Shown: in pieces, positions 1 through 64,000 of the stretch
How the letters are laid out: every line of letters begins with the position of its first letter
Position numbering within the stretch: the first letter of the stretch is position 1
Source of the DNA: Promethearchaeota archaeon
GTDB lineage: Archaea > Asgardarchaeota > Lokiarchaeia > Sigyniarchaeales > SOKP01
DNA length: 64,000 bases
Direction: 5' to 3'
Assembly: GCA_019058245.1 (NCBI GenBank)
Contig: JAHPZJ010000030.1
Span: 32,001-96,000 of the forward strand
Made by a program: the position numbers and the translations under genes
Notes under the pieces: model-generated
What the model was told of the DNA's origin: nothing
The model's database searches: none
What the model saw: only the letters and a program-made list of their open reading frames with translations

Positions 1-504
1 TTTATTTAAGAATGTATAATCTACTTCTTTGTCAATACATAATTTAATAAATGTTATTACCCATCCTACTGATGATTGATACCAATTTTCCCAATCAAGA
101 GGAAGATCTTTGTAAGATAATTCTATCTTATTATCAGAGATTACATTTGGTATAATTTCACCGAAATTAAAAAATCTTCTGTGTAAACGCTGGTATTTCT
201 CTATAGCCATTTCAATGTCTCCCTTAAGGATAATAGCCTGGTAAAGTGTCGTAAGCCAACGATATGCTTCCCTTATAGCCCATTTAAGAACAATTTCCTG
301 ATTATTTCGTGCTTCAACATAACATATTGCGTCAAAACATTCTCTATAATCCTCTAAAGGATACCATGATCCCGTCAGTATTCTTTTTTGAAGAAATTCT
401 TTTGCTCGGTCTGATAGTATTCTGTCATATTCACCCCATCCTTTAGAGCTTGTTTTGATTGATTTTACAATCGTTATTATTAACGATCCTTTTACTTGCT
501 TCAC
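1..504 (-). CDS. H-NOX/V4R-fold-like protein, array copy 1 (3'-truncated by window edge; not in ORF track)
   Basis: Manual translation from GTG at 504 behind AAGGGGA: MKQVKGSLIITIVKSIKTSSKG...RILTGSWYP...RLHRRFFNFGEI...YTFLNK. 168 open codons, colinear with the three 184-aa paralogs. Confidence 0.85.
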   Translation of the reverse strand, partial: MKQVKGSLIITIVKSIKTSSKGWGEYDRILSDRAKEFLQKRILTGSWYPLEDYRECFDAICYVEARNNQEIVLKWAIREAYRWLTTLYQAIILKGDIEMAIEKYQRLHRRFFNFGEIIPNVISDNKIELSYKDLPLDWENWYQSSVGWVITFIKLCIDKEVDYTFLNK

Positions 505-701
505 ATAAATCCCCTTATTTTTCCTAATTAAACCTAGTTTAACTAATTAAAAATTACTTAATCTGATCTAAGCTAGTTGTCCTAATCTAAACTTTCTTAA
601 GATTATCCAAATTAACTTAGCCAATAAAGTAACTTTTAAGAGTTTTTCAAAAATCTAGTGTTTATTTGACTATAAAAATGTTTACATATAGATATAATCC
701 G

Positions 702-714
702 TGTTATATCAACA
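702..714. promoter_or_regulatory. Inverted repeat TGTT-N5-AACA upstream of array copy 1 promoter
   Basis: TGTTATATCAACA. The same motif lies at 3192-3204 at nearly the same distance from a TATA-like box, and again at 2445-2457. Confidence 0.45.
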
Positions 715-851
715 TAATTAAGTTATAGCCTCTTTTGTCTATGAATAATAAGTATTATTTGTTTTTAGAATTATTACATGATTTAAAGCATCTCCAAGAA
801 ATAAGTCCATAATTCATAGATTGAAGCCTTTAGTTCTAAATCTTGAATTTT

Positions 852-1406
852 TCAAGGAGTCCATGAATATTTGATTTTAGTCCAACCTTCTCTTTCCCAT
901 GATTTATTAAGGAAGACATAATCGGGTCTTTTACCAGTACATAATTCAATAAATACTATACCATACCCTATTGTTACATTATAATAATTTTGCCAATCAC
1001 GAGGCATGTCTACAAAAGTCATATGTAGTTCTCTATCAGAGATGAATTCTGTAACTATTTCTCCAAAATTAAAAACTCTTCTGTGAAAACGTGAATATTT
1101 CTCAAAAGCCATTTTAATATCTTCCTTATCAACAGTGGAGTGGTAAATCGTTGTAAGTAAACGTTCTGATCCATTTATACCCCATTGAACCAAATCTGAT
1201 GGATTATTTCGTGCTTCAACAAAGCATAAAGTATCATATAATTCCCGATACTCTTTAAAAGGATACCATGATCCCATCAGAATTCGTTGTTGTAGAAATT
1301 CTTTTGCCTTGTCTGAAAGTCTCTCATTATATGACTTCAATCCTTTAGGACTAGTTTTAATTGCCTTTACAAGCGTTATAGTAATTGCTCCTTTCACTTG
1401 TTTCAA
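852..1406 (-). CDS. H-NOX/V4R-fold-like protein, array copy 2
   Basis: 184 aa, TTG start with GGAGA SD; shared motifs VKG, RILxxSWYP, RFHR, NFGEI, NKSW. Confidence 0.8.
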   Translation of the reverse strand: MKQVKGAITITLVKAIKTSPKGLKSYNERLSDKAKEFLQQRILMGSWYPFKEYRELYDTLCFVEARNNPSDLVQWGINGSERLLTTIYHSTVDKEDIKMAFEKYSRFHRRVFNFGEIVTEFISDRELHMTFVDMPRDWQNYYNVTIGYGIVFIELCTGKRPDYVFLNKSWEREGWTKIKYSWTP

Positions 1407-1687
1407 ATTAATCTCCTTACCTAGCTTAAATTATTCTATACATTTTTTACCTAATATGAAGATTTAGAGAATCTTCCAAAATTATAGTAAAAGATGGATT
1501 ATTTAAGTATATGTAAATCATTAATTTTCGTATTATTTTAGCTTAAAAAATTTTTTGATTTCTTCTTTTATCAGTAATGAAGAAAATTGTTTTTAGCACT
1601 ATAAAATGATTTAGAATATATCTTAAAGGATAGTGTGTTCTTATCCGATTGGAGCCTTCATTTCTAATATATAGGTTCATATACTTT

Positions 1688-2242
1688 TCAAGGAGTCCAT
1701 GAAAGCTTGATTTTAGTCCAGCCTTCTCTTTCCCATGATTTATTAAGGAAGATATAATTGGGTTTTTTGTTAATAGTAGATTCGACAAATGAAATTACCC
1801 ACCCCATTGCTATGTAATAATAATTTGACCAATCACGAGGAAGATCTATATAAGTAAATTCTATCTCTGTATCAGAGACAAATTTTGCTTTAATTTCACC
1901 AAAATTAAAAACTAGTCTGTGAAAACGCGTATATTGTGTTGTAAGTGCTTGAAGATTTCCTTTTTCAATAATAGATTTGTAAATGGTTGAAAGCCAAACT
2001 TTTGACTCGCCTAATCCCCATCCTGTTAAAGTTTTTGGATCATTTTTTGCTTCAATTAAACATAAAGCATCAAAACATTCTCTATATGCATCATAAGGAT
2101 ACCATGATCCCGCAAGAATCCTTCGATTAAGTAAATCTTTTGCTTTATCTGAGAGAATCTGGTTATATGGTCCCAATCCTTTAGGACTTGTTTTAATATT
2201 CTTTATAATCGTTACTGCCATTGATCCTTTTACTTGTTTCAA
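1688..2242 (-). CDS. H-NOX/V4R-fold-like protein, array copy 3
   Basis: 184 aa paralog, TTG start with GGGGA SD. Confidence 0.8.
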   Translation of the reverse strand: MKQVKGSMAVTIIKNIKTSPKGLGPYNQILSDKAKDLLNRRILAGSWYPYDAYRECFDALCLIEAKNDPKTLTGWGLGESKVWLSTIYKSIIEKGNLQALTTQYTRFHRLVFNFGEIKAKFVSDTEIEFTYIDLPRDWSNYYYIAMGWVISFVESTINKKPNYIFLNKSWEREGWTKIKLSWTP

Positions 2243-2497
2243 ATAAATCCCCTTAGATAGAATATTGAAAAATAATATTCTTTTTGAAGAGTTCTACAAA
2301 AATATATGCAAATTAAGATATAAAAAGTTTTATCACAGTATTAATTTCATTTCATTTTAATGGATGATATTTTAGATATCTTTGTCAATTTATAAAAAAT
2401 AGAATATTATTTGAGATATATCGAGAATAATATGAAGATAAACTTGTTTTAATAACAGTTGCAAGTCTTAATTTTAACGAATAGAATTTTCAATTTG

Positions 2498-3052
2498 TTA
2501 TGAATTCCAATAGTATTTAACTATGGTCCAACCCTCGTTTTTCCATGATTTATTTAAGTATTCATAATTTACTTCTTTATCAAGACACATTCCTATAAAT
2601 ACGATTGCCCACCCTATAGCTGTATGATACCAATTTTCCCATTCTCGATCCATATTTGTATACGTAAATTTTACTTCGTTATCACAGATAAATTCTGGCA
2701 TAATTTCACCAAAATTCATAGCCCTTCTGTGAAATCGTATATATCTCTCAACTGCAGATTCGATATCTTCTTTAATAACTGAAGACTGATATATTGATGA
2801 AAATGTTCTTTTTCCTTCCATCATACCCCATTGAACTAAGATTTTTGGATCATTTTTTGCTTCTATAAAACATAAAGCATTATAACATTCTTTATAATCT
2901 TCAAAAGGATACCATGCTGCGCTTAGAATTCGTTGTTTAAGAAATTCTTTTGCTTTATCTGAAAGTAACCTGTCATATTCACTTCTTTTTTGATGATTTG
3001 CTTTAATGGACTTTACAATTGTTAATATTGTCGCTCCTTTTATTTTTTCCAA
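2498..3052 (-). CDS. H-NOX/V4R-fold-like protein, array copy 4
   Basis: 184 aa paralog, TTG start with GGGGA SD. Confidence 0.8.
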   Translation of the reverse strand: MEKIKGATILTIVKSIKANHQKRSEYDRLLSDKAKEFLKQRILSAAWYPFEDYKECYNALCFIEAKNDPKILVQWGMMEGKRTFSSIYQSSVIKEDIESAVERYIRFHRRAMNFGEIMPEFICDNEVKFTYTNMDREWENWYHTAIGWAIVFIGMCLDKEVNYEYLNKSWKNEGWTIVKYYWNS

Positions 3053-3191
3053 ATAAATCCCCTTCTTAACTTAAATTGCTTTGTAATAAATTAACCTAAA
3101 CTTACTTTTTCCAATAAGAAAGTCTAGTGAGTTTTTCAAAATTATAATATAAAATTATTTATATAAACTTTTTTTTAAACTCAAAATTTCG

Positions 3192-3204
3192 TGTTAATTC
3201 AACA
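3192..3204. promoter_or_regulatory. Inverted repeat TGTT-N5-AACA upstream of array copy 4 promoter
   Basis: TGTTAATTCAACA with the same flanks (cg...ta) as 702-714. Confidence 0.45.
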
Positions 3205-3291
3205 TAACAAACTAAAACGCTTTTGGGTAAATATTAGGATTTCTTATTTATTAATAGAATAGAAATAAATTTTGGATTCTAATTTTTTGGA

Positions 3292-3876
3292 CTAAAAAGA
3301 TTTTTCTGAATATAAATTGTTTAAATGTGTTATCCATTCCATTCCAAGATTTTCTAGATGAGATATGAAATTTAATGAACTTAATTTTTTAATATCTTGA
3401 AACTCATTTTTATATTCTTCATAAAGTTCTATAAAATATTTATGTATTAAATTTTCAAACGATTTAATATGAATATATGGATTTAGGAAGAATATAACAG
3501 TAAAATTATCTAAATCAAAAATAGAATGAAATTTGATATTAGAGCCCTTAAGATTAATACAGGGCACATCTTGAATATTAATTTCTTCTGAAAATCTTTC
3601 TAAGGCACTTATAAACATTGGAATGAGTTCTATATTAAAGCATTCACTTTTTGATGGATCTTTCATATTCTTTTTAAGATAAAATTCTAAAGCTCCCTTA
3701 TGACTCTCAAATAATGCAATTGTTTTTCCTTCTTTATCTGATAAGATACACCCAATAAACGGGGGTGGAGAAAAATCATAAATACTTTTAAAACTGAAGT
3801 CCTTTTTACTCTGCTGATTGTCTAATTCTAAGAAAGCATTTAATGTCATTTTTTTATTCTCACTATCTTTATCCAA
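3292..3876 (-). CDS. Hypothetical protein, longin/profilin-like domain
   Basis: Pattern CILSDKEGKTI...LIPMFISALERFSEEI...beta strands...C-terminal helix resembles Asgard longin-like domains. Confidence 0.5.
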   Translation of the reverse strand: MDKDSENKKMTLNAFLELDNQQSKKDFSFKSIYDFSPPPFIGCILSDKEGKTIALFESHKGALEFYLKKNMKDPSKSECFNIELIPMFISALERFSEEINIQDVPCINLKGSNIKFHSIFDLDNFTVIFFLNPYIHIKSFENLIHKYFIELYEEYKNEFQDIKKLSSLNFISHLENLGMEWITHLNNLYSEKSF

Positions 3877-4057
3877 TTAGAAGAATTATTTTGTATATAA
3901 ATAGATAACAAAAAAAAGTATTTTGTGATTTTGATATAAAATAACATCTTTTTGTGTACAAAAAAACATTATGATTTCTTACCTTAATACTATAGAATTA
4001 TTACTAAATCTTCTTACTTATGGATTTTAAATATATTTATAAAATTAAATTAAAATT

Positions 4058-4240
4058 ATGTTGGAAAATATATATTGTGATAAATGCGGGCATCCTATGA
4101 AGGGTGATGTTATTCATAAAGAAGATAATAAAGATTGTACTCATTATTACTGTTCTAAATGTGGATTTAATTATGAATCGGGATTTCGGTATAATGCATT
4201 AATGAAACAATACATTAAATACATACATTTTCATTCGTAA
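4058..4240 (+). CDS. Small zinc-ribbon protein
   Basis: 60 aa with CDKCG...CSKCG. Confidence 0.65.
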   Translation: MLENIYCDKCGHPMKGDVIHKEDNKDCTHYYCSKCGFNYESGFRYNALMKQYIKYIHFHS

Positions 4241-4438
4241 TTAAGTACTTAGGACATGTACTAAGACGAAATCCTATTAAAAATTGATTGATATTAATTT
4301 TATATCTTTTGCGGTTTGGGTTAAAATAAACATAAATTTTAGTATTGTGAAAATTGTGTGAGTTATATTAAAATTTATGATTTATACCAATATTTAACGT
4401 AAATACTTAATATACTAAATTCTCAATAATAAAATTCG

Positions 4439-4624
4439 ATGAGAAATAGTGTTTCAATTGAGGAAATTAATTTAAAAAAACCATTAAAAGAAAATGAAAC
4501 ATGTTTCTTTTATTCTATGGGAGAATGCCTTCATGTTAAGAGGATTTCTGATAAATGTGTTGTATTAAATTGTAAGTTATATAAATCTATGTATCCAATT
4601 AAAAAGAGATCCAATAACAAATAG
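4439..4624 (+). CDS. Small Cys-rich protein
   Basis: 61 aa with C-x6-C-x-H...C-x4-C, a possible metal site. Confidence 0.5.
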   Translation: MRNSVSIEEINLKKPLKENETCFFYSMGECLHVKRISDKCVVLNCKLYKSMYPIKKRSNNK

Positions 4625-4751
4625 ATAAAATCTTGCTATTTACAATTTTATCATCGCTTTTAATAAATTAAATGAAAAGTAATCATATTCATATTTCATT
4701 AAGTTTATTATATACATTTTTTTTAAGCTTTTGATTAAAAAAAGAAATAAT

Positions 4752-4825
4752 AATCCCAAAACCCATGCAAGGTCGTCATTGAATGTCTCATTTTTTTCAC
4801 ATTCATTTCATTCTTATTTGGGATT
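4752..4825 (-). promoter_or_regulatory. Candidate eukaryote-type SECIS element in 3' UTR of the UxxU gene
   Basis: Minus strand: AUGA(4811-4808)-N10-AA-N18-GA. Stem UGAAUGU/ACAUUCA, A-rich apical loop, 3' core UGAC (4778-4775), basal helix AAUCCCAAA/UUUGGGAUU. Confidence 0.65.
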
Positions 4826-5338
4826 TATAATATATTTATCAATCAGAATGATCATTGCACCTACAGAAGGCCTATCGGTTTTATCTCTTCCTACATATTT
4901 CCAAATTATTTTTCTGTTTTTGTCAAGGAGGAATTTGCTTGGTATTGCTTGTTTTACTTTTAGTTTTCCCCAACCTTCAGCAAACCAATACACATTATAA
5001 TCTTTAGCGATTTTTGCTCCACGATCTGAAATCATATCTATAGGAAATTTATTTTCTTCCTTGAATTTTTTTAGTAGTCCAAGAGAATCAGTAGCTATTG
5101 AAATAATCTTAATATTTCTTTTCTCAAATTCATGAAATTGCTTTGTTAAACGCTCTAATTCTTCCTTTCAGTAGCTTCACCACGTCCCCCGAAAAAAATC
5201 AATCAATACTCCATTATGAATTTTAAGTAATTCATCTAAATCCACTGGTTTTCCGTATATATCAAAAGATTTTATTAGTGGTCCTTGTGAATTCAGTGGT
5301 AATCCTTTTGGTCTTGTAGTACTATTATCAGTCGTCAT
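4814..5338 (-). CDS. Peroxiredoxin-like (AhpC/TSA, redoxin) selenoprotein with UxxU motif, 174 aa
   Basis: ATG at 5338 is in frame with the 73-aa track ORF. The only internal stops are TGA codons 54 and 57 (5179-5177, 5170-5168) in DFFRGTW-U-SY-U-KEEL, matching FxRGxWCPxC. Downstream ISD and PSKFLLDK..IIW are thioredoxin-fold motifs. Confidence 0.88.
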
Positions 5339-5464
5339 TTTATTAATAATTCTAAATATAATTCCAATGAAATTTTTTTATATTGACTAACAAAATTAGT
5401 AATTTTAAAGATTTGTTTTTCAAAAATTAGCAATAATAAAATAGATTATTATCTTTATTAAAAA

Positions 5465-5989
5465 CTAGTGTGAATACTTTTCAAAAAGAATTTCTGTCAT
5501 TACATTAAAAGCTTTCTCGACATTCTCTCCTGTTTTAGAAGATAATTCTACAAAAGAAGCAAGATTGTATTTTTTTGCGGCTAATATTCCATCATCTCGC
5601 GATACTGCACGGAAATCATGCAAATCTACTTTCGAACCAATTAACATTATAGGTATTTCTCCTGCATGTTCTCTTATTACTTGAGTCCAATCAGGTAAAT
5701 GATCTAATGATGTTTGATTAGTGATATCGTATAGGAAAAATGCCCCATTTGCACCTTTACTATATTGAGAAAGTAAAAAGCGAAATCGTTCTTCTCCACC
5801 AAAATCCCATATTTGTAATTTGACTTTCTTATCCTTGAAGGAGGTGGTCTTACTATAAAAATCTACTCCAATTGTTAATTTGAGGTCTTCCATAAAATAT
5901 CCAGAGATATATCTCATAGTAAGGGATGTCTTTCCTACAGATGCATCACCAAGCATCATAATTTTAAATGTATAATCGTAATTCGTCAT
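5465..5989 (-). CDS. Rab-like small GTPase
   Basis: GDASVGKT, TIGVDF, WDFGGEERF, SKVD, LSSK. Confidence 0.93.
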   Translation of the reverse strand: MTNYDYTFKIMMLGDASVGKTSLTMRYISGYFMEDLKLTIGVDFYSKTTSFKDKKVKLQIWDFGGEERFRFLLSQYSKGANGAFFLYDITNQTSLDHLPDWTQVIREHAGEIPIMLIGSKVDLHDFRAVSRDDGILAAKKYNLASFVELSSKTGENVEKAFNVMTEILFEKYSH

Positions 5990-6121
5990 TATATTCTTTT
6001 CAAGTTTAAAATTTATAATAATAATATAGGATAATCCTAATTTAATTTTATAATATTATTATCTCCAATATTAATTATTTTTTGTATATTTAAAATTAAT
6101 ATTTTCATTATAAAGTAAAAG

Positions 6122-6763
6122 TTAAATTAGTAAAATAAGGATATTAAAGCAAGAATGGGCAATTGAACAAGGAATTATAGAATATTCGAAATACACAAAT
6201 ATAAGAGAAAGTAACACTCCAAATACTAAATAGTATCCAGAATATGTAATAATTGTTGTTATAGGCACTAGAATTGGTGGAACATGATAAAGTGTAAAAA
6301 TTAGAGATGATAGAAAAATACTGAAAATTAAATTTAATTTAGTTTCGAATTTTTTAATAAGAAATCCTCTGAAAAAAGCTTCTTCACACGGTCCAATAAT
6401 AAGTATATTTAAAATTATGATGATTACCATTTGAATAATATTAGGATGAATTGGTTCTGTGCTAATAGCTCCTTTTTGACCAAGTTCGACAAAACCAGAA
6501 CCAAACAGATTTGTAATAATAATATCCTTGAAAAATATAATGATATAACTACCAAAAAAGAAAAATAATATTCCAAGACCCAATCCGGTGATTATTTTTA
6601 TTAATAAATTTTCATTCTCACGAAAACCCATATCCTTTATAATTTCTTGAAATGATCTCTTTTCCAATTTACTGAATATTAAAGCGGGAATGATTACAAA
6701 CATTAATTCCAAAAATGTTAACCCGATTAAAATCCAAGGATTTTCTCCTAATTGTATAACCAT
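6122..6763 (-). CDS. CPBP/CAAX-family intramembrane metalloprotease
   Basis: EEAFFRG, FTLYH and HSCFN motifs; multiple TM helices. Confidence 0.9.
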   Translation of the reverse strand: MVIQLGENPWILIGLTFLELMFVIIPALIFSKLEKRSFQEIIKDMGFRENENLLIKIITGLGLGILFFFFGSYIIIFFKDIIITNLFGSGFVELGQKGAISTEPIHPNIIQMVIIIILNILIIGPCEEAFFRGFLIKKFETKLNLIFSIFLSSLIFTLYHVPPILVPITTIITYSGYYLVFGVLLSLIFVYFEYSIIPCSIAHSCFNILILLI

Positions 6764-6857
6764 TTTTCCTATATTGTTATTGTTAACTAATCCTAATAAA
6801 TCAAAAAATTAAATATCTCATAATTATTAATATTAATTTTATTATTTCTACTTTTAA

Positions 6858-8138
6858 ATGACAATTAGGGATAAATTAATTGGATCAGAAAAGCGTTCTT
6901 TTAAGAATGTTAATCAGGACAAGAATAGTATTGATGAACTTGGTCTTACAAAAGAACAACTTCTTTTAAATGATCTTAAAACTATTGCAAAAGAATATTT
7001 AGAGATTGAAAAATTGAAAAACTCTTTTGTAGATGTCATTTTGAAAAATTTAGATAATTTAGATTTTAATGAATTCATTGATTTTCCTAAGTTTTATATT
7101 AAAGAAGCAACTTTGAAAAAAAAAGTATCCTCCGCTAACATTCAGGGATTAAATGTTGTTAGTGTAGATGGAAGTTCTGTTACGAAGAAATTTATGAATG
7201 TAGATTTTTCATTTTTAAAAGCTATTGCAGTGAAATATTATTTTCAGAAAAATCATAATGCAAACATTGTTTATTATCCAGACCTTAGCGGATTTAATAA
7301 TTATTATGTACAAGGAAATTTCTTTAATCGAGATGATACTGCTATCGAAACAAAAATATCTATTGATATGACTTTCATGGAAATCAATCTATTAAATAGA
7401 TTAATAAAAAAGACTTCTGGAATTGACATGATAATAATTGATGGTTCGATTGTTATTATGCCTATAAATTTATTATTTTCTAAAGATCTTGAAATATCAA
7501 AAAAATATGATATATTATTGAAAGAGTATCATAAATTATATCTGAATTGTAAAGAAAAAGGTATTTTATTAATAGGTTCAATTAAAGATACGAGAACATC
7601 TGCTCTTTCTCACATTTTAAGAGACACAATTCAATTATTAAAACCTAATTATTCAAAATTAACGGATTTTATCACAATAAATTATCGAAATATAATTGAA
7701 TATTTTTCAGATGTAGATCTGTTCAATCGAGTTTTAAAAAAGGCTGAAAGAACGTGTATCTTTAATTGCAAGAGAGAAATTGATAAAATTAGAGATACTG
7801 GAATAAAAAAAGAAATTCCATACTACTTTCCTTTATCTTTTTATGCATTTTATCTAAAAACAACTCATTATGATATGCCATGTAGAATTGAATTCTTTAT
7901 GGAAGAAAAACATCAATATTTTAAAGCTTCAGAAACTGCAGACTTAATTTCCTCTATCCTTTTACCAATTTCAAGTTTAAATGAACATTATGGATTACCA
8001 ATCCCTCAAATTGAAGCCCATAAAAGAGCCGTCTTTAAACCAAAAGAAATTGATTTGTTATTCAATAACTTAAATAGAACTTTGAACATGCATGGCATTA
8101 AGTTATTAGAAAAAAGAAGAAACAGAAGACCTTTCTAA
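6858..8138 (+). CDS. nurA: NurA-family nuclease
   Basis: VSVDGS, IIIDGS, GSIKD and YGLPIPQIEAH motifs. Confidence 0.85.
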   Translation: MTIRDKLIGSEKRSFKNVNQDKNSIDELGLTKEQLLLNDLKTIAKEYLEIEKLKNSFVDVILKNLDNLDFNEFIDFPKFYIKEATLKKKVSSANIQGLNVVSVDGSSVTKKFMNVDFSFLKAIAVKYYFQKNHNANIVYYPDLSGFNNYYVQGNFFNRDDTAIETKISIDMTFMEINLLNRLIKKTSGIDMIIIDGSIVIMPINLLFSKDLEISKKYDILLKEYHKLYLNCKEKGILLIGSIKDTRTSALSHILRDTIQLLKPNYSKLTDFITINYRNIIEYFSDVDLFNRVLKKAERTCIFNCKREIDKIRDTGIKKEIPYYFPLSFYAFYLKTTHYDMPCRIEFFMEEKHQYFKASETADLISSILLPISSLNEHYGLPIPQIEAHKRAVFKPKEIDLLFNNLNRTLNMHGIKLLEKRRNRRPF

Positions 8139-8821
8139 CCAAAATTAATATTTAATCTATTTAAAATAAGATCCTCAAAAAATATATGCTCTTTTTTAAC
8201 GATTCTATTTTTGTATCCTAAGTTAACAATTTTTTTATTTAATTTTGATAAGTTTGTTCTACTAGAACTAATGTAATATATGTAATGTTCTTCTTTCAAA
8301 TCTAAAAAAAATTTAGCGTTGGAAAGAAAATCAATTAAAAGTTCATAACCTTTTGGTCCGCCATCCCAACTATAATCGATATATTGTTTATTTTGATTTT
8401 CTTTAATAAGAGAAGAGGAGGGTAAATATGGAGGATTAAAGATGATAATATTGAATGAATTTTCCAACTTTTTTGGAAAGGATTTAAATAAATCTGAATG
8501 TATTAAATTAATCTGCTTATAGATTTTATTTCTTTTCGCGTTTAACTTAGCACATTTTAGAGAATTTTCTAAAATGTCAGATCCATATATCAATGGGTTA
8601 AAATTTGGAATCTGCATCGCAATTAATCTTAAAAAGATAGAAATTATCCCAGTCCCAGTGCCAACATCAAGTATTTTTTTAATTTTACTCAATTTGATAC
8701 CATCAAAATTATCATAATTAATTTTGTGTTTAAAATAGTCTATTATTAAATAACTATCATCAGAAGGAGAGTAAACATCTTCAAAATCACAATAAATTAT
8801 TGGATCTGGTAAAGAAGGTAT
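8135..8821 (-). CDS. prmC: HemK2/N6AMT1-type release-factor glutamine methyltransferase (probable ATA start)
   Basis: LDVGTGTG, FNPPY, WDGG. The conserved VYxPxDDS motif is upstream of the track's TTG (8692); the frame is open to ATA at 8821 behind AGGCGA. Confidence 0.85.
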   Translation of the reverse strand: MPSLPDPIIYCDFEDVYSPSDDSYLIIDYFKHKINYDNFDGIKLSKIKKILDVGTGTGIISIFLRLIAMQIPNFNPLIYGSDILENSLKCAKLNAKRNKIYKQINLIHSDLFKSFPKKLENSFNIIIFNPPYLPSSSLIKENQNKQYIDYSWDGGPKGYELLIDFLSNAKFFLDLKEEHYIYYISSSRTNLSKLNKKIVNLGYKNRIVKKEHIFFEDLILNRLNINFG

Positions 8822-8847
8822 ATATATCGCCTAATATTATTTAAATT

Positions 8848-9693
8848 TTAAGAATAAAATACTTTGCTAATTTCAATAAGTTCATTTGGTGTAAAATTAA
8901 GTAATTTTTTATTTTCATAATTATTTTTCTGTAGAATCATAAGGATTTCTTCTTTTGTGTATTTTCTTTTAGTTAAAGCTTTAAAATAAATATCCAAAGC
9001 ATTTGAAATATTTTTATTTTTATAAGGCATTATTCCCGCTATAAATCTTAAAAAATAAGCTATTGAGTCTTTTTCCATTAAAAATGAATTAATTTCGGTC
9101 TTAGGTACTAATTTAATAAGTGATAATGATATTTTTGGAATGGGATAAAAGCTCATTCTCGAAATAGTAGATCTAGAAACAGGATTTACAAAAGCATTAG
9201 TATTAACACTAATTCTTGAATAATTTTTAGAATTTTCTGAGAAGAAGATTCTGTCAGCTATGTTTTTTTCAATCATTAAAACACCGATTGGTGGCTTATT
9301 TTTGAAAAATATTTTCTCTAAAATTGGACCTGTTATTGAATATGGAATATTTGATACTACCTTTGTATGAAAAGGAAGTTCTAATTCAAGCACATTTCCA
9401 TAAATAATCTCAATATTATCAAAATTTCTAAATTTTTCATCTAAATAAGAAAACAGACGATAATCAATTTCAATTGCATAAATCTTTTTAACATATTTTA
9501 CCAACTCTTCCGTTAAGGCGCCTAGACCAGGTCCAATTTCTAAAATGACATCATTTTTAGAGATTTCTGAAAATGATATAATTTTATTTACTATATTTTT
9601 ATCTATTAAGAAATTTTGTCCTAATTTTTTATTTGGATTTATTTTTAGTTGCTTTAAAATGAGTTGTACTTCTCTTTTATCCATAAAATTCAT
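8848..9693 (-). CDS. rsmA: 16S rRNA m6,2A dimethyltransferase (KsgA/Dim1)
   Basis: KKLGQNFL, LEIGPGLGALT, SNIPYSIT. Confidence 0.95.
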   Translation of the reverse strand: MNFMDKREVQLILKQLKINPNKKLGQNFLIDKNIVNKIISFSEISKNDVILEIGPGLGALTEELVKYVKKIYAIEIDYRLFSYLDEKFRNFDNIEIIYGNVLELELPFHTKVVSNIPYSITGPILEKIFFKNKPPIGVLMIEKNIADRIFFSENSKNYSRISVNTNAFVNPVSRSTISRMSFYPIPKISLSLIKLVPKTEINSFLMEKDSIAYFLRFIAGIMPYKNKNISNALDIYFKALTKRKYTKEEILMILQKNNYENKKLLNFTPNELIEISKVFYS

Positions 9694-10334
9694 TCATATT
9701 TTTGAGTCTTACTAAAAAGGTAATATTTTACGTCTCGTTGAAGTTCTTTAATAATTCTTTGTGCTATTAATCTTGCGGGATGAGATATACTAGTTCTATC
9801 CGCAATATCTTGAAATGTTCCGAATTTTTGTCTTTCTCTTGCTTCAAGAATTTCCCACATGTGTTTTTGCCCAACTCCAGGCAATAATTTTAAAGCATGC
9901 ATTCTTGGAGTTATTGAGGTAGAGTTATTAAAGAAATTGATAAACGTTTCCTCATACTTTAATACTTCATTTTCGAGAATTGGTTGTAATAATGCTTTTG
10001 ATGTACTTGTTAAATCATTGTAATCAATTTTTTTTAATACTTCTTTTAATTTTTCTTCATTAACGAATTCTTCATATGTTTTTTGTTCTTGTACTTCAAT
10101 AATAGAATTTTTATTTAATTTAACTTCGTAAAGTACAAAATCCGGAAAAGTAAGAACTTGAGCAATTGGAGTTTTAGCCCAGCTAGGCTTATCTTCTTCG
10201 GGATGTCCATGTATTAATGAATCTAAGACAACAACTTCCCGAAACTTCTTTATAAATTGCTTTTTCTTCTTTGGACCACCACGATAATCTTTTTTGCGTG
10301 GAGGATGTCGATATCTCTCTCTTCTTTCCATCAT
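9690..10334 (-). CDS. DUF655 family RNA-binding protein
   Basis: ITPRMHALKLLPGVGQK HhH motif; conserved position between rpoF and ksgA. Confidence 0.9.
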   Translation of the reverse strand: MMERRERYRHPPRKKDYRGGPKKKKQFIKKFREVVVLDSLIHGHPEEDKPSWAKTPIAQVLTFPDFVLYEVKLNKNSIIEVQEQKTYEEFVNEEKLKEVLKKIDYNDLTSTSKALLQPILENEVLKYEETFINFFNNSTSITPRMHALKLLPGVGQKHMWEILEARERQKFGTFQDIADRTSISHPARLIAQRIIKELQRDVKYYLFSKTQKYE

Positions 10335-10501
10335 TACTAGTTAACTGTTTTTTAACTTTTCCGATTACCATTTCAGAATTTTAATTGTAATAACCTACTA
10401 TAATAGTTGGGATTGTTCATTAGAATTATAGAGATTGAGACTTATAAATTCTTCTAATTTTATAGAAAATAATTGAATTTTTGCTACAAAAAAGATTTAA
10501 T

Positions 10502-10867
10502 TCAAGATGTTTTTATTTCTTCTATTTGGTATAGTATTTCTTGTAATTGCTGATCATTAAAAGTCTTTCCTACGAATGATTTTTCTAAAATCATCCGAAG
10601 TTCTGGGATTGTTTTTGGATTAATATTAATAATATTGATAGCATAAATTTCCTCAATCTCATATTTATCGATTAGCATTTTTTGTACTTTCTTAGCAGTT
10701 TTTGCATCGTATTTTGCAAATTTATTTACATAGTTATAGGTAATTTCTTGAAAATGGGACATTCCTTCATCAGCATCAATTTTTGATATTTGATCTTTTA
10801 TATTTTCCATTATTTCTTTAACTTCAGGTATAGAGACTATTTTTTCCTCTCTTTTTCTTCCAGACAT
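10502..10867 (-). CDS. rpoF: RNA polymerase subunit Rpo4/F
   Basis: VSIPEVKE..., YVNKFAK, NINPKTIPELR; synteny. Confidence 0.92.
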   Translation of the reverse strand: MSGRKREEKIVSIPEVKEIMENIKDQISKIDADEGMSHFQEITYNYVNKFAKYDAKTAKKVQKMLIDKYEIEEIYAINIININPKTIPELRMILEKSFVGKTFNDQQLQEILYQIEEIKTS

Positions 10868-10886
10868 CTTATATCTTAGTAAAATT

Positions 10887-11198
10887 TTAATTTTCTATTT
10901 TTGATATTGAATTTAATCTTAAATGTTCTCTGCCAATTATTAAAATCTTTTTAGAGTTCCCCAGTTTTATATCGACCAAATAGCATCGGCCTCTTTGACC
11001 AATAATAGTTCCTGTACGACCATGATACCTAGAGTGAGGCATTCCTCGCTTATGCTGGGAAGAATCTGTAATAATATCTACTTTATCATCAATTTTATAA
11101 TCTATTAGATACTTTTCAACAGAACTTAAACCTTTATCTCGGACATTTCTTCTATGTTTATGCCTTGTTTTTGTGCGATATCCTCTATGCTTAACTAT
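10887..11198 (-). CDS. rpl21e: 50S ribosomal protein L21e (not in ORF track; probable ATA start)
   Basis: Manual translation (M)VKHRGYRTKTRHKH...GMPHSRYHGRTGTIIGQRGRCY...REHLR, 103 aa, between pus10 and rpoF. Confidence 0.95.
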   Translation of the reverse strand: MVKHRGYRTKTRHKHRRNVRDKGLSSVEKYLIDYKIDDKVDIITDSSQHKRGMPHSRYHGRTGTIIGQRGRCYLVDIKLGNSKKILIIGREHLRLNSISKIEN

Positions 11199-11314
11199 TT
11201 CGAAACACCTTAAGAATGGTAATTGCGAAAATTAATCAATTGATTTAGTAGAATTATGTATTATAATTTATTTATTTTTTGATTTAAAATGAATTTTATG
11301 GGAAAAAATATACA

Positions 11315-12673
11315 TTACATTGATACTTCTAATACATCCAATTCCTTACATAATAAGTTAGTTTTAAAAATTTCTGAAAAAGAAGGAGAAGTACGTCCCT
11401 CGTCACCACTTATCAATTCTTTTATGTAAGTTCCTCCTTGAGATATTATTTTAAATTCAAATAAATTCGATTTTATAAACTTTCCTTCGATTTTATAAAT
11501 GATTTTTTCACGTATTTTATCAGCTCGCCGATGAGAAACCCTATTTGGTGTTCTTTGTTTAACTTCTTGATTATTAAATACTTTATTCAATTCTAGTAAT
11601 TTTTGATTAAATTGATTTTTACTAAACTTAGCTTCAGTCATAACGGTTGCTTTATAAAATTTTTTGGTGTTCTTTGCATTAGTCTTAAGTTTAATAACTT
11701 CATTCTTACTACTATATCTTAAATCTCTGATTTGAATCTTTTTTCTATTTTTTTTATTAACTTTTTTCTCAAGTTTGATTAAATCTAAATTTCTTTTTTT
11801 AGGATTTCTTAATTCAATGATAAAAGGTCTGCCTAACCCTAACATTCTTACATCAATATCTTCTCTTCCAGCTCCATGAAATTTGGAATCTTTTGAATTT
11901 GCTTCGTTAATAAAGTAAGGACTAATTAAGTCCTCCACACTCGTTAAATATTGTTTTCCCGTAAAATTGCACATTTCACAACCTTTTCCACTGCATTTCT
12001 TACAAAACCAATGTGTTTGTGGAATACCTCTAATTAATTTTTTATATCGTCCATATATGAAAAGAGATTTAAAGATAATTTCAAAATTAAAGGAATCATA
12101 ATCAATAGAATAGATAATCAAAATCTCAGGATTGTTGAATTCAGGAACTTTATCAATTGTTTTCATTAATTCTTTTCCTACAATTCGATTAAAGTGGCTT
12201 TTAAAGGATTCTGCTTCTAAAAGATTCAATTCTGCTTTAAATTTATCCTCACGGTTGATTATTCTTGATTTTGGACTTGTGCCAATTAAAAAGTTACTGA
12301 ATTCAATTTCCTTAAGTGCTTGTTTAGTTTCACTCACATATTTTTGTATATTATTAAAAATATTATTGCATAAATAACAAACTTGGTTTGAGTTATTTAG
12401 TGAATAATTTAATCCTTCTTTAGTTAAAACCTTCTGAGCTGGGTTATAATTAGCATTTACTGCAAGCAATTTCAAATTATTAATTGATACTTTCTGTAAA
12501 GTTTCATTTCCTCCAAGATAATTTTTATGATTTTCCATTGTTATTGCTAGTAATAATGAATTTCCTCTCTCGTAGTTAGTTGTACTTGTTCCTAGTAGAG
12601 AAAACATTCTGCCCAAGCAGTGAATACAAATATAATATTTCTGATAAATTTCTAGAACCTTATCGAAAATCAT
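11315..12673 (-). CDS. pus10: tRNA pseudouridine(54/55) synthase Pus10
   Basis: CIHCLGR, FHGAGREDIDVRMLG, QRTPNRV, GGTYIKELISGD. Confidence 0.95.
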   Translation of the reverse strand: MIFDKVLEIYQKYYICIHCLGRMFSLLGTSTTNYERGNSLLLAITMENHKNYLGGNETLQKVSINNLKLLAVNANYNPAQKVLTKEGLNYSLNNSNQVCYLCNNIFNNIQKYVSETKQALKEIEFSNFLIGTSPKSRIINREDKFKAELNLLEAESFKSHFNRIVGKELMKTIDKVPEFNNPEILIIYSIDYDSFNFEIIFKSLFIYGRYKKLIRGIPQTHWFCKKCSGKGCEMCNFTGKQYLTSVEDLISPYFINEANSKDSKFHGAGREDIDVRMLGLGRPFIIELRNPKKRNLDLIKLEKKVNKKNRKKIQIRDLRYSSKNEVIKLKTNAKNTKKFYKATVMTEAKFSKNQFNQKLLELNKVFNNQEVKQRTPNRVSHRRADKIREKIIYKIEGKFIKSNLFEFKIISQGGTYIKELISGDEGRTSPSFSEIFKTNLLCKELDVLEVSM

Positions 12674-12794
12674 TCTTGTATAAATTAAGTAGTTAATTAT
12701 TTATTGATTTTATCAATGGAGAAAGTGCTTTTAAAAAAATTTTAAAAATAAAAATTTATTTTTCTATATAATTTCAATTAATATTACAGTTAAG

Positions 12795-12815
12795 AAAGAT
12801 CCCAAGAGGATCTTT
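12795..12815 (+). promoter_or_regulatory. 8-bp hairpin in leader of cold-shock protein gene
   Basis: AAAGATCC-CAAGA-GGATCTTT, 46 nt before the ATG. Confidence 0.4.
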
Positions 12816-12861
12816 GATATAGTCTATTATAAAATAAAAATCAACAACAAGAGAATTATCC

Positions 12862-13095
12862 ATGTCAGAAAAAAAAATAGGTTTCGTTAAGTGGTTCGAT
12901 GCAAAAAAAGGCTATGGTTTCATTAGTGTTAAGGATCAGGAAGATGTTTTTGTCCATTTTTCAAACGTTTCAATGGAAGGCTTTAAAAAGCTTGATATGG
13001 GCGATGAAGTTGAATTTGAACTAAAAGAATCAAAAGATGGAAAAGGTCCTGAAGCATTGAAAGTAAAAGTTGTTTCAAAGGACAGAAGATATTAA
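12862..13095 (+). CDS. csp: Cold-shock domain protein
   Basis: GFVKWF, KGYGFI (RNP1), DVFVHFS (RNP2). Confidence 0.95.
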   Translation: MSEKKIGFVKWFDAKKGYGFISVKDQEDVFVHFSNVSMEGFKKLDMGDEVEFELKESKDGKGPEALKVKVVSKDRRY

Positions 13096-13439
13096 TATTC
13101 TAAAAAAAAAAAATACTCTTTTTTCAACTACTCAATTTTATTGGTAATTATTATATTTTAAGTTGGTTGATATTTTGAAGAAATAAAAGAGTCACTTGAA
13201 AATAATCATGACTTCTGGAAATTTATTGTAATATTTTAATTTGAATATCTGATTTACTCATAGTATTTCACATATTTTATTTTCGAGTTATAAAATAAAT
13301 TTTTGAATAAAAATAGATTGGAAAATAGAATATTTAAAATTTGAATATATAATCATTAGAGATCTCATCTGAATTAAAAAAAAGATGAAATATGCCAAAA
13401 GAAAATATACAATAGTGTTAAAAAGAGTAAAAACAATAA

Positions 13440-14426
13440 CTAATCTTCTTCTTGATCCCAGCCAAGATCTTTTAGTACTGAGCCGAGAGTTTCTGACTCT
13501 TCCTCTAATACAAATTCTGTATCATATTCAGATGCAGATGCCTCTAAATCAAAATCAGGGGGTGATAATTCTTCAAACGAAGGTAATTCATCCAGAGATG
13601 GAAAACTTTGCTTTGAAACAGGCTCCTCATAAACGGTCTTTCGTATCTCTGATGTAGGTTCCTCATCGATTTCCATTGGAGTATAATCATTGAGAGGAAT
13701 TGGCGGTATTTCATCATCATATACTTTAAATTGAGAACCTGGTGCAATATTTTCAGCTTCATAAGGTGACTCAGACTCAATTGCTACTTTTACTTCTTTT
13801 TCAATCCCTAATCCCATTGATTTAGGTATTGCTACGATATTACTTTCTATGTCTGCTTCAAGTTCCTCAAAATCTTCTCCTTCCTGTTCCCAATCATCTA
13901 AAAATCCTAAAAGATCATCTAAAGCAGCTTTATCTTGTGCAAGTGACGGTTTTACAATAATATTAGCTTCTTCTTCTGCCTTTTGTTGTTCAATCTTCTT
14001 AATTTCAGACTCTTCAAGTGATAGCATCATCTCTGTTTCTTGATCTCCTGAAATTAATCTATTTAATTTTTTAGCCAACTCTCTCAAGTAACCAAGATAA
14101 TACCCTATCCGATAAATCGCTTTTAATCCTCCAAAAATAATATATTCATCATCGATTGCCACTAAAATACTATAACCTGAGGTGTTATGTAGTATTATTT
14201 CTGTTAATGCCCCATGAAGAGTAGCTTGATTAAGTCTTAGCCCCAAATCTATTAAAGCCGTACTAGAAGCGGAAGTAGCATCAGCATCTAATTCTGAAGA
14301 TTTGGAACTGGCAACTTTCATTCCTACTCGAGATAATACCGCGAGATCTTCTAAATCAGTGTTTTGTTCTTCTTCTTTTAAAACACCCATCATTTTAATA
14401 CGAATATCTTCCGTAATTGCAGACAT
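13440..14426 (-). CDS. Roadblock/LC7 domain protein with long acidic C-terminal tail
   Basis: N-terminal ~125 aa roadblock pattern (AVLSRVGMKVAS...GALTEIIL...GYSILV); ~200-aa Glu/Asp/Pro-rich tail. Confidence 0.8.
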   Translation of the reverse strand: MSAITEDIRIKMMGVLKEEEQNTDLEDLAVLSRVGMKVASSKSSELDADATSASSTALIDLGLRLNQATLHGALTEIILHNTSGYSILVAIDDEYIIFGGLKAIYRIGYYLGYLRELAKKLNRLISGDQETEMMLSLEESEIKKIEQQKAEEEANIIVKPSLAQDKAALDDLLGFLDDWEQEGEDFEELEADIESNIVAIPKSMGLGIEKEVKVAIESESPYEAENIAPGSQFKVYDDEIPPIPLNDYTPMEIDEEPTSEIRKTVYEEPVSKQSFPSLDELPSFEELSPPDFDLEASASEYDTEFVLEEESETLGSVLKDLGWDQEED

Positions 14427-14526
14427 TTATTTTACCTACTTGTTATAAGATCAGATTGAACACGAAATATTTAATTTAGATTTATGTATAAATAGAAAAG
14501 CCATTTTAATATATTTTATTATCATG

Positions 14527-15237
14527 TTATTTTAAAAAATTAATTATATTCATTTGAGTTGAAGCCGGTTTTTCCAACTTATCGAAAGAATATCCTGATA
14601 CTTGGGTTATTATTATTTTTATTTCAGTAATAACTTGATCAGGAGTTTTATTATCCGTATCTATTATAAAAACGTCCTCTTTAGTTGAAAGAAATTGTTT
14701 ATAATAAGAAAGAATACTAAGCAGATAATCTTTATCATCTTCATTCCAGTCCTTTCTTATTTTTTCTAATGATCCTCTTTGGATAATTCGTTTCATTATT
14801 GTACTTGGATTAGCGTATAAGTAAATAATATAATCTTCCTTCCATTTTATAGAATTATAAGTGTCTAAAATAAGATTAAAGTCTTTTTCCTTTAAGTTTA
14901 GACTTTTCGAATATATTAAAACACATAAGGGCGTTCTATCTAAAATAATTATTCTCCCATTATATCTATTATCAAAATTTGTAATGTTTTGATTACGTCT
15001 AATTAATTGCTGAAGAAAATGAAGCTCACTTCGAAAACCAATTTGCTTATTTGAAGATCCAAAGGGAAAAGGTGGATTTTTCTTATACCGTTCTGGAAAA
15101 AATCTAAATTTATTATTGTCTTTAAATTTTGATTTGAGAAGGTTAAAAACTGTCGTTTTACCTATACCATGAGCACCTGCAATAGATATAACAATGTTGT
15201 CTTTTGAACCCTTATTTCTATAAATAGTTTTACTCAA
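14527..15237 (-). CDS. Deoxynucleoside kinase / thymidylate kinase-like P-loop kinase
   Basis: GAHGIGKTT, ILDR, IIYLYA...RIIQRG; C-terminal QMNIINFL. Confidence 0.85.
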   Translation of the reverse strand: MSKTIYRNKGSKDNIVISIAGAHGIGKTTVFNLLKSKFKDNNKFRFFPERYKKNPPFPFGSSNKQIGFRSELHFLQQLIRRNQNITNFDNRYNGRIIILDRTPLCVLIYSKSLNLKEKDFNLILDTYNSIKWKEDYIIYLYANPSTIMKRIIQRGSLEKIRKDWNEDDKDYLLSILSYYKQFLSTKEDVFIIDTDNKTPDQVITEIKIIITQVSGYSFDKLEKPASTQMNIINFLK

Positions 15238-15342
15238 ATTTATTTACTCCAAATCAGAACAATCAAGTCGTATTAATAAAACTATTGAGATTATTGGTTT
15301 TTTCTTACTATTAAAATTTTATATTTAGAAGGTAATGATAAG

Positions 15343-16410
15343 TTAAAAATTGAGATAGACGAGGATAATTATGCCAATATTGTAGAAAATATTGGCGAAA
15401 ATTGTAGAAATAATGTTCCCATCTGAAAGTTCAAAAATTATACCTAATAGCACAGATGCTAGAAAGTTTATTAGAAAAAAACTAAATCCTATTGGAAAAG
15501 TAATTAATAACATTAATGAAGAGTATATGAGTGCTACTAAAAGTATTACACTAAAATCATTTTTAAATTTCTGTTTTAATGTGTTATGTAAGACTCCTCT
15601 ATAAACGATTTCTGTAGAAAACGCTCCTATACTCAATGTTATTATTAAAAGTACTATCCAAAGTAGTCCAGCGTTTCTGATTATCATGTTCTGATCTCCT
15701 ATACTTGAACTTGCATCAAAAAAATCCAACCCTATGTCTGAAAAGAAATTAATAAGAGAGTCTGAAAAATAATTTATCTCTATTAATAATATAGCGCCTA
15801 AAATCCCTATAAATACTGCTAATAAATTTTTTTTAGAATTAGGATAAAATCCTATTTTAGTAAAACTATGTTTTTTACTATAAATATAAAAAATTGGATA
15901 TACCGCAAATAATAATTCAGGTATTTGAACTAACAGGATTTGTTGAATATTAATATTTTCAGTGTTTATACCTGTTTGATATAAGGAAAAAGATAACAAA
16001 AAGTAGATAATAATTAATATGTAGACACAATTTAAAAAAACATTAAATCCTTCTTTTAGATTCCATAAATCTTTTTTTAGAATAAATTTTTGTTCAGGTT
16101 CAAGTTTTTTTTCCATAAAAATTAAACCAGGTTGTTTTTGAATTAATTCTTTTTTGACATCAGAGATCTTCTCTAATGGTGTATCACATATCGGACATTG
16201 ATCGATAACTTTAGAGGTTATTATAGATCCACATCCAGGGCATTTTCTTGAAATATCTAGTTTTTGACCTATTGGAGGCCTTAAATCTTTCTTATTTGAA
16301 TCAATCTTAATTATTAATTTTCCACATTTTGGACAATAAGTTTCATTTTCAGGCACTTCAGCTCCACAGTAAACGCAATATTTGATCTTCTTTTCAATAT
16401 TTTCTGACAT
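15343..16410 (-). CDS. Double zinc-ribbon + degenerate CPBP-like membrane protein
   Basis: Four CxxC pairs, then TM helices with TEIVYRG; the catalytic His residues are absent. Confidence 0.75.
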   Translation of the reverse strand: MSENIEKKIKYCVYCGAEVPENETYCPKCGKLIIKIDSNKKDLRPPIGQKLDISRKCPGCGSIITSKVIDQCPICDTPLEKISDVKKELIQKQPGLIFMEKKLEPEQKFILKKDLWNLKEGFNVFLNCVYILIIIYFLLSFSLYQTGINTENINIQQILLVQIPELLFAVYPIFYIYSKKHSFTKIGFYPNSKKNLLAVFIGILGAILLIEINYFSDSLINFFSDIGLDFFDASSSIGDQNMIIRNAGLLWIVLLIITLSIGAFSTEIVYRGVLHNTLKQKFKNDFSVILLVALIYSSLMLLITFPIGFSFFLINFLASVLLGIIFELSDGNIISTIFANIFYNIGIIILVYLNF

Positions 16411-16534
16411 TTTTTGGGATTTTGATATAATTCTTTTTCTTGATATATTTTGTAAATTATATAAACTAGAAATTATATAATTTTTGCTTACATTTTATTC
16501 AATTAATTGTATATTACATTTAACTGATTTTATT

Positions 16535-16921
16535 ATGTTTCATAAAATTTTCAAAAAAAGAATTAATGAGATACATGAAAAGTTTAACGATAAAAAAATC
16601 CTGCTTGCAGATGATATCTCAAACTTTTTTGGATTAGAATCATCAGGAATTTGGAAAGTTCGTGGAAATGGGGTTTTGTTACTTACAGAAGAAGAACTTT
16701 TTTTTGGAATGTGGAAACCTAAAAAAGAAGTATTAATATCTATTAAATCTATGATTAACATTTCAAATCCGAAATCCCATATGCATAGATCAGTATCTCA
16801 CCCTCTATTAAAGGTAACATTTACTAATATTAATGGTGAAATCGATTCAGCCGCTTGGTTTGTACGAAACTTAGAGGATTGGAATGAAACGCTTAATCAA
16901 TTAATTTTAAAAGAGAAATAA
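16535..16921 (+). CDS. PH/GRAM-like domain protein
   Basis: RGNGVLLLTEEELFF...ISIKSM...LLKVTF...W..L pattern; ATG at 16535 preferred over TTG at 16484. Confidence 0.6.
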   Translation: MFHKIFKKRINEIHEKFNDKKILLADDISNFFGLESSGIWKVRGNGVLLLTEEELFFGMWKPKKEVLISIKSMINISNPKSHMHRSVSHPLLKVTFTNINGEIDSAAWFVRNLEDWNETLNQLILKEK

Positions 16922-16924
16922 TGG

Positions 16925-18178
16925 TTATCTATCCTTTAACTGTTTAATAGTCTTTTTTGTAATATTACTTAATTCCATTAATAAAAGTCCGTGATAATAA
17001 GAAATCGAATCAAAATAACTTTCACCTAAATCTGATTTACCAGCATAAACTAAAGCCATTTGAGCGTTTAATGCCGCTCTCATTAGAATTTCAACACCTT
17101 TATATATTAAATTTGGAGACCAAGTCCCATTGAGGGGATTAGACCACCATACAGGACAAGAATAAATACCACGGTCATAGAAATATCTAGCAGTATTATA
17201 ATAATTATCTACTTCCCAATCTAATGTTAGGTCTAAATTATCTGATAAACTCATTAGATTATTTAAACTTTTCATGAGTTTCCAATAATACTTATGTAAA
17301 CTATTATCTGGATGGTCCCATAGAGGATAAGGGATATTTTTTTTAAGATCCTCATAAGTTGTACTCCAACTTGACTCTCTTGGGATAATTTTTTTTTTAG
17401 CAATTGGAAAATATTGATCTAAATCTGAAATAAAAATTGTTTTGATTTTATCATCATTAGTAATTAGATCAAGGGTTTTGCCTAAAAAGCTCTTTTCATA
17501 TTTTTTAATATGATGCCCAAATGTTTCAATATCTAATGCAGAAATGATGTATGTATCATTTTCAATAATTTCTTTTTCATTCTTATACATCTTTAGTAAA
17601 TTTTTAACAAATTCTTTTGATGTCATACTATTGAAGGCAATTTTATTACTTAAAATATCATCTCTAAAGAATAATTGAAGTCCATTAGGAGATGTATAGA
17701 TCTTGTCATATACCCACTCTTCAGGACATGCAATACCACTTAAAATTACCCATTTATATCCTAATTGACGAATTTCTTTAGCTGCGCTTCCGGAGATTGC
17801 CAATTCTGGAGGAAAAAAGCCCTTTTTTTCCCAATGACCAAATTCTTTTCTATTTAATTCTTCATTCATCTGAATTTGATGATGTACTTCTTTTTGAGGA
17901 ATTAGTGGAAGAATTGGATGATATTTTGCAGTCCCCACTATTTCTATTTTTTTCTCAGAAACTAAATTCTGTATTAATTCCATTGTATCCGATAATCCGA
18001 ATTCATAGAATAACTCAATAAGAACTCCATTGATGTTAATAGTAAATTGGATACTATCGTATTTTTCCAGAAGAGAAAACACTGGTTTATAACATTCTTT
18101 ATCAATATCTTTTAAAATATTAAAATCTTGAGTCGGTGGTTGATAAGCATGTAATAAAGGAGCCCAATATGTAACCAT
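16925..18178 (-). CDS. Glycoside hydrolase family 57
   Basis: HAYQP, YHPILPL, FFPPELA, LDIETFGHH. Confidence 0.9.
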   Translation of the reverse strand: MVTYWAPLLHAYQPPTQDFNILKDIDKECYKPVFSLLEKYDSIQFTININGVLIELFYEFGLSDTMELIQNLVSEKKIEIVGTAKYHPILPLIPQKEVHHQIQMNEELNRKEFGHWEKKGFFPPELAISGSAAKEIRQLGYKWVILSGIACPEEWVYDKIYTSPNGLQLFFRDDILSNKIAFNSMTSKEFVKNLLKMYKNEKEIIENDTYIISALDIETFGHHIKKYEKSFLGKTLDLITNDDKIKTIFISDLDQYFPIAKKKIIPRESSWSTTYEDLKKNIPYPLWDHPDNSLHKYYWKLMKSLNNLMSLSDNLDLTLDWEVDNYYNTARYFYDRGIYSCPVWWSNPLNGTWSPNLIYKGVEILMRAALNAQMALVYAGKSDLGESYFDSISYYHGLLLMELSNITKKTIKQLKDR

Positions 18179-18303
18179 TTTAATTAATAACCCTAACTTT
18201 AAATTATATCTTTTAAAATTTCAATTATAGTTAAATTAAAATTAGATTTATTTTAATAAAATTTTTTTACAGAATTATTCAATTAAATTTATCGTGATAT
18301 AAA

Positions 18304-19422
18304 ATGGACGAAATAAAATTTGGTCATCAATTGTTTTTTCTTCACTCTTATGACTTTTTCCGAAAAAAGGTCTTGGCTGCAAGTAAAGAAAATTGGGATT
18401 CTCTATGGCTTCCTGACCATCTTGCTGGTATGGGGGGCAGTTTAATTAATGATTTTTTGAGCGTTTGGTGTTTATTTGGCTCAATGGCTGAATTGGTGGA
18501 AGGAAAAACTTTTGGGACGGCTGTTACGGATCCTCATAGAATGCATCCCGCAGTGTTAGCACAATTGTGCACTTCGGTTAATCATCTTACAGGTGGTAAG
18601 TTTATTTTAGGAATTGGAGCTGGAGAAGCAATGAACCTAAAAGCTTATGGCATACCCTCTGACCATGCTCTTTCAAAAATGAGAGAAACTATAAGTATGG
18701 TAAAGTTGTACTGGAATAAGGGCGGAATTGCATCATTTAAGGGACAACATTTCTATGCAAATAATGCTATATTAGTTCCAAAACCTATATCAAAAATTCC
18801 TATTTGGATAGGAGCCAATAGTCCAAAAACACTACAGTTAACTGGAGAAGTAGCTGATGGATGGATACCTGTTGGAATTGATCCCAAAACGTTCAAAAGC
18901 AAAAAAGAGGAAATTGTCAAGGTAATGAAAGAAAAAGGAAGAAACTTAAATGATTTTTCATTTGGTATTTTCCAATTCATATTTCTTAACGATGATGAAA
19001 AACAGATTAACATGAGAATACTTGGAAATAAGTACGGGTTGCTTTTAAATCCCCGTCGAATAAAAGAATTAGGATATTGGAAAGATGAGTTTGAAGAACT
19101 CTATTTAGAGGCTACTGGATATAAAAGCGAACAATTGAATATTCTAAAGATTGACGGAAATGATAGGAAAAAAATTAATCTAAAAAAATTAGAACCTATT
19201 ATCAGGGAAATTCCAGATGAATTAATAAGAGAAGGTTTGATGATTGGACCAAAAGATGAAATAATACATAAAATTCGTAAGTATGTGGATGTCGGTGCTA
19301 ATTACTTCATATTTTCGTCTACAAACAGCATTTCTAATAAAAATGCACCGTTCACGTACTGGGATGCTTCAAGAATAATAAGTGATGAAATAGTTCCTTT
19401 ATTTAAAAACGCTAACGTCTAG
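18304..19422 (+). CDS. LLM-class (probably F420-dependent) oxidoreductase
   Basis: LWLPDH, GTAVTDP, GKFILGIGAGE, PIWIGA, ADGW. Confidence 0.9.
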   Translation: MDEIKFGHQLFFLHSYDFFRKKVLAASKENWDSLWLPDHLAGMGGSLINDFLSVWCLFGSMAELVEGKTFGTAVTDPHRMHPAVLAQLCTSVNHLTGGKFILGIGAGEAMNLKAYGIPSDHALSKMRETISMVKLYWNKGGIASFKGQHFYANNAILVPKPISKIPIWIGANSPKTLQLTGEVADGWIPVGIDPKTFKSKKEEIVKVMKEKGRNLNDFSFGIFQFIFLNDDEKQINMRILGNKYGLLLNPRRIKELGYWKDEFEELYLEATGYKSEQLNILKIDGNDRKKINLKKLEPIIREIPDELIREGLMIGPKDEIIHKIRKYVDVGANYFIFSSTNSISNKNAPFTYWDASRIISDEIVPLFKNANV

Positions 19423-19446
19423 TTTTATCTATTTATTTTTAGTATG

Positions 19447-20562
19447 CTATTTTTCTATGATAGTTTCTTTTACTGCCGTTCCAAAATGTGTAGCTCCAGG
19501 TCCAATATGGGCTAACACCTCATCACCAACTTTAATATCAACTACAGATTTCGCTTTCCCATCAACATCAACTAATCGAATTGTTTCAGCATTTTGGCAA
19601 ATACAGCTTATGGTTATTTTCTTACTTTCTTTCATTGCTTCTAATTCAAATCGGAGCATCGGACGAGTTTCAATTTTTACCCTCCCAACTGAAATAATTC
19701 GAGCCTCTCCTTTAGTAGAAACTGCTAAGACTTTCTTTCCTCCCTTCAATTCGCTTAAATAGTTTGTTCTATATACTTTTTCTGGATCATCATTAGGTAC
19801 CAATACATATGATGACACATCCCCTGCATTGACTCGAAATGGTCTAGACGCCACAAATTCTGTTTCGAATGTTTCAGAATGAACCAAGCAGAACCCCACT
19901 GCCGTTGATCCGACGAGAAGACCTTCTCCTATATTAAAAAGAGATGCTGTATCAACGCACACTCTTTCTGCCTCAGAAATGTTTTCAATACTCACTACTT
20001 TAGCCTTAGTAAGTTCAATTTGAAAGGAATCATGAATCAAATTTTTAATTTCATTTATTTCATCTACGTTTTTGGGAGTTATAAGTATTCCATCAACTCC
20101 AATTTCTAAAGTTTTTAGTAGTAATTTAGCTTCCTCTAAGGAATCAACAGCGGCAATCAATTCTGTGTCGTTTGTTTGCATTTCTGCTATTAAATTTTCA
20201 AAAGGTATAATCTTCCAATCTTTAGCAGATACTATTATAAAATCTATAGTTCCTGACTTCGAAATTTCAATAATTTCTCTCTCATCTTCTTTTCTTTTTA
20301 ATTCAATAAAAAGTCCAGAATTCTGGGAAATAGACTTTTCTTTTTCAATTTTTTCTTCAAAACCCTTTTTTTTATCAAGAACCAAATATGTGGAAGGAAT
20401 ATTAAGATCTCTTGAATAGAGTTTTATCCTTTCAATTTTTTCAAAATCTCTAATAGTTTCTTGAGAAATTAAAAAGTCTAGAAAATTTTTATTAAAAGCT
20501 TCTTGAACTAATTTCTTGAAATTATTTGTTTTTTTTTCAAAACCTAATATTACTTTTTTCAT
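19447..20562 (-). CDS. aroB': 3-dehydroquinate synthase II (archaeal type)
   Basis: DWKIIPFENLIA, RVCVDT, RPFRVNAG, GRVKIETRP, QNAETIRL. Confidence 0.93.
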   Translation of the reverse strand: MKKVILGFEKKTNNFKKLVQEAFNKNFLDFLISQETIRDFEKIERIKLYSRDLNIPSTYLVLDKKKGFEEKIEKEKSISQNSGLFIELKRKEDEREIIEISKSGTIDFIIVSAKDWKIIPFENLIAEMQTNDTELIAAVDSLEEAKLLLKTLEIGVDGILITPKNVDEINEIKNLIHDSFQIELTKAKVVSIENISEAERVCVDTASLFNIGEGLLVGSTAVGFCLVHSETFETEFVASRPFRVNAGDVSSYVLVPNDDPEKVYRTNYLSELKGGKKVLAVSTKGEARIISVGRVKIETRPMLRFELEAMKESKKITISCICQNAETIRLVDVDGKAKSVVDIKVGDEVLAHIGPGATHFGTAVKETIIEK

Positions 20563-20713
20563 ATTGTATCAAATTTTGGTCTATGAAAACTTTTTTGATG
20601 TAAATTATTTTATAATATTATAACAAATAATATTAAATTTTTAAGTTAGAAAAATCATATAATTTATAAATCAGATAGAATAAATTTAAAACTCTAAAAG
20701 GAGTAATCTTGAA

Positions 20714-21364
20714 ATGGGTCTAAAAAAGAAACTTTTCCCTCGTAAAGGTAAAGAAAAGGATGATTTAGTAGCACAAGCGAAAGGCCATATTCACAAATTA
20801 AATATGATGAATAAAAATTACACTAAAAGAGCTGAAATAAGCCGTAAGAATGCGAAAATCGCATTAAAACGAGGTGAAAAAGATCGTGCTAAAAGTTATC
20901 TGGTTCAATATAAGGCATATCAAGCAAAAGTTGACCGATCCAATAATATAAGATTAAAGATAGAAAGACAAATTCAAGCGATAGAAGAAGGAATGCTTAT
21001 TTCTCAAACTGGAGATGTGATGGGCGGAATTAGGGATGAATTAGAATTTATTGCTACAAAAGCATCTCCTACTAAAGTGGCCGAAATCGCCGAGGATTCT
21101 GAAGCATATGTTTCTGAAATCGAGGAAGCCGCAGAAATTTTAGCGGGAGATCCAGAAATTGATCTTGCTATTGATGTTACAGATGAATTGAATCAGCTTG
21201 AAACAGAAATGTTGCTTGATCAAGGAGGAACGATGCCCGAAATTCCTTCTGATGATTTACAATATATTCCTGAGTTTGATGAACTTGAAGAGGAAGCAGA
21301 GGTAAAATCAAAAGATAAGTTAAAAGACGAAATTGAGAAATTGAGAAAAGAATTAGATGGATAA
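20714..21364 (+). CDS. ESCRT-III Snf7-family protein (Vps20/32/60-like)
   Basis: Basic N-half (AKIALKRGEKDRAKSYLVQYK...ERQIQAIEE), acidic C-half (DVTDELNQLE), terminal amphipathic helix EIEKLRKEL. Confidence 0.82.
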   Translation: MGLKKKLFPRKGKEKDDLVAQAKGHIHKLNMMNKNYTKRAEISRKNAKIALKRGEKDRAKSYLVQYKAYQAKVDRSNNIRLKIERQIQAIEEGMLISQTGDVMGGIRDELEFIATKASPTKVAEIAEDSEAYVSEIEEAAEILAGDPEIDLAIDVTDELNQLETEMLLDQGGTMPEIPSDDLQYIPEFDELEEEAEVKSKDKLKDEIEKLRKELDG

Positions 21365-21473
21365 TTCTTTCTTGTTCATCATTTTCTTTTTAAAAAAAAT
21401 TAATTTTAGATACTATTGTTTAATTCTATATTCTGTTTTTTAATGATATAAATAATGCTTATCTTTACTAGTA

Positions 21474-21974
21474 TTGAGAAAAGTGATGATAAAAAAAATA
21501 AAAAGTAAGAATCAGCTTTTAGAAAGTGTAGAAGTGATAAGAATTTCCTTTATTACAGTAGCACATGATTTTAATCTAAATAAAGAAAATGCTCCTACAA
21601 ATCCTGCTTTTATAACTTTTAATAAACTAAAAGAATTGAAAGATAAAGGTGTAAAACTATATGGATTTTTCAATGAAATTAATAGAAAGCAAATAGGTGT
21701 TGTTGCCATAGAAAAAGCAAATAATGCATTATATTATATGGAGAAATTATGTGTGCTACCTAAGTTTAGACATAATGGATATGGAAAAGAATTAATGGAT
21801 TTTGTTTTTGAATACGTTAGAAAAAACAATGGAAATAAAGTTTCAATCGGAATAATTAATGAAAATTTCATTTTAAAAAATTATTATATCAAGAATGGAT
21901 TTGTTGAAACCGGATTAAAGAAATTTAATCATTTGCCTTTTACAGTTTGCTTCATGGAAAAAAAAATAAGATAA
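21474..21974 (+). CDS. GNAT acetyltransferase
   Basis: LCVLPKFRHNGYGKELM, YYIKNGF. Confidence 0.9.
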   Translation: MRKVMIKKIKSKNQLLESVEVIRISFITVAHDFNLNKENAPTNPAFITFNKLKELKDKGVKLYGFFNEINRKQIGVVAIEKANNALYYMEKLCVLPKFRHNGYGKELMDFVFEYVRKNNGNKVSIGIINENFILKNYYIKNGFVETGLKKFNHLPFTVCFMEKKIR

Positions 21975-22093
21975 ACAATAAAAACTGAATTAATTAGTAT
22001 AAAAACTGTAGAGATCAGCATTATTAAAATAGAATTCTTTTCTTAAATATACAATACTATTTTAATTTATTCTATACTAATGCTAAAGGATAC

Positions 22094-23116
22094 TTAATGC
22101 CTCAATTCTTTTAATGCAAGAACCAAATTTTTCACTTTTTTTATTGCAATTTCATAACCATCTTTCTCTCCGAAGACCTTTAAGGGGTAGAAACCACAAT
22201 CAGGTTTTATAATTAAATTTTCTTTACCATATTGTTCAATCCCTTTCTTTATATATTCCTTAAGGTAATCAACGTCCTCCACATAATCATCGATTGTCTT
22301 CTCTTTAATAGATACAAATTTCGATTCAACAGTTCCCAAAGCTAAAAGTTTATCAGTTCCTTGAAAATGTTTTCTTTCAAAAACTTTAAAATTCTCTTCA
22401 TTTGTACTGAATTCATGGTCTAAGATCTTAACATTTGTTTTTAAAAGAAGATCTCGCAAATTTGGACTAATCCTTCCACATACGTGTATAGAAGAGAATC
22501 CCTTTATTCCCGATATCGCTTTATTAATAGTATCAATAATGAAATCTTCTGAGTGGAAGAGAATTTTCCTTCCTACTAATAATCCAAGAATTGGTTCATC
22601 GCAAGAAATTATATCTATTCCCATATCATTATAAGCTGAGCCTAATTGTTTCACAATTTCAGCATATTTATCAACTATCCAATCTACCATAACTGCTCTT
22701 GGTTCTTCAGAGATTAGAGGTTTTAAGCCTTTTGTTAGATCATTTTTCAATATTGTTTCAAATGATAAAGTGAAAGGTCCAGTTAAACAAGCTTTCGTGC
22801 CTTTAATTAATTCTCTAAGATTGGGATGATCTTTAAAATAATTAACCATAAATTCTCCGTATTCTAGAGCTATATTTTGCTTAGGTAATTTAAAATCTCC
22901 ATGTAAATAAAATTTTTTATCAATTTCTTCTAAATTTTTAACTATTTTAGACAAAGGGGATAAGAACTGATAATTCATATCTAAAAATTGAGGGTAGCAC
23001 GGATAATCAATACCAATCTGAATTAAATCAGTGAAAACCTTTTTCATATTGTTATCTGTATTCTCTAAAGGCCAACTTCCTACAACTGTCGTGAAAGGAG
23101 TATCCTCTTTATCCAT
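22094..23116 (-). CDS. Single-barrel cobalamin-independent methionine synthase (MetE C-terminal type)
   Basis: VGSWP, LTGPFTL, DEP, HVCG and PDCG zinc ligands. Confidence 0.85.
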   Translation of the reverse strand: MDKEDTPFTTVVGSWPLENTDNNMKKVFTDLIQIGIDYPCYPQFLDMNYQFLSPLSKIVKNLEEIDKKFYLHGDFKLPKQNIALEYGEFMVNYFKDHPNLRELIKGTKACLTGPFTLSFETILKNDLTKGLKPLISEEPRAVMVDWIVDKYAEIVKQLGSAYNDMGIDIISCDEPILGLLVGRKILFHSEDFIIDTINKAISGIKGFSSIHVCGRISPNLRDLLLKTNVKILDHEFSTNEENFKVFERKHFQGTDKLLALGTVESKFVSIKEKTIDDYVEDVDYLKEYIKKGIEQYGKENLIIKPDCGFYPLKVFGEKDGYEIAIKKVKNLVLALKELRH

Positions 23117-23196
23117 AGGATATAAAGAAGGAAAAGAAATATAAATATAAGATATTTAAAATATGCACGTCATTCATAAAAAAAAGGAAGTATATT

Positions 23197-25179
23197 CTAT
23201 GAATAATATCGTTTTTTATCAAAATTTCTGCTGTTTCTTTTAATTTCTTCGATTTCCTCGAGATTAATTTGAAGGGATTGTATTTTCTTTTCAATTAGAT
23301 AAATTTCTTTTTGAAGATTCTTAAAAGTTCTAAAGTAATCCACTTCAGAAATAATTCCTTGATCAAATTTAGCATCTAACTTTTTCAGAGTTTCCTTTAA
23401 ACTATATCTTTCCTTATCTAATTCTAACATTTTTTTATGCTTTTCTTTATCAATTTTAAATAATTTATGTTTGTATCGATATGAATTATCTGGCTGAGCA
23501 TTTTCCTGATCAAACATATCAGATAAATGATTTCTATTATAATCCTGAAAGATAAAGTCATCTTTTAAGAAATGATCATTTTGATTATATGGATGATTAT
23601 CAATACTTCTTCGTTGATTTTGAATTGGTCGATTTGGATGGGTGTAAAATTTATTTTCAGGAGTCAATGCCTGAGGATTATGATTTTGAAAGTAATTCGG
23701 ATTATACATATTCTGTGAAAAGAAGTTATTTCTTGTATAGTGTTGCCTTTCTGGATTACTAGAGAATTGAGGTGATTGAAAGTTATTTGGTTGGTAATAT
23801 GGTGAATTACTTTTTTCTTGATAGTAATTGATATTATTAGGAGAATTTAACCAAGGTTGAACGTTATTTTGAGAATGAATATATCGATTTGATGAACGAG
23901 AAGCATTATTAGGCATTAGATTGGGATGTATACCAAATGGAGGTACTGTTTCTTTATTATAGCTATAAGAATTCTCATAATTTTTATTATACTGACATTT
24001 AATACTGAAAAATGAATTAATACTTTCCTCAATGAAATTTGTTAACTCATTTAAATCTAAATCAATTTGTTGAAGTCTTTTGGCATTTTTTTCATCATAG
24101 ATTGTTGTTTCATCAAAAGATCTTGCTAAAAGAATATATTCTATTACTCTAGAAATAGTTTTAGGTGGTAGTGTAAACTCATATTTTCCATAAGAGAATT
24201 CAATGTATAATTTCTTGAAGACTTTACCTTTTTCCTTTAATTTTGTTAAATCTCGGACTGGGGCTTTAAATATTAATTCTTTCTTCTTTTTAACTACCCC
24301 ATATTCATGAACAAAAGACATGTCAAAATTAGTGATAAATAAGATACCTTTATCTTTCTTACATTTTTCGTGGGTATTTAAACCATTAGTTAATTTGGCA
24401 AAAATTGCATAAACAGGTTTTTCTCCGTCAGCAAGTCTTAAAAGTTTCTGGTATTCGCTAAAATAAGATTTTACTTTGCTAATAAAATGTAAATTTTTTT
24501 CAAAAGATTCAAAACTAACATTAAATGTACTTAAGTTTTTTTTTATAAATTCATCAATAGTATTATAACTCCTTGATAAATTTTCATATATACCTTCTAT
24601 AATGGTTATATTAGAATTTGGTTGAGGGTAAATATCAAAAAAATATTCCTTATTTTGATTTAATTGGTAAAAGTGAACATTAATTTTTTCAAATAAGGTA
24701 TTCCTTATATAAAGAAATAACTTAAAGAGAGCCAATAAGTCTGATTCCATTTTAGGAAAATGATAATACTTATTTGGAGGATCCCTTAATTCCTTGATTT
24801 TTGATTGAAATTGATATAATTTTTCAATTACTTCTTTTAAAGGTTGAATGAATAAACGTGAATTTTTGATTAATTCTAAAAATCTCTTTTCTAATTCTTC
24901 TTTTTTCTCATAAATATTAATTATCTGATGTGAATCACACTTTGGGCAGGATTTTAAGAGTTGGTTAGCTTTAATAATATTTTCATTACCACAATCCCTG
25001 CAAATTTTCTTATTTTCGGACTCAAAAATTTGTATATTTTTAGATTTACAATCTTGACAAATAAAGAATTCTACTTTTTTTTCATGGAGACATTCAGAAC
25101 AACAACTAGAGCCACATTCTTCACAATAATAAGCTAATTTTACATATCTGTGACAAAATCTACACACTTGTTCTGACAT
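23197..25179 (-). CDS. Multi-zinc-finger / coiled-coil / PH-like / QN-rich protein with C-terminal steadiness-box-like motif
   Basis: Six CxxC pairs in the first ~82 aa; GILFITN...LYIEF PH-like segment; N/Q/Y/P-rich region; SLKETLKKLDAKFDQGIISEVDYFRTFKNLQKEIY. Confidence 0.65.
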   Translation of the reverse strand: MSEQVCRFCHRYVKLAYYCEECGSSCCSECLHEKKVEFFICQDCKSKNIQIFESENKKICRDCGNENIIKANQLLKSCPKCDSHQIINIYEKKEELEKRFLELIKNSRLFIQPLKEVIEKLYQFQSKIKELRDPPNKYYHFPKMESDLLALFKLFLYIRNTLFEKINVHFYQLNQNKEYFFDIYPQPNSNITIIEGIYENLSRSYNTIDEFIKKNLSTFNVSFESFEKNLHFISKVKSYFSEYQKLLRLADGEKPVYAIFAKLTNGLNTHEKCKKDKGILFITNFDMSFVHEYGVVKKKKELIFKAPVRDLTKLKEKGKVFKKLYIEFSYGKYEFTLPPKTISRVIEYILLARSFDETTIYDEKNAKRLQQIDLDLNELTNFIEESINSFFSIKCQYNKNYENSYSYNKETVPPFGIHPNLMPNNASRSSNRYIHSQNNVQPWLNSPNNINYYQEKSNSPYYQPNNFQSPQFSSNPERQHYTRNNFFSQNMYNPNYFQNHNPQALTPENKFYTHPNRPIQNQRRSIDNHPYNQNDHFLKDDFIFQDYNRNHLSDMFDQENAQPDNSYRYKHKLFKIDKEKHKKMLELDKERYSLKETLKKLDAKFDQGIISEVDYFRTFKNLQKEIYLIEKKIQSLQINLEEIEEIKRNSRNFDKKRYYS

Positions 25180-25340
25180 TTTTAATACTTAAACCCAACC
25201 AAATGAGGTAAAAATTACCTATTAAATCGCTATATCAGAAGAATAAGAAATTCCAAAACATAAAAAAAGCTATATTATTCTCGTATCATGTAATATTTAG
25301 ATATAGCTAGGGAAAAATAACGATCAAAAAATAATAATTA

Positions 25341-25634
25341 TCATTTAATTATTTTTACTTTTTTTCCTAAGGCTTGACCTGGTACACCAGCTTTTTTGAA
25401 ATGGGCTCTTACTGCTCCATTATTCCCATGAGCTCGAGTTATAACTCCCTTTAGTTCTTTACCAGTAGGAGTATCCCAAACAACAGTTCTCCCAATAAGC
25501 TTATTCGCATCTTTTCTTGTTTTTATAGTAGGAAATACTATTATACAGTGTTTTTGGTGTATTGTATGGCGCCCTCCTTTATAATTTGAAATTACTCCTT
25601 CCATTCCAAGCATGTTTAATTTGTTTAATGACAT
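25341..25634 (-). CDS. rpl35ae: 50S ribosomal protein L35Ae
   Basis: GVITRAHGNNGAVRAHF...PGQALG. Confidence 0.95.
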   Translation of the reverse strand: MSLNKLNMLGMEGVISNYKGGRHTIHQKHCIIVFPTIKTRKDANKLIGRTVVWDTPTGKELKGVITRAHGNNGAVRAHFKKAGVPGQALGKKVKIIK

Positions 25635-25898
25635 TAGGTAAAACCTTTTTAACTATTACATCAATCTATTATCTGATAAATATTTTAAAACTATTAAGTT
25701 TTTTCAAATAAAATCTTCATAATAAAAATATAATTATATTCAAAGAATATTTTGGATAAGAAATGTATACGTATAAAATTAGAGATGATTTGTGTGAGCC
25801 ACATGCTAATTTTAGTTTCATTTATTTATAATTTAAAAAATAAGAGAAGTTGGATTTTTTAGGAGAAATTAATTATAAGTGAATATAAAAATTTTTCA

Positions 25899-27062
25899 TT
25901 AAAGTATTTCATAGGATTTATTCCATGCCTCTAAATTAATAAATTTTAATTTATTTTGGAATTTTTCTTCAGTAATTTTATCTTCTAGTTTGATTAGATC
26001 GTTAATTTTAGAAATAATATTTTGTTCGATATTCCTTAGCTCATGTCTCTTGTTTATTGGCTTTGAGTTTGTATGTTTATACCAGAACCAATCAGAATTG
26101 ACCATTTGATAAGGCCCTGGATTATAAAATTTTTGTCCTTCAATAGGAAAAGAGTAAGGCTTATACAGACTAATACATGGAAGAGTTGTTCCTGTAAACC
26201 AATGAATTGAATTTTTTCCATTCCTTAGATGTGAAATTTGAGATCCCGTGGATTCAAATCCCCCATGCATACAAATTCCTGCTTGGTGGTCCCTTAAAAA
26301 CTCCATCATTAAATTTGGTGTAATTTCACCTTTATTTTCTTGTAATAAAAGAGCCGATTTTCCTCCTCTCGAATATGGTGAAGGCGTTGTTGAAACTGGA
26401 GACCCTGAAAATGTAACTGCAAAATCAAAATCATAATCATCTTTACAGTAACCTTTTTCAATTGCATATTGTATTATCCCATTCTTTCGAAGATCACCTT
26501 TCCCTCTAATGCTTATACTGTTTGATATGGATCTGACATCCTTAACTCTTTCCACAATCCACCATTCATCAGCAGTTTCTAATATATAAGCTTCTTTTGG
26601 GTCTGCAATTATGAATGAGTTATGGTACAACCAATTGGGATCATTATAAGAACAACCTCCTCCTTGTCCAAACTTCTCTAATAAATCAATGATTATATTC
26701 ATTGCCTCTTTCGCTGTTTTTCCTCTTTCAAGACCTAACCTTAATAAATCCATACCTAATAATCCAATATTCCTTAGAGGTTCATGTGTATATACTGCTT
26801 CATTACCAATTACAACATTACACTCATTTGTACCCATTTCAGCACCCCACATCCAGTAAGGTTGGCTTGTTAAAATTGCAAAGGTTTCGGAGACTTGAGG
26901 AATTTCTAAATATGTACATTTTAGGGTATCTTCTTTTTTAAAATTCATTCTTGGAGAGAAAGTTACTAGTTGTACTTCATCAAAAGGGCGATCTGAATTT
27001 TTACCAAAAATTACACTTCCATCTTCAGTTGAGTTTCCAAGAGCAACGAATGTATCACACAT
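25899..27062 (-). CDS. Peptidase C69 (secernin/dipeptidase family)
   Basis: N-terminal MCDT nucleophile, FGKNSDR, WMWGAEMG, GMDLLRLGLER. Confidence 0.92.
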   Translation of the reverse strand: MCDTFVALGNSTEDGSVIFGKNSDRPFDEVQLVTFSPRMNFKKEDTLKCTYLEIPQVSETFAILTSQPYWMWGAEMGTNECNVVIGNEAVYTHEPLRNIGLLGMDLLRLGLERGKTAKEAMNIIIDLLEKFGQGGGCSYNDPNWLYHNSFIIADPKEAYILETADEWWIVERVKDVRSISNSISIRGKGDLRKNGIIQYAIEKGYCKDDYDFDFAVTFSGSPVSTTPSPYSRGGKSALLLQENKGEITPNLMMEFLRDHQAGICMHGGFESTGSQISHLRNGKNSIHWFTGTTLPCISLYKPYSFPIEGQKFYNPGPYQMVNSDWFWYKHTNSKPINKRHELRNIEQNIISKINDLIKLEDKITEEKFQNKLKFINLEAWNKSYEIL

Positions 27063-27380
27063 ACTTCCATTTGAGGTTTTTTTTGTAAATTTTGAGTTTT
27101 ATTTTGCATAAAAATATTCTAATTTATTAATTAATAACGCTTTTAAAGTAGATTATGATATAATCTAAGATGTATAGTACACTGGAAATTAAGCCATCAA
27201 TATCTATTCTAAATTCATTAAAAAATTTATTTTTTTGTCGTATTTGGACCTAAAAAATCCAATTTTAAGTAAGTTTTATTAGAATTCAATATTTTATGAA
27301 TTAGAATTAATTATTTTTATAGAATTTCTTATAATATGGATTTAAAATAATTTATTTCATGATAAATAGTTTATAAAAAA

Positions 27381-29171
27381 TTGATTAAAACCAAAGATAA
27401 TGTTTGGATTTTCACATTTGAATATGCGGGGATAGTGAAAGTTGGAGGTCTTGGAGAAGTACCCGCAAATCAAGCTAAAAATTTAGCTAATGATTATGAA
27501 ATCACAGTATTTATTCCTTCACATGGTCAATTGCAGAACTTAGAAAAATCATATAGTGTGGAAAAACTCCTTTTTAATTGTGTGGGACTAATAAATCCTT
27601 CTGAATTTGGAATAAATGAACCAGAGACTAGTTATAATATTTCCTTTTACAAGATAAGAATTAATAATGTGAATATAATTTTATTACACGGAGAAAATCC
27701 ATTTACTTCTAGATATATTGATGATAAAATCGTTTATAATCCAGATACACTTAGTGGAAAAATTTGTCTTTTTAGTATAGGTATGCGGTGTTATATTGAT
27801 TTTTTAATTGATAATCGCAGAGAAGAACTACCTGATATAATACACATCCATGATTATCATGCTGTGATAGCTTTTTTTTGCATAAAACAAAGATTATCAA
27901 AAAGTGGCTTAGACGTAGCTTCTTTAATTACTATCCATTTATTAACTTGGCCAAGATATCCAATTGAATTTTATAGTGCATGTGGATTAGATCATACTCC
28001 TATAACTATAAATTTGAAAGAAGGACTTCAAGCATTAACAATATATGAAATATTTTCGATTTGTGAAAAAAAAAGCGAAATCTATCAACAGCCTACAGTA
28101 GAGATGATAGGGGCATTTATAAGTGATTTGGTTACTACTGTAAGCCAGTCATATTTAAAATCAGATATAATTCCTAATTGTGGTAAAGATTTGATTGAAT
28201 TTAAATCAAATTTTATATGGGATGGATGTGATTGGGATTATAATGAAATCCTCCAACAGGTATTAAAAAATCATGAACAAGAAATGAAACATGTCTTACA
28301 TTTATCACTTGAAAAAGAACTTACATTGAATGACATTAAAGAATATTTGTTAACCTATAAGTTATCTCATTTGAATAAAAGTCCATTAATTCAATCAGAA
28401 AAAGTTCTAAAAGTCATTAATGAGATTTCAGATGAGAATAAATTTACGAGAAATGGATATATCAAATCCTTTAATCAATCTGGTCCATTAGTAATTACAA
28501 CTGGAAGAATTTCTCCCCAAAAAGGATTTGAAACAATTCTAGAAGCTATACCAAAGGTCATTGATGCAATTCCTGATGCTAAGTTCTTATTTCTCATATT
28601 GCCTACTGATTATAGCTTAAATGAAATTAAGGTTTATGCAGATTATGTTAAGAGATATCCAGATAATTTAAGGATAATCTATGGTGTAGCTACGGATATA
28701 TTTCATCTTGCACATATTTCAGCTGATGTTTATTGTGCAATGTCCAGATGGGAACCTTTTGGTATTATTGCTTTAGAAGCTATGGCTGTAAAATTACCAG
28801 TTATTGCCACAAATGTGGGCGGATTTCAAGAAACTATCATAGATATTAGAAACTTTCCTGAAATTGGTACAGGGATTTTAATTGAGAAAGAAAACCCCGT
28901 TCAATTTGCTGAAGCATTAATTTCTCTCTTTAAATTAAAGGAGATTTCTGAAAAAGTTAAAGAAAAAGAAAAGATTTATGAAGTTGAAAATTTTCGCTTA
29001 GTAAATCAGATTCCTGATAAAATACTTGAATCTCTTGTTCTTTTGGATCCTAATTATTATAATAAAGTTAGAGAAAACTGTCATAAAAGAGTAGAAAATA
29101 ATTTTAGATGGAATATAGTCTCTAAGAAACTAATTGACTTATACCTAATGATAAAAAATCTACGGTTATAG
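27381..29171 (+). CDS. glgA: Glycogen synthase (GT5)
   Basis: KVGGLG, HIHDYH, GRISPQKG, SRWEPFG. Confidence 0.88.
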   Translation: MIKTKDNVWIFTFEYAGIVKVGGLGEVPANQAKNLANDYEITVFIPSHGQLQNLEKSYSVEKLLFNCVGLINPSEFGINEPETSYNISFYKIRINNVNIILLHGENPFTSRYIDDKIVYNPDTLSGKICLFSIGMRCYIDFLIDNRREELPDIIHIHDYHAVIAFFCIKQRLSKSGLDVASLITIHLLTWPRYPIEFYSACGLDHTPITINLKEGLQALTIYEIFSICEKKSEIYQQPTVEMIGAFISDLVTTVSQSYLKSDIIPNCGKDLIEFKSNFIWDGCDWDYNEILQQVLKNHEQEMKHVLHLSLEKELTLNDIKEYLLTYKLSHLNKSPLIQSEKVLKVINEISDENKFTRNGYIKSFNQSGPLVITTGRISPQKGFETILEAIPKVIDAIPDAKFLFLILPTDYSLNEIKVYADYVKRYPDNLRIIYGVATDIFHLAHISADVYCAMSRWEPFGIIALEAMAVKLPVIATNVGGFQETIIDIRNFPEIGTGILIEKENPVQFAEALISLFKLKEISEKVKEKEKIYEVENFRLVNQIPDKILESLVLLDPNYYNKVRENCHKRVENNFRWNIVSKKLIDLYLMIKNLRL

Positions 29172-29192
29172 AATATAAAATGGGTTGAGTTA

Positions 29193-30362
29193 TTGATGCT
29201 TTCAAAAAGAACTGTTTTTCTCAGTTTAATCTCAGTTTTAATTTTTGGTACAGCAGGTATGGCCCTAATATATTATCTTCCTCCATATCTAAAAGATCTT
29301 GGATTCAGTCCTTCAATTGTACAATTCATTACTACAATTTATCCTTTTGCTTTGATTTTTTTACCACAACGCTTTGGTAGGTTATCAGATAAAATTCAAA
29401 AAAGATATATCTTTATTATAGTGGGATCAATTGGTACGAGTTTAATCTATTTATCTTTAATATTTTCAAAGAATCTAATTCTAATAATGATATTATTAAT
29501 GATTTATAGTGTTTTTAATGCTAGTTATAGGTTAAATTTTACTCTGTATCAAGAATTAACAAAAAATAATCCTAACTTCGTAGTTTATTATAATGCAATT
29601 TCAGTATTTGGATGGTTTCTTGGTTCCCAACTTGGGGGTATCTTTATAGATATATTTGGAATTTCACACATATTTATATTTTTCTTAATCATCTCAATCA
29701 TTAATTGTGCGATTATTTTATTTATTAGAGAGAATAGAAAAGATATACTTGAATACTATAATGATTTAGAAATTGAAAATCTAAATAATAACATAGTAGA
29801 TGAGGTAGATGAACAACCACAAATTTCTAAGGCACTTTATATAGCACTCTTTTCAAGACATTTCGGAGTTAGACCAATAATTACAATTATAGCAATTCTA
29901 ATGGCTTTACATTTGAGTAGTAATACTCAGATTGGATTTCTAATCGGATTTAACCCATTACTTCAATTCTTTTTAATGCTTATTACTGGTAAATTTATTT
30001 CAAAAAAGAATGAGAAGTATGTCTTAATGTTAGGTTTTTTTTTAAGCTGTGGAGCTATCTTAGGGTATATGTTTGCTACTGACTTTATTAGTTTCTTTTT
30101 AGCTCAAATAATGGTTTCTGCATCTTTTGCACTATTTTGGAATGTCACCCAAATTTATATTTCTCAAAAAACCAATCTAAAGAATAAGGGTAAATATCTA
30201 GGCTATGCAAATTCAAGTTTTTTTTCAGGGGGTTTTTTTGGAGGCCTTTTCTTTAGTGTATTATTGTTATTTAATTCAGATTATTATGCTTTTATGTGGA
30301 TAATGCTTATATTTCCTTTAATTTCTACATTAATTGTATTTTTTAAATTTAAAAGTGAATAA
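29193..30362 (+). CDS. MFS transporter (paralog 1)
   Basis: 12-TM pattern, motif A GRLSDKIQKR. Confidence 0.88.
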   Translation: MMLSKRTVFLSLISVLIFGTAGMALIYYLPPYLKDLGFSPSIVQFITTIYPFALIFLPQRFGRLSDKIQKRYIFIIVGSIGTSLIYLSLIFSKNLILIMILLMIYSVFNASYRLNFTLYQELTKNNPNFVVYYNAISVFGWFLGSQLGGIFIDIFGISHIFIFFLIISIINCAIILFIRENRKDILEYYNDLEIENLNNNIVDEVDEQPQISKALYIALFSRHFGVRPIITIIAILMALHLSSNTQIGFLIGFNPLLQFFLMLITGKFISKKNEKYVLMLGFFLSCGAILGYMFATDFISFFLAQIMVSASFALFWNVTQIYISQKTNLKNKGKYLGYANSSFFSGGFFGGLFFSVLLLFNSDYYAFMWIMLIFPLISTLIVFFKFKSE

Positions 30363-30495
30363 TTATTGAATTTTGCATAATTTTGTTTTTTATTCAGCAA
30401 TTAGCATCTTAATATACACCTTTGTAGAAAATTAAATAAATCTGACAATATTTTAGAGACTACTTTAAACAAATTTATAGTAGGATAAAGAAAGA

Positions 30496-31665
30496 TTGAT
30501 ATTATCAAAGAAATCTGTAATCTTCATTCTGGGAACCGTTTTCTTCATCTATGTTGCTATAATGTTGTTGTACACTTATTTACCTAAATATTTATTATTT
30601 TTAGGGATAGAATCACCAATTATTACTTTAACAATGACTTTTGCAATGTCTACCTTCTTCATTTTTCCACCATTATTAGGAAAGTATTCAGATAAACTCC
30701 AAAACAGAATATATTTTATTATGTTAAGTCCTTTAGGAACGTTCACTACTTTAATTCTACTTCTTTTTACTAAAAATATTATAGTCCTAAATATATTAAT
30801 TTTCATTTTTGGCTTTTTTATTTCATTTGGAACTATTTGTTTTACTCTTTTTATTGAATTAGTTCAAAATGACAAAAAGTGGATTTCTTATTATAACTCA
30901 ATCTGTTCAATTGGCAATTTTACGGGTATCATAATAGGTGGTATATTTATAGACTTTTTTAACATTGAGAAATTGTTCCTCTTTACATTAATCATGTTCT
31001 TGCCAAGTATTATTTTTAATATATTTATCAGAGAAAATCGACAATTAATACTAGAAAATAATGTTGAAATATCAGAGAATACTCATAAAGTAGGAGTGAT
31101 AAATAAACTTAAAGAAGAACATATCTCGAAATCAATATACCTGAGTCTTTTTTTTAGGAATTATGCTATTATACCAATCTTAAACATTCTTGTAATTATA
31201 ATAGGGTTCTACTTAGAAATTAATACTCAAATTGCATTACTCTTGGGTATTAACCCTTTATTACAGTTTTTCTTAATGCCATTCATAGGAAAGAAATTAA
31301 AACAAAAAAATATTAAAGGTGTTTTGATTTTAGGATATTTTTTATCAGTTATTGTTATTATTGGGTATATTATAGCAGATGACTTTTGGAGCTTCTTAAT
31401 TTTTCAAGTTCTAATTTCTTTAAGTTATTCCCTATTTTGGATGGCAACAACTGTTTATATTGCTCAAAATTCGACTCCTATCAACAAAGGGCGTTATATG
31501 GGATATGCTACTGCTAGCATTTTTGCTGGCACAGCATTTGGAGGTGTATTTTTTAGTTTATTGTTAGCATTGTTTAATTCTAATTACTATATATCTATAT
31601 CATTTATGATTATTTTTCCAACAATTTCTACGTTAGTCATATTGTTTAATTTTAAAAATAATTAG
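30496..31665 (+). CDS. MFS transporter (paralog 2)
   Basis: GKYSDKLQNR; colinear with neighbours. Confidence 0.88.
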   Translation: MILSKKSVIFILGTVFFIYVAIMLLYTYLPKYLLFLGIESPIITLTMTFAMSTFFIFPPLLGKYSDKLQNRIYFIMLSPLGTFTTLILLLFTKNIIVLNILIFIFGFFISFGTICFTLFIELVQNDKKWISYYNSICSIGNFTGIIIGGIFIDFFNIEKLFLFTLIMFLPSIIFNIFIRENRQLILENNVEISENTHKVGVINKLKEEHISKSIYLSLFFRNYAIIPILNILVIIIGFYLEINTQIALLLGINPLLQFFLMPFIGKKLKQKNIKGVLILGYFLSVIVIIGYIIADDFWSFLIFQVLISLSYSLFWMATTVYIAQNSTPINKGRYMGYATASIFAGTAFGGVFFSLLLALFNSNYYISISFMIIFPTISTLVILFNFKNN

Positions 31666-31815
31666 TAATTTAAAGGAGAAATTTTAATTACTGGTTTAAA
31701 AAATGAGGTCATTGGTCATTATTTAAATTTTTTTAAAAAAGTAATTATTTTATACTGATTTTTTATAATTACTAAAAGCAAATATTAATTGAATTTGTTA
31801 GATAGGGAATATTAA

Positions 31816-32991
31816 TTGATCTTATCAAAAAAGTCTGTTATTTTAATTCTATTATCTGTTTTTATTGTAAATACAGCCTCAATTACCCTTATAACATATT
31901 TACCTAGATATTTAGAATATTTAAGTATAGAAAGACCATTAATACAACTGGTCATTACTATTTTTCCTTTAACTTCTTTTGTTTTTCCACCGATATATGG
32001 CCATTATTCAGATAAAATTCAAAAGAGGTATATTTTTATTTTTATTGGATTTCTTGGGATGTCTTTTATTTATTTTTTATTGCTATTTCTGAACCAAAAT
32101 TTATTCATCCTAGTACTATTAATATTCATTTTTGGTTTTTTTATGGGATCATATAGCTTATTATTAACCCTTTTCGCTGAATTAGTAGAAGATGATAAGA
32201 CTTTCATTTCTTACTTCAATGCATCAGTTGTTGCTGGTTGGTTTGTTGGAGCTCAATCTGGTGGTATTTTTATTGATATCTATGGAATTGAGAAGATATT
32301 CTTGTTTGCTTTCCTAGTTTTTTTACCAAACTTAATTATAATGTTTTTTATAAAAGAAAAAAGATCATTGATTTTAGAAAGTTTTAATAGAGAAACAGAG
32401 AAAAACTCAAATGATCTTGTTTTAAATAATAATCAAGGAGATATTTCAATTTCTAAATCAATTTATCCCGGTTTATTTTTCAGAAATTTTAGTCTCAAAT
32501 CAATTTTGCCAGTATTGGTAATTATTATGGGGATTCATTTAAGTAGTGATACAGAAATTGGATTTTTGATTGGAATAAATTTTTTTTTACAATTCTTCCA
32601 GATGTTATTAATTGGAAAGATATTAACTAATGATAATCTTAAATCTTTTATGATCATTGGCTATGCTTTAAGCACAATTACAATTTTTGGATATATAATC
32701 TCAACTAATTTTTGGAGCTTTTTAGTTTGCCAATTTTTAGTTTCTTTTAGCTATTCTCTGCATTGGGCAGCAACAGTAACTTACATCTCTAAAAAAACTT
32801 CACCCAAAAATAAAGGAAAATATATGGCTTTTGCGAATTCAAGTGTTTTCTCAGGAAGTTTTGCAGGTGGTATATTATTCAGCTTATTATTATCTGCTTT
32901 TAATTCTAATTATTATATTGTTATGTATTTTATGATAATATTCCCCGCAATTTCCACTTTTATAATTCTCCTTAAATTCAAGCCTGACTAA
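31816..32991 (+). CDS. MFS transporter (paralog 3)
   Basis: GHYSDKIQKR; colinear with neighbours. Confidence 0.88.
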   Translation: MILSKKSVILILLSVFIVNTASITLITYLPRYLEYLSIERPLIQLVITIFPLTSFVFPPIYGHYSDKIQKRYIFIFIGFLGMSFIYFLLLFLNQNLFILVLLIFIFGFFMGSYSLLLTLFAELVEDDKTFISYFNASVVAGWFVGAQSGGIFIDIYGIEKIFLFAFLVFLPNLIIMFFIKEKRSLILESFNRETEKNSNDLVLNNNQGDISISKSIYPGLFFRNFSLKSILPVLVIIMGIHLSSDTEIGFLIGINFFLQFFQMLLIGKILTNDNLKSFMIIGYALSTITIFGYIISTNFWSFLVCQFLVSFSYSLHWAATVTYISKKTSPKNKGKYMAFANSSVFSGSFAGGILFSLLLSAFNSNYYIVMYFMIIFPAISTFIILLKFKPD

Positions 32992-32996
32992 AAAAT

Positions 32997-34964
32997 TCAG
33001 TTCCTATACCAAAAAGGAGAGAGCTTCTGGATTATTGCTTTAGGTTTATCAGGAATTAATTCTAATTGATTTCTTATCCAATCTGAAATCCATTTATATT
33101 TTTCTTTAAATCGACTGTCCATGAAAATTATTGCCCCTTTATCCGAGATCTTTCTAATAGGTCTTCCAGAAGCTTGATTAGCTCGTTGAACTGCGGGATA
33201 TAAATAAGCAAAATTCCATCCTTGTTTTTTAAATACCTTATCATAATAATCGATTTTTGCTTCAACTCTAGGAGTTGGTAGATGATATGGAAATCCGGCA
33301 ATTATCACAGAGTTCATTAAATTTCCCGGATAATCTTCTCCTTCTGAATTTCTGCCACCACATACTCCTAATAAAACAGCACCCCCATTTAAAGCCATAC
33401 TTTTAAAGTCGTCGACCAATACAGCATTTTCAGAAGCAGATAATCCAGGTTCTTCAACAAATAATTTTTTATTATTATTTTGTACTATAATTTCTAAACC
33501 GTGTTCTACAAGCGCATTTAAAATTCTATATGAAGCACAAAAAATTCCCACGTTTGCTGGGGTACACAGCAAAACTTCATTTATTTTTTCAATCATCTTT
33601 TTAAACATCATTGGTATTCTATTATTTCTTTTTGTGTCAACTCCTTCGATTATAAGAGCTTTAATATTTTTACTACTAAATGGTGAATCTGCTATAATAC
33701 CTTTATAACTCTTTCCACACTCATTTAATCCCATTAAATTATTAAATACATAAGGATTCACTGTACCAGAGAGATTCAAACAGGTGTATACTCTTTTCAA
33801 GAGAGGAATAGAAATTTCTCTTGGATCTAATGCTACTATTTCAAGAGATATTGATCTCTTTCCTTTTATCATTTTCAGATTATAGCAATAAAAATAATTA
33901 TCCAAAGTATAGGTATTCAACCATTTCATCCAAAATTCTGCCAAGGAACCAACATAGTCTCTTGAAATTTCGCCATTAGCGATTTTTTCTTCATGAATGG
34001 ATACACTATAATCAAGTAATTCTTCAATAAAGTTTTTAAATCCGTTTAAATCTTTAAATCCCAATTTTTTATAAATTTCACCTAATAGTTTTTCAGGCAC
34101 AATCGCTACTTCTTTAATTTTGAGACTCTTTTTTTTTTCATCTAATTGATCTAATAGAATTTTCACAAAACTCTGCATTAAGATAGGAGATCTATACATT
34201 TCTAGATCTTTTAAACTGACTCTTAATGAATATGGGGTAATTTTTTTTGAATTTACTTCTGTAGCAACATCAATTATATTATGACATTCATCCAATACTA
34301 TAATACAGTTTTGAAGCTCTTGTCCAATAAATTCTAAAAAAGAATCTCGAATAAATGGATTGAAAATCCATTGATAATTACATATAATTATATTCATCTT
34401 TTCAAGCAGGAATTTACTTAAGAAATAAGGGCAAAACTTCTTTTCTTTACAAAAATTTATCAAATCTTCTGCATCGACTGGCTTATTAAATAAGTCTGGT
34501 GCGATTGATATTGGATTTTCATTTTGTCCTTTCTTTTTTAACAAATTCAAAAAGTAGCTACAATTCCTATTTTTTCTTAAATCTCCACAAACAGACATAG
34601 CTTCACTGGGATTTAGCTTAAGAGATATCAATGTTTCATTTAGGCACATCTCATTTCTCCCTCTTATAGATAAAGCGTTGAGTTTGATTCCCAGATTCTC
34701 ATCAATTACCTTTTGTGAGATTTTTACTAATTCTTTTATAATTCTACGATTTTGAGAATGAGTTCGACACATATATATTATTTTTAAATCTTTTTCATAA
34801 GCTAAAGGTAATAATCCACATAAAGCAATTATTGTCTTTCCTGTTCCATTAGGAGCTAATAATAGAGAAATTTTTTTAGATCTAGAACTTATTTCAATTT
34901 GATTAGTAATGTTTTCTTGATTTTCTCTGAATCGCTCGTAGGGAAAAAATGATGAATAGTTTAT
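32997..34964 (-). CDS. xpd: XPD/Rad3 Fe-S DNA helicase (probable ATA start, 655 aa)
   Basis: Q motif FPYERFRENQ and Walker A APNGTGKT lie upstream of the track's ATG (34772); Fe-S cysteines, DECHN, SGT, QASGRPIR. Confidence 0.92.
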   Translation of the reverse strand: MNYSSFFPYERFRENQENITNQIEISSRSKKISLLLAPNGTGKTIIALCGLLPLAYEKDLKIIYMCRTHSQNRRIIKELVKISQKVIDENLGIKLNALSIRGRNEMCLNETLISLKLNPSEAMSVCGDLRKNRNCSYFLNLLKKKGQNENPISIAPDLFNKPVDAEDLINFCKEKKFCPYFLSKFLLEKMNIIICNYQWIFNPFIRDSFLEFIGQELQNCIIVLDECHNIIDVATEVNSKKITPYSLRVSLKDLEMYRSPILMQSFVKILLDQLDEKKKSLKIKEVAIVPEKLLGEIYKKLGFKDLNGFKNFIEELLDYSVSIHEEKIANGEISRDYVGSLAEFWMKWLNTYTLDNYFYCYNLKMIKGKRSISLEIVALDPREISIPLLKRVYTCLNLSGTVNPYVFNNLMGLNECGKSYKGIIADSPFSSKNIKALIIEGVDTKRNNRIPMMFKKMIEKINEVLLCTPANVGIFCASYRILNALVEHGLEIIVQNNNKKLFVEEPGLSASENAVLVDDFKSMALNGGAVLLGVCGGRNSEGEDYPGNLMNSVIIAGFPYHLPTPRVEAKIDYYDKVFKKQGWNFAYLYPAVQRANQASGRPIRKISDKGAIIFMDSRFKEKYKWISDWIRNQLELIPDKPKAIIQKLSPFWYRN

Positions 34965-35135
34965 CTTTAATCACCGAATTCTAATTTATGTATTTCATTC
35001 TATTTTAACCCTTATATTGCCATAGACTATTAAAATTTATTTATTCTCAAATAAACATAATTAAAATATTAAATAGAGTAGAAGTTTGCTTATTTTCTTG
35101 AAATAAATTTAAATCTATTATATATTTATATAGGT

Positions 35136-36572
35136 CTAATCATGTAGAATAGGTTTTCTAGCAGCAGTAACCGCGTCTAATCTTTTTATTGGCATATTAT
35201 GAGGTGCTTCTTTTAAAAGTTCAGGCTGAGTTCTAGCTTCCTCATAAATCTTATTCATTACTTCAATAAAATTATCTAAAGAATGCTTTGATTCCGTTTC
35301 AGTAGGTTCTATCATCATGGCACCTGGAACTATTAATGGAAAATAGATTGTTGGAGCATAAATTCCATAATCAAGGATACGTTTTGCTATATCTTCTGTT
35401 GTTATTTCGTTTGGTATTCCTTGATCTGATAGAATAAATTCGTGTTGACAAATTCGGTTGAAGGGGAGATTATATTTCTCCTTTAAAAGAACTCGTAAAT
35501 AGTTAGCGTTTAAAACAGCAATTTCTCCAACTTTTTTTAACCCCTCAGCACCTAATGCCAATATATAAGCATATGCTCTAATAATAACCCCGAAATTCCC
35601 CCAAAAAGCTTTTATCCGTCCAATAGATAAGTCATTATTATTATTACACATAATACCTTTTTCTGATGAAAACAAACAGGGTTTTGGGAGATAAGGTATT
35701 AATTCTTCAATCACCCCTATAGGTCCTGAACCAGGTCCACCTCCACCATGGGGAGTAGAAAATGTTTTATGCAAATTTAGATGAACAATATCAAATCCCA
35801 TATCTCGAGGACGACATATACCTAACATCGGATTTAAATTAGCCCCATCATAATAACATAAGCCCCCATATTGATGAACTAAACGAGTAATTTCCTTTAT
35901 CTGTCTGTCAAATATTCCTAAAGTATTAGGATTTGTAAGCATTATTCCAGCAACATCACCTTCTTTTAATGCAAATTCTAATTGATCTAATGGAACTTCT
36001 CCAAATTCATTTGATGTTAATTCTATGATTGAAAATCCTGCCATTTTTGCAGAAGCGGGATTGGTTCCATGAGCAGAGTCTGGAATAATTATTTTCTGCT
36101 TTTTAATCCTCTTATTTTCAAAAAATTTTTTAATTATTAATAATCCCACTAATTCTCCATGAGCCCCAGCTGCAGGTTGCAAAGTAAAACCATCCATCCC
36201 TGTTATTTCCCCTAATAATTCTGAAGTATGGTATAGTAATTCAAGACAACCTTGATTTTCTTCCTGTAATGGATGGATATTTATAAAATCTGATAATTTT
36301 GCTATGGTTTCATTTATTTTAGGATTATATTTCATTGTACAAGATCCTAATGGATAAATTCCAGTATCAACTCCATAATTTTTATTACTTAAATTAATGA
36401 AATGACGAACGATTTCGATTTCTGTAACATTAGGAATTGGCAAATCTTTTCTTTGTAAATTTTCAGGAATAATTTGATTTAAGTTAGTTTGTTCTATATC
36501 CATTTTGGGTACGAAGTTCATTTGTATAGTCTCATTTTCTTTATCAAAAATCGATTGAATATTAGAATTCAT
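35136..36572 (-). CDS. gcvPB: Glycine dehydrogenase subunit 2
   Basis: PLGSCTMKYNP, SAHGTNPAS, HLNLHKTFSTPHGGGGPG. Confidence 0.96.
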   Translation of the reverse strand: MNSNIQSIFDKENETIQMNFVPKMDIEQTNLNQIIPENLQRKDLPIPNVTEIEIVRHFINLSNKNYGVDTGIYPLGSCTMKYNPKINETIAKLSDFINIHPLQEENQGCLELLYHTSELLGEITGMDGFTLQPAAGAHGELVGLLIIKKFFENKRIKKQKIIIPDSAHGTNPASAKMAGFSIIELTSNEFGEVPLDQLEFALKEGDVAGIMLTNPNTLGIFDRQIKEITRLVHQYGGLCYYDGANLNPMLGICRPRDMGFDIVHLNLHKTFSTPHGGGGPGSGPIGVIEELIPYLPKPCLFSSEKGIMCNNNNDLSIGRIKAFWGNFGVIIRAYAYILALGAEGLKKVGEIAVLNANYLRVLLKEKYNLPFNRICQHEFILSDQGIPNEITTEDIAKRILDYGIYAPTIYFPLIVPGAMMIEPTETESKHSLDNFIEVMNKIYEEARTQPELLKEAPHNMPIKRLDAVTAARKPILHD

Positions 36573-37915
36573 TTTAGATTCTCCTCTTTTTTACTATTTA
36601 ACGCTGATCGCGCCAGTTCAAGAAATTTATCAATAGATTTTTTTGAGTTCATTTCAGTAACACAAACTAATGCAATATTTCCCATTTCAGGATAATATTT
36701 TGAGAGTTTTAGGGGGGGTTGAAGATTATTTTGTTTGCAAAAATTAATTAGAGCGTCAATATTAGGGCATTTTACGATAAACTCGTTATATGTAGGCTTT
36801 CTATTTAATATTTCATATCCCTTGATTTTACTTAATTCCTTTTTTAAATAATGAGCTTTTTGAAAATTTTGAATAGCAACCTCTCTTAATCCATTCCTTC
36901 CTAACGCTAAAAGATAAGTTAATGCTGCTAAAGAACATAACGCTTGATTGGTGCAAATATTAGAACTAGCTCTTTCCCTACGTATATGTTGTTCTCGCGC
37001 CTGTAATGTTAAAATAAATCCATAATTTTTACCATTAATTTCATTTGTTTTTCCAATTAATCTTCCTGGGATCTTTCTTAAAAATTTCTGTTTAGTAGTA
37101 AAAATTCCTAATCCTGGACCACCAAAAGAGGGATTTAAGCCAAAAGATTGTCCTTCTGCAACAAAAATATCTATATCTGTCGATCCAGGAGGGTTTAAAA
37201 CCCCTAAACAGGTTGGATCTGTCATAACTTGAATAACCAAACAATTAGGAGCTTTTTCCCTAACATTTTTAATTAATTTCGAAATATCTTCAATATCACC
37301 GAAAAAATTAGGACTTTGAAATAAAACTGCTGCTATTTCATTTTTTACTTTAGTATGTAAATCTTCTTCATCAGTACTTAGAATCCTGATATTTTGACCC
37401 CAGCAATAAGTTCTAACTACTTCTTCATATTCTGGGTGAATTCCTTTAAGTAAAATAACGGAGTTTTTACGTGTAATAATCGTTGACATAATAGCTGCTT
37501 CAGCAAGAGCAGTTGATCCATCATACATACTAGCATTAGAAACGTCCATCTGAGTGAGTTGAGAAATTATTGTCTGATATTCATACATAGCCTGTAAATA
37601 ACCTTGGCTAGCTTCAGCTTGATATGGTGTATATGAAGTGTAAAACTCAGATCTAGAGATTACAAAATCTATTAATGACGGGATATAATGATAATAACAT
37701 CCTGCTCCTAAAAAAGAACTTGAGTAATTTTTATTCTTTTGAGATATTTTCTTAATTTGAAATAGAAGATCTGGTTCGGATAAACCTGAAGGTAAATTAA
37801 GTTTATCAATAATTAAATCTTTAGGGATATCTTGAAAAAGTTCTTTTAAAGATTTTACACCAATTGCTTCCAACATTTCTTTTATCGTTTCTTTATCATG
37901 AGGAATAAAATCCAA
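36569..37915 (-). CDS. gcvPA: Glycine dehydrogenase subunit 1
   Basis: YTPYQAEASQG, NASMYDG, REQHIRRERASSNICTNQ. Confidence 0.96.
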   Translation of the reverse strand: MDFIPHDKETIKEMLEAIGVKSLKELFQDIPKDLIIDKLNLPSGLSEPDLLFQIKKISQKNKNYSSSFLGAGCYYHYIPSLIDFVISRSEFYTSYTPYQAEASQGYLQAMYEYQTIISQLTQMDVSNASMYDGSTALAEAAIMSTIITRKNSVILLKGIHPEYEEVVRTYCWGQNIRILSTDEEDLHTKVKNEIAAVLFQSPNFFGDIEDISKLIKNVREKAPNCLVIQVMTDPTCLGVLNPPGSTDIDIFVAEGQSFGLNPSFGGPGLGIFTTKQKFLRKIPGRLIGKTNEINGKNYGFILTLQAREQHIRRERASSNICTNQALCSLAALTYLLALGRNGLREVAIQNFQKAHYLKKELSKIKGYEILNRKPTYNEFIVKCPNIDALINFCKQNNLQPPLKLSKYYPEMGNIALVCVTEMNSKKSIDKFLELARSALNSKKEENLK

Positions 37916-37976
37916 ATTATGTTCCCTCTTAAGATTTTATTACTAATTAATAACGACAATATTAAAGAAAATCTTA

Positions 37977-38372
37977 TTATTTTTCTTCGTTTTGGACAAA
38001 TTGTTTATATTTTTCAGCGGATAAAAGCTCATCTATTTCATTTGCATGAGAATACTCTATCTTTAGGACCCATCCATCTATAAATGGAGACAAATTTACA
38101 AGTTCAGGTTTATCTGTGAGATTTTTATTTACATCTATAATTTCTCCCGATAATGGCATTATTAAGTCACCAACTGCTTTTACTGATTCTAATTCTGCCG
38201 CGTTACTTCCCCTTTCGAATGCCATGCCTACTTCAGGAAGCTCTACGAATACAATATCACCTAATTGATGTTGTGCAAAATCAGTAATGCCAACTATTGC
38301 AAATGAATCTTCAATTCTTATCCATTCATGAGTTAAAGTATATTTTAAATCATTAGGAAATTTATATTCCAT
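37977..38372 (-). CDS. gcvH: Glycine cleavage system H protein
   Basis: HEW, GITDFAQHQLGD, lipoyl ESVKA; ATG 38372 preferred over GTG 38381. Confidence 0.96.
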   Translation of the reverse strand: MEYKFPNDLKYTLTHEWIRIEDSFAIVGITDFAQHQLGDIVFVELPEVGMAFERGSNAAELESVKAVGDLIMPLSGEIIDVNKNLTDKPELVNLSPFIDGWVLKIEYSHANEIDELLSAEKYKQFVQNEEK

Positions 38373-38396
38373 TTTTATCACTATTTTAAGGTTCTA

Positions 38397-39482
38397 TCAT
38401 ACATTTCGGTAAAACGGAGTAGATACAATCTCTCCTTTCAAGAGTTTATCACGAATTTTAATTTTAAGTTTTGTTCCAATTTGACTATACTGGGTTTCAA
38501 TTAATGCTAAACCAATTGTTTTTTTAAGGGTAGGTGAATATCCTCCAGAGGTAACAAAACCAATTTGATTATTATTTTTATAGATTTTATATTTTTCTCT
38601 TATAATACCGCGATCAATCAAATTAAGACCAACTAAAGTTCTTTTTGTTCCTTCAGTTTTTTGTTTGATCAACACATCTTTCCCAATATAATCAATTCCT
38701 TTTTTTGGTTTTACTAGCCAACTAAATCCTGCTTCGATAGGTGTTATGGTATCACTTATTTCATGACCATATAAAGCATAACAAGCTTCTAATCTTAATG
38801 AATCTCTTGCTCCTAGGCCTGCTGGTTTTGCTCCTGTATTTAATAATTCATTCCATATTATATCTGCGAATTCATTTTTAAAAGAGATTTCAAATCCACG
38901 TTCACCTGTATATCCTGTTCTTGCTATAAAGACAGGACTATCTTTAATTGAACAATGAGTTGAATAAAATCTTTTAAGTTTTGAAAGATCAATATCTATA
39001 AGTGGTTGAAGATATTCATCTGCTTTTGGTCCTTGAAATGCTAATCGAGATCTTTTTAATGATAAGTTAGTTATTTTGATATCTAATTCTCCAATATGGC
39101 TGATTAACCATTGATAATCTTTTTCAATATTACTCGCATTTACAATCATTCTAAAATGTTCAGAGGTTTCCTCATAGTATACAAGATCATCTACAACCGC
39201 TCCATTTTCATAACACATACAGGAATATTGCCCTTTAGAGGGTTCTAATAAATTTAAATCGTTTATCATAACATATTGAAGAAATTTTATGACATCTTTT
39301 CCTTCGAGGATAAATTCACCCATATGCGAGATATCAAATATACCTGCATAAGAACGAACTGCCAAATGTTCTTTTATTATACTTTCATATTGAACTGGCA
39401 TATACCAACCCGCAAAATTAACCATCCGTGCACCAAGTTTTAAGTGAGTTTCATAGAATGCAGTTTTTTTAAGATTATTCAT
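38397..39482 (-). CDS. gcvT: Glycine cleavage aminomethyltransferase
   Basis: FDISHMG, RTGYTGERGFE, GLGARDSLRLEA. Confidence 0.96.
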   Translation of the reverse strand: MNNLKKTAFYETHLKLGARMVNFAGWYMPVQYESIIKEHLAVRSYAGIFDISHMGEFILEGKDVIKFLQYVMINDLNLLEPSKGQYSCMCYENGAVVDDLVYYEETSEHFRMIVNASNIEKDYQWLISHIGELDIKITNLSLKRSRLAFQGPKADEYLQPLIDIDLSKLKRFYSTHCSIKDSPVFIARTGYTGERGFEISFKNEFADIIWNELLNTGAKPAGLGARDSLRLEACYALYGHEISDTITPIEAGFSWLVKPKKGIDYIGKDVLIKQKTEGTKRTLVGLNLIDRGIIREKYKIYKNNNQIGFVTSGGYSPTLKKTIGLALIETQYSQIGTKLKIKIRDKLLKGEIVSTPFYRNV

Positions 39483-39669
39483 CTAATCCCTCAATATTCC
39501 CACGCTTATTTACTTTTTTAATGTGTTGAGTTATATAGTGAGATAGAATCGTATGCTTAATTAAAATTTTTTGGCTTTTAGATAAGACCTAAAAGTTTAC
39601 ATTATTAATTTTAAGATATTAGACTCAAATCGTAAAAATTTATTTATTAAGTATGTTTTAATAAAAAAA

Positions 39670-40545
39670 ATGAATGAAAAAAATATTGAGAATCAATATT
39701 TGTCATTAAAAGACTTAATCTCTGAGAGTCTTATAAGAGATTTGATTTTATTCACTTTTCTTTTTATATTAATAATTACTCAATCATGGGAAAGTATATT
39801 ACTATTGTTATTTCCTCTTATAACATTTACATTTTCTTTTTTCTTTCGGATTATAAAAATTAATAAAAAGAGGACTAAATTTGAAAATGATCTAATTATT
39901 TATAATCCTTTAGGTTTGGAAGGAAAGAATGCAAATCGGTTATTTTTTTGTTCATTATTTCAACTAATTTTAATTTTTTGGATAGGTGCTGAGTCTTTAT
40001 ATAATCCACTTATAGTAAATAATTATATCTTATATTTTATTGGTTTATTTACTTTTTTTTATACATTTGGATTTTTTTGGATTTTTATTGATTTATGGAA
40101 GTACATCGGGATAAAAATCATTACAGATATGAATGTGGACAAGAATGATCTTCAGATTTCTGGAGATTTTAGAAATATTATTTCATTTATAAAACTAAAA
40201 AATTTTAAATTGATTTCGTTAACAACATTCGTGGTTTTTATATGTTTGAATATAATAAATTTGATAATATCTTTGCTTTTAAATAATAATCCTAATTTTG
40301 GTATGAAAATTTACCTTCCAGGTCTTCAATTAATAATAATTCCATATTTTTATTATGTTGTTCTTATAATTCCACCAGTTTTATCGATACTTCTTCTAAT
40401 TTTAAATTATAGAACTATTAATAATTTTAGTAGAGAAAAATTAGATAGAATTATTGCGCCATTACCTAAAAACTTGCAAGTAAAAATAATTGAAAACCTT
40501 AAAGCATTGAATAATAAAATTAAAAAACAATTAAATACGGAATAA
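39670..40545 (+). CDS. Hypothetical membrane protein (~6 TM)
   Basis: 291-aa ORF with hydrophobic segments; no recognised motif. Confidence 0.7.
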   Translation: MNEKNIENQYLSLKDLISESLIRDLILFTFLFILIITQSWESILLLLFPLITFTFSFFFRIIKINKKRTKFENDLIIYNPLGLEGKNANRLFFCSLFQLILIFWIGAESLYNPLIVNNYILYFIGLFTFFYTFGFFWIFIDLWKYIGIKIITDMNVDKNDLQISGDFRNIISFIKLKNFKLISLTTFVVFICLNIINLIISLLLNNNPNFGMKIYLPGLQLIIIPYFYYVVLIIPPVLSILLLILNYRTINNFSREKLDRIIAPLPKNLQVKIIENLKALNNKIKKQLNTE

Positions 40546-40611
40546 AAATTTATTAACATCATAACTTATATTATTATAATTAATATCTTCTAAAGATTTA
40601 GGTTCTGTATC

Positions 40612-41145
40612 ATGACTCTGAGAAAATTGCTCTTTAAGGTGGTTATTGTAGGAGATGGGGGCGTAGGAAAGAGTACTATGGTGCAGAGACTAACAACAGG
40701 AGAGTTTATACCACAAAAAATTACAATAGGAACGGACCTTGCTGTTGTAAACATAGAGATTGATAATGAAATTACAGTTAGTCTCCAGATCTGGGATTTT
40801 GCTGGAGAGAGGCGTTTTCGAATATTCTTACCTAATTACTCTCGAGGCGCTACGGGATGTTTACTTTGTTATGATATTACTAGACAAACTAGTTTTGAAA
40901 GTCTGGATGAGTGGTTTAATATTGTTAATGATAACGCTGAAAATCCTGTTTTTATCTTAGTTGGAGAAAAACTTGATTTAGCTGATATTAGGAGGAGTGT
41001 AGAGTATAGCCATGGTAAAGAATTCAAAAATCAATATGATTTAGATTACTTTTTTGAGACTTCCTCAAAAAGTGGTGAAAATAATATGATGATTTTTGAA
41101 ACCTTAACTCGTAAAATCCTTGAAAAACGTAAAGTGCTTGATTAA
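40612..41145 (+). CDS. Rab-like small GTPase
   Basis: GDGGVGKS, TIGTD, WDFAGERRF, EKLD, ETSSK. Confidence 0.93.
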   Translation: MTLRKLLFKVVIVGDGGVGKSTMVQRLTTGEFIPQKITIGTDLAVVNIEIDNEITVSLQIWDFAGERRFRIFLPNYSRGATGCLLCYDITRQTSFESLDEWFNIVNDNAENPVFILVGEKLDLADIRRSVEYSHGKEFKNQYDLDYFFETSSKSGENNMMIFETLTRKILEKRKVLD

Positions 41146-41210
41146 AAATAATTCTGGTATTTTAATAGAAATATAATAAGGAAATAAAAATAATTTAAAA
41201 TATGTTAATT

Positions 41211-42155
41211 TTATTCTTCAAGAATGTCTTTTAGCTCATCTACGTTAAGCTTTAAATATTTAGCTGTTACTAAATCTTTACCTAGAAGATTTAGAAAGTT
41301 TTTCTTTCGTTTTTTATTTAAGAACTTTTTCATCTCAGATAAATCTGGATTAGGATCGGTAATTTCAATCAACTTCTTTTTTACTGCTGTATCTACTAAT
41401 TTTTGTCCAATATCAGTTCTAATAATTAAAAATGACTCTCCTGAACCTTTTGGAGCTCCCCAAGGAGAGTAGGAAATATCTGAAAATTCTCCTGAAAAAT
41501 CTGTGCAGTATTTGCAGCCTGTCATTCCACCAGAAGAGCAAGCAAAAGCTATTTTTAGCGATGTACGTTCTGCTCCAGTATTAAAGTCAGAGACTAAAAT
41601 TTTGGCAAGTCCTTGTAAATGACATGGATTAGCAATAATCCCAATATCCCGCTTGTAATCCTTATAAGCTTGACCAATTCCGGTAATTAAAGGGCCAGCA
41701 TTATCCATTGTAGCATTTGGTATGTATTTTTTAGCATCCTTAGCATTATCAACTACAATAGGAAACGCAACGGGTGGTTTTTTACTTTTTGGCTCACTCA
41801 AAACCATGTGTTTCACGATGCCAGCATCAAAAGCCGCAGCAACTAAATTATATAGAATTGGGTCTTTATTTTTTGATTTTACTTGAATTATATCATTATA
41901 AACTCCAACAGCTAGATCTACACGGGTTTTTCCAAATAGTTTCAGTTCAATTTCCGATATAGGAAGAAATGATCGTGGACAAGAGTTGTAACAGAGACCT
42001 ACAGTCTCAGCACATTCATCTACTACATAAGCCTCCCCACTTTCCTTATTAAAGTCCATATGTGGACAAAAGGCATTACAAGTTCCACAGTGAATACATA
42101 ATCCTGCATAGATCACTTCATTTTCGAGATCTTGACTCGATTTTTCAATTTTCAT
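41211..42155 (-). CDS. Coenzyme F420 hydrogenase/dehydrogenase beta subunit family (FrhB-like)
   Basis: CIHCGTCNAFCP ferredoxin motif, NPCH, GCKYCTDFSGEFSDIS. Confidence 0.88.
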   Translation of the reverse strand: MKIEKSSQDLENEVIYAGLCIHCGTCNAFCPHMDFNKESGEAYVVDECAETVGLCYNSCPRSFLPISEIELKLFGKTRVDLAVGVYNDIIQVKSKNKDPILYNLVAAAFDAGIVKHMVLSEPKSKKPPVAFPIVVDNAKDAKKYIPNATMDNAGPLITGIGQAYKDYKRDIGIIANPCHLQGLAKILVSDFNTGAERTSLKIAFACSSGGMTGCKYCTDFSGEFSDISYSPWGAPKGSGESFLIIRTDIGQKLVDTAVKKKLIEITDPNPDLSEMKKFLNKKRKKNFLNLLGKDLVTAKYLKLNVDELKDILEE

Positions 42156-42186
42156 TTGTTTTAACCATGTTCGTTATTTTTTGATT

Positions 42187-42202
42187 GTGTGAAATTTCAC
42201 AC
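42187..42202. promoter_or_regulatory. Perfect 16-bp palindrome, putative operator of the FrhB-like gene
   Basis: GTGTGAAATTTCACAC, 32-47 nt upstream of the start and downstream of a TATA-like box (~42221-42228). Confidence 0.55.
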
Positions 42203-42344
42203 TAAGTAAAATCCAGCACTAATAAAAAGGTTTTTTATCAACTATTAAAAATTAAAATTCCTTTTTTTTAGGTTTCAATTAATTGAGTTTGTAATATTCA
42301 TATCAAAAAGAAACTAAAAACGAAAAAGAAAAACACTTTTTAAA

Positions 42345-42617
42345 TTAATCTAAAAAACGAGAACAAGTTTTATCAAGTTTTTTTATTAGATGATCTCGAT
42401 CTTTCCAAATGATCCATGTGCTTCCCGATTTTTCGAAATGAAACCCATCATATTCATCTTTAATTTTGGTTAGAGATTTCTTAATGAAACTCCAGGAAAA
42501 GCCAGTATCTTCAACAATTTTAGCAATAGCGATAGGATGATTTATTTCAAGAATTTCATTTAAATATGCTATTATTTTATCTAATCCTGTTTTAGGGGCA
42601 TTTTCTTTTTCAGACAT
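42345..42617 (-). CDS. Small winged-helix-like protein
   Basis: IAIAKIVEDTGFSWSFIKKSL HTH followed by beta-hairpin FEKSGSTWIIW. Confidence 0.65.
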   Translation of the reverse strand: MSEKENAPKTGLDKIIAYLNEILEINHPIAIAKIVEDTGFSWSFIKKSLTKIKDEYDGFHFEKSGSTWIIWKDRDHLIKKLDKTCSRFLD

Positions 42618-42719
42618 TTATAATTCATTTTGATTATTTGGAGTTTTTTTCATCTTTAATAAAAAAGAAGTTGAAATTATTATTTATTTTTTAATTCTAT
42701 AATATTATTCTTTGAATTT

Positions 42720-43904
42720 TCACTTATATTTAAGAAAATCTCCTGTCCGCATCAATTTAGTAGGGCGAAAATAATTTTTCCCCGATTTTTCAGCAAAGTC
42801 TTCTAATAACTTGGACCATTCTTTATATCTATCCTTTCCTAATTCAAATGGACCACGTGAACGCATTCCAGCAATCATAGTTTTATCAATTGTTTCATAA
42901 CTTGACACAATTCCTTCTTCTAAGAGCCTACAGCCTTCATTCATTTGAAGTGCCATAAAACATTCCATATTCGCTAAATTAGCTTTTTTTGCTCCATGAG
43001 TTATAGGCTTTCCATCCTCTGTCCATTCAAGAAAACCTTTTCCTGTTTTTCTTCCTAGATTCCCTTCATCAATTAGTTTGGTTAATGCTTTTCCAGTAGC
43101 AAAATCTGGAGATATATTTTCCTCAAAATATTTCACAGAATTACGTATTACATCTAAACCTAAATAATCTCTTTTAGCAAGCCCTCCCATTTGATTTGGA
43201 ACAACAAGATCTTCATTAAGATCCTTCCATGGAATTCCTTTTTCCATCGCAACATCAGTTAACCAATCTACATATGCTCCACTTGTTATAGTTAATCTAT
43301 TAACGATAAAGCCTGGACTTTCTTTTTCAATCCGGGCGACAAACTTTTTTCCTCCAATGTAAGGAAGCGATTCACCAATGGCCGCACCAATTTCAAAAGT
43401 CTCATCAGAGGTTTCTTTACCTTTAATCAGTTCAATCAATTCAAGTATAGGTATAGGTGTAAAAAAATGCATTCCGACTACTTTTTCAGGTCTACCAGAA
43501 CTAGAGGCAATTTCTGTAATACTCATTGTAGAAGTATTTGTAGCTAGAATCGTGTGTTCTGGAGCGGAATTACCTAATTTTTTAAAAGTTGATTGTTTAA
43601 GATCCATAAATTCTGGTACGGACTCAACTATATAATCGGCTTTAGATGCTTTTTCAAAATCTCTTTCTATAATTAATTTATCCAAAATACTTTTTGCAGA
43701 TTTTTCTCCTAGTAGTCCCTTAGTTTCTAATTTTTTAAGACCTGTTTCAATAAAATTGGCCGCAATGTCTAGGGTTTTCTGAGTTCTTGACCATAGTTTT
43801 ACACTTTCAAATTGATCAGACATGATCCCCACTTGGGCAATTTCACGGCCCATTGTACCAGCACCAATAACTGAAAATTCTTTATATTTACTAATATCTG
43901 TCAT
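42720..43904 (-). CDS. 3-hydroxyacyl-CoA dehydrogenase
   Basis: GAGTMG, ESVPE, ATNTST, GMHFF, PGFIVNR, LGRKTGKGF. Confidence 0.93.
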   Translation of the reverse strand: MTDISKYKEFSVIGAGTMGREIAQVGIMSDQFESVKLWSRTQKTLDIAANFIETGLKKLETKGLLGEKSAKSILDKLIIERDFEKASKADYIVESVPEFMDLKQSTFKKLGNSAPEHTILATNTSTMSITEIASSSGRPEKVVGMHFFTPIPILELIELIKGKETSDETFEIGAAIGESLPYIGGKKFVARIEKESPGFIVNRLTITSGAYVDWLTDVAMEKGIPWKDLNEDLVVPNQMGGLAKRDYLGLDVIRNSVKYFEENISPDFATGKALTKLIDEGNLGRKTGKGFLEWTEDGKPITHGAKKANLANMECFMALQMNEGCRLLEEGIVSSYETIDKTMIAGMRSRGPFELGKDRYKEWSKLLEDFAEKSGKNYFRPTKLMRTGDFLKYK

Positions 43905-44033
43905 CAGAATATCTTATAATTATTATTTTTTATAAATTAAATAATTTAAGAGGATAATAAAAGTTGTTGTTAAGAATCCCTTTTGAAAAGAATTTTACTT
44001 ATAATACTCTTTGATTTATCTGAATTTAAAATA

Positions 44034-45008
44034 TTAAATAGTATAAATATACCAAGAAAATAGCATTATACTAATCCCTAGAAAAATAGATATTGGCAAA
44101 CCGGGTAATATTTTATTTCTTTTCAATCCTAAAATAGTAAGACCTGTTCCTGAAATTATAGCAATAGCAGTTAAAATCATAACTACTATATTATTTGTCT
44201 GAATAAGGGCACTTGAAGTCAACATACTATAAAAAGCTAGGTCTCCTATCCCAATTTCCAATTTGGATGTATCATACTCATATTCTCCACTTTTAATTTT
44301 TTGTTTTAATTCTGAATCAGATGGAACATTTTGATCTTCTGGAAGTGATGCAATATCAATTAATTGTTTTATAGGTCCATGTTTATATAAAACAGCAAAG
44401 AGATCCCAACAAGAAATTCCGATTAATATGGCTAGAGTTGTCCAAAGAGGCATTATAACCCCCATAGTTGCTCCAATTAATAATCCTATATATAATACGA
44501 CAAAATTTTTTGTTTTTATTGATTCTGAAGTAAAATATTGATAAATCATAAAAATTGTAAAAATTGCTACAAGAATAATCAATTCAATATCAAGGATGTA
44601 AAATAAAAGTGGTGATCTTGAAAATAATAAATAAAGTACAATTTCTCCAAAAAACCAAGTTTGAAAAAACCCGATAAAGGCAAAAGTAAATCCAAAAAGA
44701 TACTTTAGAACACCTATACCTTTTTTTTTTATTATAAATACTATAATAAATGCTGAAACTGTTGCTAATGCTGTAAAAATTATTCCATTTAAAATTCCTC
44801 CTAGGGCACCCATTTCGCTCTCTGGAAGGTAACCCCCATCTACTTGAAATCCATACTCAACGTATGTTATATAAGCTAAAATTCCTGCAACAATTACTAC
44901 AAGTATTATAGGTAATGGATATAATTTTCTAGTTATTCTATATGTAGGAAAAAAGTGAGGGATAGAATCTTTTTTAACAACTTCTTTATCTTCAGAACTT
45001 TCAGCCAT
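44034..45008 (-). CDS. Presenilin-like GxGD intramembrane aspartyl protease
   Basis: SCWDLFAVL..GP, EIGIGDLAFYSML, LPGLPISI. Confidence 0.9.
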   Translation of the reverse strand: MAESSEDKEVVKKDSIPHFFPTYRITRKLYPLPIILVVIVAGILAYITYVEYGFQVDGGYLPESEMGALGGILNGIIFTALATVSAFIIVFIIKKKGIGVLKYLFGFTFAFIGFFQTWFFGEIVLYLLFSRSPLLFYILDIELIILVAIFTIFMIYQYFTSESIKTKNFVVLYIGLLIGATMGVIMPLWTTLAILIGISCWDLFAVLYKHGPIKQLIDIASLPEDQNVPSDSELKQKIKSGEYEYDTSKLEIGIGDLAFYSMLTSSALIQTNNIVVMILTAIAIISGTGLTILGLKRNKILPGLPISIFLGISIMLFSWYIYTI

Positions 45009-45131
45009 TATAAGGATTAGTTATTTAATTAAAATATTAATTTTTCGATTATAATATAAGTATTAGCTTAAATAACTTAAAAATAAAAAATCAAATTATT
45101 CAATTTTTGATTTCAAGAAAGAAACTTCTTA

Positions 45132-45905
45132 TTGACAGTAACTTTAAATATTTTTGTTATGCCAAAACTCCAAAAATATATGAAAAAAATAAGGAGATAT
45201 AAGGAAAAATTAAAGGAATTGATTATTCGTATAGGAATTTCTTACCCGATAGAACTTGAGTTGATTGATGAGACCCTAACAAAACTTATTTTGCCATGCC
45301 ATTTAGGAATAATGTTTTTTGGAGATTTTGATGTATCTTTCTTCAAAAAAATTTCAATTAATTTAAATCAAATATTTGATTCTTTTTTTTTTGATATTAG
45401 AAATTTAGGAAGTTTTAATTTTTCTATAAAACAGTTCTATAAAGGTGTAAAAAAGGAATTTAGAGAATTGAAAAAGACATCTACCAAAATTAAAATACAT
45501 CCAACTAATAAATTCTATCAAATTTTAATTAATAGAAGGAGAGAAGAAAACCTTGGTATGATACTTGCTATAACCGATCTTCCTATATTTTCAAGTACTA
45601 ATAATAATATATTATTTTTATTTGGAGAAGCCAACTTAAAACATCGTTGTTGTATAGTATCATCATTAATATTAAAAGAAGTATTTTATAATAGACAAGC
45701 AAATCGAGTTCTAGTTGAGAAACGTATTATTAAAGAAATAATCCACGAGGTTGGTCATTTAGTTTTAGGTCCTGATCATTGTGATAATCTCTCTTGCGTG
45801 ATGAGATTTTCCAAAAATATTGAGGAAATTGACCAAAAAAAAAAGGAATTATGTAAAAAATGTAAGATTAAATTAAACAAAATAAAAGATGATTTTAATT
45901 TCTAG
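45132..45905 (+). CDS. Archaemetzincin-like zinc metalloprotease (start uncertain)
   Basis: FLFGEA, KEIIHEVGHLVLGPDHC...CVM...CKKC. Confidence 0.85.
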   Translation: MTVTLNIFVMPKLQKYMKKIRRYKEKLKELIIRIGISYPIELELIDETLTKLILPCHLGIMFFGDFDVSFFKKISINLNQIFDSFFFDIRNLGSFNFSIKQFYKGVKKEFRELKKTSTKIKIHPTNKFYQILINRRREENLGMILAITDLPIFSSTNNNILFLFGEANLKHRCCIVSSLILKEVFYNRQANRVLVEKRIIKEIIHEVGHLVLGPDHCDNLSCVMRFSKNIEEIDQKKKELCKKCKIKLNKIKDDFNF

Positions 45906-45922
45906 AAGATATACAATAATAA

Positions 45923-47173
45923 TTAAAAACTAACGATTGGTAATTTATGGACAAAATCTTTAACTAATTCAACTCGTTCTTTCCTTTCCTTATTATAATA
46001 TCTCAAGGGATAAAGTTCATTAATAATAAATTTATAGAGTTTTATCCAAGTCTTGGCAACTTTGCTAATTCTATAATTTTGCGCCACCATTTTAGAGTGA
46101 ATTCCCATTTCTGCACGTAGATCGTCATCTTTAAATAATTCCACAATCCTTTTTTTGAATTCATCAAGATTATCAGCAAGATATCCTGTTTTGCCATGTT
46201 TAATTACATTTGAAATACCCACTGCATTTGCTCCGACGCAAGGTGTTCCTTGTGCCATTGCTTCAATTAGAACTAATCCTTCTGCTTCAATCCAAGACCA
46301 AAGACAAGCTAAATCGGCTGTATTGTATAATTTTAATAAATCTGTAAAAGGAACTCGACCTAAATAAGAAACTATATCCTTATAATTTTTCTTTTTAATC
46401 AACTTTAAAACTGCTGTAGATGAAGGTCCATCGCTCCCAACTAGGACTAAATGTGAATCCGGGACTTCTTTTTGAATTTTTTTAAAGGTTTTTATTACAT
46501 TCAAATGATATTTTTCAGGGGATAGCCTAGAAACATATAAAAGTATTTTTTTACTGTCTAAATTATATTTATCTCGTATCCCATTTTCCTTTACATCTGA
46601 AAAATATAAATCTGAAATTCCATTAGTTAAACATACTATTGGTTCTTTAAATCTTTGGTCTCTAAGTAAATCCTTTTTTGATTTTGTTGGCACAGAGACT
46701 AGATCATACTTATCTAAAACATGTCTTTCATACCGCCAAACCCAATCCATTCTTGCCAATAATTTGCCAAATATGGGAATATATTGTGCTGTATAAAAGG
46801 ATAACGGAGAGTTATGTGTTCCTGTCATCGGAATACCCAAATATTTTGCCCAATTGATTGCCATAGAACCAAAACTAGCATGTGTATGGATATGAGCAAT
46901 ATCTAAATAATCATGATTACAAAAAAAATATTTGTGTATTGGAAAACTTAATACTACTCCTGTTTTAGGTGAGATCTTAGCCCCAAAGAAGTTATGGAGG
47001 TGCAAATTCTTGGGAATGTTTTTAGGTTTTTCTATTCCTGGCGCATAAACATGAATGTCATGTCCGGTATATTTAGCCATTGCCTCAGCAAGGTTTCTAC
47101 AAGCAATTGCAGTACCATTTACTTGTGAATACATTGAAGTGAAAAATCCGATATTTAGCTTTTGTTTAACCAT
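45923..47173 (-). CDS. Glycosyltransferase family 4
   Basis: QVNGT, HIHT, VSRLSPEK, EAEGLVLIEAMAQGTP. Confidence 0.9.
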   Translation of the reverse strand: MVKQKLNIGFFTSMYSQVNGTAIACRNLAEAMAKYTGHDIHVYAPGIEKPKNIPKNLHLHNFFGAKISPKTGVVLSFPIHKYFFCNHDYLDIAHIHTHASFGSMAINWAKYLGIPMTGTHNSPLSFYTAQYIPIFGKLLARMDWVWRYERHVLDKYDLVSVPTKSKKDLLRDQRFKEPIVCLTNGISDLYFSDVKENGIRDKYNLDSKKILLYVSRLSPEKYHLNVIKTFKKIQKEVPDSHLVLVGSDGPSSTAVLKLIKKKNYKDIVSYLGRVPFTDLLKLYNTADLACLWSWIEAEGLVLIEAMAQGTPCVGANAVGISNVIKHGKTGYLADNLDEFKKRIVELFKDDDLRAEMGIHSKMVAQNYRISKVAKTWIKLYKFIINELYPLRYYNKERKERVELVKDFVHKLPIVSF

Positions 47174-47541
47174 TATGCTTCGATAGGTAAATGATTGAAC
47201 TATCTAGAAAAAAATATTTTGATAGAAAAAACATGTTTTTTTACTATATTTTAATTAAACATATGTTTATTTAAAAAGATATAAAGTTTAATAAAAAAAA
47301 CTCGGATTTTTAATAAGATTTGTATAGTTAAATATTATGCTATTTAATGTTAATCTTATATTATATTTATTTCTCCTTAATTATAATAATATGGGGATAT
47401 AATATTACTATTTAGATAATATCAAACCACAGATTTAAAGATAAAATTTTCTATAATTCTTATTAGTAATAATTTACAAAATAAGTAAAATTGAATAATA
47501 AATTAATAAAATTTTTTTGTATTGGAATATGATTTAATAAC

Positions 47542-47721
47542 ATGGATCTGCAAAAAGAAAAGGAAATTATTGATGAAATCATGAATCAACGAAGGTTATC
47601 TTATTCTATCGAAATATTAGATATTCAAGGAAATAAATATACCGTTCGTAATAATTTCGGTTCTTCAATTGTATATGTGAAGAAGGGCGATCATTTTTTT
47701 TTAGAGGGAGAAATAGACTAA
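47542..47721 (+). CDS. Small hypothetical protein, 59 aa (below track cutoff)
   Basis: MDLQKEKEIIDEIMNQRRLSYSIEILDIQGNKYTVRNNFGSSIVYVKKGDHFFLEGEID; protein-like composition in otherwise very AT-rich DNA. Confidence 0.65.
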   Translation: MDLQKEKEIIDEIMNQRRLSYSIEILDIQGNKYTVRNNFGSSIVYVKKGDHFFLEGEID

Positions 47722-48106
47722 AAATCTACATATTTTTATTCATACTATTCAATATCTCAGTTTTATTTTAAAAATTATTTATTTTTTAGGCTATTATGTT
47801 TTTAATTCAAAAAATTAAAAATATTATAATATTTATTAGTTAAGAATATAAAATAATAATTTTATAAATTAATTAACTGAAAGAAGATACTTAAATAATT
47901 TTAGTTGATAAAAAATTCGAAGAAGAAGAGCAGCATCAAATGCTACGGAAGGTAAATTCATTGAAAAATTTCGGGCAGTTATAGATGATAATACCTCCCT
48001 TACTATCTATAATAAAAAAAAAAGATCATTTTGCATTATACGAAGGGATTTAGCAAAATCTTATGAAATTGAGGTTGATGCTTCTGAAGCACCAATATTA
48101 AATAAG

Positions 48107-49048
48107 ATGTTAAGTGATCCAGAACCCTATGAAAGCTCAATTGCAGATGTTAAAATCTTAGAGGATGAAATATTCCCAATAAATGAAGCATTTCTGAAAA
48201 TATTTGGAGACGATAAAGATCTAAAACTAAACTCAATCAAATTAGCTATTGGCAGCAATTACAATGACTATGTTACAATTGAAGAGAGTGATTTAGTTAA
48301 ATTTGACGTTAAACCAACTCTTACTGGTTTATTAGATTTTATCAAAGGTAATAGGGAAAGTATTTTAGGATTTTTAGATTGTGAATATATTAGTGAAGAA
48401 GGTAATGTTATTTACTTAAATTGTGGAAAAAAGAATGTATCTGAGAATGTGTATTCTATAAAAGTCCTGATTCTAGCTTCTATGCAACAGAGAGGATTTT
48501 TTCTTCAGCAAGAACACAAATACTATGGTCTTCAGCTTTATATTATTATAGAATCAAGAACACCTAATGATAATTTATTGCTTGAGTTATTAAAAGAATT
48601 AAATATAGATTGGGAAGTAATGTTTTTTAGAAGAAAACTGGCAATTCATGATTGGACTGAGATTGAATGTGAAAAAAACTCTGAAAATCTTAAAAGTTTT
48701 CTTCGTGCTAAATATGAATCTTTAAATTATTTTGATGTGAATAATATTATTCGTCTAGTTGTTAAAAATCAATTGCCATTCAAAGTAGCAAATAAAATGG
48801 CTTCTTTATTATATAAAATGAAAAGTGAAAGATCCCTTAGATTTCATGAAAAAAAATTCCAGGAAAATCCATATGAAAATGACCCGGTACAACAAGATGA
48901 ATATTCCATAACTCTTAAAAAAGCAGAAGTAGCTGCTGCAGCAAAATTAGCATGTGCATATTTAGGAATTCAAAAGAAAATTAAATTCGATAGAGATATT
49001 TCTGTGGATGAAATACTGAAATATGAAGCAGAAATAAATAATATGTGA
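48107..49048 (+). CDS. Hypothetical protein (may extend 5' to ~47960)
   Basis: 313-aa ORF; frame open upstream to 47912; no recognised motif. Confidence 0.7.
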   Translation: MLSDPEPYESSIADVKILEDEIFPINEAFLKIFGDDKDLKLNSIKLAIGSNYNDYVTIEESDLVKFDVKPTLTGLLDFIKGNRESILGFLDCEYISEEGNVIYLNCGKKNVSENVYSIKVLILASMQQRGFFLQQEHKYYGLQLYIIIESRTPNDNLLLELLKELNIDWEVMFFRRKLAIHDWTEIECEKNSENLKSFLRAKYESLNYFDVNNIIRLVVKNQLPFKVANKMASLLYKMKSERSLRFHEKKFQENPYENDPVQQDEYSITLKKAEVAAAAKLACAYLGIQKKIKFDRDISVDEILKYEAEINNM

Positions 49049-49108
49049 TTTTATTTGATTTTTAAATTAATAAATAAAAAAACTTGAGAAATTAACAAAT
49101 CATTTTTT

Positions 49109-50104
49109 TTAATTTAGCTTATAAGATTGTTTTAATAGCTCGTGATTTACTTCTCCTACTGTAATACTTTTACCTGTATTGATATTTGTTATTGTGTATT
49201 TTGCGGGAGCAAATAATCCTGGATCAATCTCATAGAAATTATAATTTACGGCTTTAAAAGTATCGAGAAATGGTTTTCCGTAACTAGAGGATGTATTTGC
49301 CGGAGCTTTTTTAGCTAATTCGAATAATTCTTCTTCTTTTTCCTTGTCAACATTAATTGTATAATATGTCGATCCCGCAGTAATAATAGAGTCATTTGTA
49401 CGTCCCATCGCACCAAGATCATCTTTAGCAATAGGTGCAATGGTAGTGGTTCCAAAACCATGACTTATTACTTCTATAGGAAATTTAATTTCGTGTAATT
49501 TATGTATACCTGTTTCTACAATTCTAGCAGCAACCTGTATAGATCCTGTCAAACAGGCAGTTGGCGCACAAGCTGCATAAGTGTAGCTAGGATCAACTCC
49601 ACATTTTTTTGCCACAATATCCATAACTTCAGTATTTGGTAATTTTGGGGTTTCAAAAACAATCACAGCACAATTAGAATTATCAGTATAATTTATTTCT
49701 TCAAAAATCTTTTCTACCTTAGCCTTTGCGCGAGCAGGTCCAGATCCTAAAGATTGAAACACAACTTTTTTTTTTAATTGTCCTTCTTTTTCTACTTCTT
49801 TTTTCAGTTTAACACTCCATCCTGCTAACTGAGATGCCATACAGGAAATTATTGGTTCGGAAGTAAAAACATTTACGCTTGGTATGTAATGACCATCTAA
49901 ATCATAAGAAGAAAACTCAATTGTACCTAATCCCCCCATACAAATCTCTCCTAGAAGTTTCCCTCCGATCCAAGAAGCATTTGCCATATCGAGAATTGTT
50001 GAGTCATTATCTAGTTTATTAACTTTTACGTTATAAATCTCCTTATTTTCTATGATTTTATCAATTATTTGCTTAGTTAGTTCATTAATTTTTATATGGT
50101 GCAC
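49109..50104 (-). CDS. mch: Methenyl-H4MPT cyclohydrolase
   Basis: EICMGGLG, SQLAGW, GSGPARA, ARIVETG, MGRTND, IDPGLFAPA. Confidence 0.95.
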   Translation of the reverse strand: MHHIKINELTKQIIDKIIENKEIYNVKVNKLDNDSTILDMANASWIGGKLLGEICMGGLGTIEFSSYDLDGHYIPSVNVFTSEPIISCMASQLAGWSVKLKKEVEKEGQLKKKVVFQSLGSGPARAKAKVEKIFEEINYTDNSNCAVIVFETPKLPNTEVMDIVAKKCGVDPSYTYAACAPTACLTGSIQVAARIVETGIHKLHEIKFPIEVISHGFGTTTIAPIAKDDLGAMGRTNDSIITAGSTYYTINVDKEKEEELFELAKKAPANTSSSYGKPFLDTFKAVNYNFYEIDPGLFAPAKYTITNINTGKSITVGEVNHELLKQSYKLN

Positions 50105-50211
50105 TTATTTTCACTTTATTAAATTTACTTTTTTTAATTGAGTATTTATTATTATTTTGATAATGTAATATATTATAATATTAATTTTGCATTTATGACT
50201 TTCTTCCATTA

Positions 50212-51735
50212 ATGAAGATGAATGATTTAAAAAAAAAAATGGATAAGCTTTTTGAAGCAATTGAAATTGAAAAAAATTACTTCCTAATTAATATAAAGGA
50301 AAACAATTTATCTGTTCATATATACACTCATTTAGATTCTGATGGTTTAAGCTCAGGAGCAATTCTCGGTAAAGCATTGTACAGAGAAAATATACCGTTT
50401 CAAATTACAGTTTTACGTCAATTAGAGAAAGAAGAAATATTAAAAATAACCAAAAATGTTAGAGAATTAAAAAAATTCCTAATTTTTTCTGATTTTGGTA
50501 GTGGTCAATATCTAGAACTTCAAAATCAGCTAGTTTTAAATGAAAAATTTAAATCCTTTATTATACTCGACCATCATATTCCCCAGAAAGTATCTTCTAA
50601 AGAAGATATTGATTTGATCGAGGAAATTCATAAAAAAACTTTTCAATGGCAAATTAATCCCTATTTTTTTAATATTAATGGAAGTTCAGAAATATCTGGC
50701 GCAGGTATATGTTATTTATTTGCTAAGTCTTTAAATAAAAAAAATATAGATTTATCTTCAATCGCACTTATTGGAGCAATGGGAGATATTCAAAATCAGG
50801 GTCCAAATAAGTCTTTTTTAGGGATAAATACATATATTTTAGAAGATGCAAAAAATAGTGGACTTATTGAAATTACAAATGATTTGAATTTTTCTTCAAT
50901 AAAACCACTAAACGAAGCAATAGCTTATTCGAGTGAAATAAAATTGCCAGGATTAACAGGAGATGTTAATAGAACTCTGATATTTCTGCAAACTTTAGGT
51001 ATTTTGATGGAAGATTCAAATGGTAATATTCGCACATTAAATGAACTTAATCAAGATGAAAAACAAAAGATTTCTACTGCAATTATTGAATATGCCGCAA
51101 TGAAACTTGATGTTGAACCAAGTGCTATCGTTAAGAAATTAATTATTAACCGATATTTACTAAAAAATGAAATAGTTGGATCTGAATTTCATGATTTAAC
51201 AGAATTTTCCAATCTTTTGAATGCATGTGGACGAACCAATAGTGCGTCATTAGGAATTGCTATTGCGATGGGAGATAGAAAAAAGGCTTATCAGAAATCT
51301 CAAGAAGTGCATTCTAATTACAAAAAATCTTTATTTAACAGTATAAGGTGGATTCAGGATAATCATAAAATACAACATAAGGAATATATTCAATATTTTT
51401 TCGGAGAAGATGTTATCCCTGAAAATATTATTGGAACAGTTACATCTATGCTAGTATTCGAGAAATTTGAAGGTTTTGATATAACAAAACCAATTTTTGG
51501 TTTAGCAAAAAGAGAAGGTGAAAATATTTATAAAGTATCAGGAAGAGCACATGATAAAATAGTATCAAAAGGGGTAAATCTTTCTCAAGCTATTAGAGAG
51601 GCATGTGAACTTTCAAATTTAGATGTATTAGGTGGTGGACATCCCCCAGCAGCAGGAACAAAAATTCCTATTGATAAATCGGACGAGTTTCTGGAAAATT
51701 GTAACATAATTATTGAAAGCCAATTAAATAAATAA
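50212..51735 (+). CDS. recJ: RecJ/Cdc45-like DHH phosphoesterase
   Basis: HLDSDG, DFGSG, LDHH, GAMGD, GGGHPPAAG. Confidence 0.9.
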   Translation: MKMNDLKKKMDKLFEAIEIEKNYFLINIKENNLSVHIYTHLDSDGLSSGAILGKALYRENIPFQITVLRQLEKEEILKITKNVRELKKFLIFSDFGSGQYLELQNQLVLNEKFKSFIILDHHIPQKVSSKEDIDLIEEIHKKTFQWQINPYFFNINGSSEISGAGICYLFAKSLNKKNIDLSSIALIGAMGDIQNQGPNKSFLGINTYILEDAKNSGLIEITNDLNFSSIKPLNEAIAYSSEIKLPGLTGDVNRTLIFLQTLGILMEDSNGNIRTLNELNQDEKQKISTAIIEYAAMKLDVEPSAIVKKLIINRYLLKNEIVGSEFHDLTEFSNLLNACGRTNSASLGIAIAMGDRKKAYQKSQEVHSNYKKSLFNSIRWIQDNHKIQHKEYIQYFFGEDVIPENIIGTVTSMLVFEKFEGFDITKPIFGLAKREGENIYKVSGRAHDKIVSKGVNLSQAIREACELSNLDVLGGGHPPAAGTKIPIDKSDEFLENCNIIIESQLNK

Positions 51736-51762
51736 TAATATTTTTATTTTTAAAGAATAATT

Positions 51763-53070
51763 TTAGACTTGATATACTTCTCCCGTTTCAGGAGCTACTG
51801 AATTATAATTTTTATTAGCCAATTCACTTGCTAAGTAAGTAGTTGATTTATTGTCCCCATGAATACAAAAAATATCTCTATTTGAATTTTCTCGGAAATC
51901 TAAACCTTTAATATAATTATGGATTTGGATATTATCAGAGTGGCTTGAAAAATCGAAGTAATCATATTCACATCTAGCTTCGATATTTAAATCAAATGAA
52001 TTTTTCCGATTTCTTCTTGATTCCTTAAATTCAAAAATTCCATTGTCTAATAATTTCCTTCCTGGTGTTCCTTCTACTTGATACCCAACTAAATATACTG
52101 CTGAAAAGGGATCTGGTAAGATTGATTGGATATAATCAATTGCATTACCTCCTTTAAGCATTCCAGAAGGTGAAATAATGACACCATTTTTATTTTTAAT
52201 ATTTGCCCTAATTTTAGCTTTAGAAACAAATTGAGTTTTCTTTAAGGCTTTTTTAAATAAATCGATATTTTTTATAAAATCGGGGTAATTTAAATATAAC
52301 ATTGATATTTTTCTTGCTAAACCATCAATAAAAATTGTTCCATCATAATTATATTTTTCCAAAATTAACATTGCTTCTTGAGAGCGTGCAACTCCAAATG
52401 CTGGAATTAAAACTTTCCCACCGTTATCAGTAATATTAAAAATTTTTTCCACAAACTCTTTTTCCAATTTTTCTCTTGGAGGATGTTGCTTAAGAGCATA
52501 TGTAGATTCTATAATCAAGGTATCTATCTCAGGGATATTCCGAGAATTTGCTGAATTTGTTAAATTAGTAGTTTGCAAATTGATATCACCTGAATATAAA
52601 ATCTTTTTATTATCTACTTCAATTAAAATGGATACACTTCCAGGAATGTGGCCTGCGTTAATAAATGTTATAAAAAAATTATCATGAATCTTTTGACGAT
52701 TTCCATTTTTTAGAAAAATAGAATTTTGTACTAAAGAATCTAATTCTCGATACCCAAATGGATAATTAAAATTTGATATTTTAATCATATCTTTTATCAG
52801 AACTTCTGATACAGCTAGACTGATTGAATTTGTAAAAAAAGGGATATTTTTAGTCTTATATAAAAAAGGTAGGGCACCAGAATGATCAATATGGCAATGA
52901 GTTAAAGCAACTGCTTTTAGATTATCTATATTTGTTTCGTATGGGAGCCTTTCATCTCCATGAAATCGTATCCCATAATCCAACATACATTTAACACCAC
53001 TTTTAGATTCGACTAGAATAGCACTACGTCCGACTTCTCTACATCCTCCTAGAAATGAAATATTTACCAT
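51763..53070 (-). CDS. MBL-fold beta-CASP ribonuclease
   Basis: GGCREVGRS, THCHIDHSG, AGHIPG, ESTY, FSSHSD, HGD. Confidence 0.92.
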   Translation of the reverse strand: MVNISFLGGCREVGRSAILVESKSGVKCMLDYGIRFHGDERLPYETNIDNLKAVALTHCHIDHSGALPFLYKTKNIPFFTNSISLAVSEVLIKDMIKISNFNYPFGYRELDSLVQNSIFLKNGNRQKIHDNFFITFINAGHIPGSVSILIEVDNKKILYSGDINLQTTNLTNSANSRNIPEIDTLIIESTYALKQHPPREKLEKEFVEKIFNITDNGGKVLIPAFGVARSQEAMLILEKYNYDGTIFIDGLARKISMLYLNYPDFIKNIDLFKKALKKTQFVSKAKIRANIKNKNGVIISPSGMLKGGNAIDYIQSILPDPFSAVYLVGYQVEGTPGRKLLDNGIFEFKESRRNRKNSFDLNIEARCEYDYFDFSSHSDNIQIHNYIKGLDFRENSNRDIFCIHGDNKSTTYLASELANKNYNSVAPETGEVYQV

Positions 53071-53263
53071 ATTTTAATATTTCAATAATTATTATAAGCT
53101 TCTATAAAAGTAATTATATTCTTTAAACAAATTAGAAAATAATAATCTTATCAAATACAAAAATTACTATTTTGTAAATTCTTTCAAAAAATCAAAAGTC
53201 TTTTGGATATATCATTTGATCAAATTATTTTAGAAAAAAAAGAAGATCCTAAAATAAAAAAAA

Positions 53264-54025
53264 TTATTGAATTTTCTTTATGCTATTTGTTATCAAAGCA
53301 ATTACGTTACTTACATTTTTGCCAAAAATTTCTAAAATTTCTTCCCAAGTAACAGGTACTTCGTCATCTTTCCAACAATCATAATCCGTAGACATAGCAA
53401 CTGCCGCATAAGGTATAGATGCTTCATTTGCTAAAATTGTCTCAGGAGCGATGCTCATATTTATTACATCAGCTCCCCATAATCGAAACATTTCTGATTC
53501 AGCCCTAGTAGAAAACCTTGGTCCTTCAATAGTAATTACAGTTCCTTTTTCATGGTGTTTAAGATTAAGCTCCTTTGCTGTTTCAATAAGGATCTGTCTT
53601 AACTCATCTGAATAAGGATATGCCATCGCAGTGTGTTTAGCATCTCCAGGTGAAAACTGTTCAAAAAAAGTAACTTTTCTAAGTCTAGTAAAATCAATAA
53701 ATTGATCGACAATAACTAAATCCCCTCTACCAATTTTTTCTCGCAAACTCCCACAAGCTGTAGTGGCTAAGATATGAGTACACTCCTGATCTTTCAATGC
53801 TTGTATGTTAGCTCTATAATTTACATATGTTGGTGGAATTGTATGTTCTCTTCCATGTCTAGCTATGAGAACCACATCAACATTCTCAATCTTCCCAATC
53901 TTTAAAGGAGATGAAGGGTTTCCATATGGAGTATCAACTTCAATATCTACACCATCTTTTAAAATATCCGGATTATCTAATCCTGAACCTCCAATTAATC
54001 CTATTTTAACCATAAAATTGATCAA
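53264..54025 (-). CDS. mtnP: S-methyl-5'-thioadenosine phosphorylase
   Basis: IGGSG, RHGREH, EGPRFSTRAES, STDYDCW; likely ATG at 54013. Confidence 0.92.
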   Translation of the reverse strand: MINFMVKIGLIGGSGLDNPDILKDGVDIEVDTPYGNPSSPLKIGKIENVDVVLIARHGREHTIPPTYVNYRANIQALKDQECTHILATTACGSLREKIGRGDLVIVDQFIDFTRLRKVTFFEQFSPGDAKHTAMAYPYSDELRQILIETAKELNLKHHEKGTVITIEGPRFSTRAESEMFRLWGADVINMSIAPETILANEASIPYAAVAMSTDYDCWKDDEVPVTWEEILEIFGKNVSNVIALITNSIKKIQ

Positions 54026-54111
54026 CTAAAATTTCAATTATATATTTATAATAATTATGATAGCTCAAATTTTATTTTATTATATTTTAATTAAAATAAA
54101 AACGCTATGAT

Positions 54112-54981
54112 TTGATTATGAGGAATGAAAAAGAAATTGTTGAGATAGGAATTATTGGTGGAACGGGATCTGATATAACTCTAGAAAATAAAAAAGAAAT
54201 GAAAGTATATACTCCTTATGGATGTACATCAGCAGCAATAATTATTGGTGATTTTAAGGGAAAGAAGATAGCATATTTTCCTAGACATGGTATAGGACAT
54301 TCCATTCCACCACATAACTTAAATTATCGAGCAAATATTTGGGCATTAAAAGAATTAGGTGTAAAATTTATTATCTCTCCATCAGCTGTAGGCTCTCTAA
54401 GATTAGAACATAAAAAAGGTAAATTTATATTAGTAGACCAATATATTGACCGAACTAAAAAACGTTTTGATACATTTTACGAGGGTGGACAGGTTTGCCA
54501 TATTGGACAGGCAGATCCGTATTGCAATTATTTAAATGAATTATTTTTTGAAAGTGGAAAAGATATTGGAATTGAGATTCAAAAGGGTGGGACTTATGTG
54601 TGTATTGAAGGTCCTAGATTTTCAACTAGATCCGAGTCAAAAATGTTTAGAGAATGGGGTGGGGATGTAGTAGGGATGACAACTTATCCTGAAGTGGTTT
54701 TATCTGCTGAGAAGGAAATATGCTATTGTTGTATTTCCATGGTCACGGATTTAGATGTATGGGCAGGAGAATGCCCTAAATGTGGCGTAGTAGAATATGG
54801 AAATTTATGTAAAGAATGTGGAAGTTCTATAAATAAATTGGAAGTTAATGTACCGGAGGTTCTAGAAACCATATCCAGAAACGCTGCTAACCTAAAAAAA
54901 ATATTAGAGATTACTATTACTAAAATTGACACTAAAAGAGATTGTAGTTGTTTCCATACATTATCAGATGCTATAATTTGA
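54112..54981 (+). CDS. mtnP: Second MTA phosphorylase-family enzyme with zinc-ribbon insertion
   Basis: IIGGTG, PRHG, EGPRFSTRSES, TDLDVW followed by CPKC...CKEC. Confidence 0.85.
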   Translation: MIMRNEKEIVEIGIIGGTGSDITLENKKEMKVYTPYGCTSAAIIIGDFKGKKIAYFPRHGIGHSIPPHNLNYRANIWALKELGVKFIISPSAVGSLRLEHKKGKFILVDQYIDRTKKRFDTFYEGGQVCHIGQADPYCNYLNELFFESGKDIGIEIQKGGTYVCIEGPRFSTRSESKMFREWGGDVVGMTTYPEVVLSAEKEICYCCISMVTDLDVWAGECPKCGVVEYGNLCKECGSSINKLEVNVPEVLETISRNAANLKKILEITITKIDTKRDCSCFHTLSDAII

Positions 54982-55094
54982 AAAATAAAAAATAATTATT
55001 ATATGTATGTTCAAAAATCTTAGTTAAAAATGGCAATTTAAACATAATAAGATTAATCTGTATAAAAATTAAAAAAGATCATAAATTCAATAAA

Positions 55095-56099
55095 GTGATT
55101 ATGAATAAAAGCAAAGTTTTGGTTCTTGGGTCGTTAGCTTTTGATTATATTATGGGATTTAAGGAGAATTTTATTAATGCTGTCTCAGTTAACCATGAAA
55201 AGGAAGAATATCAAAGCACTATTACTGCAGATAGTCGCCAACAATTTTTTGGTGGTACTGCAGGCAATATCGCTTATAATTTAGGTTTATTAAATATAAC
55301 AGAAGTATTTTTACTGGGTTCAGTAGGAAAAGATTTTGAGAGTTTAGGTTATAGAGATCATATAACACAATTTGATAATATTGAACTTGGTGTTGATGTT
55401 CATGAACAACTCTTTACTGCTGCTTGTTATATTGTAAATGATATAAAATCAAATCAAATGATCATCTTTCATGGAGGGGCATTAGATAAATGCAAGGAAA
55501 TCGATTTAAAAGATAAAATTAAAGATCCTGAAAACTATTCTTATGCTATCAATTCTACTCAGAGCGTTGATGCGATGAATTGTTTTTCAGAACAATTGTA
55601 TAATTTAAAAATACCAATTATTTTTGATCCAGGTCAAGTAACTCCTCTTTTTCCAAAAGAATTATTAATAAATAACATTAAAAAATCAGATATTCTAATT
55701 GGCAATATGTATGAAATAAGACAAATAATGAATAAAACAGGATTAAATATGGAGGAGTTAATTAAAATTATAAATGCTATTATTATCACTAAGGGATCAG
55801 AAGGATCAGAACTAATCTATAAAGACGCAAGAGAAAAGATATTTAGAACAAATATACCTATTGCCCCCCCAAATACTCTTATAGATACTACTGGAGCAGG
55901 CGATGGTTATCGAGCGGGAATATTATCAGGATTAACGTTAAATATGACTCTATTAGATTCTTGCAGATTAGGTGCTATAATTGGATCATTTGTAGTTGAA
56001 ACTAGTGGCGCTCAAACTCAGAGATTTGATATAAATGAAGTAAAAAAGAGATTTTTTAAAGTATTCGGATATATTCCTCCACAATTAGAAAGAAGATAA
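55095..56099 (+). CDS. PfkB-family nucleoside (adenosine-type) kinase
   Basis: GSLAFD, GGTAGNIAY, FDPGQ, DTTGAGDGYRAG; purine-salvage context. Confidence 0.88.
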   Translation: MIMNKSKVLVLGSLAFDYIMGFKENFINAVSVNHEKEEYQSTITADSRQQFFGGTAGNIAYNLGLLNITEVFLLGSVGKDFESLGYRDHITQFDNIELGVDVHEQLFTAACYIVNDIKSNQMIIFHGGALDKCKEIDLKDKIKDPENYSYAINSTQSVDAMNCFSEQLYNLKIPIIFDPGQVTPLFPKELLINNIKKSDILIGNMYEIRQIMNKTGLNMEELIKIINAIIITKGSEGSELIYKDAREKIFRTNIPIAPPNTLIDTTGAGDGYRAGILSGLTLNMTLLDSCRLGAIIGSFVVETSGAQTQRFDINEVKKRFFKVFGYIPPQLERR

Positions 56100-56150
56100 A
56101 AAAATTAATTTTAGATAGGATATTTTTTATATTATTAGTTTAGCTTTGTT

Positions 56151-56678
56151 TTATTCTTCTACGGGAATCTCTATTAGGGTGAGAATATCATAATCCTTTA
56201 ATTTATCTCTGCCATGCAAACTTCCTGTTAATTCAATAATAAAAGCGATTCCTGCAACTTCACCAGCAGCCTTTTCAACTAAATTACATGCTGCTTTTGC
56301 TGTACCCCCTGTTGCCAATAAATCATCAAAAACTAAGACTTTATCCCCCTCTTCAATTGCATCAATATGCATTTCAATACTATCAGTCCCATATTCAAGT
56401 TCATATGTTTCACTTAGAGTTTTATATGGTAGTTTTCCTGGTTTTCTTATTAAAACGAACCCCGCACCTAAATGATAAGCAATAACGCCACCCCATACAT
56501 ATCCACGTGCTTCTATTGCTGCTACTTTAGTAATACCTTTTCCTCTGTAATGATCAATTATTTTATCACATGAATTTTTAAATGCAGCATGAACTTTTGC
56601 TAATGTGGTAATGTCTTTAAACTGTATTCCCTTAACTGGGAAGTCAGGTACATTTCTTATATAGTCTTCTAAATTCAT
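56151..56678 (-). CDS. apt: Adenine phosphoribosyltransferase
   Basis: PDFPVKGIQFKDIT, EARGY, RKPGKLP, DDLLATGGT. Confidence 0.96.
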   Translation of the reverse strand: MNLEDYIRNVPDFPVKGIQFKDITTLAKVHAAFKNSCDKIIDHYRGKGITKVAAIEARGYVWGGVIAYHLGAGFVLIRKPGKLPYKTLSETYELEYGTDSIEMHIDAIEEGDKVLVFDDLLATGGTAKAACNLVEKAAGEVAGIAFIIELTGSLHGRDKLKDYDILTLIEIPVEE

Positions 56679-56725
56679 TCTAATTCATTTTAAATTTATA
56701 AATTTAGAATTCAATTAATTAAATT

Positions 56726-56755
56726 TGATAATTAAAAATGATAATTAAAAATGAT
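56726..56755. repeat. 13-bp tandem repeat (TGATAATTAAAAA x2 plus partial)
   Basis: Read directly in the divergent apt/GTPase intergenic region. Confidence 0.6.
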
Positions 56756-56889
56756 TAATTATTCACATGATCAAATCTAAAAGATTCCAAATTTTCTTTT
56801 AATAATTAGAAAAAATTAAATAAAAATTAAAGTATAAAAAATATATTGAAGTTAAATAAAATACAAATTCTAAATCGGGTTGCATTTAA

Positions 56890-57846
56890 ATGAAAATATT
56901 ATTATTCGGTCCAGCTGGAGCAGGTAAGACATCACTAATGCGAACAACTTGTCTTGGGTATAATTTCATGAAAGTCTTAAACTTAAAACCTACCAAAGGT
57001 GTATCTCGAGAGAACTTTATTTTCCGTGGTATTATGGAACTCAACGTTTGGGATCTTGGAGGTCAAGAACGCTACATGGAACGATATTTTTCAGAATCTC
57101 AACGTGAGCTAATATTTTCAGAAGCAACAACTGCTGTTTTTATGGTTGATTCTGCTGCGATTGACCCTGAAGTACGTGAAATTTTTGAAAAATTCTTGAA
57201 ATATGTTATAGAATTTTCTCCTAAAATCAGCATGATTTATGTTTTATTGAATAAAATTGACTTAGATGATTCGAAAGAAGATGAATACTATGAAATACTA
57301 ACAAAGGATTTAAATAATGGTTTAATGGATAGAATCTCGTTTACTCCAGTATCAGTAAAAGAAGGGAGTGCTCAACATAGATTAATTGAAATTCTTGATT
57401 ACGAGATTCAAAAAAATACTTTATCGATGCAACGTTTAGGTAAGATACGCCATTTATTGGATGAGTTGAAAATTAATACTTTATCCGAATATCTTTTATT
57501 CAATCAACCCGATGGACTATTGATTTCCTCTACTTTTGGTAAGTTTGAATCAAAACCATTACAGTTTATGAAATTTGAAATTGGAACCTTAGATTCTAAT
57601 ATTTACAGTATCTATCAACAAATTATGGAACTTCAAAATGTATCAAGCCTATCTCCTTTATCTTTATCAACTGTAGTCTATGAATCAGATAATTGTTGGA
57701 TTTTAGTGAAGGAAGTAAGTAATGGAGCTGTTTTAATGGCAGTAACACGAAATAAGAGCCCAGAAGTTTTTTCTAGTGTTATGAACGCTTTAACAGGTGA
57801 AGAATTTAAAAATTTATCATTTTATTTGAGATCTGCTGATTACTGA
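56890..57846 (+). CDS. Rag/Gtr1-like GTPase with C-terminal roadblock-like domain
   Basis: GPAGAGKTS, LNVWDLGGQERYMERYF.ESQRELIF (RagA-like), NKID; C-terminal LLFNQPDGLLISS roadblock pattern. Confidence 0.85.
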   Translation: MKILLFGPAGAGKTSLMRTTCLGYNFMKVLNLKPTKGVSRENFIFRGIMELNVWDLGGQERYMERYFSESQRELIFSEATTAVFMVDSAAIDPEVREIFEKFLKYVIEFSPKISMIYVLLNKIDLDDSKEDEYYEILTKDLNNGLMDRISFTPVSVKEGSAQHRLIEILDYEIQKNTLSMQRLGKIRHLLDELKINTLSEYLLFNQPDGLLISSTFGKFESKPLQFMKFEIGTLDSNIYSIYQQIMELQNVSSLSPLSLSTVVYESDNCWILVKEVSNGAVLMAVTRNKSPEVFSSVMNALTGEEFKNLSFYLRSADY

Positions 57847-57896
57847 ATATAAGAAATGAAAAGAAAAAATTTGAGTTTATATAATTTTTATATTGT

Positions 57897-58736
57897 TTAT
57901 TCTTCTTTATCATTCAAGCCAATCTTTGATAAGAATATTTGTTTTTTGGCATGATGAGGCCTTCTAATTACTGTATCATTTGATTTTTCAATCTCTCTCG
58001 CTTTATCACACATTAGAGCTGCATTTCTCATCATTTCATGAGCTGCAGCTAATAATGGCATATAATCCGATCTTTCTTTCAATTGGAAGCATGCTTTTGC
58101 TGTTAATCTTGATACTGTAGCTGCAATTTCAAATGCAGCAATTGCTTTAGCTCTAGCGTAAGGATTAGAGAATTTAGCAGCTTCAGTTGCCTTATTTGCA
58201 TCAATAATAATATTAGGTAAAACAGGGGTTCTGACTTCAAGCATATCTAAAATAACTTTATTTAATTCTTCAGCAATAACCTGAAGTGCTCCGGTGATAG
58301 CCAAAACCTTTAATAAATCAGAGTTGAATATACTCATTTCAATATGATCAAGAAAAGGTCTACGTGCTCCGATCATACTATCACAATTCACTAATATATA
58401 CCCCATGTTCTTTTCTTTTATCTCATCAATAGACTTTTTAGCAGGGGCATCAGAAATTACTATGGTGGGAATATTTCCCGCCATTTCTCTCGCTGCTTTA
58501 GGCCCTGGTAATGCTGCATTTGGACTTGACATAATTATTAATTCAGGCCCCCATTTCAATAAATCCTCCATAGTTTTTGTGCATATTTCTGGAGGATGCA
58601 TTTTTGCACCAGAAGTAACTTCATGGACACTTATTCTTGTAGATTCAGCACGCTCATCCATTAAGAAAGCGAGAAGTAATGAGGACCCAATAGTTCCATT
58701 CTTCAAAATTCCAATTTTAAGTACTTTTTCGCTCAT
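57897..58736 (-). CDS. mtd: F420-dependent methylene-H4MPT dehydrogenase
   Basis: DERA, TSGAKM, SPNAALPGP, DSMIGARR, AAAHEMMR. Confidence 0.95.
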   Translation of the reverse strand: MSEKVLKIGILKNGTIGSSLLLAFLMDERAESTRISVHEVTSGAKMHPPEICTKTMEDLLKWGPELIIMSSPNAALPGPKAAREMAGNIPTIVISDAPAKKSIDEIKEKNMGYILVNCDSMIGARRPFLDHIEMSIFNSDLLKVLAITGALQVIAEELNKVILDMLEVRTPVLPNIIIDANKATEAAKFSNPYARAKAIAAFEIAATVSRLTAKACFQLKERSDYMPLLAAAHEMMRNAALMCDKAREIEKSNDTVIRRPHHAKKQIFLSKIGLNDKEE

Positions 58737-59368
58737 TTTTCAAAATCTAAAGTATATCTTTCAATTATAAATTTAAATATAATACTTATCAATTTTTCAA
58801 AGTTTTTAATTTTTGTTTTAAATTTTACAAAATAATGAATCCTATTAATAAAGATTATTATTTTTATTAATAATATCAATGATTATTAAACAAATTTAAT
58901 ACAAATTGTTTACATAAAGGTTTTGCATAGTTGTTTTACTCAATAGGGCTAAAATCAGTAGCCTCTATCGAATGAGTTTTCAAATAATTCCCAGCTACTT
59001 TCCTATTCTGAAAAATATCCTTAATCTATTACGCATGAATTTTCAGCTCTAGTATCCTCCTCGTCAGATGAAAATCTTTTTTTAATTGTAAGTGTGGTTT
59101 TCAGTAAATATTAGAGTCGTTCCATTCTAATTTTAAAAAAGGTTCTTTCTTCTGATCTAACCATTTTTTTTTAATCTATTAATGTCACTCAGTCATCCTT
59201 AAGTCTTAAACAATAAGATTAGCTTGATTTATACTAATTTAACCCTTTAATCTCTTTCCTCATGAAATACACAAATTTTTTTAAAATTCTTTAATAATTT
59301 TTAATAAAGTAAATAAAAGCAATTATAATACAATTTAAAAAAAAATACAACTTTAAGGTATAATCAAA

Positions 59369-60280
59369 ATGGAGATTAATGGTGTAGAGATTGAAAATAC
59401 CTATTGTGAAGCGTTTGGAACGGTATTTACTCGAGTTTTAGTGACCGCAAAGAATAAGAAATGGGCTACAATAGCTGCAAAGGAAGTAACTGGTTATGGG
59501 ACATCAACAATTGGTTGCGATGCTGAAGCAGGAATTGATATGTTTGTATCTGCAGAAAATACACCAGATAAACGTCCAGGCGTAATACTAATGTTTTTTA
59601 AAAACAAAAAGGATGAGATGAGTATGGTTTTAACTCATCGAATTGGGGAATGTATTTTAACCTGCCCTACAACTTCATGTTTTGATGCTCTAAATGAATC
59701 CCTTGATGCAACTAAGGAATTTGAAATTAAATCTGGTAATAATTTAAAATTCTTTGGAGATGGATTCCAAGAAATGCTTGAGGGTGTTTATCCATTTGAG
59801 GCATTTAAAATTCCTGTTATGAGCGGTGAATTTATTGTTCAAAGCTCTTTTAAAGTGGGAAAAGGAATAGCTGGTGGAAATTTTTTAATTATCGGCAAAG
59901 ATCAAGATTCTACATTAGAAGCTGCAGAAAAAGCAATTGATGCAATTAATGCTGTTCCTAATGTAATTACGCCTTTCCCAGGTGGTATTGTACGATCTGG
60001 ATCAAAAGTTGGATCCAAGTATAAATTCATGCGAGCTTCTACGAATGAAAAATATTGTCCAACTTTGAAAACAAAAATTGAAGATTCACAATTAAAAGAT
60101 GAAGATAACTGTGTTTATGAGATTATTCTTGATGGTGCTACAGAACTGGCAATTAAAAGCGCTTTAAAATTGGGAATTGAAGCAGCAGTCACAGTTCCAG
60201 GGATAAATCGTATATCTGCAGGTAATTATGGAGGAAATCTTGGCAAATTTCAATATAATCTTTTTGACATTTTAGGTTAG
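59369..60280 (+). CDS. ftr: Formylmethanofuran:H4MPT formyltransferase
   Basis: IENTYCEAF, TPDKRPG, LTCPTT, GIAGGNF, RSGSKVGS, SAGNYGG. Confidence 0.96.
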   Translation: MEINGVEIENTYCEAFGTVFTRVLVTAKNKKWATIAAKEVTGYGTSTIGCDAEAGIDMFVSAENTPDKRPGVILMFFKNKKDEMSMVLTHRIGECILTCPTTSCFDALNESLDATKEFEIKSGNNLKFFGDGFQEMLEGVYPFEAFKIPVMSGEFIVQSSFKVGKGIAGGNFLIIGKDQDSTLEAAEKAIDAINAVPNVITPFPGGIVRSGSKVGSKYKFMRASTNEKYCPTLKTKIEDSQLKDEDNCVYEIILDGATELAIKSALKLGIEAAVTVPGINRISAGNYGGNLGKFQYNLFDILG

Positions 60281-60328
60281 ATAAAGATATAAAAAATCAA
60301 AAAATGAGTTTGAAATTATATACTTAAA

Positions 60329-62056
60329 TTATAATTTTCTTTTTATTTTTCGTGTAGAAACTCCATCTTGCTCTTCTTCTTTTTCATCCTTTGTTTCTAT
60401 TATTTCCTCATTCTTGGATTTCTCATCAATAGTTTCGACTTTTACCTTTTTCTTTTTAATTGATTTTTTAGATGGAATTGTCTTTTTATCGGCAGATATA
60501 GGTTGACGTCCAATAAATTTCGATTTATAATATAGAACTATTATCCCAATACCAACTAATACTCCAATACTTATTCCACTAAAAAACACGATCCATGGTA
60601 TATAATTACTTAAAATATCTGGAACAATTCTTATCTCTTGAGGAGCAATATTATAATCATCAATAAGACTTGTTACTGCTCCATCAGTATCTATCACAAA
60701 TATATACACCACCCATATTCCGCTAATTAAATCTTGAGTCCTGATGGTAATTTCAGTATCTTCTCCTATATACTCTCGCGTTATATTGAACCATTCATCA
60801 TAATCATTTAGAAGGGCAACTTTTACAGCCGAAACACCTTTCTCATCTGATACATTAAAAGTAAATACAAAATCACCACCATAAAATACAGAAATGCTCT
60901 CGTTCATAGACAATCCATTAATTTTATAACTATGTATTTTAGGAGGCATATTTTTAACCTCTAAATAAGCGTCTTTCGAATCAATTCCACCAGCATCATC
61001 TTCGACAGTGACAACGACTCTAAACCTTCCAATTGGATTGTTAGCAGAAGGCGCATAAGAGTATGTAAAAAGATCATTCCCCATATAGTCCATAAAATTA
61101 CTAGCAACAAGATTCCCTTCAGAACTGTAGAGATCTGTATAAACAGCGAGATCATCAGCAGCAGTTTCTAAATCCGTTATATTTGCTGAAATTTCAAACC
61201 TCTCTGTTCTAAAAATTTCCTGGGGAGAGAGAGAAATCTCGGAAGTAATAATTGGATCAGAATTTTTAACGTAGAATGGAAAATAAGCTGCTGCCTTTTT
61301 ATTATTGAGTTCATCAGTCATATTTATTTTTAAATAATACATTTTATTTATTTGTTGGAAAGTCTCATTATCAATTAGAAGGGTGAAATAATAGACATTA
61401 CTTTGAAGATTTAATAAGTTATTTTGCGTAGCTTCATCCATACTATCAACAATTGTAAGATCCCATTGAAAATTATAAGTCTTTCCGTTGTCACTGTCGA
61501 AAGTATCTACATTCACTTCAGCTGCTAATGTTTTGTTAATAAAATATTCAGTACTAGAATCCCCATCTAATGAAAGGCTCGCATCGTAATTTGAATCTAG
61601 TTTGAAGTTTGTATAGGTTGTGTGATCATTCAATAGAACATTAGTATTATTATATATTAAAAAACTGACGTTATAAATTCCAAGCAGATTATTATATTTT
61701 GGTTTGAATTCATATGTAAAATTGCCATTACCCATAGAAGTCATATTATAATTTATAATAGTACTATTGGGAAATTTTATCTCCATAAGTACATAATTAG
61801 CATAAGGAAAATTGCTTGTTGTATTAATTGTAAAATTTACAGATTCAAACAATCGATATATTTTAGTGGCATTTTGAAATATGTCAGAATAATTTAAGGG
61901 GATTGTTGAGAGTTTAGGGGCAAGAGGTCTTTCTGTTTCATAAATTTCTTTACTAATTGGTTGATGTTTATTTATAGAAAAAAAATTTGAACATGAATTA
62001 ATTCCAAGAAATAAAATTGAAAAAAGGATTATGATTTGGTATCGTTTCTTTATCAT
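60329..62056 (-). CDS. Secreted, C-terminally anchored Ig-like repeat glycoprotein
   Basis: Signal peptide, beta-rich repeats with many NxS/T sequons, C-terminal TM and Lys-rich tail. Confidence 0.7.
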   Translation of the reverse strand: MIKKRYQIIILFSILFLGINSCSNFFSINKHQPISKEIYETERPLAPKLSTIPLNYSDIFQNATKIYRLFESVNFTINTTSNFPYANYVLMEIKFPNSTIINYNMTSMGNGNFTYEFKPKYNNLLGIYNVSFLIYNNTNVLLNDHTTYTNFKLDSNYDASLSLDGDSSTEYFINKTLAAEVNVDTFDSDNGKTYNFQWDLTIVDSMDEATQNNLLNLQSNVYYFTLLIDNETFQQINKMYYLKINMTDELNNKKAAAYFPFYVKNSDPIITSEISLSPQEIFRTERFEISANITDLETAADDLAVYTDLYSSEGNLVASNFMDYMGNDLFTYSYAPSANNPIGRFRVVVTVEDDAGGIDSKDAYLEVKNMPPKIHSYKINGLSMNESISVFYGGDFVFTFNVSDEKGVSAVKVALLNDYDEWFNITREYIGEDTEITIRTQDLISGIWVVYIFVIDTDGAVTSLIDDYNIAPQEIRIVPDILSNYIPWIVFFSGISIGVLVGIGIIVLYYKSKFIGRQPISADKKTIPSKKSIKKKKVKVETIDEKSKNEEIIETKDEKEEEQDGVSTRKIKRKL

Positions 62057-62063
62057 TAGGATC

Positions 62064-64000
62064 TCATCTTGTTAATTTCTTATGTTTTATTTCTCTATTT
62101 TTAAAAAATAAAATTAATCCTATGGGGATTATAATTGGTAAGACATAGAATAGAACTAAATTCAAAGCAGTGAGTTCTAAGTTAGTTTCAAAACTAAATC
62201 TTTCAATTTCATTATTAGAACTATCTTTTAACACAAATTTAAAGTTTTTAGTCCCAAATTCATAAGGATTTATAGTAGGGTTTACTTTTGCTACAATTCT
62301 ATTTTCTCCAGAATCTAATTCATCTAAATTAGTTGATATAGACTTCCCATTTAAATATAAAGAAAAATTTTCTGAATTTTCTTGGTTATTCTTAATTATT
62401 AATATTAAATAAGCTGGTTTACCTTGAGGTACTTCATCTGGAAAATTAACACTGATTAATTCAAATTTAGGGAGGATATTTACTTCAAATAACTCAGAAT
62501 AATATTCTGTGTTATATATTGAAATACTCATTCTAATACTAATTGTTTCTCTATTTATATTATCTAATGATTTTAAATAGTAAGAAACAGTCTTTATTTC
62601 ATTTTCCATAAGTACTTCCTCTTGAATAAAATCCTCAATATAACCCTCTTCACTTCCACTGAAGCTTACATTACAAGTTTGAGCTATATCAGGAAGAAAA
62701 TTCTTTAAAACCATTGATACCCTTATAGAATCGCCACTAACAATTTCACCTTGATATAATAAGTTACTATACTCAAAAGGATATCCAATTTCTATTGATT
62801 TTTTTATCTCTAAGTATATTACATTACCACTCTTAATTCTAAAATATATATCGGTATCTCCTGGAGTAGCACCTGATTTAGCAGCAAGATTAAAATCTAT
62901 TCGTTTTTCTTCAAAAGCAATAAAATCTATTTGTTGAGGAGGGTATACAATTAATTGGTCTCCCTCTAAGGAGGCTGTTAAATTTAAATTATTACTACGA
63001 GTATAATTTATGAATAAAGACACATTTATTACTGTTCCTTGAATTAAATTACTCACTAATCCCTCAATTGATAAATCATTTACTCCAGATATCACATTAA
63101 ATCGTTTTAAAGATGATGTTAATTTAAAGTAAGATGTATTAGCCCATATATATAAGTAATATCCATCTGTTATAGGGAAAGTATCTAGAATCGGATAAGT
63201 AAAAGAAAATGATGCTGTACCGTTAGTTAAGTTATTAAATTGGTTGAGTAAAACTTCATTTTGATCCTTAAAAATATGATTAATAGTATAATTAGTTATG
63301 TTATATTGTACTGTAAAAGGCAAATATTCTTTATTACTTGTATTATAATATTTTCTATTTATCTTAAAAGAATAAGTTGTTGTTAAATTCATTACATCTT
63401 GATTAAAAATAAAATCTGGTACATCTCCCGATTCATTGTAATTGCATTCCAAGGCTGTACTATTATAAATATTAAAAGCATCTAAATAAGCTTTACATAA
63501 TTTTATATTTGCATTGAATGATTTATCACTATCAGTTAAAGAATAATTATATGCATGGTTAATTTTATCATAAAGGTTAGATTCTATGGATTTGGACATA
63601 TTCACAGCTCTATCATAGTATGTTACATTTCCTGTAACTTCAAATAATTTCAAACATGCTCTCATCATCATGGCATTGCTATCAAGATTTATGTTTTTTT
63701 CTATATTATTCCAACTTTGGTCACATGAATTATTATAAAGTTTACTCTCAGTATCATATAGGTTTTTATCTAAGCTATTGTATAACTGTTTAGCCATAGT
63801 AAGATAATTAGAATCATTTTGCATTCCTGATGCGATCCAAAATTCTAATAATGTAATTATACCTAAAGCATTCGTGCTTAAGTGGTAATACGTTGACGTT
63901 GCTCCGACACTGTTCCATAGTATATTTGCATCATAGTAAAAAGCATGCTGACTACCATCCCACATCTTAGTATCAATTTTGTTCATAGTTAGATTTGCGA
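62064..64000 (-). CDS. Membrane-anchored surface protein with (alpha/alpha)6 glycosidase-like (GH76/AGE-like) region and Ig-like domains (5'-partial)
   Basis: Repeats like LKLFEVTGNVTYYDRA...LYD; C-terminal TM; frame stays open past 63986 to the window end. Confidence 0.6.
   Translation of the reverse strand, partial: ANLTMNKIDTKMWDGSQHAFYYDANILWNSVGATSTYYHLSTNALGIITLLEFWIASGMQNDSNYLTMAKQLYNSLDKNLYDTESKLYNNSCDQSWNNIEKNINLDSNAMMMRACLKLFEVTGNVTYYDRAVNMSKSIESNLYDKINHAYNYSLTDSDKSFNANIKLCKAYLDAFNIYNSTALECNYNESGDVPDFIFNQDVMNLTTTYSFKINRKYYNTSNKEYLPFTVQYNITNYTINHIFKDQNEVLLNQFNNLTNGTASFSFTYPILDTFPITDGYYLYIWANTSYFKLTSSLKRFNVISGVNDLSIEGLVSNLIQGTVINVSLFINYTRSNNLNLTASLEGDQLIVYPPQQIDFIAFEEKRIDFNLAAKSGATPGDTDIYFRIKSGNVIYLEIKKSIEIGYPFEYSNLLYQGEIVSGDSIRVSMVLKNFLPDIAQTCNVSFSGSEEGYIEDFIQEEVLMENEIKTVSYYLKSLDNINRETISIRMSISIYNTEYYSELFEVNILPKFELISVNFPDEVPQGKPAYLILIIKNNQENSENFSLYLNGKSISTNLDELDSGENRIVAKVNPTINPYEFGTKNFKFVLKDSSNNEIERFSFETNLELTALNLVLFYVLPIIIPIGLILFFKNREIKHKKLTR

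Follow-up and report, generated by a model that had tools for sequence, protein, structure and literature searches.

The window analysed here, a stretch of 64 000 nucleotides from a Promethearchaeota archaeon of the Lokiarchaeia (contig JAHPZJ010000030.1), begins inside a tandem array of paralogous genes carried on the minus strand. Three of the genes lie in the window complete, each encoding 184 aa from a TTG start: c1 (2498..3052), which comes first when the array is read in its transcribed direction, c2 (1688..2242), which is 88 % identical to its orthologue in genome G206, and c3 (852..1406), the copy used for structure modelling. The fourth, c4 (1..504), starts with GTG and is cut by the window edge, the whole gene of 184 aa lying at positions 15950-16504 of locus L010. 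The first-pass annotation had described four colinear, gap-free paralogues, and the same ORFs were recovered, three complete at 184 aa and one edge-cut, with 52–57 % identity. The paralogues at 1-3052 proved to be the right-hand half of a larger set; a search of the whole genome (G000) located eight complete 184-aa paralogues, all on the minus strand, at positions 28891-35052 of contig C30 (L010 12891-19052), so that the expanded family suggested by the window has double the number of copies seen there. An additional C-terminal fragment of an array protein (40 residues) was found on contig 20. Pairwise identity among the eight copies ranges from 46 to 71 % without gaps, and the nearest paralogue of c1 is c6 (71 %).

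All eight copies start with TTG or GTG, and in seven of them a AAGGGGAT-like Shine–Dalgarno box lies 4 nt upstream of the start, c7 having a weak GGAAGTGA as the sole candidate. The proposal that each copy has its own ribosome-binding site and a non-ATG start thus holds for c1–c4, the weak site of c7 lying outside the window; non-ATG first starts are not rare in the window in general (14 of the 47 other ORFs). The array is a tandem of eight independently translated paralogues; c6 and c7 are separated by only 34 nt and may therefore be co-transcribed. Putative leaders of 85–175 nt are assigned to the array transcripts. The minus-strand spacer upstream of c4 (505..851, 347 nt) contains a TATA-like box at −174 and a AAGGGGAT Shine–Dalgarno box. 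A near-copy of this spacer (99 % identity) precedes c5 (L010 15603-15949, just beyond the window), whereas the genes adjoining these two spacers are only about 53 % identical to each other. A dispersed repeat or MITE was considered and rejected, as the spacer occurs only twice, both times within the array. An Rfam search of the long spacers of the array returned no known RNA.

The array is embedded in the order Ras GTPase, longin-fold protein, eight copies, metallophosphoesterase, Ras GTPase. The longin-fold gene (3292..3849, minus strand, 185 aa, with a likely ATG start at 3849) lies directly upstream of the array. A Ras/Rab-like small GTPase gene at 5465..5989 (minus strand, 174 aa) belongs to the conserved backbone of the region, and the GTPase gene on the other flank lies at L010 10019-10600.

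Scanned directly against Pfam and NCBIfam, the array copies yielded nothing meaningful, and PDB sequence matches obtained via family profiles (CagY, HIV Env) were rejected as spurious and due to low complexity. A phmmer search against 1.8 billion representatives gave 99 matches, with E values of about 1e-17 to 9e-17 to P0041, a cluster named TIGR02265 by its source, and 16 of 54 relatives match PF09536; PF09536 itself had no match at E<=1 to the window proteins or to the six-frame translation of the G000 genome. The joint alignment with DUF2378 relatives retains K5, G6, W47, Y48, G76, G147 and W170. By sequence similarity, the array genes can be assigned to the bacterial DUF2378/TIGR02265 family, a Myxococcus paralogous family, as a distant, Asgard-specific branch, and the resemblance to an uncharacterized myxobacterial family remarked on in the first-pass annotation is thereby borne out. 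Both groups share a length of approximately 180 aa, the occurrence of several copies per genome and a common skeleton (K5-G6, W47-Y48-P49, G76, [DN]113-F-G115, G147, K168-x-W170, T176 and W182). The Asgard clade differs in being archaeal, in lying in tight tandem arrays of up to eight copies and in having acquired two further invariant motifs, Y-x-R-[FL]-H and Y-x-D. The array copies stand alone, with no fused domains, as was originally noted, while relatives include fusions to Ser/Thr kinase (Pkinase), PilZ and receiver (Response_reg) domains as well as tandem fusions of two and three family domains. The literature searched contains no account of an H-NOX-like array in Asgard archaea, and its sole mention of DUF2378/TIGR02265 is a passing one in a transcriptomics study, which exists as a preprint and in published form.

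H-NOX, V4R and Bet3 represent one fold that serves as a gas sensor, an aromatic-ligand sensor and a Rab-GEF scaffold, respectively. The structure prediction and structural comparison that had been proposed for the array retrieved all three, with H-NOX as the best match. The AlphaFold2 model of c3 (pLDDT 90.8, pTM 0.86) has H-NOX proteins as its top 39 Foldseek matches (TM 0.58–0.70), and VIA aligns it with H-NOX colinearly along its full length (residues 4-184 against 1-180; 170 of 184 residues, Z 13.3, rmsd 3.7), in agreement with the H-NOX/V4R-like fold initially proposed. V4R, Bet3/TRAPPC3, YslB and BcsD are weaker structural matches: Thor TRAPPC3 reaches Z 9.9, Bet3 9.4–9.5, DmpR/PoxR 8.7–9.3 and MJ1460 8.2, and the V4R/Bet3-type structures align across only about 125–145 residues. 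The model supports the assignment of the array proteins to the H-NOX/V4R/Bet3 superfamily fold, with two lobes arranged as in H-NOX, the N-terminal one helical and the C-terminal one alpha/beta. What is common to V4R and Bet3/TRAPPC3 (7YH2, 2CFH, PoxR/DmpR; Z 8.2–9.9) is the alpha/beta core, to which the array proteins are predicted to add the H-NOX-like helical lobe. No V4R (PF02830) or TRAPP (PF04051) profile matches the array copies, the weak V4R matches of G000 belonging to different genes (contigs C31 and C13), and the Cys/Zn motif of V4R is absent, the C-terminal region reading NKSW..EGW in its place, as previously described.

The first-pass annotation placed an invariant histidine at the haem-ligand position and proposed a family of small-ligand or gas sensors. 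On a haem-based reading, H108 would ligate haem as in H-NOX, and the array would be a set of sensors for NO, O2 or CO. This reading draws on the H-NOX fold of the full-length model (S. oneidensis 4U99, Nostoc 6MX5; PF07700), on the stand-alone size of 180–190 aa, on an N-terminal xKG and a helix-D [WF]G common to both groups, and on the location of H108 in the helix equivalent to alpha-F, at most one turn from the proximal-His position. The residue is strongly constrained within the clade, being present in 25 of 26 close homologues (the exception has Tyr) and in 31 of 32 clade members, and it is the only His in two copies, including c2. However, in hhalign alignments of low probability (3–29 %), the proximal His of H-NOX falls on R106 or F107 and never on H108, which lies one to three residues further on. 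The conservation is not family-wide, as the wider family carries W, F, R or N at this position; within the clade, copy 1 of the G206 array has Gln. The YxSxR propionate-binding motif is likewise absent: the aligned positions are Y/F131-x-D/N133, with Asp where Ser would stand and the Arg lacking a counterpart, and positions 131–136 read [YFW]x[DN]xx[RPL] across homologues, consistent with the pattern first given for the window copies. The HNOB profile had no match at E<=1 in any copy and none genome-wide at E<=0.01, while a control genome was positive. Canonical HNOB proteins occur in 7 of 400 Asgard genomes, never in the array-rich genera g1 and g5. A bridging protein (L051:1181-1738) matches both the family profile (1e-29) and Pfam HNOB (5e-4). 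Moreover, searches for ALAD and PBG deaminase had no match in four array-bearing genomes, G000, G206 (100 % complete), G155 and G153, while they were positive in 11 of 14 control genomes; these carriers therefore lack tetrapyrrole synthesis of their own, though haem might be scavenged from a partner organism. Profile, motif and host thus lend the haem reading no support, and a haem-based sensor bank is regarded as highly improbable.

The conserved polar residues have also been considered as a metal or active site. KG(5-6), WYP(47-49), C61, H108 and NFGEI(113-117) are invariant in all four window copies, as had been stated, but this set is only partly retained beyond them: C61 is replaced by S, G or M among the 26 close homologues, and H108 has the exceptions given above. 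A metal-binding or catalytic protein built on C61, R106, H108, N113, E116 and D133 could account for the near-invariance of this polar set amid variable positions, and Asgard V4R/TRAPPC3 proteins do bind Zn (PMC10933270). Nevertheless, C61 is changed to S, G, M or V in several clade members that retain H108, none of the polar set is conserved in the wider family, and no enzyme is found among the structural matches of the c3 model, which makes such a role very unlikely.

The gene order around the array, in which longin and Rab-like genes lie close to Bet3-superfamily paralogues, is reminiscent of TRAPP, and the array proteins might be imagined to regulate the flanking GTPases together with the adjacent longin protein. 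The structural matches to Thor TRAPPC3 and Bet3 (Z 9.4–9.9) are in keeping with such a module; the two- and three-domain fusions of relatives hint at association between copies, and in G210 a solitary copy directly adjoins a Ras GTPase gene. Comparative synteny, however, downgrades this lead. Both GTPases are backbone genes that are also present in array-less genomes, the one at 5465..5989 being 83–95 % identical in five array-less congeneric genomes examined and 97 % identical in the array-bearing G206, while the array occupies a hypervariable slot of 3–14 kb in this otherwise conserved backbone. The longin gene is retained in G177 without an array, and its adjacency is limited to four close relatives; it is a mere neighbour of the array and at most a candidate partner. 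The arrays of G155 and G130 adjoin unrelated metabolic genes (ETF/acyl-CoA dehydrogenase and pyruvate formate-lyase), and a GTPase lies near only about 3 of approximately 15 independent loci (±1.5 kb examined for most, more for six). The comparison of neighbourhoods across genera revealed no conserved operon partner of the array. Given also that H-NOX is structurally closer and that the Pfam TRAPP profile does not match, there is little likelihood of a TRAPP-like module. ORFs of 182–185 aa in the equivalent slot of other genomes, considered as possible divergent copies, encode membrane proteins with no relation to the array (hhalign probability 0.3 %).

The family is patchily distributed, being present in 19 of 400 Asgard genomes and in 8 of 53 genomes of its own genus. 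Between G000 and G206, five orthologous pairs (74–88 % identity) can be recognized, while three G000 copies have no orthologue, and copies have been gained and lost between species. The dN/dS values of 0.26–0.45 between orthologous copies of the two species indicate that the array copies are real genes under purifying selection, which is relaxed relative to most neighbouring genes; dN/dS between paralogues was given little weight, since dS is compositionally constrained in a genome with 27 % GC. In a phylogenetic tree rooted by midpoint only, the Asgard sequences form a clade (support 94/88) among bacterial sequences, the copies of genus g1 are monophyletic (100/99), and copies group largely by lineage. 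The patchy occurrence and the lineage-wise grouping point to separate tandem expansions in different lineages. A bacterial source of the family, with repeated amplification after its arrival in Lokiarchaeia, is probable. Diverged paralogues that are gained and lost in a variable island, with relaxed constraint, could also be immunity proteins or decoys of a conflict system rather than sensors. Yet PADLOC found no defence-system match, no toxin, nuclease or mobile-element gene lies beside any array examined, and relatives are fused to signalling domains; this alternative is therefore considered unlikely.

The array proteins are most likely haem-free small-ligand or adaptor modules that act in trans. 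V4R and Bet3 contain small-ligand cavities, and each array protein may use the interlobe cleft to bind a partner peptide or a small ligand other than haem. The clade-invariant Y104-x-R106-x-H108, N113-F-G115, Y131-x-D133 and W138-x-N140 would be located on segments whose H-NOX counterparts form the wall of the haem pocket, where they would anchor a common chemical group, while variable hydrophobic positions, for example residues 7–13 of helix A, would set specificity. By analogy with stand-alone bacterial H-NOX proteins, the signal would be passed to unlinked partners in trans, which fits the fusion of the same domain to Ser/Thr kinases, PilZ and receivers in bacterial relatives. On the other hand, the copies contain 5–10 Trp residues each and many conserved aromatics, and these could merely fill the core, which would make the proteins adaptors rather than receptors. 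Taken as a whole, the explanation that eight Asgard DUF2378 paralogues with an H-NOX-like fold serve as non-haem ligand or peptide modules signalling in trans is the best available, and is held to be somewhat probable.

Asgard archaea are the nearest archaeal relatives of eukaryotes. There is a slim chance that the array proteins are ligand- or cofactor-loaded receptors which, with the longin protein and Rab-like GTPases, constitute a prokaryotic forerunner of TRAPP, or that H108 ligates a scavenged tetrapyrrole. The former would mean that a forerunner of the Bet3–longin–Rab switch was built from an H-NOX-shaped domain, and the latter would provide the first archaeal repertoire of H-NOX-type gas sensors. 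That an Asgard-specific branch has repeatedly been amplified in Lokiarchaeia, to arrays of six to eight copies, is suggestive of strong selection for recognition diversity. The family is small, soluble and confidently modelled, with a sharply defined invariant site, and should thus lend itself readily to crystallography and to screening for ligands. A single solved copy would give a function to bacterial DUF2378 and likewise to its fusion partners, namely kinases, PilZ proteins and receivers.

The source genome (G000), a metagenome-assembled genome (MAG) of 76 % completeness and about 27 % GC, carries three complete 184-aa ORFs on the minus strand of the window (2498–3052, 1688–2242 and 852–1406; copies c1–c3 in the direction of transcription) and a fourth paralogue, c4, truncated by the window edge (1–504). 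The first-pass annotation described these four as colinear and gap-free, and they do align without gaps, at 52–57 % identity, with KG(5–6), WYP(47–49), C61, H108 and NFGEI(113–117) invariant. A leftward, whole-assembly search showed that the array comprises eight complete head-to-tail 184-aa copies (contig C30:28891–35052; 12891–19052 in L010, a longer stretch around the array), with pairwise identities of 46–71 %. NurA, archaeal RNA polymerase subunits and Ras-family GTPases are encoded nearby, and the nearest database proteins come from Promethearchaeota/Lokiarchaeota MAGs, which together mark the host as a Loki-type Asgard archaeon. All eight copies begin with TTG or GTG, non-ATG starts having been claimed for the four in the window. 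In seven of the eight a Shine–Dalgarno box of AAGGGGAT type lies 4 nt upstream, c7 having only a weak GGAAGTGA. Since non-ATG first starts are fairly common elsewhere in the window (14 of 47 ORFs), little weight can be placed on those of the array; family members in other genera start mostly with ATG. With a pI of about 9 the copies are basic, and their Trp content is unusually high (5–10 residues each). Another contig carries a lone 40-residue piece of a family member's C-terminus (G000:C20:24528–24659), 53 % identical to c3 and probably a pseudogene remnant. Elsewhere in the window, three tandem paralogous MFS transporters of 389–391 aa (29193–32991, plus strand), all with TTG as their first start, lie downstream of a glycogen/starch-synthase-like glycosyltransferase (27381–29171).

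The proposal of an H-NOX/V4R-like fold, made from the sequence alone, proved correct. An AlphaFold2 model of c3, built on a 26-sequence alignment, reached a pLDDT of 90.8 (89–91 across all five models) and a pTM of 0.86, and its top 39 Foldseek matches in the PDB are all H-NOX domains (TM 0.58–0.70), with the sensor domain of PoxR and Bet3-type subunits of TRAPP coming next (TM about 0.5). In an independent all-against-all structural search, H-NOX again scored highest (Z 13.3), with 170–173 of 184 residues aligned colinearly (4–184 versus 1–180), whereas YslB (Z 10.6), Thorarchaeota TRAPPC3 (7YH2, 9.9), BcsD (9.6), Bet3 (9.4–9.5), DmpR/PoxR (8.7–9.3) and the V4R protein MJ1460 (8.2) aligned over only about 125–145 residues. 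As modelled, the array protein is thus a full two-lobe H-NOX architecture rather than the shorter V4R/Bet3 core.

No Pfam or NCBIfam model matched the array copies directly, but phmmer, run exhaustively against 1.8 billion representatives, yielded 99 relatives, and 16 of the 54 examined matched DUF2378 (PF09536). A bacterial cluster matched at E 9e-17 carries the source name 'TIGR02265 family', other bacterial relatives come from Desulfococcus, Alcanivoracaceae and Deltaproteobacteria, and in the ESM Atlas the neighbouring entries are hypothetical proteins of Myxococcota, DUF2378 and V4R. Columns conserved family-wide are K5, G6, W47, Y48, P49, G76, [DN]113-F-G115, G147, K168, W170, T176 and W182. 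One bacterial member (L051:1181–1738) scores both on the family profile (1e-29) and on Pfam HNOB (5e-4), and so forms a weak sequence bridge to H-NOX. Some relatives are joined C-terminally to Ser/Thr kinases, to PilZ or to a receiver domain, and others are tandem fusions of two or three domains; such architectures suggest a module for regulation or sensing. Two metagenomic proteins, P0047 (556 aa) and P0066 (374 aa), contain three and two complete DUF2378-like domains, respectively, head-to-tail with linkers of ~4 residues, and may be natural fusions of tandem paralogues. Our literature search found a single transcriptomics study that mentions DUF2378/TIGR02265, and then just in passing, and no paper connecting H-NOX-like arrays with Asgard archaea.

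H108 is strongly constrained within the Asgard clade (25 of 26 and 31 of 32 sequences, four genera; the exceptions are one Tyr and one Gln), belongs to the clade-specific motif Y104-x-R106-[FL]-H108 and is the sole histidine of c2 and c4. Haem sensing with H108 as ligand, one reading offered by the first-pass annotation, is nevertheless a weaker explanation, as is a metal or catalytic site. Five observations speak against haem. In the wider family, position 108 is W, F, R or N. Profile–profile alignment with canonical H-NOX (5, then 123 sequences) was colinear but weak (probability 3–29 %); H108 falls in the expected helix, no more than a turn from the proximal His, which itself aligns with R106 or F107, 1–3 residues earlier. 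The YxSxR haem-propionate motif aligns with Y/F131-x-D/N133, its Arg having no counterpart, and an acidic side chain in place of the Ser would be expected to disfavour propionate binding. Pfam HNOB gave no match to the copies, and canonical HNOB genes are present in only seven of the 400 Asgard genomes, none of them from the array-rich genera g1 and g5. The seven genomes, with hits above the Pfam cut-off (among them G272, G047, G079 and G052, loci L066–L069), carry no arrays, and their putative archaeal H-NOX genes may be genuine or bin contamination. ALAD and porphobilinogen deaminase are universal enzymes of the tetrapyrrole trunk; G000 and three other array carriers (100, 96 and 94 % complete) yielded no hit to either, while the same searches were positive in 11 of 14 control genomes. 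Carriers unable to make tetrapyrroles are unlikely to maintain eight or more haem proteins, and haem scavenged from outside the cell is a possible remaining route.

Directly upstream of the array lies an unannotated 185-aa gene (3292–3849, minus strand), conserved in Lokiarchaeia and unmatched in Pfam. Its model (pLDDT 77, the N-terminal ~25 residues predicted disordered) has a longin fold, matching the longin domain of SYBL1/VAMP7 (Z 10.4), a longin domain from Lokiarchaeota (9.9) and sedlin (8.1), and its top 50 structural matches are all longin or roadblock domains. The locus has a Ras-family GTPase gene to either side and a metallophosphoesterase downstream. As longin and Bet3-superfamily proteins with a Rab constitute the TRAPP core, a TRAPP-like assembly was considered, but synteny across the genus and in other genera did not bear it out, which leaves it a weaker reading. 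Within the genus, the slot between NurA/Rce1-like/GTPase and metallophosphoesterase/GTPase measures anything from 3.1 to 14 kb and holds unrelated cargo in five genomes (G177, G193, G216, G184 and G199), which indicates that the GTPases belong to a conserved backbone into which the array is one of several alternative insertions. This hypervariable slot spans about 28.1–37.5 kb of G000:C30, with equivalent intervals in congeneric genomes (L061–L065). The longin gene is retained in G177 without any array and adjoins arrays in no more than four genomes, all closely related (G000, G198, G206 and G211); in other genera, arrays adjoin ETF/acyl-CoA dehydrogenase genes (G155) or pyruvate formate-lyase (G130). 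Of some 15 independent loci, only about three have a GTPase in the flanks inspected (±1.5 kb at most loci, wider at six), which is unremarkable for GTPase-rich genomes. A lone eighth family copy in G206 adjoins an actin homologue, presumably lokiactin (L044 9070–10215, G206:C25; Pfam Actin E 1.5e-132).

The family occurs in 19 of 400 Asgard genomes, including 8 of 53 of the host's own genus and all six of genus g5, and recurs in tandem arrays of 5–8 or more copies. Between G000 and the syntenic G206 array, five ortholog pairs share 74–88 % identity, while three G000 and two G206 copies lack counterparts, indicating copy gain and loss; a conflict or immunity array is a further, weaker reading. 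The dN/dS between orthologous copies is 0.26–0.45, versus 0.06–0.31 in neighbouring genes. In a maximum-likelihood tree, rooted at the midpoint only, the Asgard sequences fall into one clade (support 94/88) among bacterial DUF2378-like sequences, and the monophyly of all genus g1 copies (100/99) suggests that arrays expanded largely within lineages. The spacers upstream of c4 (window 505–851) and c5 (L010 15603–15949; G000:C30:31603–31949), 347 nt each, are 99–100 % identical over ~380 nt, identity falling abruptly at the gene borders (adjoining genes about 53 % identical). The sequence was not found elsewhere in the G000 genome. The orthologous G206 spacers are only about 65–70 % alike, which points to either an assembly artefact or a recent gene conversion confined to the spacer in G000.

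The best-supported interpretation is that the array encodes haem-free ligand-binding or adaptor modules that belong to the H-NOX fold's DUF2378 branch. The family was probably acquired from bacteria and would then have been amplified repeatedly. From the pocket residues of H-NOX and the low-confidence alignment, we take the clade-invariant residues to map to haem-pocket segments (the starts of helices A and G, helices D and F, the F–beta1 loop and the end of beta2). These residues would give the copies a shared anchoring site, with specificity determined by variable hydrophobic positions, and the copies would act in trans.

Follow-up and report, generated by a model that had tools for sequence, protein, structure and literature searches.

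A probable PrxL.1-type selenoprotein gene with a UxxU redox box in a Promethearchaeota archaeon, and the predicted RNA structure at its 3' end

The window analysed in this study is a stretch of 64,000 nucleotides from the genome of a Promethearchaeota archaeon, and the gene of interest, named prxL here, lies on its minus strand, translated from an ATG at 5338-5336 to a TAA at 4816-4814 (Table 1). The initial annotation had described this frame as interrupted solely by two TGA codons, and this was borne out: there are 174 sense codons before the TAA, and the in-frame stops are limited to the TGAs at codons 54 and 57, giving a redox box that reads FFRGTW-U-SY-U-KEELERL, where U stands for selenocysteine (Sec). 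The frame was also correctly said to contain no Cys codons, as was seen when its whole length was checked, and none are present in any of the seven UxxU orthologues. The open reading frame called for the last 73 residues was recovered as well, running from Met102 (4814..5035) under translation table 11, which also yields a 53-residue N-terminal piece at 5177..5338. Translation of the plus strand of 4814..5338 gave no usable frame.

Table 1. Features of the prxL locus, with positions counted from the first nucleotide of the window.
Feature	Position	Strand	Basis or remark
prxL (PrxL.1 type) CDS	4814..5338	-	174 codons + TAA; Pfam, two-TGA orthologues, dN/dS, AlphaFold2
First predicted Sec, UGA codon 54	5177..5179	-	N-terminal Cys position of the thioredoxin-type W-C-x-x-C
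Second predicted Sec, UGA codon 57	5168..5170	-	Peroxidatic-Cys position of BCP/PrxQ (2cx3, 4nmu alignments)
Helix I, 5' strand AAUCCCAAA	4817..4825	-	Last three sense codons, Asn-Pro-Lys
SECIS core AUGA	4808..4811	-	Agrees with feature 1 of the published lokiSECIS (Mariotti et al., 2016; PMC4989117)
SECIS helix II	4778..4807	-	Arms 4807-4799/4786-4778; eight standard pairs and one A.A; MFE fold
SECIS core GA	4776..4777	-	3' half of the presumed G.A/A.G quartet
Helix III, small side hairpin ACCUUGCAUGGGU	4761..4773	-	Between GA and the basal helix; MFE fold, RNAalifold
Helix I, 3' strand UUUGGGAUU	4752..4760	-	Complementary to 4825-4817
Probable archaeal transcription stop, T-rich tract	4735..4751	-	Directly 3' of the RNA structure

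With U replaced by C, the translation matches the Pfam families AhpC-TSA (PF00578) over residues 22-146 (E 6e-23, 81.5 bits) and Redoxin (PF08534) over residues 28-162 (E 3e-18, 66.4 bits), both above cut-off. As the AhpC-TSA match crosses both TGAs, the head and the tail of the frame are bridged by a single domain. It had been anticipated that standard pipelines would reduce such a gene to fragments, and the public records do hold either proteins of 105-117 aa or translations under table 4 that place W at the Sec sites. The C-terminal fragments in public records are named 'peroxiredoxin', and the relatives in which prxL is found go by NCBI names such as Promethearchaeota archaeon or Lokiarchaeota archaeon.

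A read-through homologue search of 60 related genomes revealed close prxL homologues in most congeners, including five orthologues with two TGAs at 70-76% identity and a larger group with one TGA at 57-66% identity. Alignment with homologues, which had been expected to show Cys or Sec at both sites and conservation on either side, placed U at the first site in 36/36 relatives and at the second in 13, the other 23 having C there, between near-invariant flanks (DFFRG[TN]W-U-x-x-[UC]-K). The box takes the forms USYU, UTYU and USFU in the orthologue clade and USHC in the sister clade. A maximum-likelihood tree built from 36 PrxL sequences puts the prxL protein into a seven-member UxxU clade (support 99/95) nested beside the USHC clade, while UxxU is also found in two further, more distant clades, and the second site has switched between Sec and Cys at least two to three times on the tree. 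The UxxC and UxxU genes stand in tandem in four congeners, and the genome of the window shows the UxxU copy only. In the gene order around prxL, which runs from an Rce1-like protease through a Ras-family GTPase to prxL, the GTPase is kept at 31/31 loci and the protease at 25/31; since these loci come from close relatives, little can be concluded from the synteny about function.

All seven UxxU orthologues of the genus retain both TGAs (7/7), and dN/dS over the entire gene is 0.09-0.15. Relaxed selection near the TGAs, which had been named as a possible sign against the Sec reading, was looked for and not seen, with dN/dS against six orthologues of 0.19-0.46 before the first TGA, 0.06-0.20 from the second TGA to Met102, and 0.03-0.07 after Met102. 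The dS values against these six orthologues range from 0.8 to above 2, which means that synonymous sites are near saturation, and the retention of the TGA pair in every orthologue despite this is far beyond what would be expected by chance. Elsewhere in the genome TGA is an ordinary stop that closes 222 of 1580 long frames (14%), and such frames, if read through, close again after a median of 8.5 codons, as do TAA/TAG controls. The genes for SepSecS, SelB and PSTK are free of internal stops, and Trp53, which adjoins the first TGA of prxL, is encoded by TGG.

The SECIS-like element reported 3' of the frame is confirmed, and starts 2 nt past the stop codon. Its 12-nt apical loop is A-rich and ends in AG (GAAAAAAAUGAG, 4798-4787), which is one base more than the 11 nt found in 18 of 24 aligned PrxL 3' ends. 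In the same alignment the UGA of the AUGA core is invariant and its leading A nearly so, and the tail of the core is GA in 23/24 sequences and AA in the remaining one. Helix II carries double compensatory changes at 7/9 pairs across the 24 sequences, with 88% of cells paired and a covariation score that was reached by 0/500 shuffles, and it was recovered by RNAalifold too. The 3' UTR does not stand out by its MFE z-score (-0.87), so the case for structure rests on covariation rather than on energy. The T-rich tract of the window has its counterpart, at alignment columns 101-115, in most of the 24 homologues. Searching Rfam at the gathering threshold matched no SECIS or other family anywhere in the window, and standard SECIS tools have been reported to fail to detect lokiSECIS elements (Mariotti et al., 2016; PMC4989117). 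A pattern scan of the genome found lokiSECIS-like elements directly 3' of MvhD/VhuD-like two-TGA frames, and behind other TGA-bearing frames too.

This hairpin appears as one arm of a larger, three-helix architecture, for which the unconstrained MFE fold and RNAalifold give the same arrangement. Helix III has a nearly invariant CC/GG core and a closing pair with two double changes, and in helix I the pair 27/92, which involves the third codon position of the Pro, has changed from C-G to U-A twice. The 5' sequence of helix I persists as non-coding RNA in a UxxC homologue (G022_UxxC) whose coding sequence ends earlier, and at the corresponding site of distant PrxL genes and of other selenoprotein genes of the genome there are unrelated yet complementary sequences. 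Hairpins analogous to helix III are also seen in other SECIS candidates of the genome. A constrained-fold test for the three-way junction was loose, being passed by 25/31 real elements and also by 29% of shuffled flanks, and is given no weight here. Since the 5' strand of helix I consists of the last three sense codons, the helix encloses the stop codon; in four orthologues the UAA has been lost and the frame terminates at the UGA of the AUGA core.

These observations suggest a structure in which a kink-turn core (AUGA/GA) would bear the A-rich hairpin, with the side hairpin placed on the non-bulged strand. With the stop codon inside the signal, a terminating ribosome would need to melt the base of the SECIS, which in turn suggests that termination and Sec insertion may be coupled. 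That the prxL SECIS is such a three-helix, k-junction-like element, with the stop codon inside and with termination coupled to Sec insertion, could well be the case, but is put forward tentatively and at slightly less than an even chance. The coupling, if true, would account for the conserved C-terminal N-P-K/N, and the extended SECIS, if confirmed, would bear on how SECIS elements are recognized in Asgard archaea, which are without SBP2.

Decoding of the two UGAs would also depend on a Sec machinery, and the initial annotation had called for tRNA-Sec, SelB, PSTK, SepSecS and SelD to be confirmed in the genome. The assembly (3.09 Mb in 31 contigs, 76% complete) provides four of these five, SepSecS, an archaeal SelB, a PSTK-like gene and tRNA-Sec, while selD was not found. 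SepSecS scores 472.7 bits, above cut-off, and 4.5 kb from it lies a 480-aa GTPase that is the best selB match (236 bits, the next EF-Tu paralogue reaching 73 bits) and carries the archaeal domain aSelB_III (PF21440). The PSTK-like gene encodes a 269-aa KTI12-type kinase for which selen_PSTK is the best NCBIfam match, at full model length and E 1e-41, with a score below cut-off.

A whole-genome search with RF01852 and ARAGORN returned no tRNA-Sec, two sub-threshold matches being a tRNA-Gly and a tRNA-Ser, and a clear 89-93-nt tRNA-Sec is present in 18/30 congeners. The gene was found by blastn with these congener genes, at C14:82523-82680 and 78 nt upstream of SepSecS, where its D-loop is interrupted by 34 nt and its T-loop by 30 nt of inserted sequence; once the two inserts are taken out in silico, ARAGORN recognizes a tRNA-SeC(tca) of 93 nt with a 9/4 fold. 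The failure of standard tools to find it is thus explained by the two inserts. A Lokiarchaeota precedent has been published, in which the T-loop intron measures 31 nt and EFsec lies ~6 kb upstream on the opposite strand, so the T-loop intron is not without parallel, whereas the D-loop insert seen here is additional and non-canonical. For selD, TIGR00476 gave only weak AIR-synthase-family matches in this 76%-complete assembly. As all 12 congeners searched (12/12) carry selD, in two tandem copies with one TGA each, the failure to find it is tentatively attributed to the incompleteness of the assembly.

Taken together, the comparative sequence data support the decoding of both UGA codons as Sec. 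The prxL locus might instead be viewed as a pseudogene, a former CxxC redoxin gene struck by two nonsense mutations and expressing at most the 73-aa tail, which would be in keeping with the fragments that are all that standard gene calling returns, and with the failure to find selD in the assembly. Such a decayed gene would not be expected, however, to keep both TGAs in every orthologue while synonymous change nears saturation and dN/dS upstream stays below 0.5, nor to show TGA at the first site in every relative, nor to be followed by a covarying SECIS in a genome that encodes Sec machinery; on the TGA retention and dN/dS this reading was rejected, and it is considered highly improbable. Equally improbable is a decoding of UGA as Trp, Gly or Cys, whether by an altered code or by read-through that needs no SECIS, which would leave the protein without selenium. 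Some public gene callers do translate homologues with table 4, giving WWSYW, but the use of TGA to close 14% of long frames, together with the short median read-through of 8.5 codons, shows it to be a normal stop genome-wide, on which basis a change of genetic code was rejected. Further, a TGG codon is used for Trp53 right beside the first TGA, the TGA sites are the positions of a catalytic CxxC, and the genome has SelB, SepSecS and a tRNA-SeC(tca) dedicated to Sec. Decoding as Sec is therefore preferred, with the tRNA-Sec and the archaeal SelB proposed to insert Sec at both UGAs, and the eukaryote-like lokiSECIS in the 3' UTR probably acting as the decoding signal.

The AlphaFold2 model, built with 35 homologues, has a pLDDT of 90.9 and places U54 immediately before a helix (residues 55-66) and U57 in its first turn, a predicted placement that has the geometry of thioredoxin-type CxxC motifs. 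Foldseek gave Sulfolobus Bcp4 (3hjp) as the best match with a TM of 0.83, followed by PrxQ, AhpE and ResA. In alignments with PDB sequences, both Sec residues fall on the CxxC of ResA (GTWCxxC vs GTWUSYU), and against Aeropyrum BCP (2cx3; E 2e-13) the Ser of its SxxC falls at U54 and the peroxidatic Cys at U57. The peroxiredoxin motif P-x-x-x-T/S-x-x-C is absent, as FFPAAFSPVC in 2cx3 corresponds to FFRGTWUSYU here, with Arg50 in place of Pro and U54 in place of Ser/Thr, and this puts the prxL protein in the 'Prx-like' class with a thioredoxin-style redox box. D105-R106 is invariant and lies roughly at the location of the peroxiredoxin catalytic Arg, as placed by eye. The curated families that come nearest are, by descending score, SelL-related redox protein, ResA and thiol peroxidase, but each match stays far below the cut-off, and membership in the SelL-related, PrxU and ResA families was rejected on such scores.

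Since site 54 is always Sec and site 57 is either Sec or Cys, the nucleophilic attack is probably made by U54, with U57 as the probable resolving residue. On this view the reduced protein would be a diselenol and the oxidized one an intramolecular diselenide, the oxidized form in UxxC paralogues presumably being a selenenylsulfide. Such a pair may, as the initial annotation proposed, have a very low redox potential. The most likely role would be the reduction of an oxidized substrate, either a peroxide or a disulfide/sulfenate, with recycling by a thioredoxin-type system. The same Sec decoding would also be compatible with a true peroxidase of the BCP/PrxQ type, in which the peroxide is attacked by U57 and resolution falls to U54, rather than with a thioredoxin-style disulfide oxidoreductase led by U54. 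By sequence (2cx3) as by fold (3hjp) the closest matches are indeed BCP/PrxQ proteins, the peroxidatic Cys of 2cx3 is matched by U57 in the alignment, and D105-R106 lies, as judged by eye, roughly where the catalytic Arg is expected. This alternative deserves attention but is judged unlikely, as the defining PxxxT/SxxC motif is missing, the invariant Sec is residue 54 whereas residue 57 is Cys in 23/36 relatives, which makes 54 the more probable main nucleophile, the W-C-x-x-C context resembles that of thioredoxin and ResA, and the literature class is that of a Prx-like thiol:disulfide oxidoreductase.

The best explanation overall, which is held with high confidence, is that prxL encodes a PrxL.1-type, 174-residue protein of thioredoxin/peroxiredoxin fold in which both UGAs specify Sec by means of a lokiSECIS. 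The gene illustrates how Asgard selenoproteins are lost in annotation pipelines. Few proteins have a UxxU motif, and PrxL proteins are so far uncharacterized (Mariotti et al., 2016; PMC4989117), so that prxL, as a well-defined and strongly conserved case with a confident model, would be a sensible choice for measurements of what a natural diselenide redox box does in a strict anaerobe. What value remains beyond the known protein type lies in the predicted diselenide chemistry, in the extended SECIS architecture and in the doubly split tRNA-Sec.

In kind, prxL is nothing new, and is a correct rediscovery of a known Asgard selenoprotein type, because the protein type, the motif and the RNA signal were all described in 2016 for Loki-type Asgard archaea. 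Mariotti et al. (2016; PMC4989117) reported a Lokiarchaeota protein, PrxL.1, with Sec at both redox-box Cys positions and no other Cys, and with a lokiSECIS after the stop codon, proposed a diselenide and made the comparison with SelL; a second protein, PrxL.2, has a single Sec in the redox box. The novelty implied by the initial annotation was therefore overstated, as PrxL.1, its UxxU motif and the diselenide proposal were already in print. Huang et al. (2024; PMC11227280) later counted Prx-like selenoproteins in 43% of those Asgard archaea that use Sec, the PrxL.1-type protein is also listed in later surveys (PMC11227280, PMC13188914), and a 2026 review has an entry for a 'Prx-like thiol:disulfide oxidoreductase' (PF00578; UxxC, UxxU; 1~2 Sec). 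By the published description, prxL shares with PrxL.1 the AhpC/TSA-type domain, the U-x-x-U box, the lack of other Cys and the stop-proximal lokiSECIS, and the likeness to the PrxL.1/PrxL.2 pair extends to a UxxC paralogue in relatives and to a host that is a Sec-using Lokiarchaeial/Promethearchaeota archaeon. It differs in being the copy of another species, with 70-76% identity to its nearest orthologues among GTDB representative genomes. C-terminal fragments from the LCGC14 Loki's Castle marine sediment metagenome share ~63% identity with it.

As defined in print, the lokiSECIS lies near the stop codon and consists of AUGA, a stem of 9 bp capped by an 11-nt loop that begins with A's and ends in (A)G, and finally GA (Mariotti et al., 2016; PMC4989117). 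The prxL element resembles this and the type I eSECIS-like elements of Asgard archaea in its AUGA, nine-position stem, A-rich loop ending in AG, GA and position adjoining the stop, but has a loop of 12 nt rather than 11 and one A.A mismatch in the stem. It differs further from the lokiSECIS as published in that the hairpin appears to be one arm of a three-helix junction, in prxL and in 23 homologous 3' ends. A third SECIS helix goes unmentioned in the main texts of the two key papers, and a full-text literature search on SECIS, three-way junction and Asgard found no description of one.

By 2008, Prx-like selenoproteins had been described from bacteria and ocean metagenomes, the bacterial Prx-like 1 with UxxC and Prx-like 2 with UxxU variants in the metagenomes (Zhang and Gladyshev, 2008; PMC2398784). 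The prxL protein has in common with the bacterial proteins a pfam00578-type fold, a thioredoxin-style box, Sec in place of the first Cys, and a UxxU form on record. In bacterial Prx-like selenoprotein genes the SECIS lies within the coding region, whereas that of prxL is a eukaryote-like element in the 3' UTR, and the identity to the bacterial homologues found is 27-29%.

SelL is an animal UxxU selenoprotein for which a diselenide has been proposed (Shchedrina et al., 2007, as cited in PMC4989117). The likeness to prxL consists in a thioredoxin-fold, Prx-like protein with UxxU and in a single 3' UTR SECIS that serves UGAs two codons apart. The NCBIfam family NF040769, 'SelL-related redox protein', is the best NCBIfam match of the prxL protein, yet with 55.4 bits it stays far short of the cut-off, which is 120, and PF13911 (AhpC-TSA_2) scores 24.7 bits against a cut-off of 27; on these scores the protein is outside the SelL family. 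With the BCP/PrxQ (3hjp, 2cx3, 4gqf) and ResA/TlpA (4nmu, 1st9) proteins, finally, prxL shares the overall fold, but differs from them in the replacement of both Cys by Sec and in an identity of 17-24%.

The surroundings of prxL, the selenoprotein gene with the UxxU redox box, are conserved within the genus in the order protease, GTPase, prxL. Upstream of prxL, 126 nt away and in the same orientation, is the gene of a Ras/Rab-family small GTPase, which keeps this position in all 31 related loci, and that of a CPBP/Rce1-like protease is found beyond it, away from prxL, in 25 of the 31. Four congeners (loci L006, L007, L008, and L015 of genomes G036, G008, G007, and G022, respectively) possess a paralogue of the UxxC type (USHC) directly upstream of the UxxU gene, each gene of the tandem having its own SECIS, while the genome of the window (G000) shows the UxxU copy only, as do G009 and G016.

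Four PrxL orthologues have a sense codon in place of the UAA stop, and their frames end at a UGA within the AUGA core of the SECIS. In these mRNAs, UGA would mean selenocysteine upstream, yet stop inside the SECIS itself.

Features in and outside the window (C numbers, contigs of G000; L numbers, loci of relatives)
Feature	Location	Strand	Remarks
Ras/Rab-family small GTPase gene	window 5465-5989	-	Pfam Ras, 2e-47
CPBP/Rce1-like protease gene	window 6122-6763	-	
PrxL orthologues with altered stop	L016:1408-1524, L018:1408-1524, L019:1411-1527, L022:1408-1524	-	genomes G034, G029, G025, G013
lokiSECIS-like elements	C10:-60085, C10:-58290, C13:-146168, C28:-244030	-	outside window
lokiSECIS-like elements	C27:+41928, C27:+42395, C17:+91139	+	outside window
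tRNA-Sec gene, two inserts	C14:82523-82680	+	outside window
tRNA-Sec D-loop insert	C14:82540-82573		34 nt
tRNA-Sec T-loop insert	C14:82633-82662		30 nt
SepSecS gene	C14:82758-84059		outside window
SelB gene	C14:77365-78255	-	outside window

Elements resembling the SECIS of prxL (lokiSECIS) are also present outside the window in G000, with 8–9 of the 9 stem positions paired, and lie immediately 3' of frames containing TGA. Two of these frames are MvhD/VhuD-like, with two in-frame TGAs in the coding part of each, two paralogues have adjacent selenocysteines (HADUUADV and SGCUUEKV), and three frames are small and membrane-like (GGUGC, VVSUGE, and LMAUGT). The three-helix fold is common to six of these eight elements (a count that includes the prxL element), and the basal-helix sequences of these six are unrelated.

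Among the public PrxL entries (P0002–P0037), those that appear "full-length" come from table-4 gene calling, which places Trp where Sec belongs (WWSYW, WWSHC), and the remaining ones are fragments beginning downstream of the redox box. The picture of the PrxL active site given by sequence searches is thus a false one. The names of MAG records also look inconsistent with the relationships of the gene, as close homologues, one of them 93% identical over its best segment, are held by MAGs labelled Odinarchaeota or Hermodarchaeota (L057, L058, L062, and L063), with other relatives labelled Promethearchaeota/Lokiarchaeota.

Each of the 12 congeners searched has a tandem pair of selD genes (loci L040–L042, for example), and every copy contains a single in-frame TGA; none was found in the 76% complete assembly G000, where the region is presumably unassembled. 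The split tRNA-Sec gene of G000 was missed by both Rfam RF01852 and ARAGORN, and splicing out both inserts in silico gives a 93-nt tRNA-SeC(tca). The D-loop insert is not mentioned in the text consulted; a T-loop intron has already been published for the tRNA-Sec of Lokiarchaeota.

Follow-up and report, generated by a model that had tools for sequence, protein, structure and literature searches.

In Escherichia coli, pcnB has a near-cognate start codon. There, as in bacterial infC, an Ile near-cognate codon stands behind a Shine-Dalgarno (SD) sequence, and the fidelity factor encoded by infC carries a weak codon, as aIF1 does in the archaea described below. Bacterial IF3 (infC, AUU start) and eukaryotic eIF1 both regulate themselves via weak starts (PMC4705826, PMC6237735). 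Reviews of archaeal translation give AUG, GUG, and UUG as start codons and describe SD sequences as uncommon in Lokiarchaea (PMC7531240, PMC12993045). For Saccharolobus and Pyrococcus, with SD-positioned initiation that involves aIF1, aIF1A, and aIF2 and accepts mismatches at codon position 1, the literature lists AUG, GUG, and UUG only, and in vitro work shows archaeal aIF1 selecting against AUU (PMC7531240, PMC6237735, PMC4705826). Ribosome profiling of Haloferax volcanii yielded 160 putative alternative sites, of which about 30% were near-cognate codons that the authors set aside as possible false positives (PMC7261190).

The locus described here shares features with each of these systems and differs from all of them. 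Near-cognate starts in E. coli, such as those of infC and pcnB, are limited to a handful of genes, whereas here they would affect about 3% of all genes, comprise five codons, toggle between species, and operate with the archaeal aIF1 and aIF2. In contrast to Saccharolobus and Pyrococcus, mismatches at codon position 3 are common and occur on essential genes. Archaeal ribosomes have been seen at codons one base off AUG in Haloferax (PMC7261190), but the codons described here appear to be the main, conserved starts of housekeeping genes. In eukaryotes, the homologous fidelity factor is likewise weakly started (PMC4705826); however, eIF1 autoregulation relies on scanning and an AUG in poor context, while aIF1 here has an SD and AUU, and any feedback is putative. 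A literature search, mainly of open-access papers, retrieved no report of a near-cognate start trait in Asgard archaea.

An rpl21e gene without a canonical start codon

The stretch analyzed here (hereafter, the window) comprises 64,000 nucleotides of a Promethearchaeota archaeon (GTDB lineage Asgardarchaeota; Lokiarchaeia; Sigyniarchaeales; SOKP01), positions 32,001 to 96,000 of the forward strand of contig JAHPZJ010000030.1 in assembly GCA_019058245.1. It contains rpl21e (eL21) as a single intact gene within the conserved cluster Pus10-L21e-RpoF-DUF655-KsgA (Table 1). The minus strand at 11211-11187 reads AAGGTG-TTTCGAA-ATA-GTT-AAG-CAT; ATG, GTG, and TTG are absent from the upstream in-frame stop to codon 53, and the first TTG in this frame is codon 74. 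The original prediction of a complete rpl21e that lacks a canonical start is confirmed. The product matches PF01157 at positions 3-97 of 101 and NCBIfam PRK04306 with 107 bits (cut-off, 97) over residues 3-95, and its alignment with the eL21 chains in solved ribosome structures begins at residue 2-5; a start at codon 53 would cost half of the family profile. Three versions of the protein were looked for as exact matches in a sequence collection, and none was present. Because Pus10 ends 116 nt before the ATA, translational coupling of rpl21e to Pus10 was rejected.

Table 1. Features of the rpl21e locus and of other genes with non-canonical starts (positions within the window)
Feature	Position	Strand	Remarks
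rpl21e (eL21) CDS	10887..11198	minus	103 codons, ATA to TAA
ATA start codon of rpl21e (predicted)	11196..11198	minus	aligns with ATG/TTG/GTG/ATT/ATC/CTG in 89 family loci
Shine-Dalgarno site AAGGTG of rpl21e	11206..11211	minus	7 nt before ATA; complementary to 16S 3' tail of a congener
In-frame TAA upstream of rpl21e	11232..11234	minus	12 codons before ATA; excludes an upstream start
First in-frame ATG of rpl21e, codon 53	11040..11042	minus	a start here drops PF01157 positions 3-51
Pus10, upstream neighbor	11315..12673	minus	ATG start; end 116 nt before rpl21e ATA
RpoF, DUF655, KsgA/Dim1, downstream neighbors	8848..10867	minus	all ATG-started; gene order conserved
XPD/Rad3 helicase	32997..34964	minus	ATA start at 34964, 7 nt after GGTG (34975-34972)
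HemK2-type methyltransferase	8135..8827	minus	ATA 8827 or ATA 8821; weak SD AGGCG
377-codon gene, no known family	47915..49048	plus	fourth case in the window; ATT right after stop, degenerate SD

Three more genes in the window appear to start at near-cognate codons. XPD shows the same combination of SD and ATA, as had been noted before: its Walker A motif lies upstream of the first ATG, and all eight orthologues carry either ATA or ATT at the start position. HemK2 needs a non-canonical start, too, because a TAG lies just upstream of it and the next canonical codon, the TTG at codon 46, comes after residue 13-16, where the family models set in. That part of the earlier claim stands, but HemK2 does not have the same SD pattern: it has a weak SD and two candidate ATAs, of which ATA 8821 is the more likely one by spacing. 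The 377-codon gene has no Pfam or NCBIfam match, though it is conserved, with ATT at the start in 6 of 6 genomes and the first ATG about 64 codons further. A survey of orthologues for about 85 genes of this contig gave five near-cognate cases and revealed toggles between ATG and ATH (ATA, ATT, or ATC) in relatives, in agreement with the genome-wide rate given below. As for the roughly ten TTG- or GTG-started genes that had been listed alongside, they are plausible, about five in the window have orthologue support, and all of these are ordinary archaeal starts.

The window also contains three tandem paralogous open reading frames of about 190 codons each (minus strand, 852-1430, 1688-2293, and 2498-3070); no Pfam family matches the first of them, and they are present at few neighbors' loci.

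Conservation of codon 1 and the genome-wide excess

Among 90 family loci, including the present one, codon 1 of rpl21e is ATA in 24, ATG in 22, TTG in 16, ATT in 11, ATC in 8, and CTG and GTG in 4 each. Thus, 89 loci have a codon with at most one mismatch from ATG at the orthologous Met position, and the remaining one has an ATG one codon upstream. An ordinary hydrophobic residue at this position would be encoded mostly by TTA, CTT, GTT, or GTA, as in the gene body. None of these is found in the 90 loci: the Leu and Val codons at codon 1 are TTG, CTG, or GTG in 24 of 24 cases, compared with 103 of 780 (13%) in internal columns, which indicates a start-capable set. Within the same genus (which includes Loki_b32, Hel_238_bin13, bin108, and bin132), ATA, ATT, ATC, or CTG is found in 39 of 51 loci, and the tree of this short gene, which is weakly supported, implies a minimum of 20 changes of codon and 10 of residue class, all of them within the start-capable set. 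Outside the family, rpl21e starts with ATG, TTG, or GTG in all 43 readable loci.

In raw counts, the near-cognate codons go together with the SD. A GGTG motif is located 6-8 nt ahead of codon 1 in 44 of the 47 near-cognate loci, at a distance of 7 nt in 36 of these 44, and ahead of 7 of the 22 ATG-started orthologues (Fisher P = 2e-7, kinship ignored; strong branches offer just 2 independent pairs in which SD and codon type can be compared). The motif is complementary to the 16S rRNA 3' tail of a congener, G043 (GAUCACCUCC); the organism's own 16S gene is not in this assembly. In G043, a single-contig genome, the 16S match consists of a 123-nt 3' piece only (G043:C1:871810-871932; L317), and there is none in G044, so that the 16S gene of these two genomes may be split or misassembled.

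In this genome, 2,861 genes were called, and [AG]GGTG sites at gene heads were scored at SD spacing. The codon so positioned is canonical (ATG, GTG, or TTG) in 105 heads, near-cognate in 89 (ATA, 36; ATT, 29; ATC, 15; CTG, 6; ACG, 3), and neither in 39. Near-cognate codons account for a share of 0.70 of the non-canonical heads; for the motif inside genes, the share is 0.22, and out of frame it is 0.14 (P = 5e-28). Their spacing peaks at 6-7 nt after GGTG, the same as that of canonical starts. Residue 2 is Ser or Thr after 33% of the near-cognate starts, after 24% of ATG starts, and at 12% of internal positions. No in-frame canonical codon is available upstream in 56 of the 89 candidates, and 40 of these 56 also lack one in the next ten codons; the other 33 do have one, which in most cases is the GTG contained in the SD. 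In a set of 20 candidates, hand-picked as recognizable, the Pfam or NCBIfam match starts before the next canonical codon in 18; in some of these 18, the GTG within the SD is in frame as well. This set includes uL16, aIF5A, IleRS, ThiF, a Gtr1/RagA-type GTPase, and a CTG-started subunit of the electron transfer flavoprotein (ETF). When all GGTG sites are counted, the excess amounts to about 87 genes, which corresponds to about 36% of the genes led by GGTG and to 3% of the total, and in six congeners near-cognate starts make up 30% of GGTG-led genes and 2.9% of all genes. The majority of genes in this genome have no SD match and start with ATG, and the main ribosomal operon is mostly ATG-started.

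Two individual cases may be mentioned here. Contigs C27 and C13 of this assembly carry at least three paralogues beginning with ISIDW, all with an ATT start after GGTG. The Gtr1/RagA-type GTPase and an HdrC-like gene have ACG starts.

For comparison between genomes, the ratio of near-cognate to canonical codons is 105:156 here. In a sister-family genome and three genomes from other Asgard classes, the respective ratios are 3:17, 1:16, 1:25, and 3:36 (sum, 8:94), from small samples of 120-400 kb each and 0.8 Mb in all. Frame-free counting of SD, spacer, and ATH combinations is too noisy for screening many genomes. On present sampling, the high near-cognate rate is a family-level trait rather than an Asgard-wide one, with perhaps a low background elsewhere. 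As read from the gene heads, it is not AUA-specific either, given that ATT, ATC, CTG, and ACG are used, too. The proposal of a systematically relaxed start selection therefore survives for the family, as SD-directed near-cognate starts on about 3% of genes, nearly all with GGTG, but not in its AUA-specific or Asgard-wide form.

Initiation machinery and alternative explanations

A gene for aIF1 was found in 48 of 53 congeners, and aIF1A, aIF2 beta, and aIF2 gamma are present in 4 of 4 complete congeners. The aIF1 gene is missing from the present assembly; the absence of aIF1, aIF1A, and aIF2 from it fits its 76% completeness. Loss of an initiation factor as the cause is not supported for aIF1, aIF1A, or aIF2 beta and gamma. 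The initiator tRNA of the congeners is canonical (A1-U72, three G-C pairs, CAU), as is their anti-SD, so neither an altered initiator tRNA nor an altered anti-SD was found as a cause. Inspection of aIF1 and the initiator tRNA, which the original prediction had singled out, thus showed both to be present in congeners and normal in appearance. The family aIF1 retains the basic residues of loop 1; the Cys of the ACGG motif (before GGT), which is retained by most aIF1 proteins, is changed to Ser in 42 of 44 family loci, but the same change is seen in both sister-family loci, where the near-cognate rate is low, and no family-specific aIF1 defect was found. KsgA loss was rejected as a cause, as a full-length KsgA gene is present in the rpl21e cluster. 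TiaS loss was rejected as well: the sister family and one outside family also lack TiaS and have low rates.

The tRNA genes show some peculiarities of their own. Initiator tRNA genes of the genus (L190, L191, L192, L196, L198, and L199) have no intron, an intron in the anticodon loop, or extra 3'-half inserts, and in several congeners an initiator tRNA match is found on the same contig as aIF1. The tRNA genes of the present assembly mostly have introns at unusual positions, and ARAGORN misnames several of them ("Ile-AAT," "Pyl").

The ATA could be an artifact of an assembly error turning G into A, or the gene could be a pseudogene whose functional counterpart lies in another part of a genome that is just 76% complete in this assembly. 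However, the rpl21e region is identical, with zero mismatches, in contigs from four SRA runs, and this base-for-base match makes a consensus error at the ATA very unlikely. Nor is there another rpl21e copy with ATG in the assembly: this gene is its sole L21e, and a single match with an intact frame is the case in nearly all of the 126 family genomes with a match. (A second, divergent L21e with 42% identity, found in one congener at G065:C39:6183-6464, is probably contamination, estimated at 8%.) Cross-species conservation, with ATA in 18 other genomes of the genus and ATT, ATC, or CTG in 20 more, refutes this explanation, which we regard as having practically no chance of being right. A reassignment of AUA to Met, as in some mitochondria, could draw on the absence of TiaS, the usual archaeal enzyme that makes AUA mean Ile, from 91 genomes of the class besides the present one (and from families f8, f23, and f24). 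It is refuted by the internal ATA codons, which, like ATT and ATC, align with Ile (70%) and hardly ever with Met (1.9%) over 3,684 positions. Moreover, congeners have an intron-containing tRNA with a UAU anticodon (L477:1479-1602, L475:1385-1540), and reassignment would leave ATT, ATC, CTG, and ACG starts unexplained; its probability is negligible. The absence of TiaS and the presence of this tRNA bear on elongation. The true start might also be a canonical codon elsewhere, either the GTG within GGTG or one supplied by an upstream exon, by RNA editing, or by a frameshift, so that the ATA would be an internal Ile codon or an edited one. The motif's GTG is indeed in frame in some loci, and many HemK2 relatives have an in-frame GTG at the corresponding place. 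At the present rpl21e, however, the 7-nt spacer puts it out of frame, the TGA within the XPD motif is an in-frame stop, and the 56 candidates devoid of any upstream canonical codon do not fit. No single rule of editing or splicing converts ATA, ATT, ATC, CTG, and ACG, and the DNA upstream is not conserved as coding, which leaves such a start very improbable.

A more substantial alternative is that stringency is ordinary and the weak codons reflect gene-specific regulation, which keeps certain genes low or ties them to the aIF1 level, as in E. coli infC and pcnB. One case in its favor is aIF1 itself, which starts with ATT (35), ATA (6), or ATC (1) in all 42 family loci and has no canonical codon before the zinc knuckle in 32 of the 42. 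Its SD spacing is longer, at 9-10 nt (e.g., L099:1426-1740), its starts are non-ATG across the class, with ATA or TTG in other families, and 5 of 23 other Asgard loci have ATA or CTG. Several translation genes (eL21, uL15, uL16, aIF5A, and IleRS) are on the list, too. However, that list is mixed and extends to hydrogenase, ETF, USP, ThiF, and GTPases; seven different codons occur at the start of rpl21e, among them ATG in 22 of the 90 loci, unlike a fixed setting; and a ribosomal protein must be made in stoichiometric amounts. A search of 51 genomes for a conserved hairpin in the leader, or for a structure that masks the SD, was negative (median z, -0.4). Gene-specific regulation is therefore an unlikely explanation of the list as a whole, although it may apply to aIF1 alone.

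Proposed mechanism and consequences

We consider it very probable that pairing between GGUG and the anti-SD positions the codon in the P site firmly enough for the initiator tRNA to be accepted with one mismatch, and that AT pressure then lets SD-led starts drift. According to this proposal, rpl21e would be a normal essential gene whose AUA is read by the ordinary initiator Met-tRNA to yield Met-Val-Lys-His. GGUG would pair with the 16S tail and keep in the P site a codon that lies 6-8 nt downstream. Such a hold would suffice in this family for a mismatch at position 1 (CUG, UUG, and GUG) or position 3 (AUA, AUU, and AUC), with position-2 mismatches (ACG) accepted rarely. In an AT-rich genome, SD-led starts would drift among these codons, whereas genes that have no SD would keep AUG. 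From the patterns described above we infer that near-cognate codons are actually used for initiation, by the initiator tRNA and at lowered stringency. Start discrimination would be lowered rather than abolished: aIF1 is retained, and its own weak AUU start points to continued discrimination with a reduced set point. This layout resembles the feedback loop of bacterial infC, a speculative parallel; by analogy, the conserved ATH start makes aIF1 a candidate for infC-like autoregulation.

For annotation, the effect depends on the pipeline. In four contigs of this species, the gene calls lack L21e between Pus10 and RpoF and shorten HemK2 to 185 amino acids (aa); for ABR06, three sources give an L21e of 77 aa only. 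In three of the four genomes checked (Hel_238_bin13, bin108, and bin132), the NCBI record annotates L21e at full length, the genomic codon being ATA or ATC, and NCBI records sometimes place the start at a different codon (P0015, P0021, and P0038). In NCBI translation table 11, ATA, ATC, ATT, and CTG are listed as alternative initiators. The use of these starts likewise yields ATA or ATC for L21e, but as a silent annotation choice that describes no lineage trait and does not cover ACG. The anticipated loss or truncation of genes in Asgard annotations is thus real in ab initio calls, where L21e is missed or shortened, but does not extend to those three NCBI records. Ab initio calls drop eL21 or clip N-terminal domains, such as the P-loop of the Rag-like GTPase, ThiF, ferredoxin, and zinc motifs, which can result in false gene absences and in truncated eukaryotic-signature proteins. 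The view that SD sequences are rare in Lokiarchaea is still broadly right; SD counts for this family, though, would miss or misplace about one-third of the GGTG-led genes.

Beyond these practical aspects, we tentatively raise the possibility, which we think is rather less likely than not to be correct, of a start-stringency dial, in which AUU-initiated aIF1 would set the translation of about 100 SD-led AUH, CUG, and ACG genes, while SD-less genes stay with AUG. This would be an archaeal counterpart of the eIF1-type global control that eukaryotes exert on non-AUG initiation. Asgard archaea are the archaea closest to eukaryotes, and a family among them that appears to start a few percent of its genes, including those for ribosomal proteins, IleRS, and aIF1, at AUA, AUU, AUC, CUG, and ACG would provide a natural test of how the stringency of start codon selection is set.
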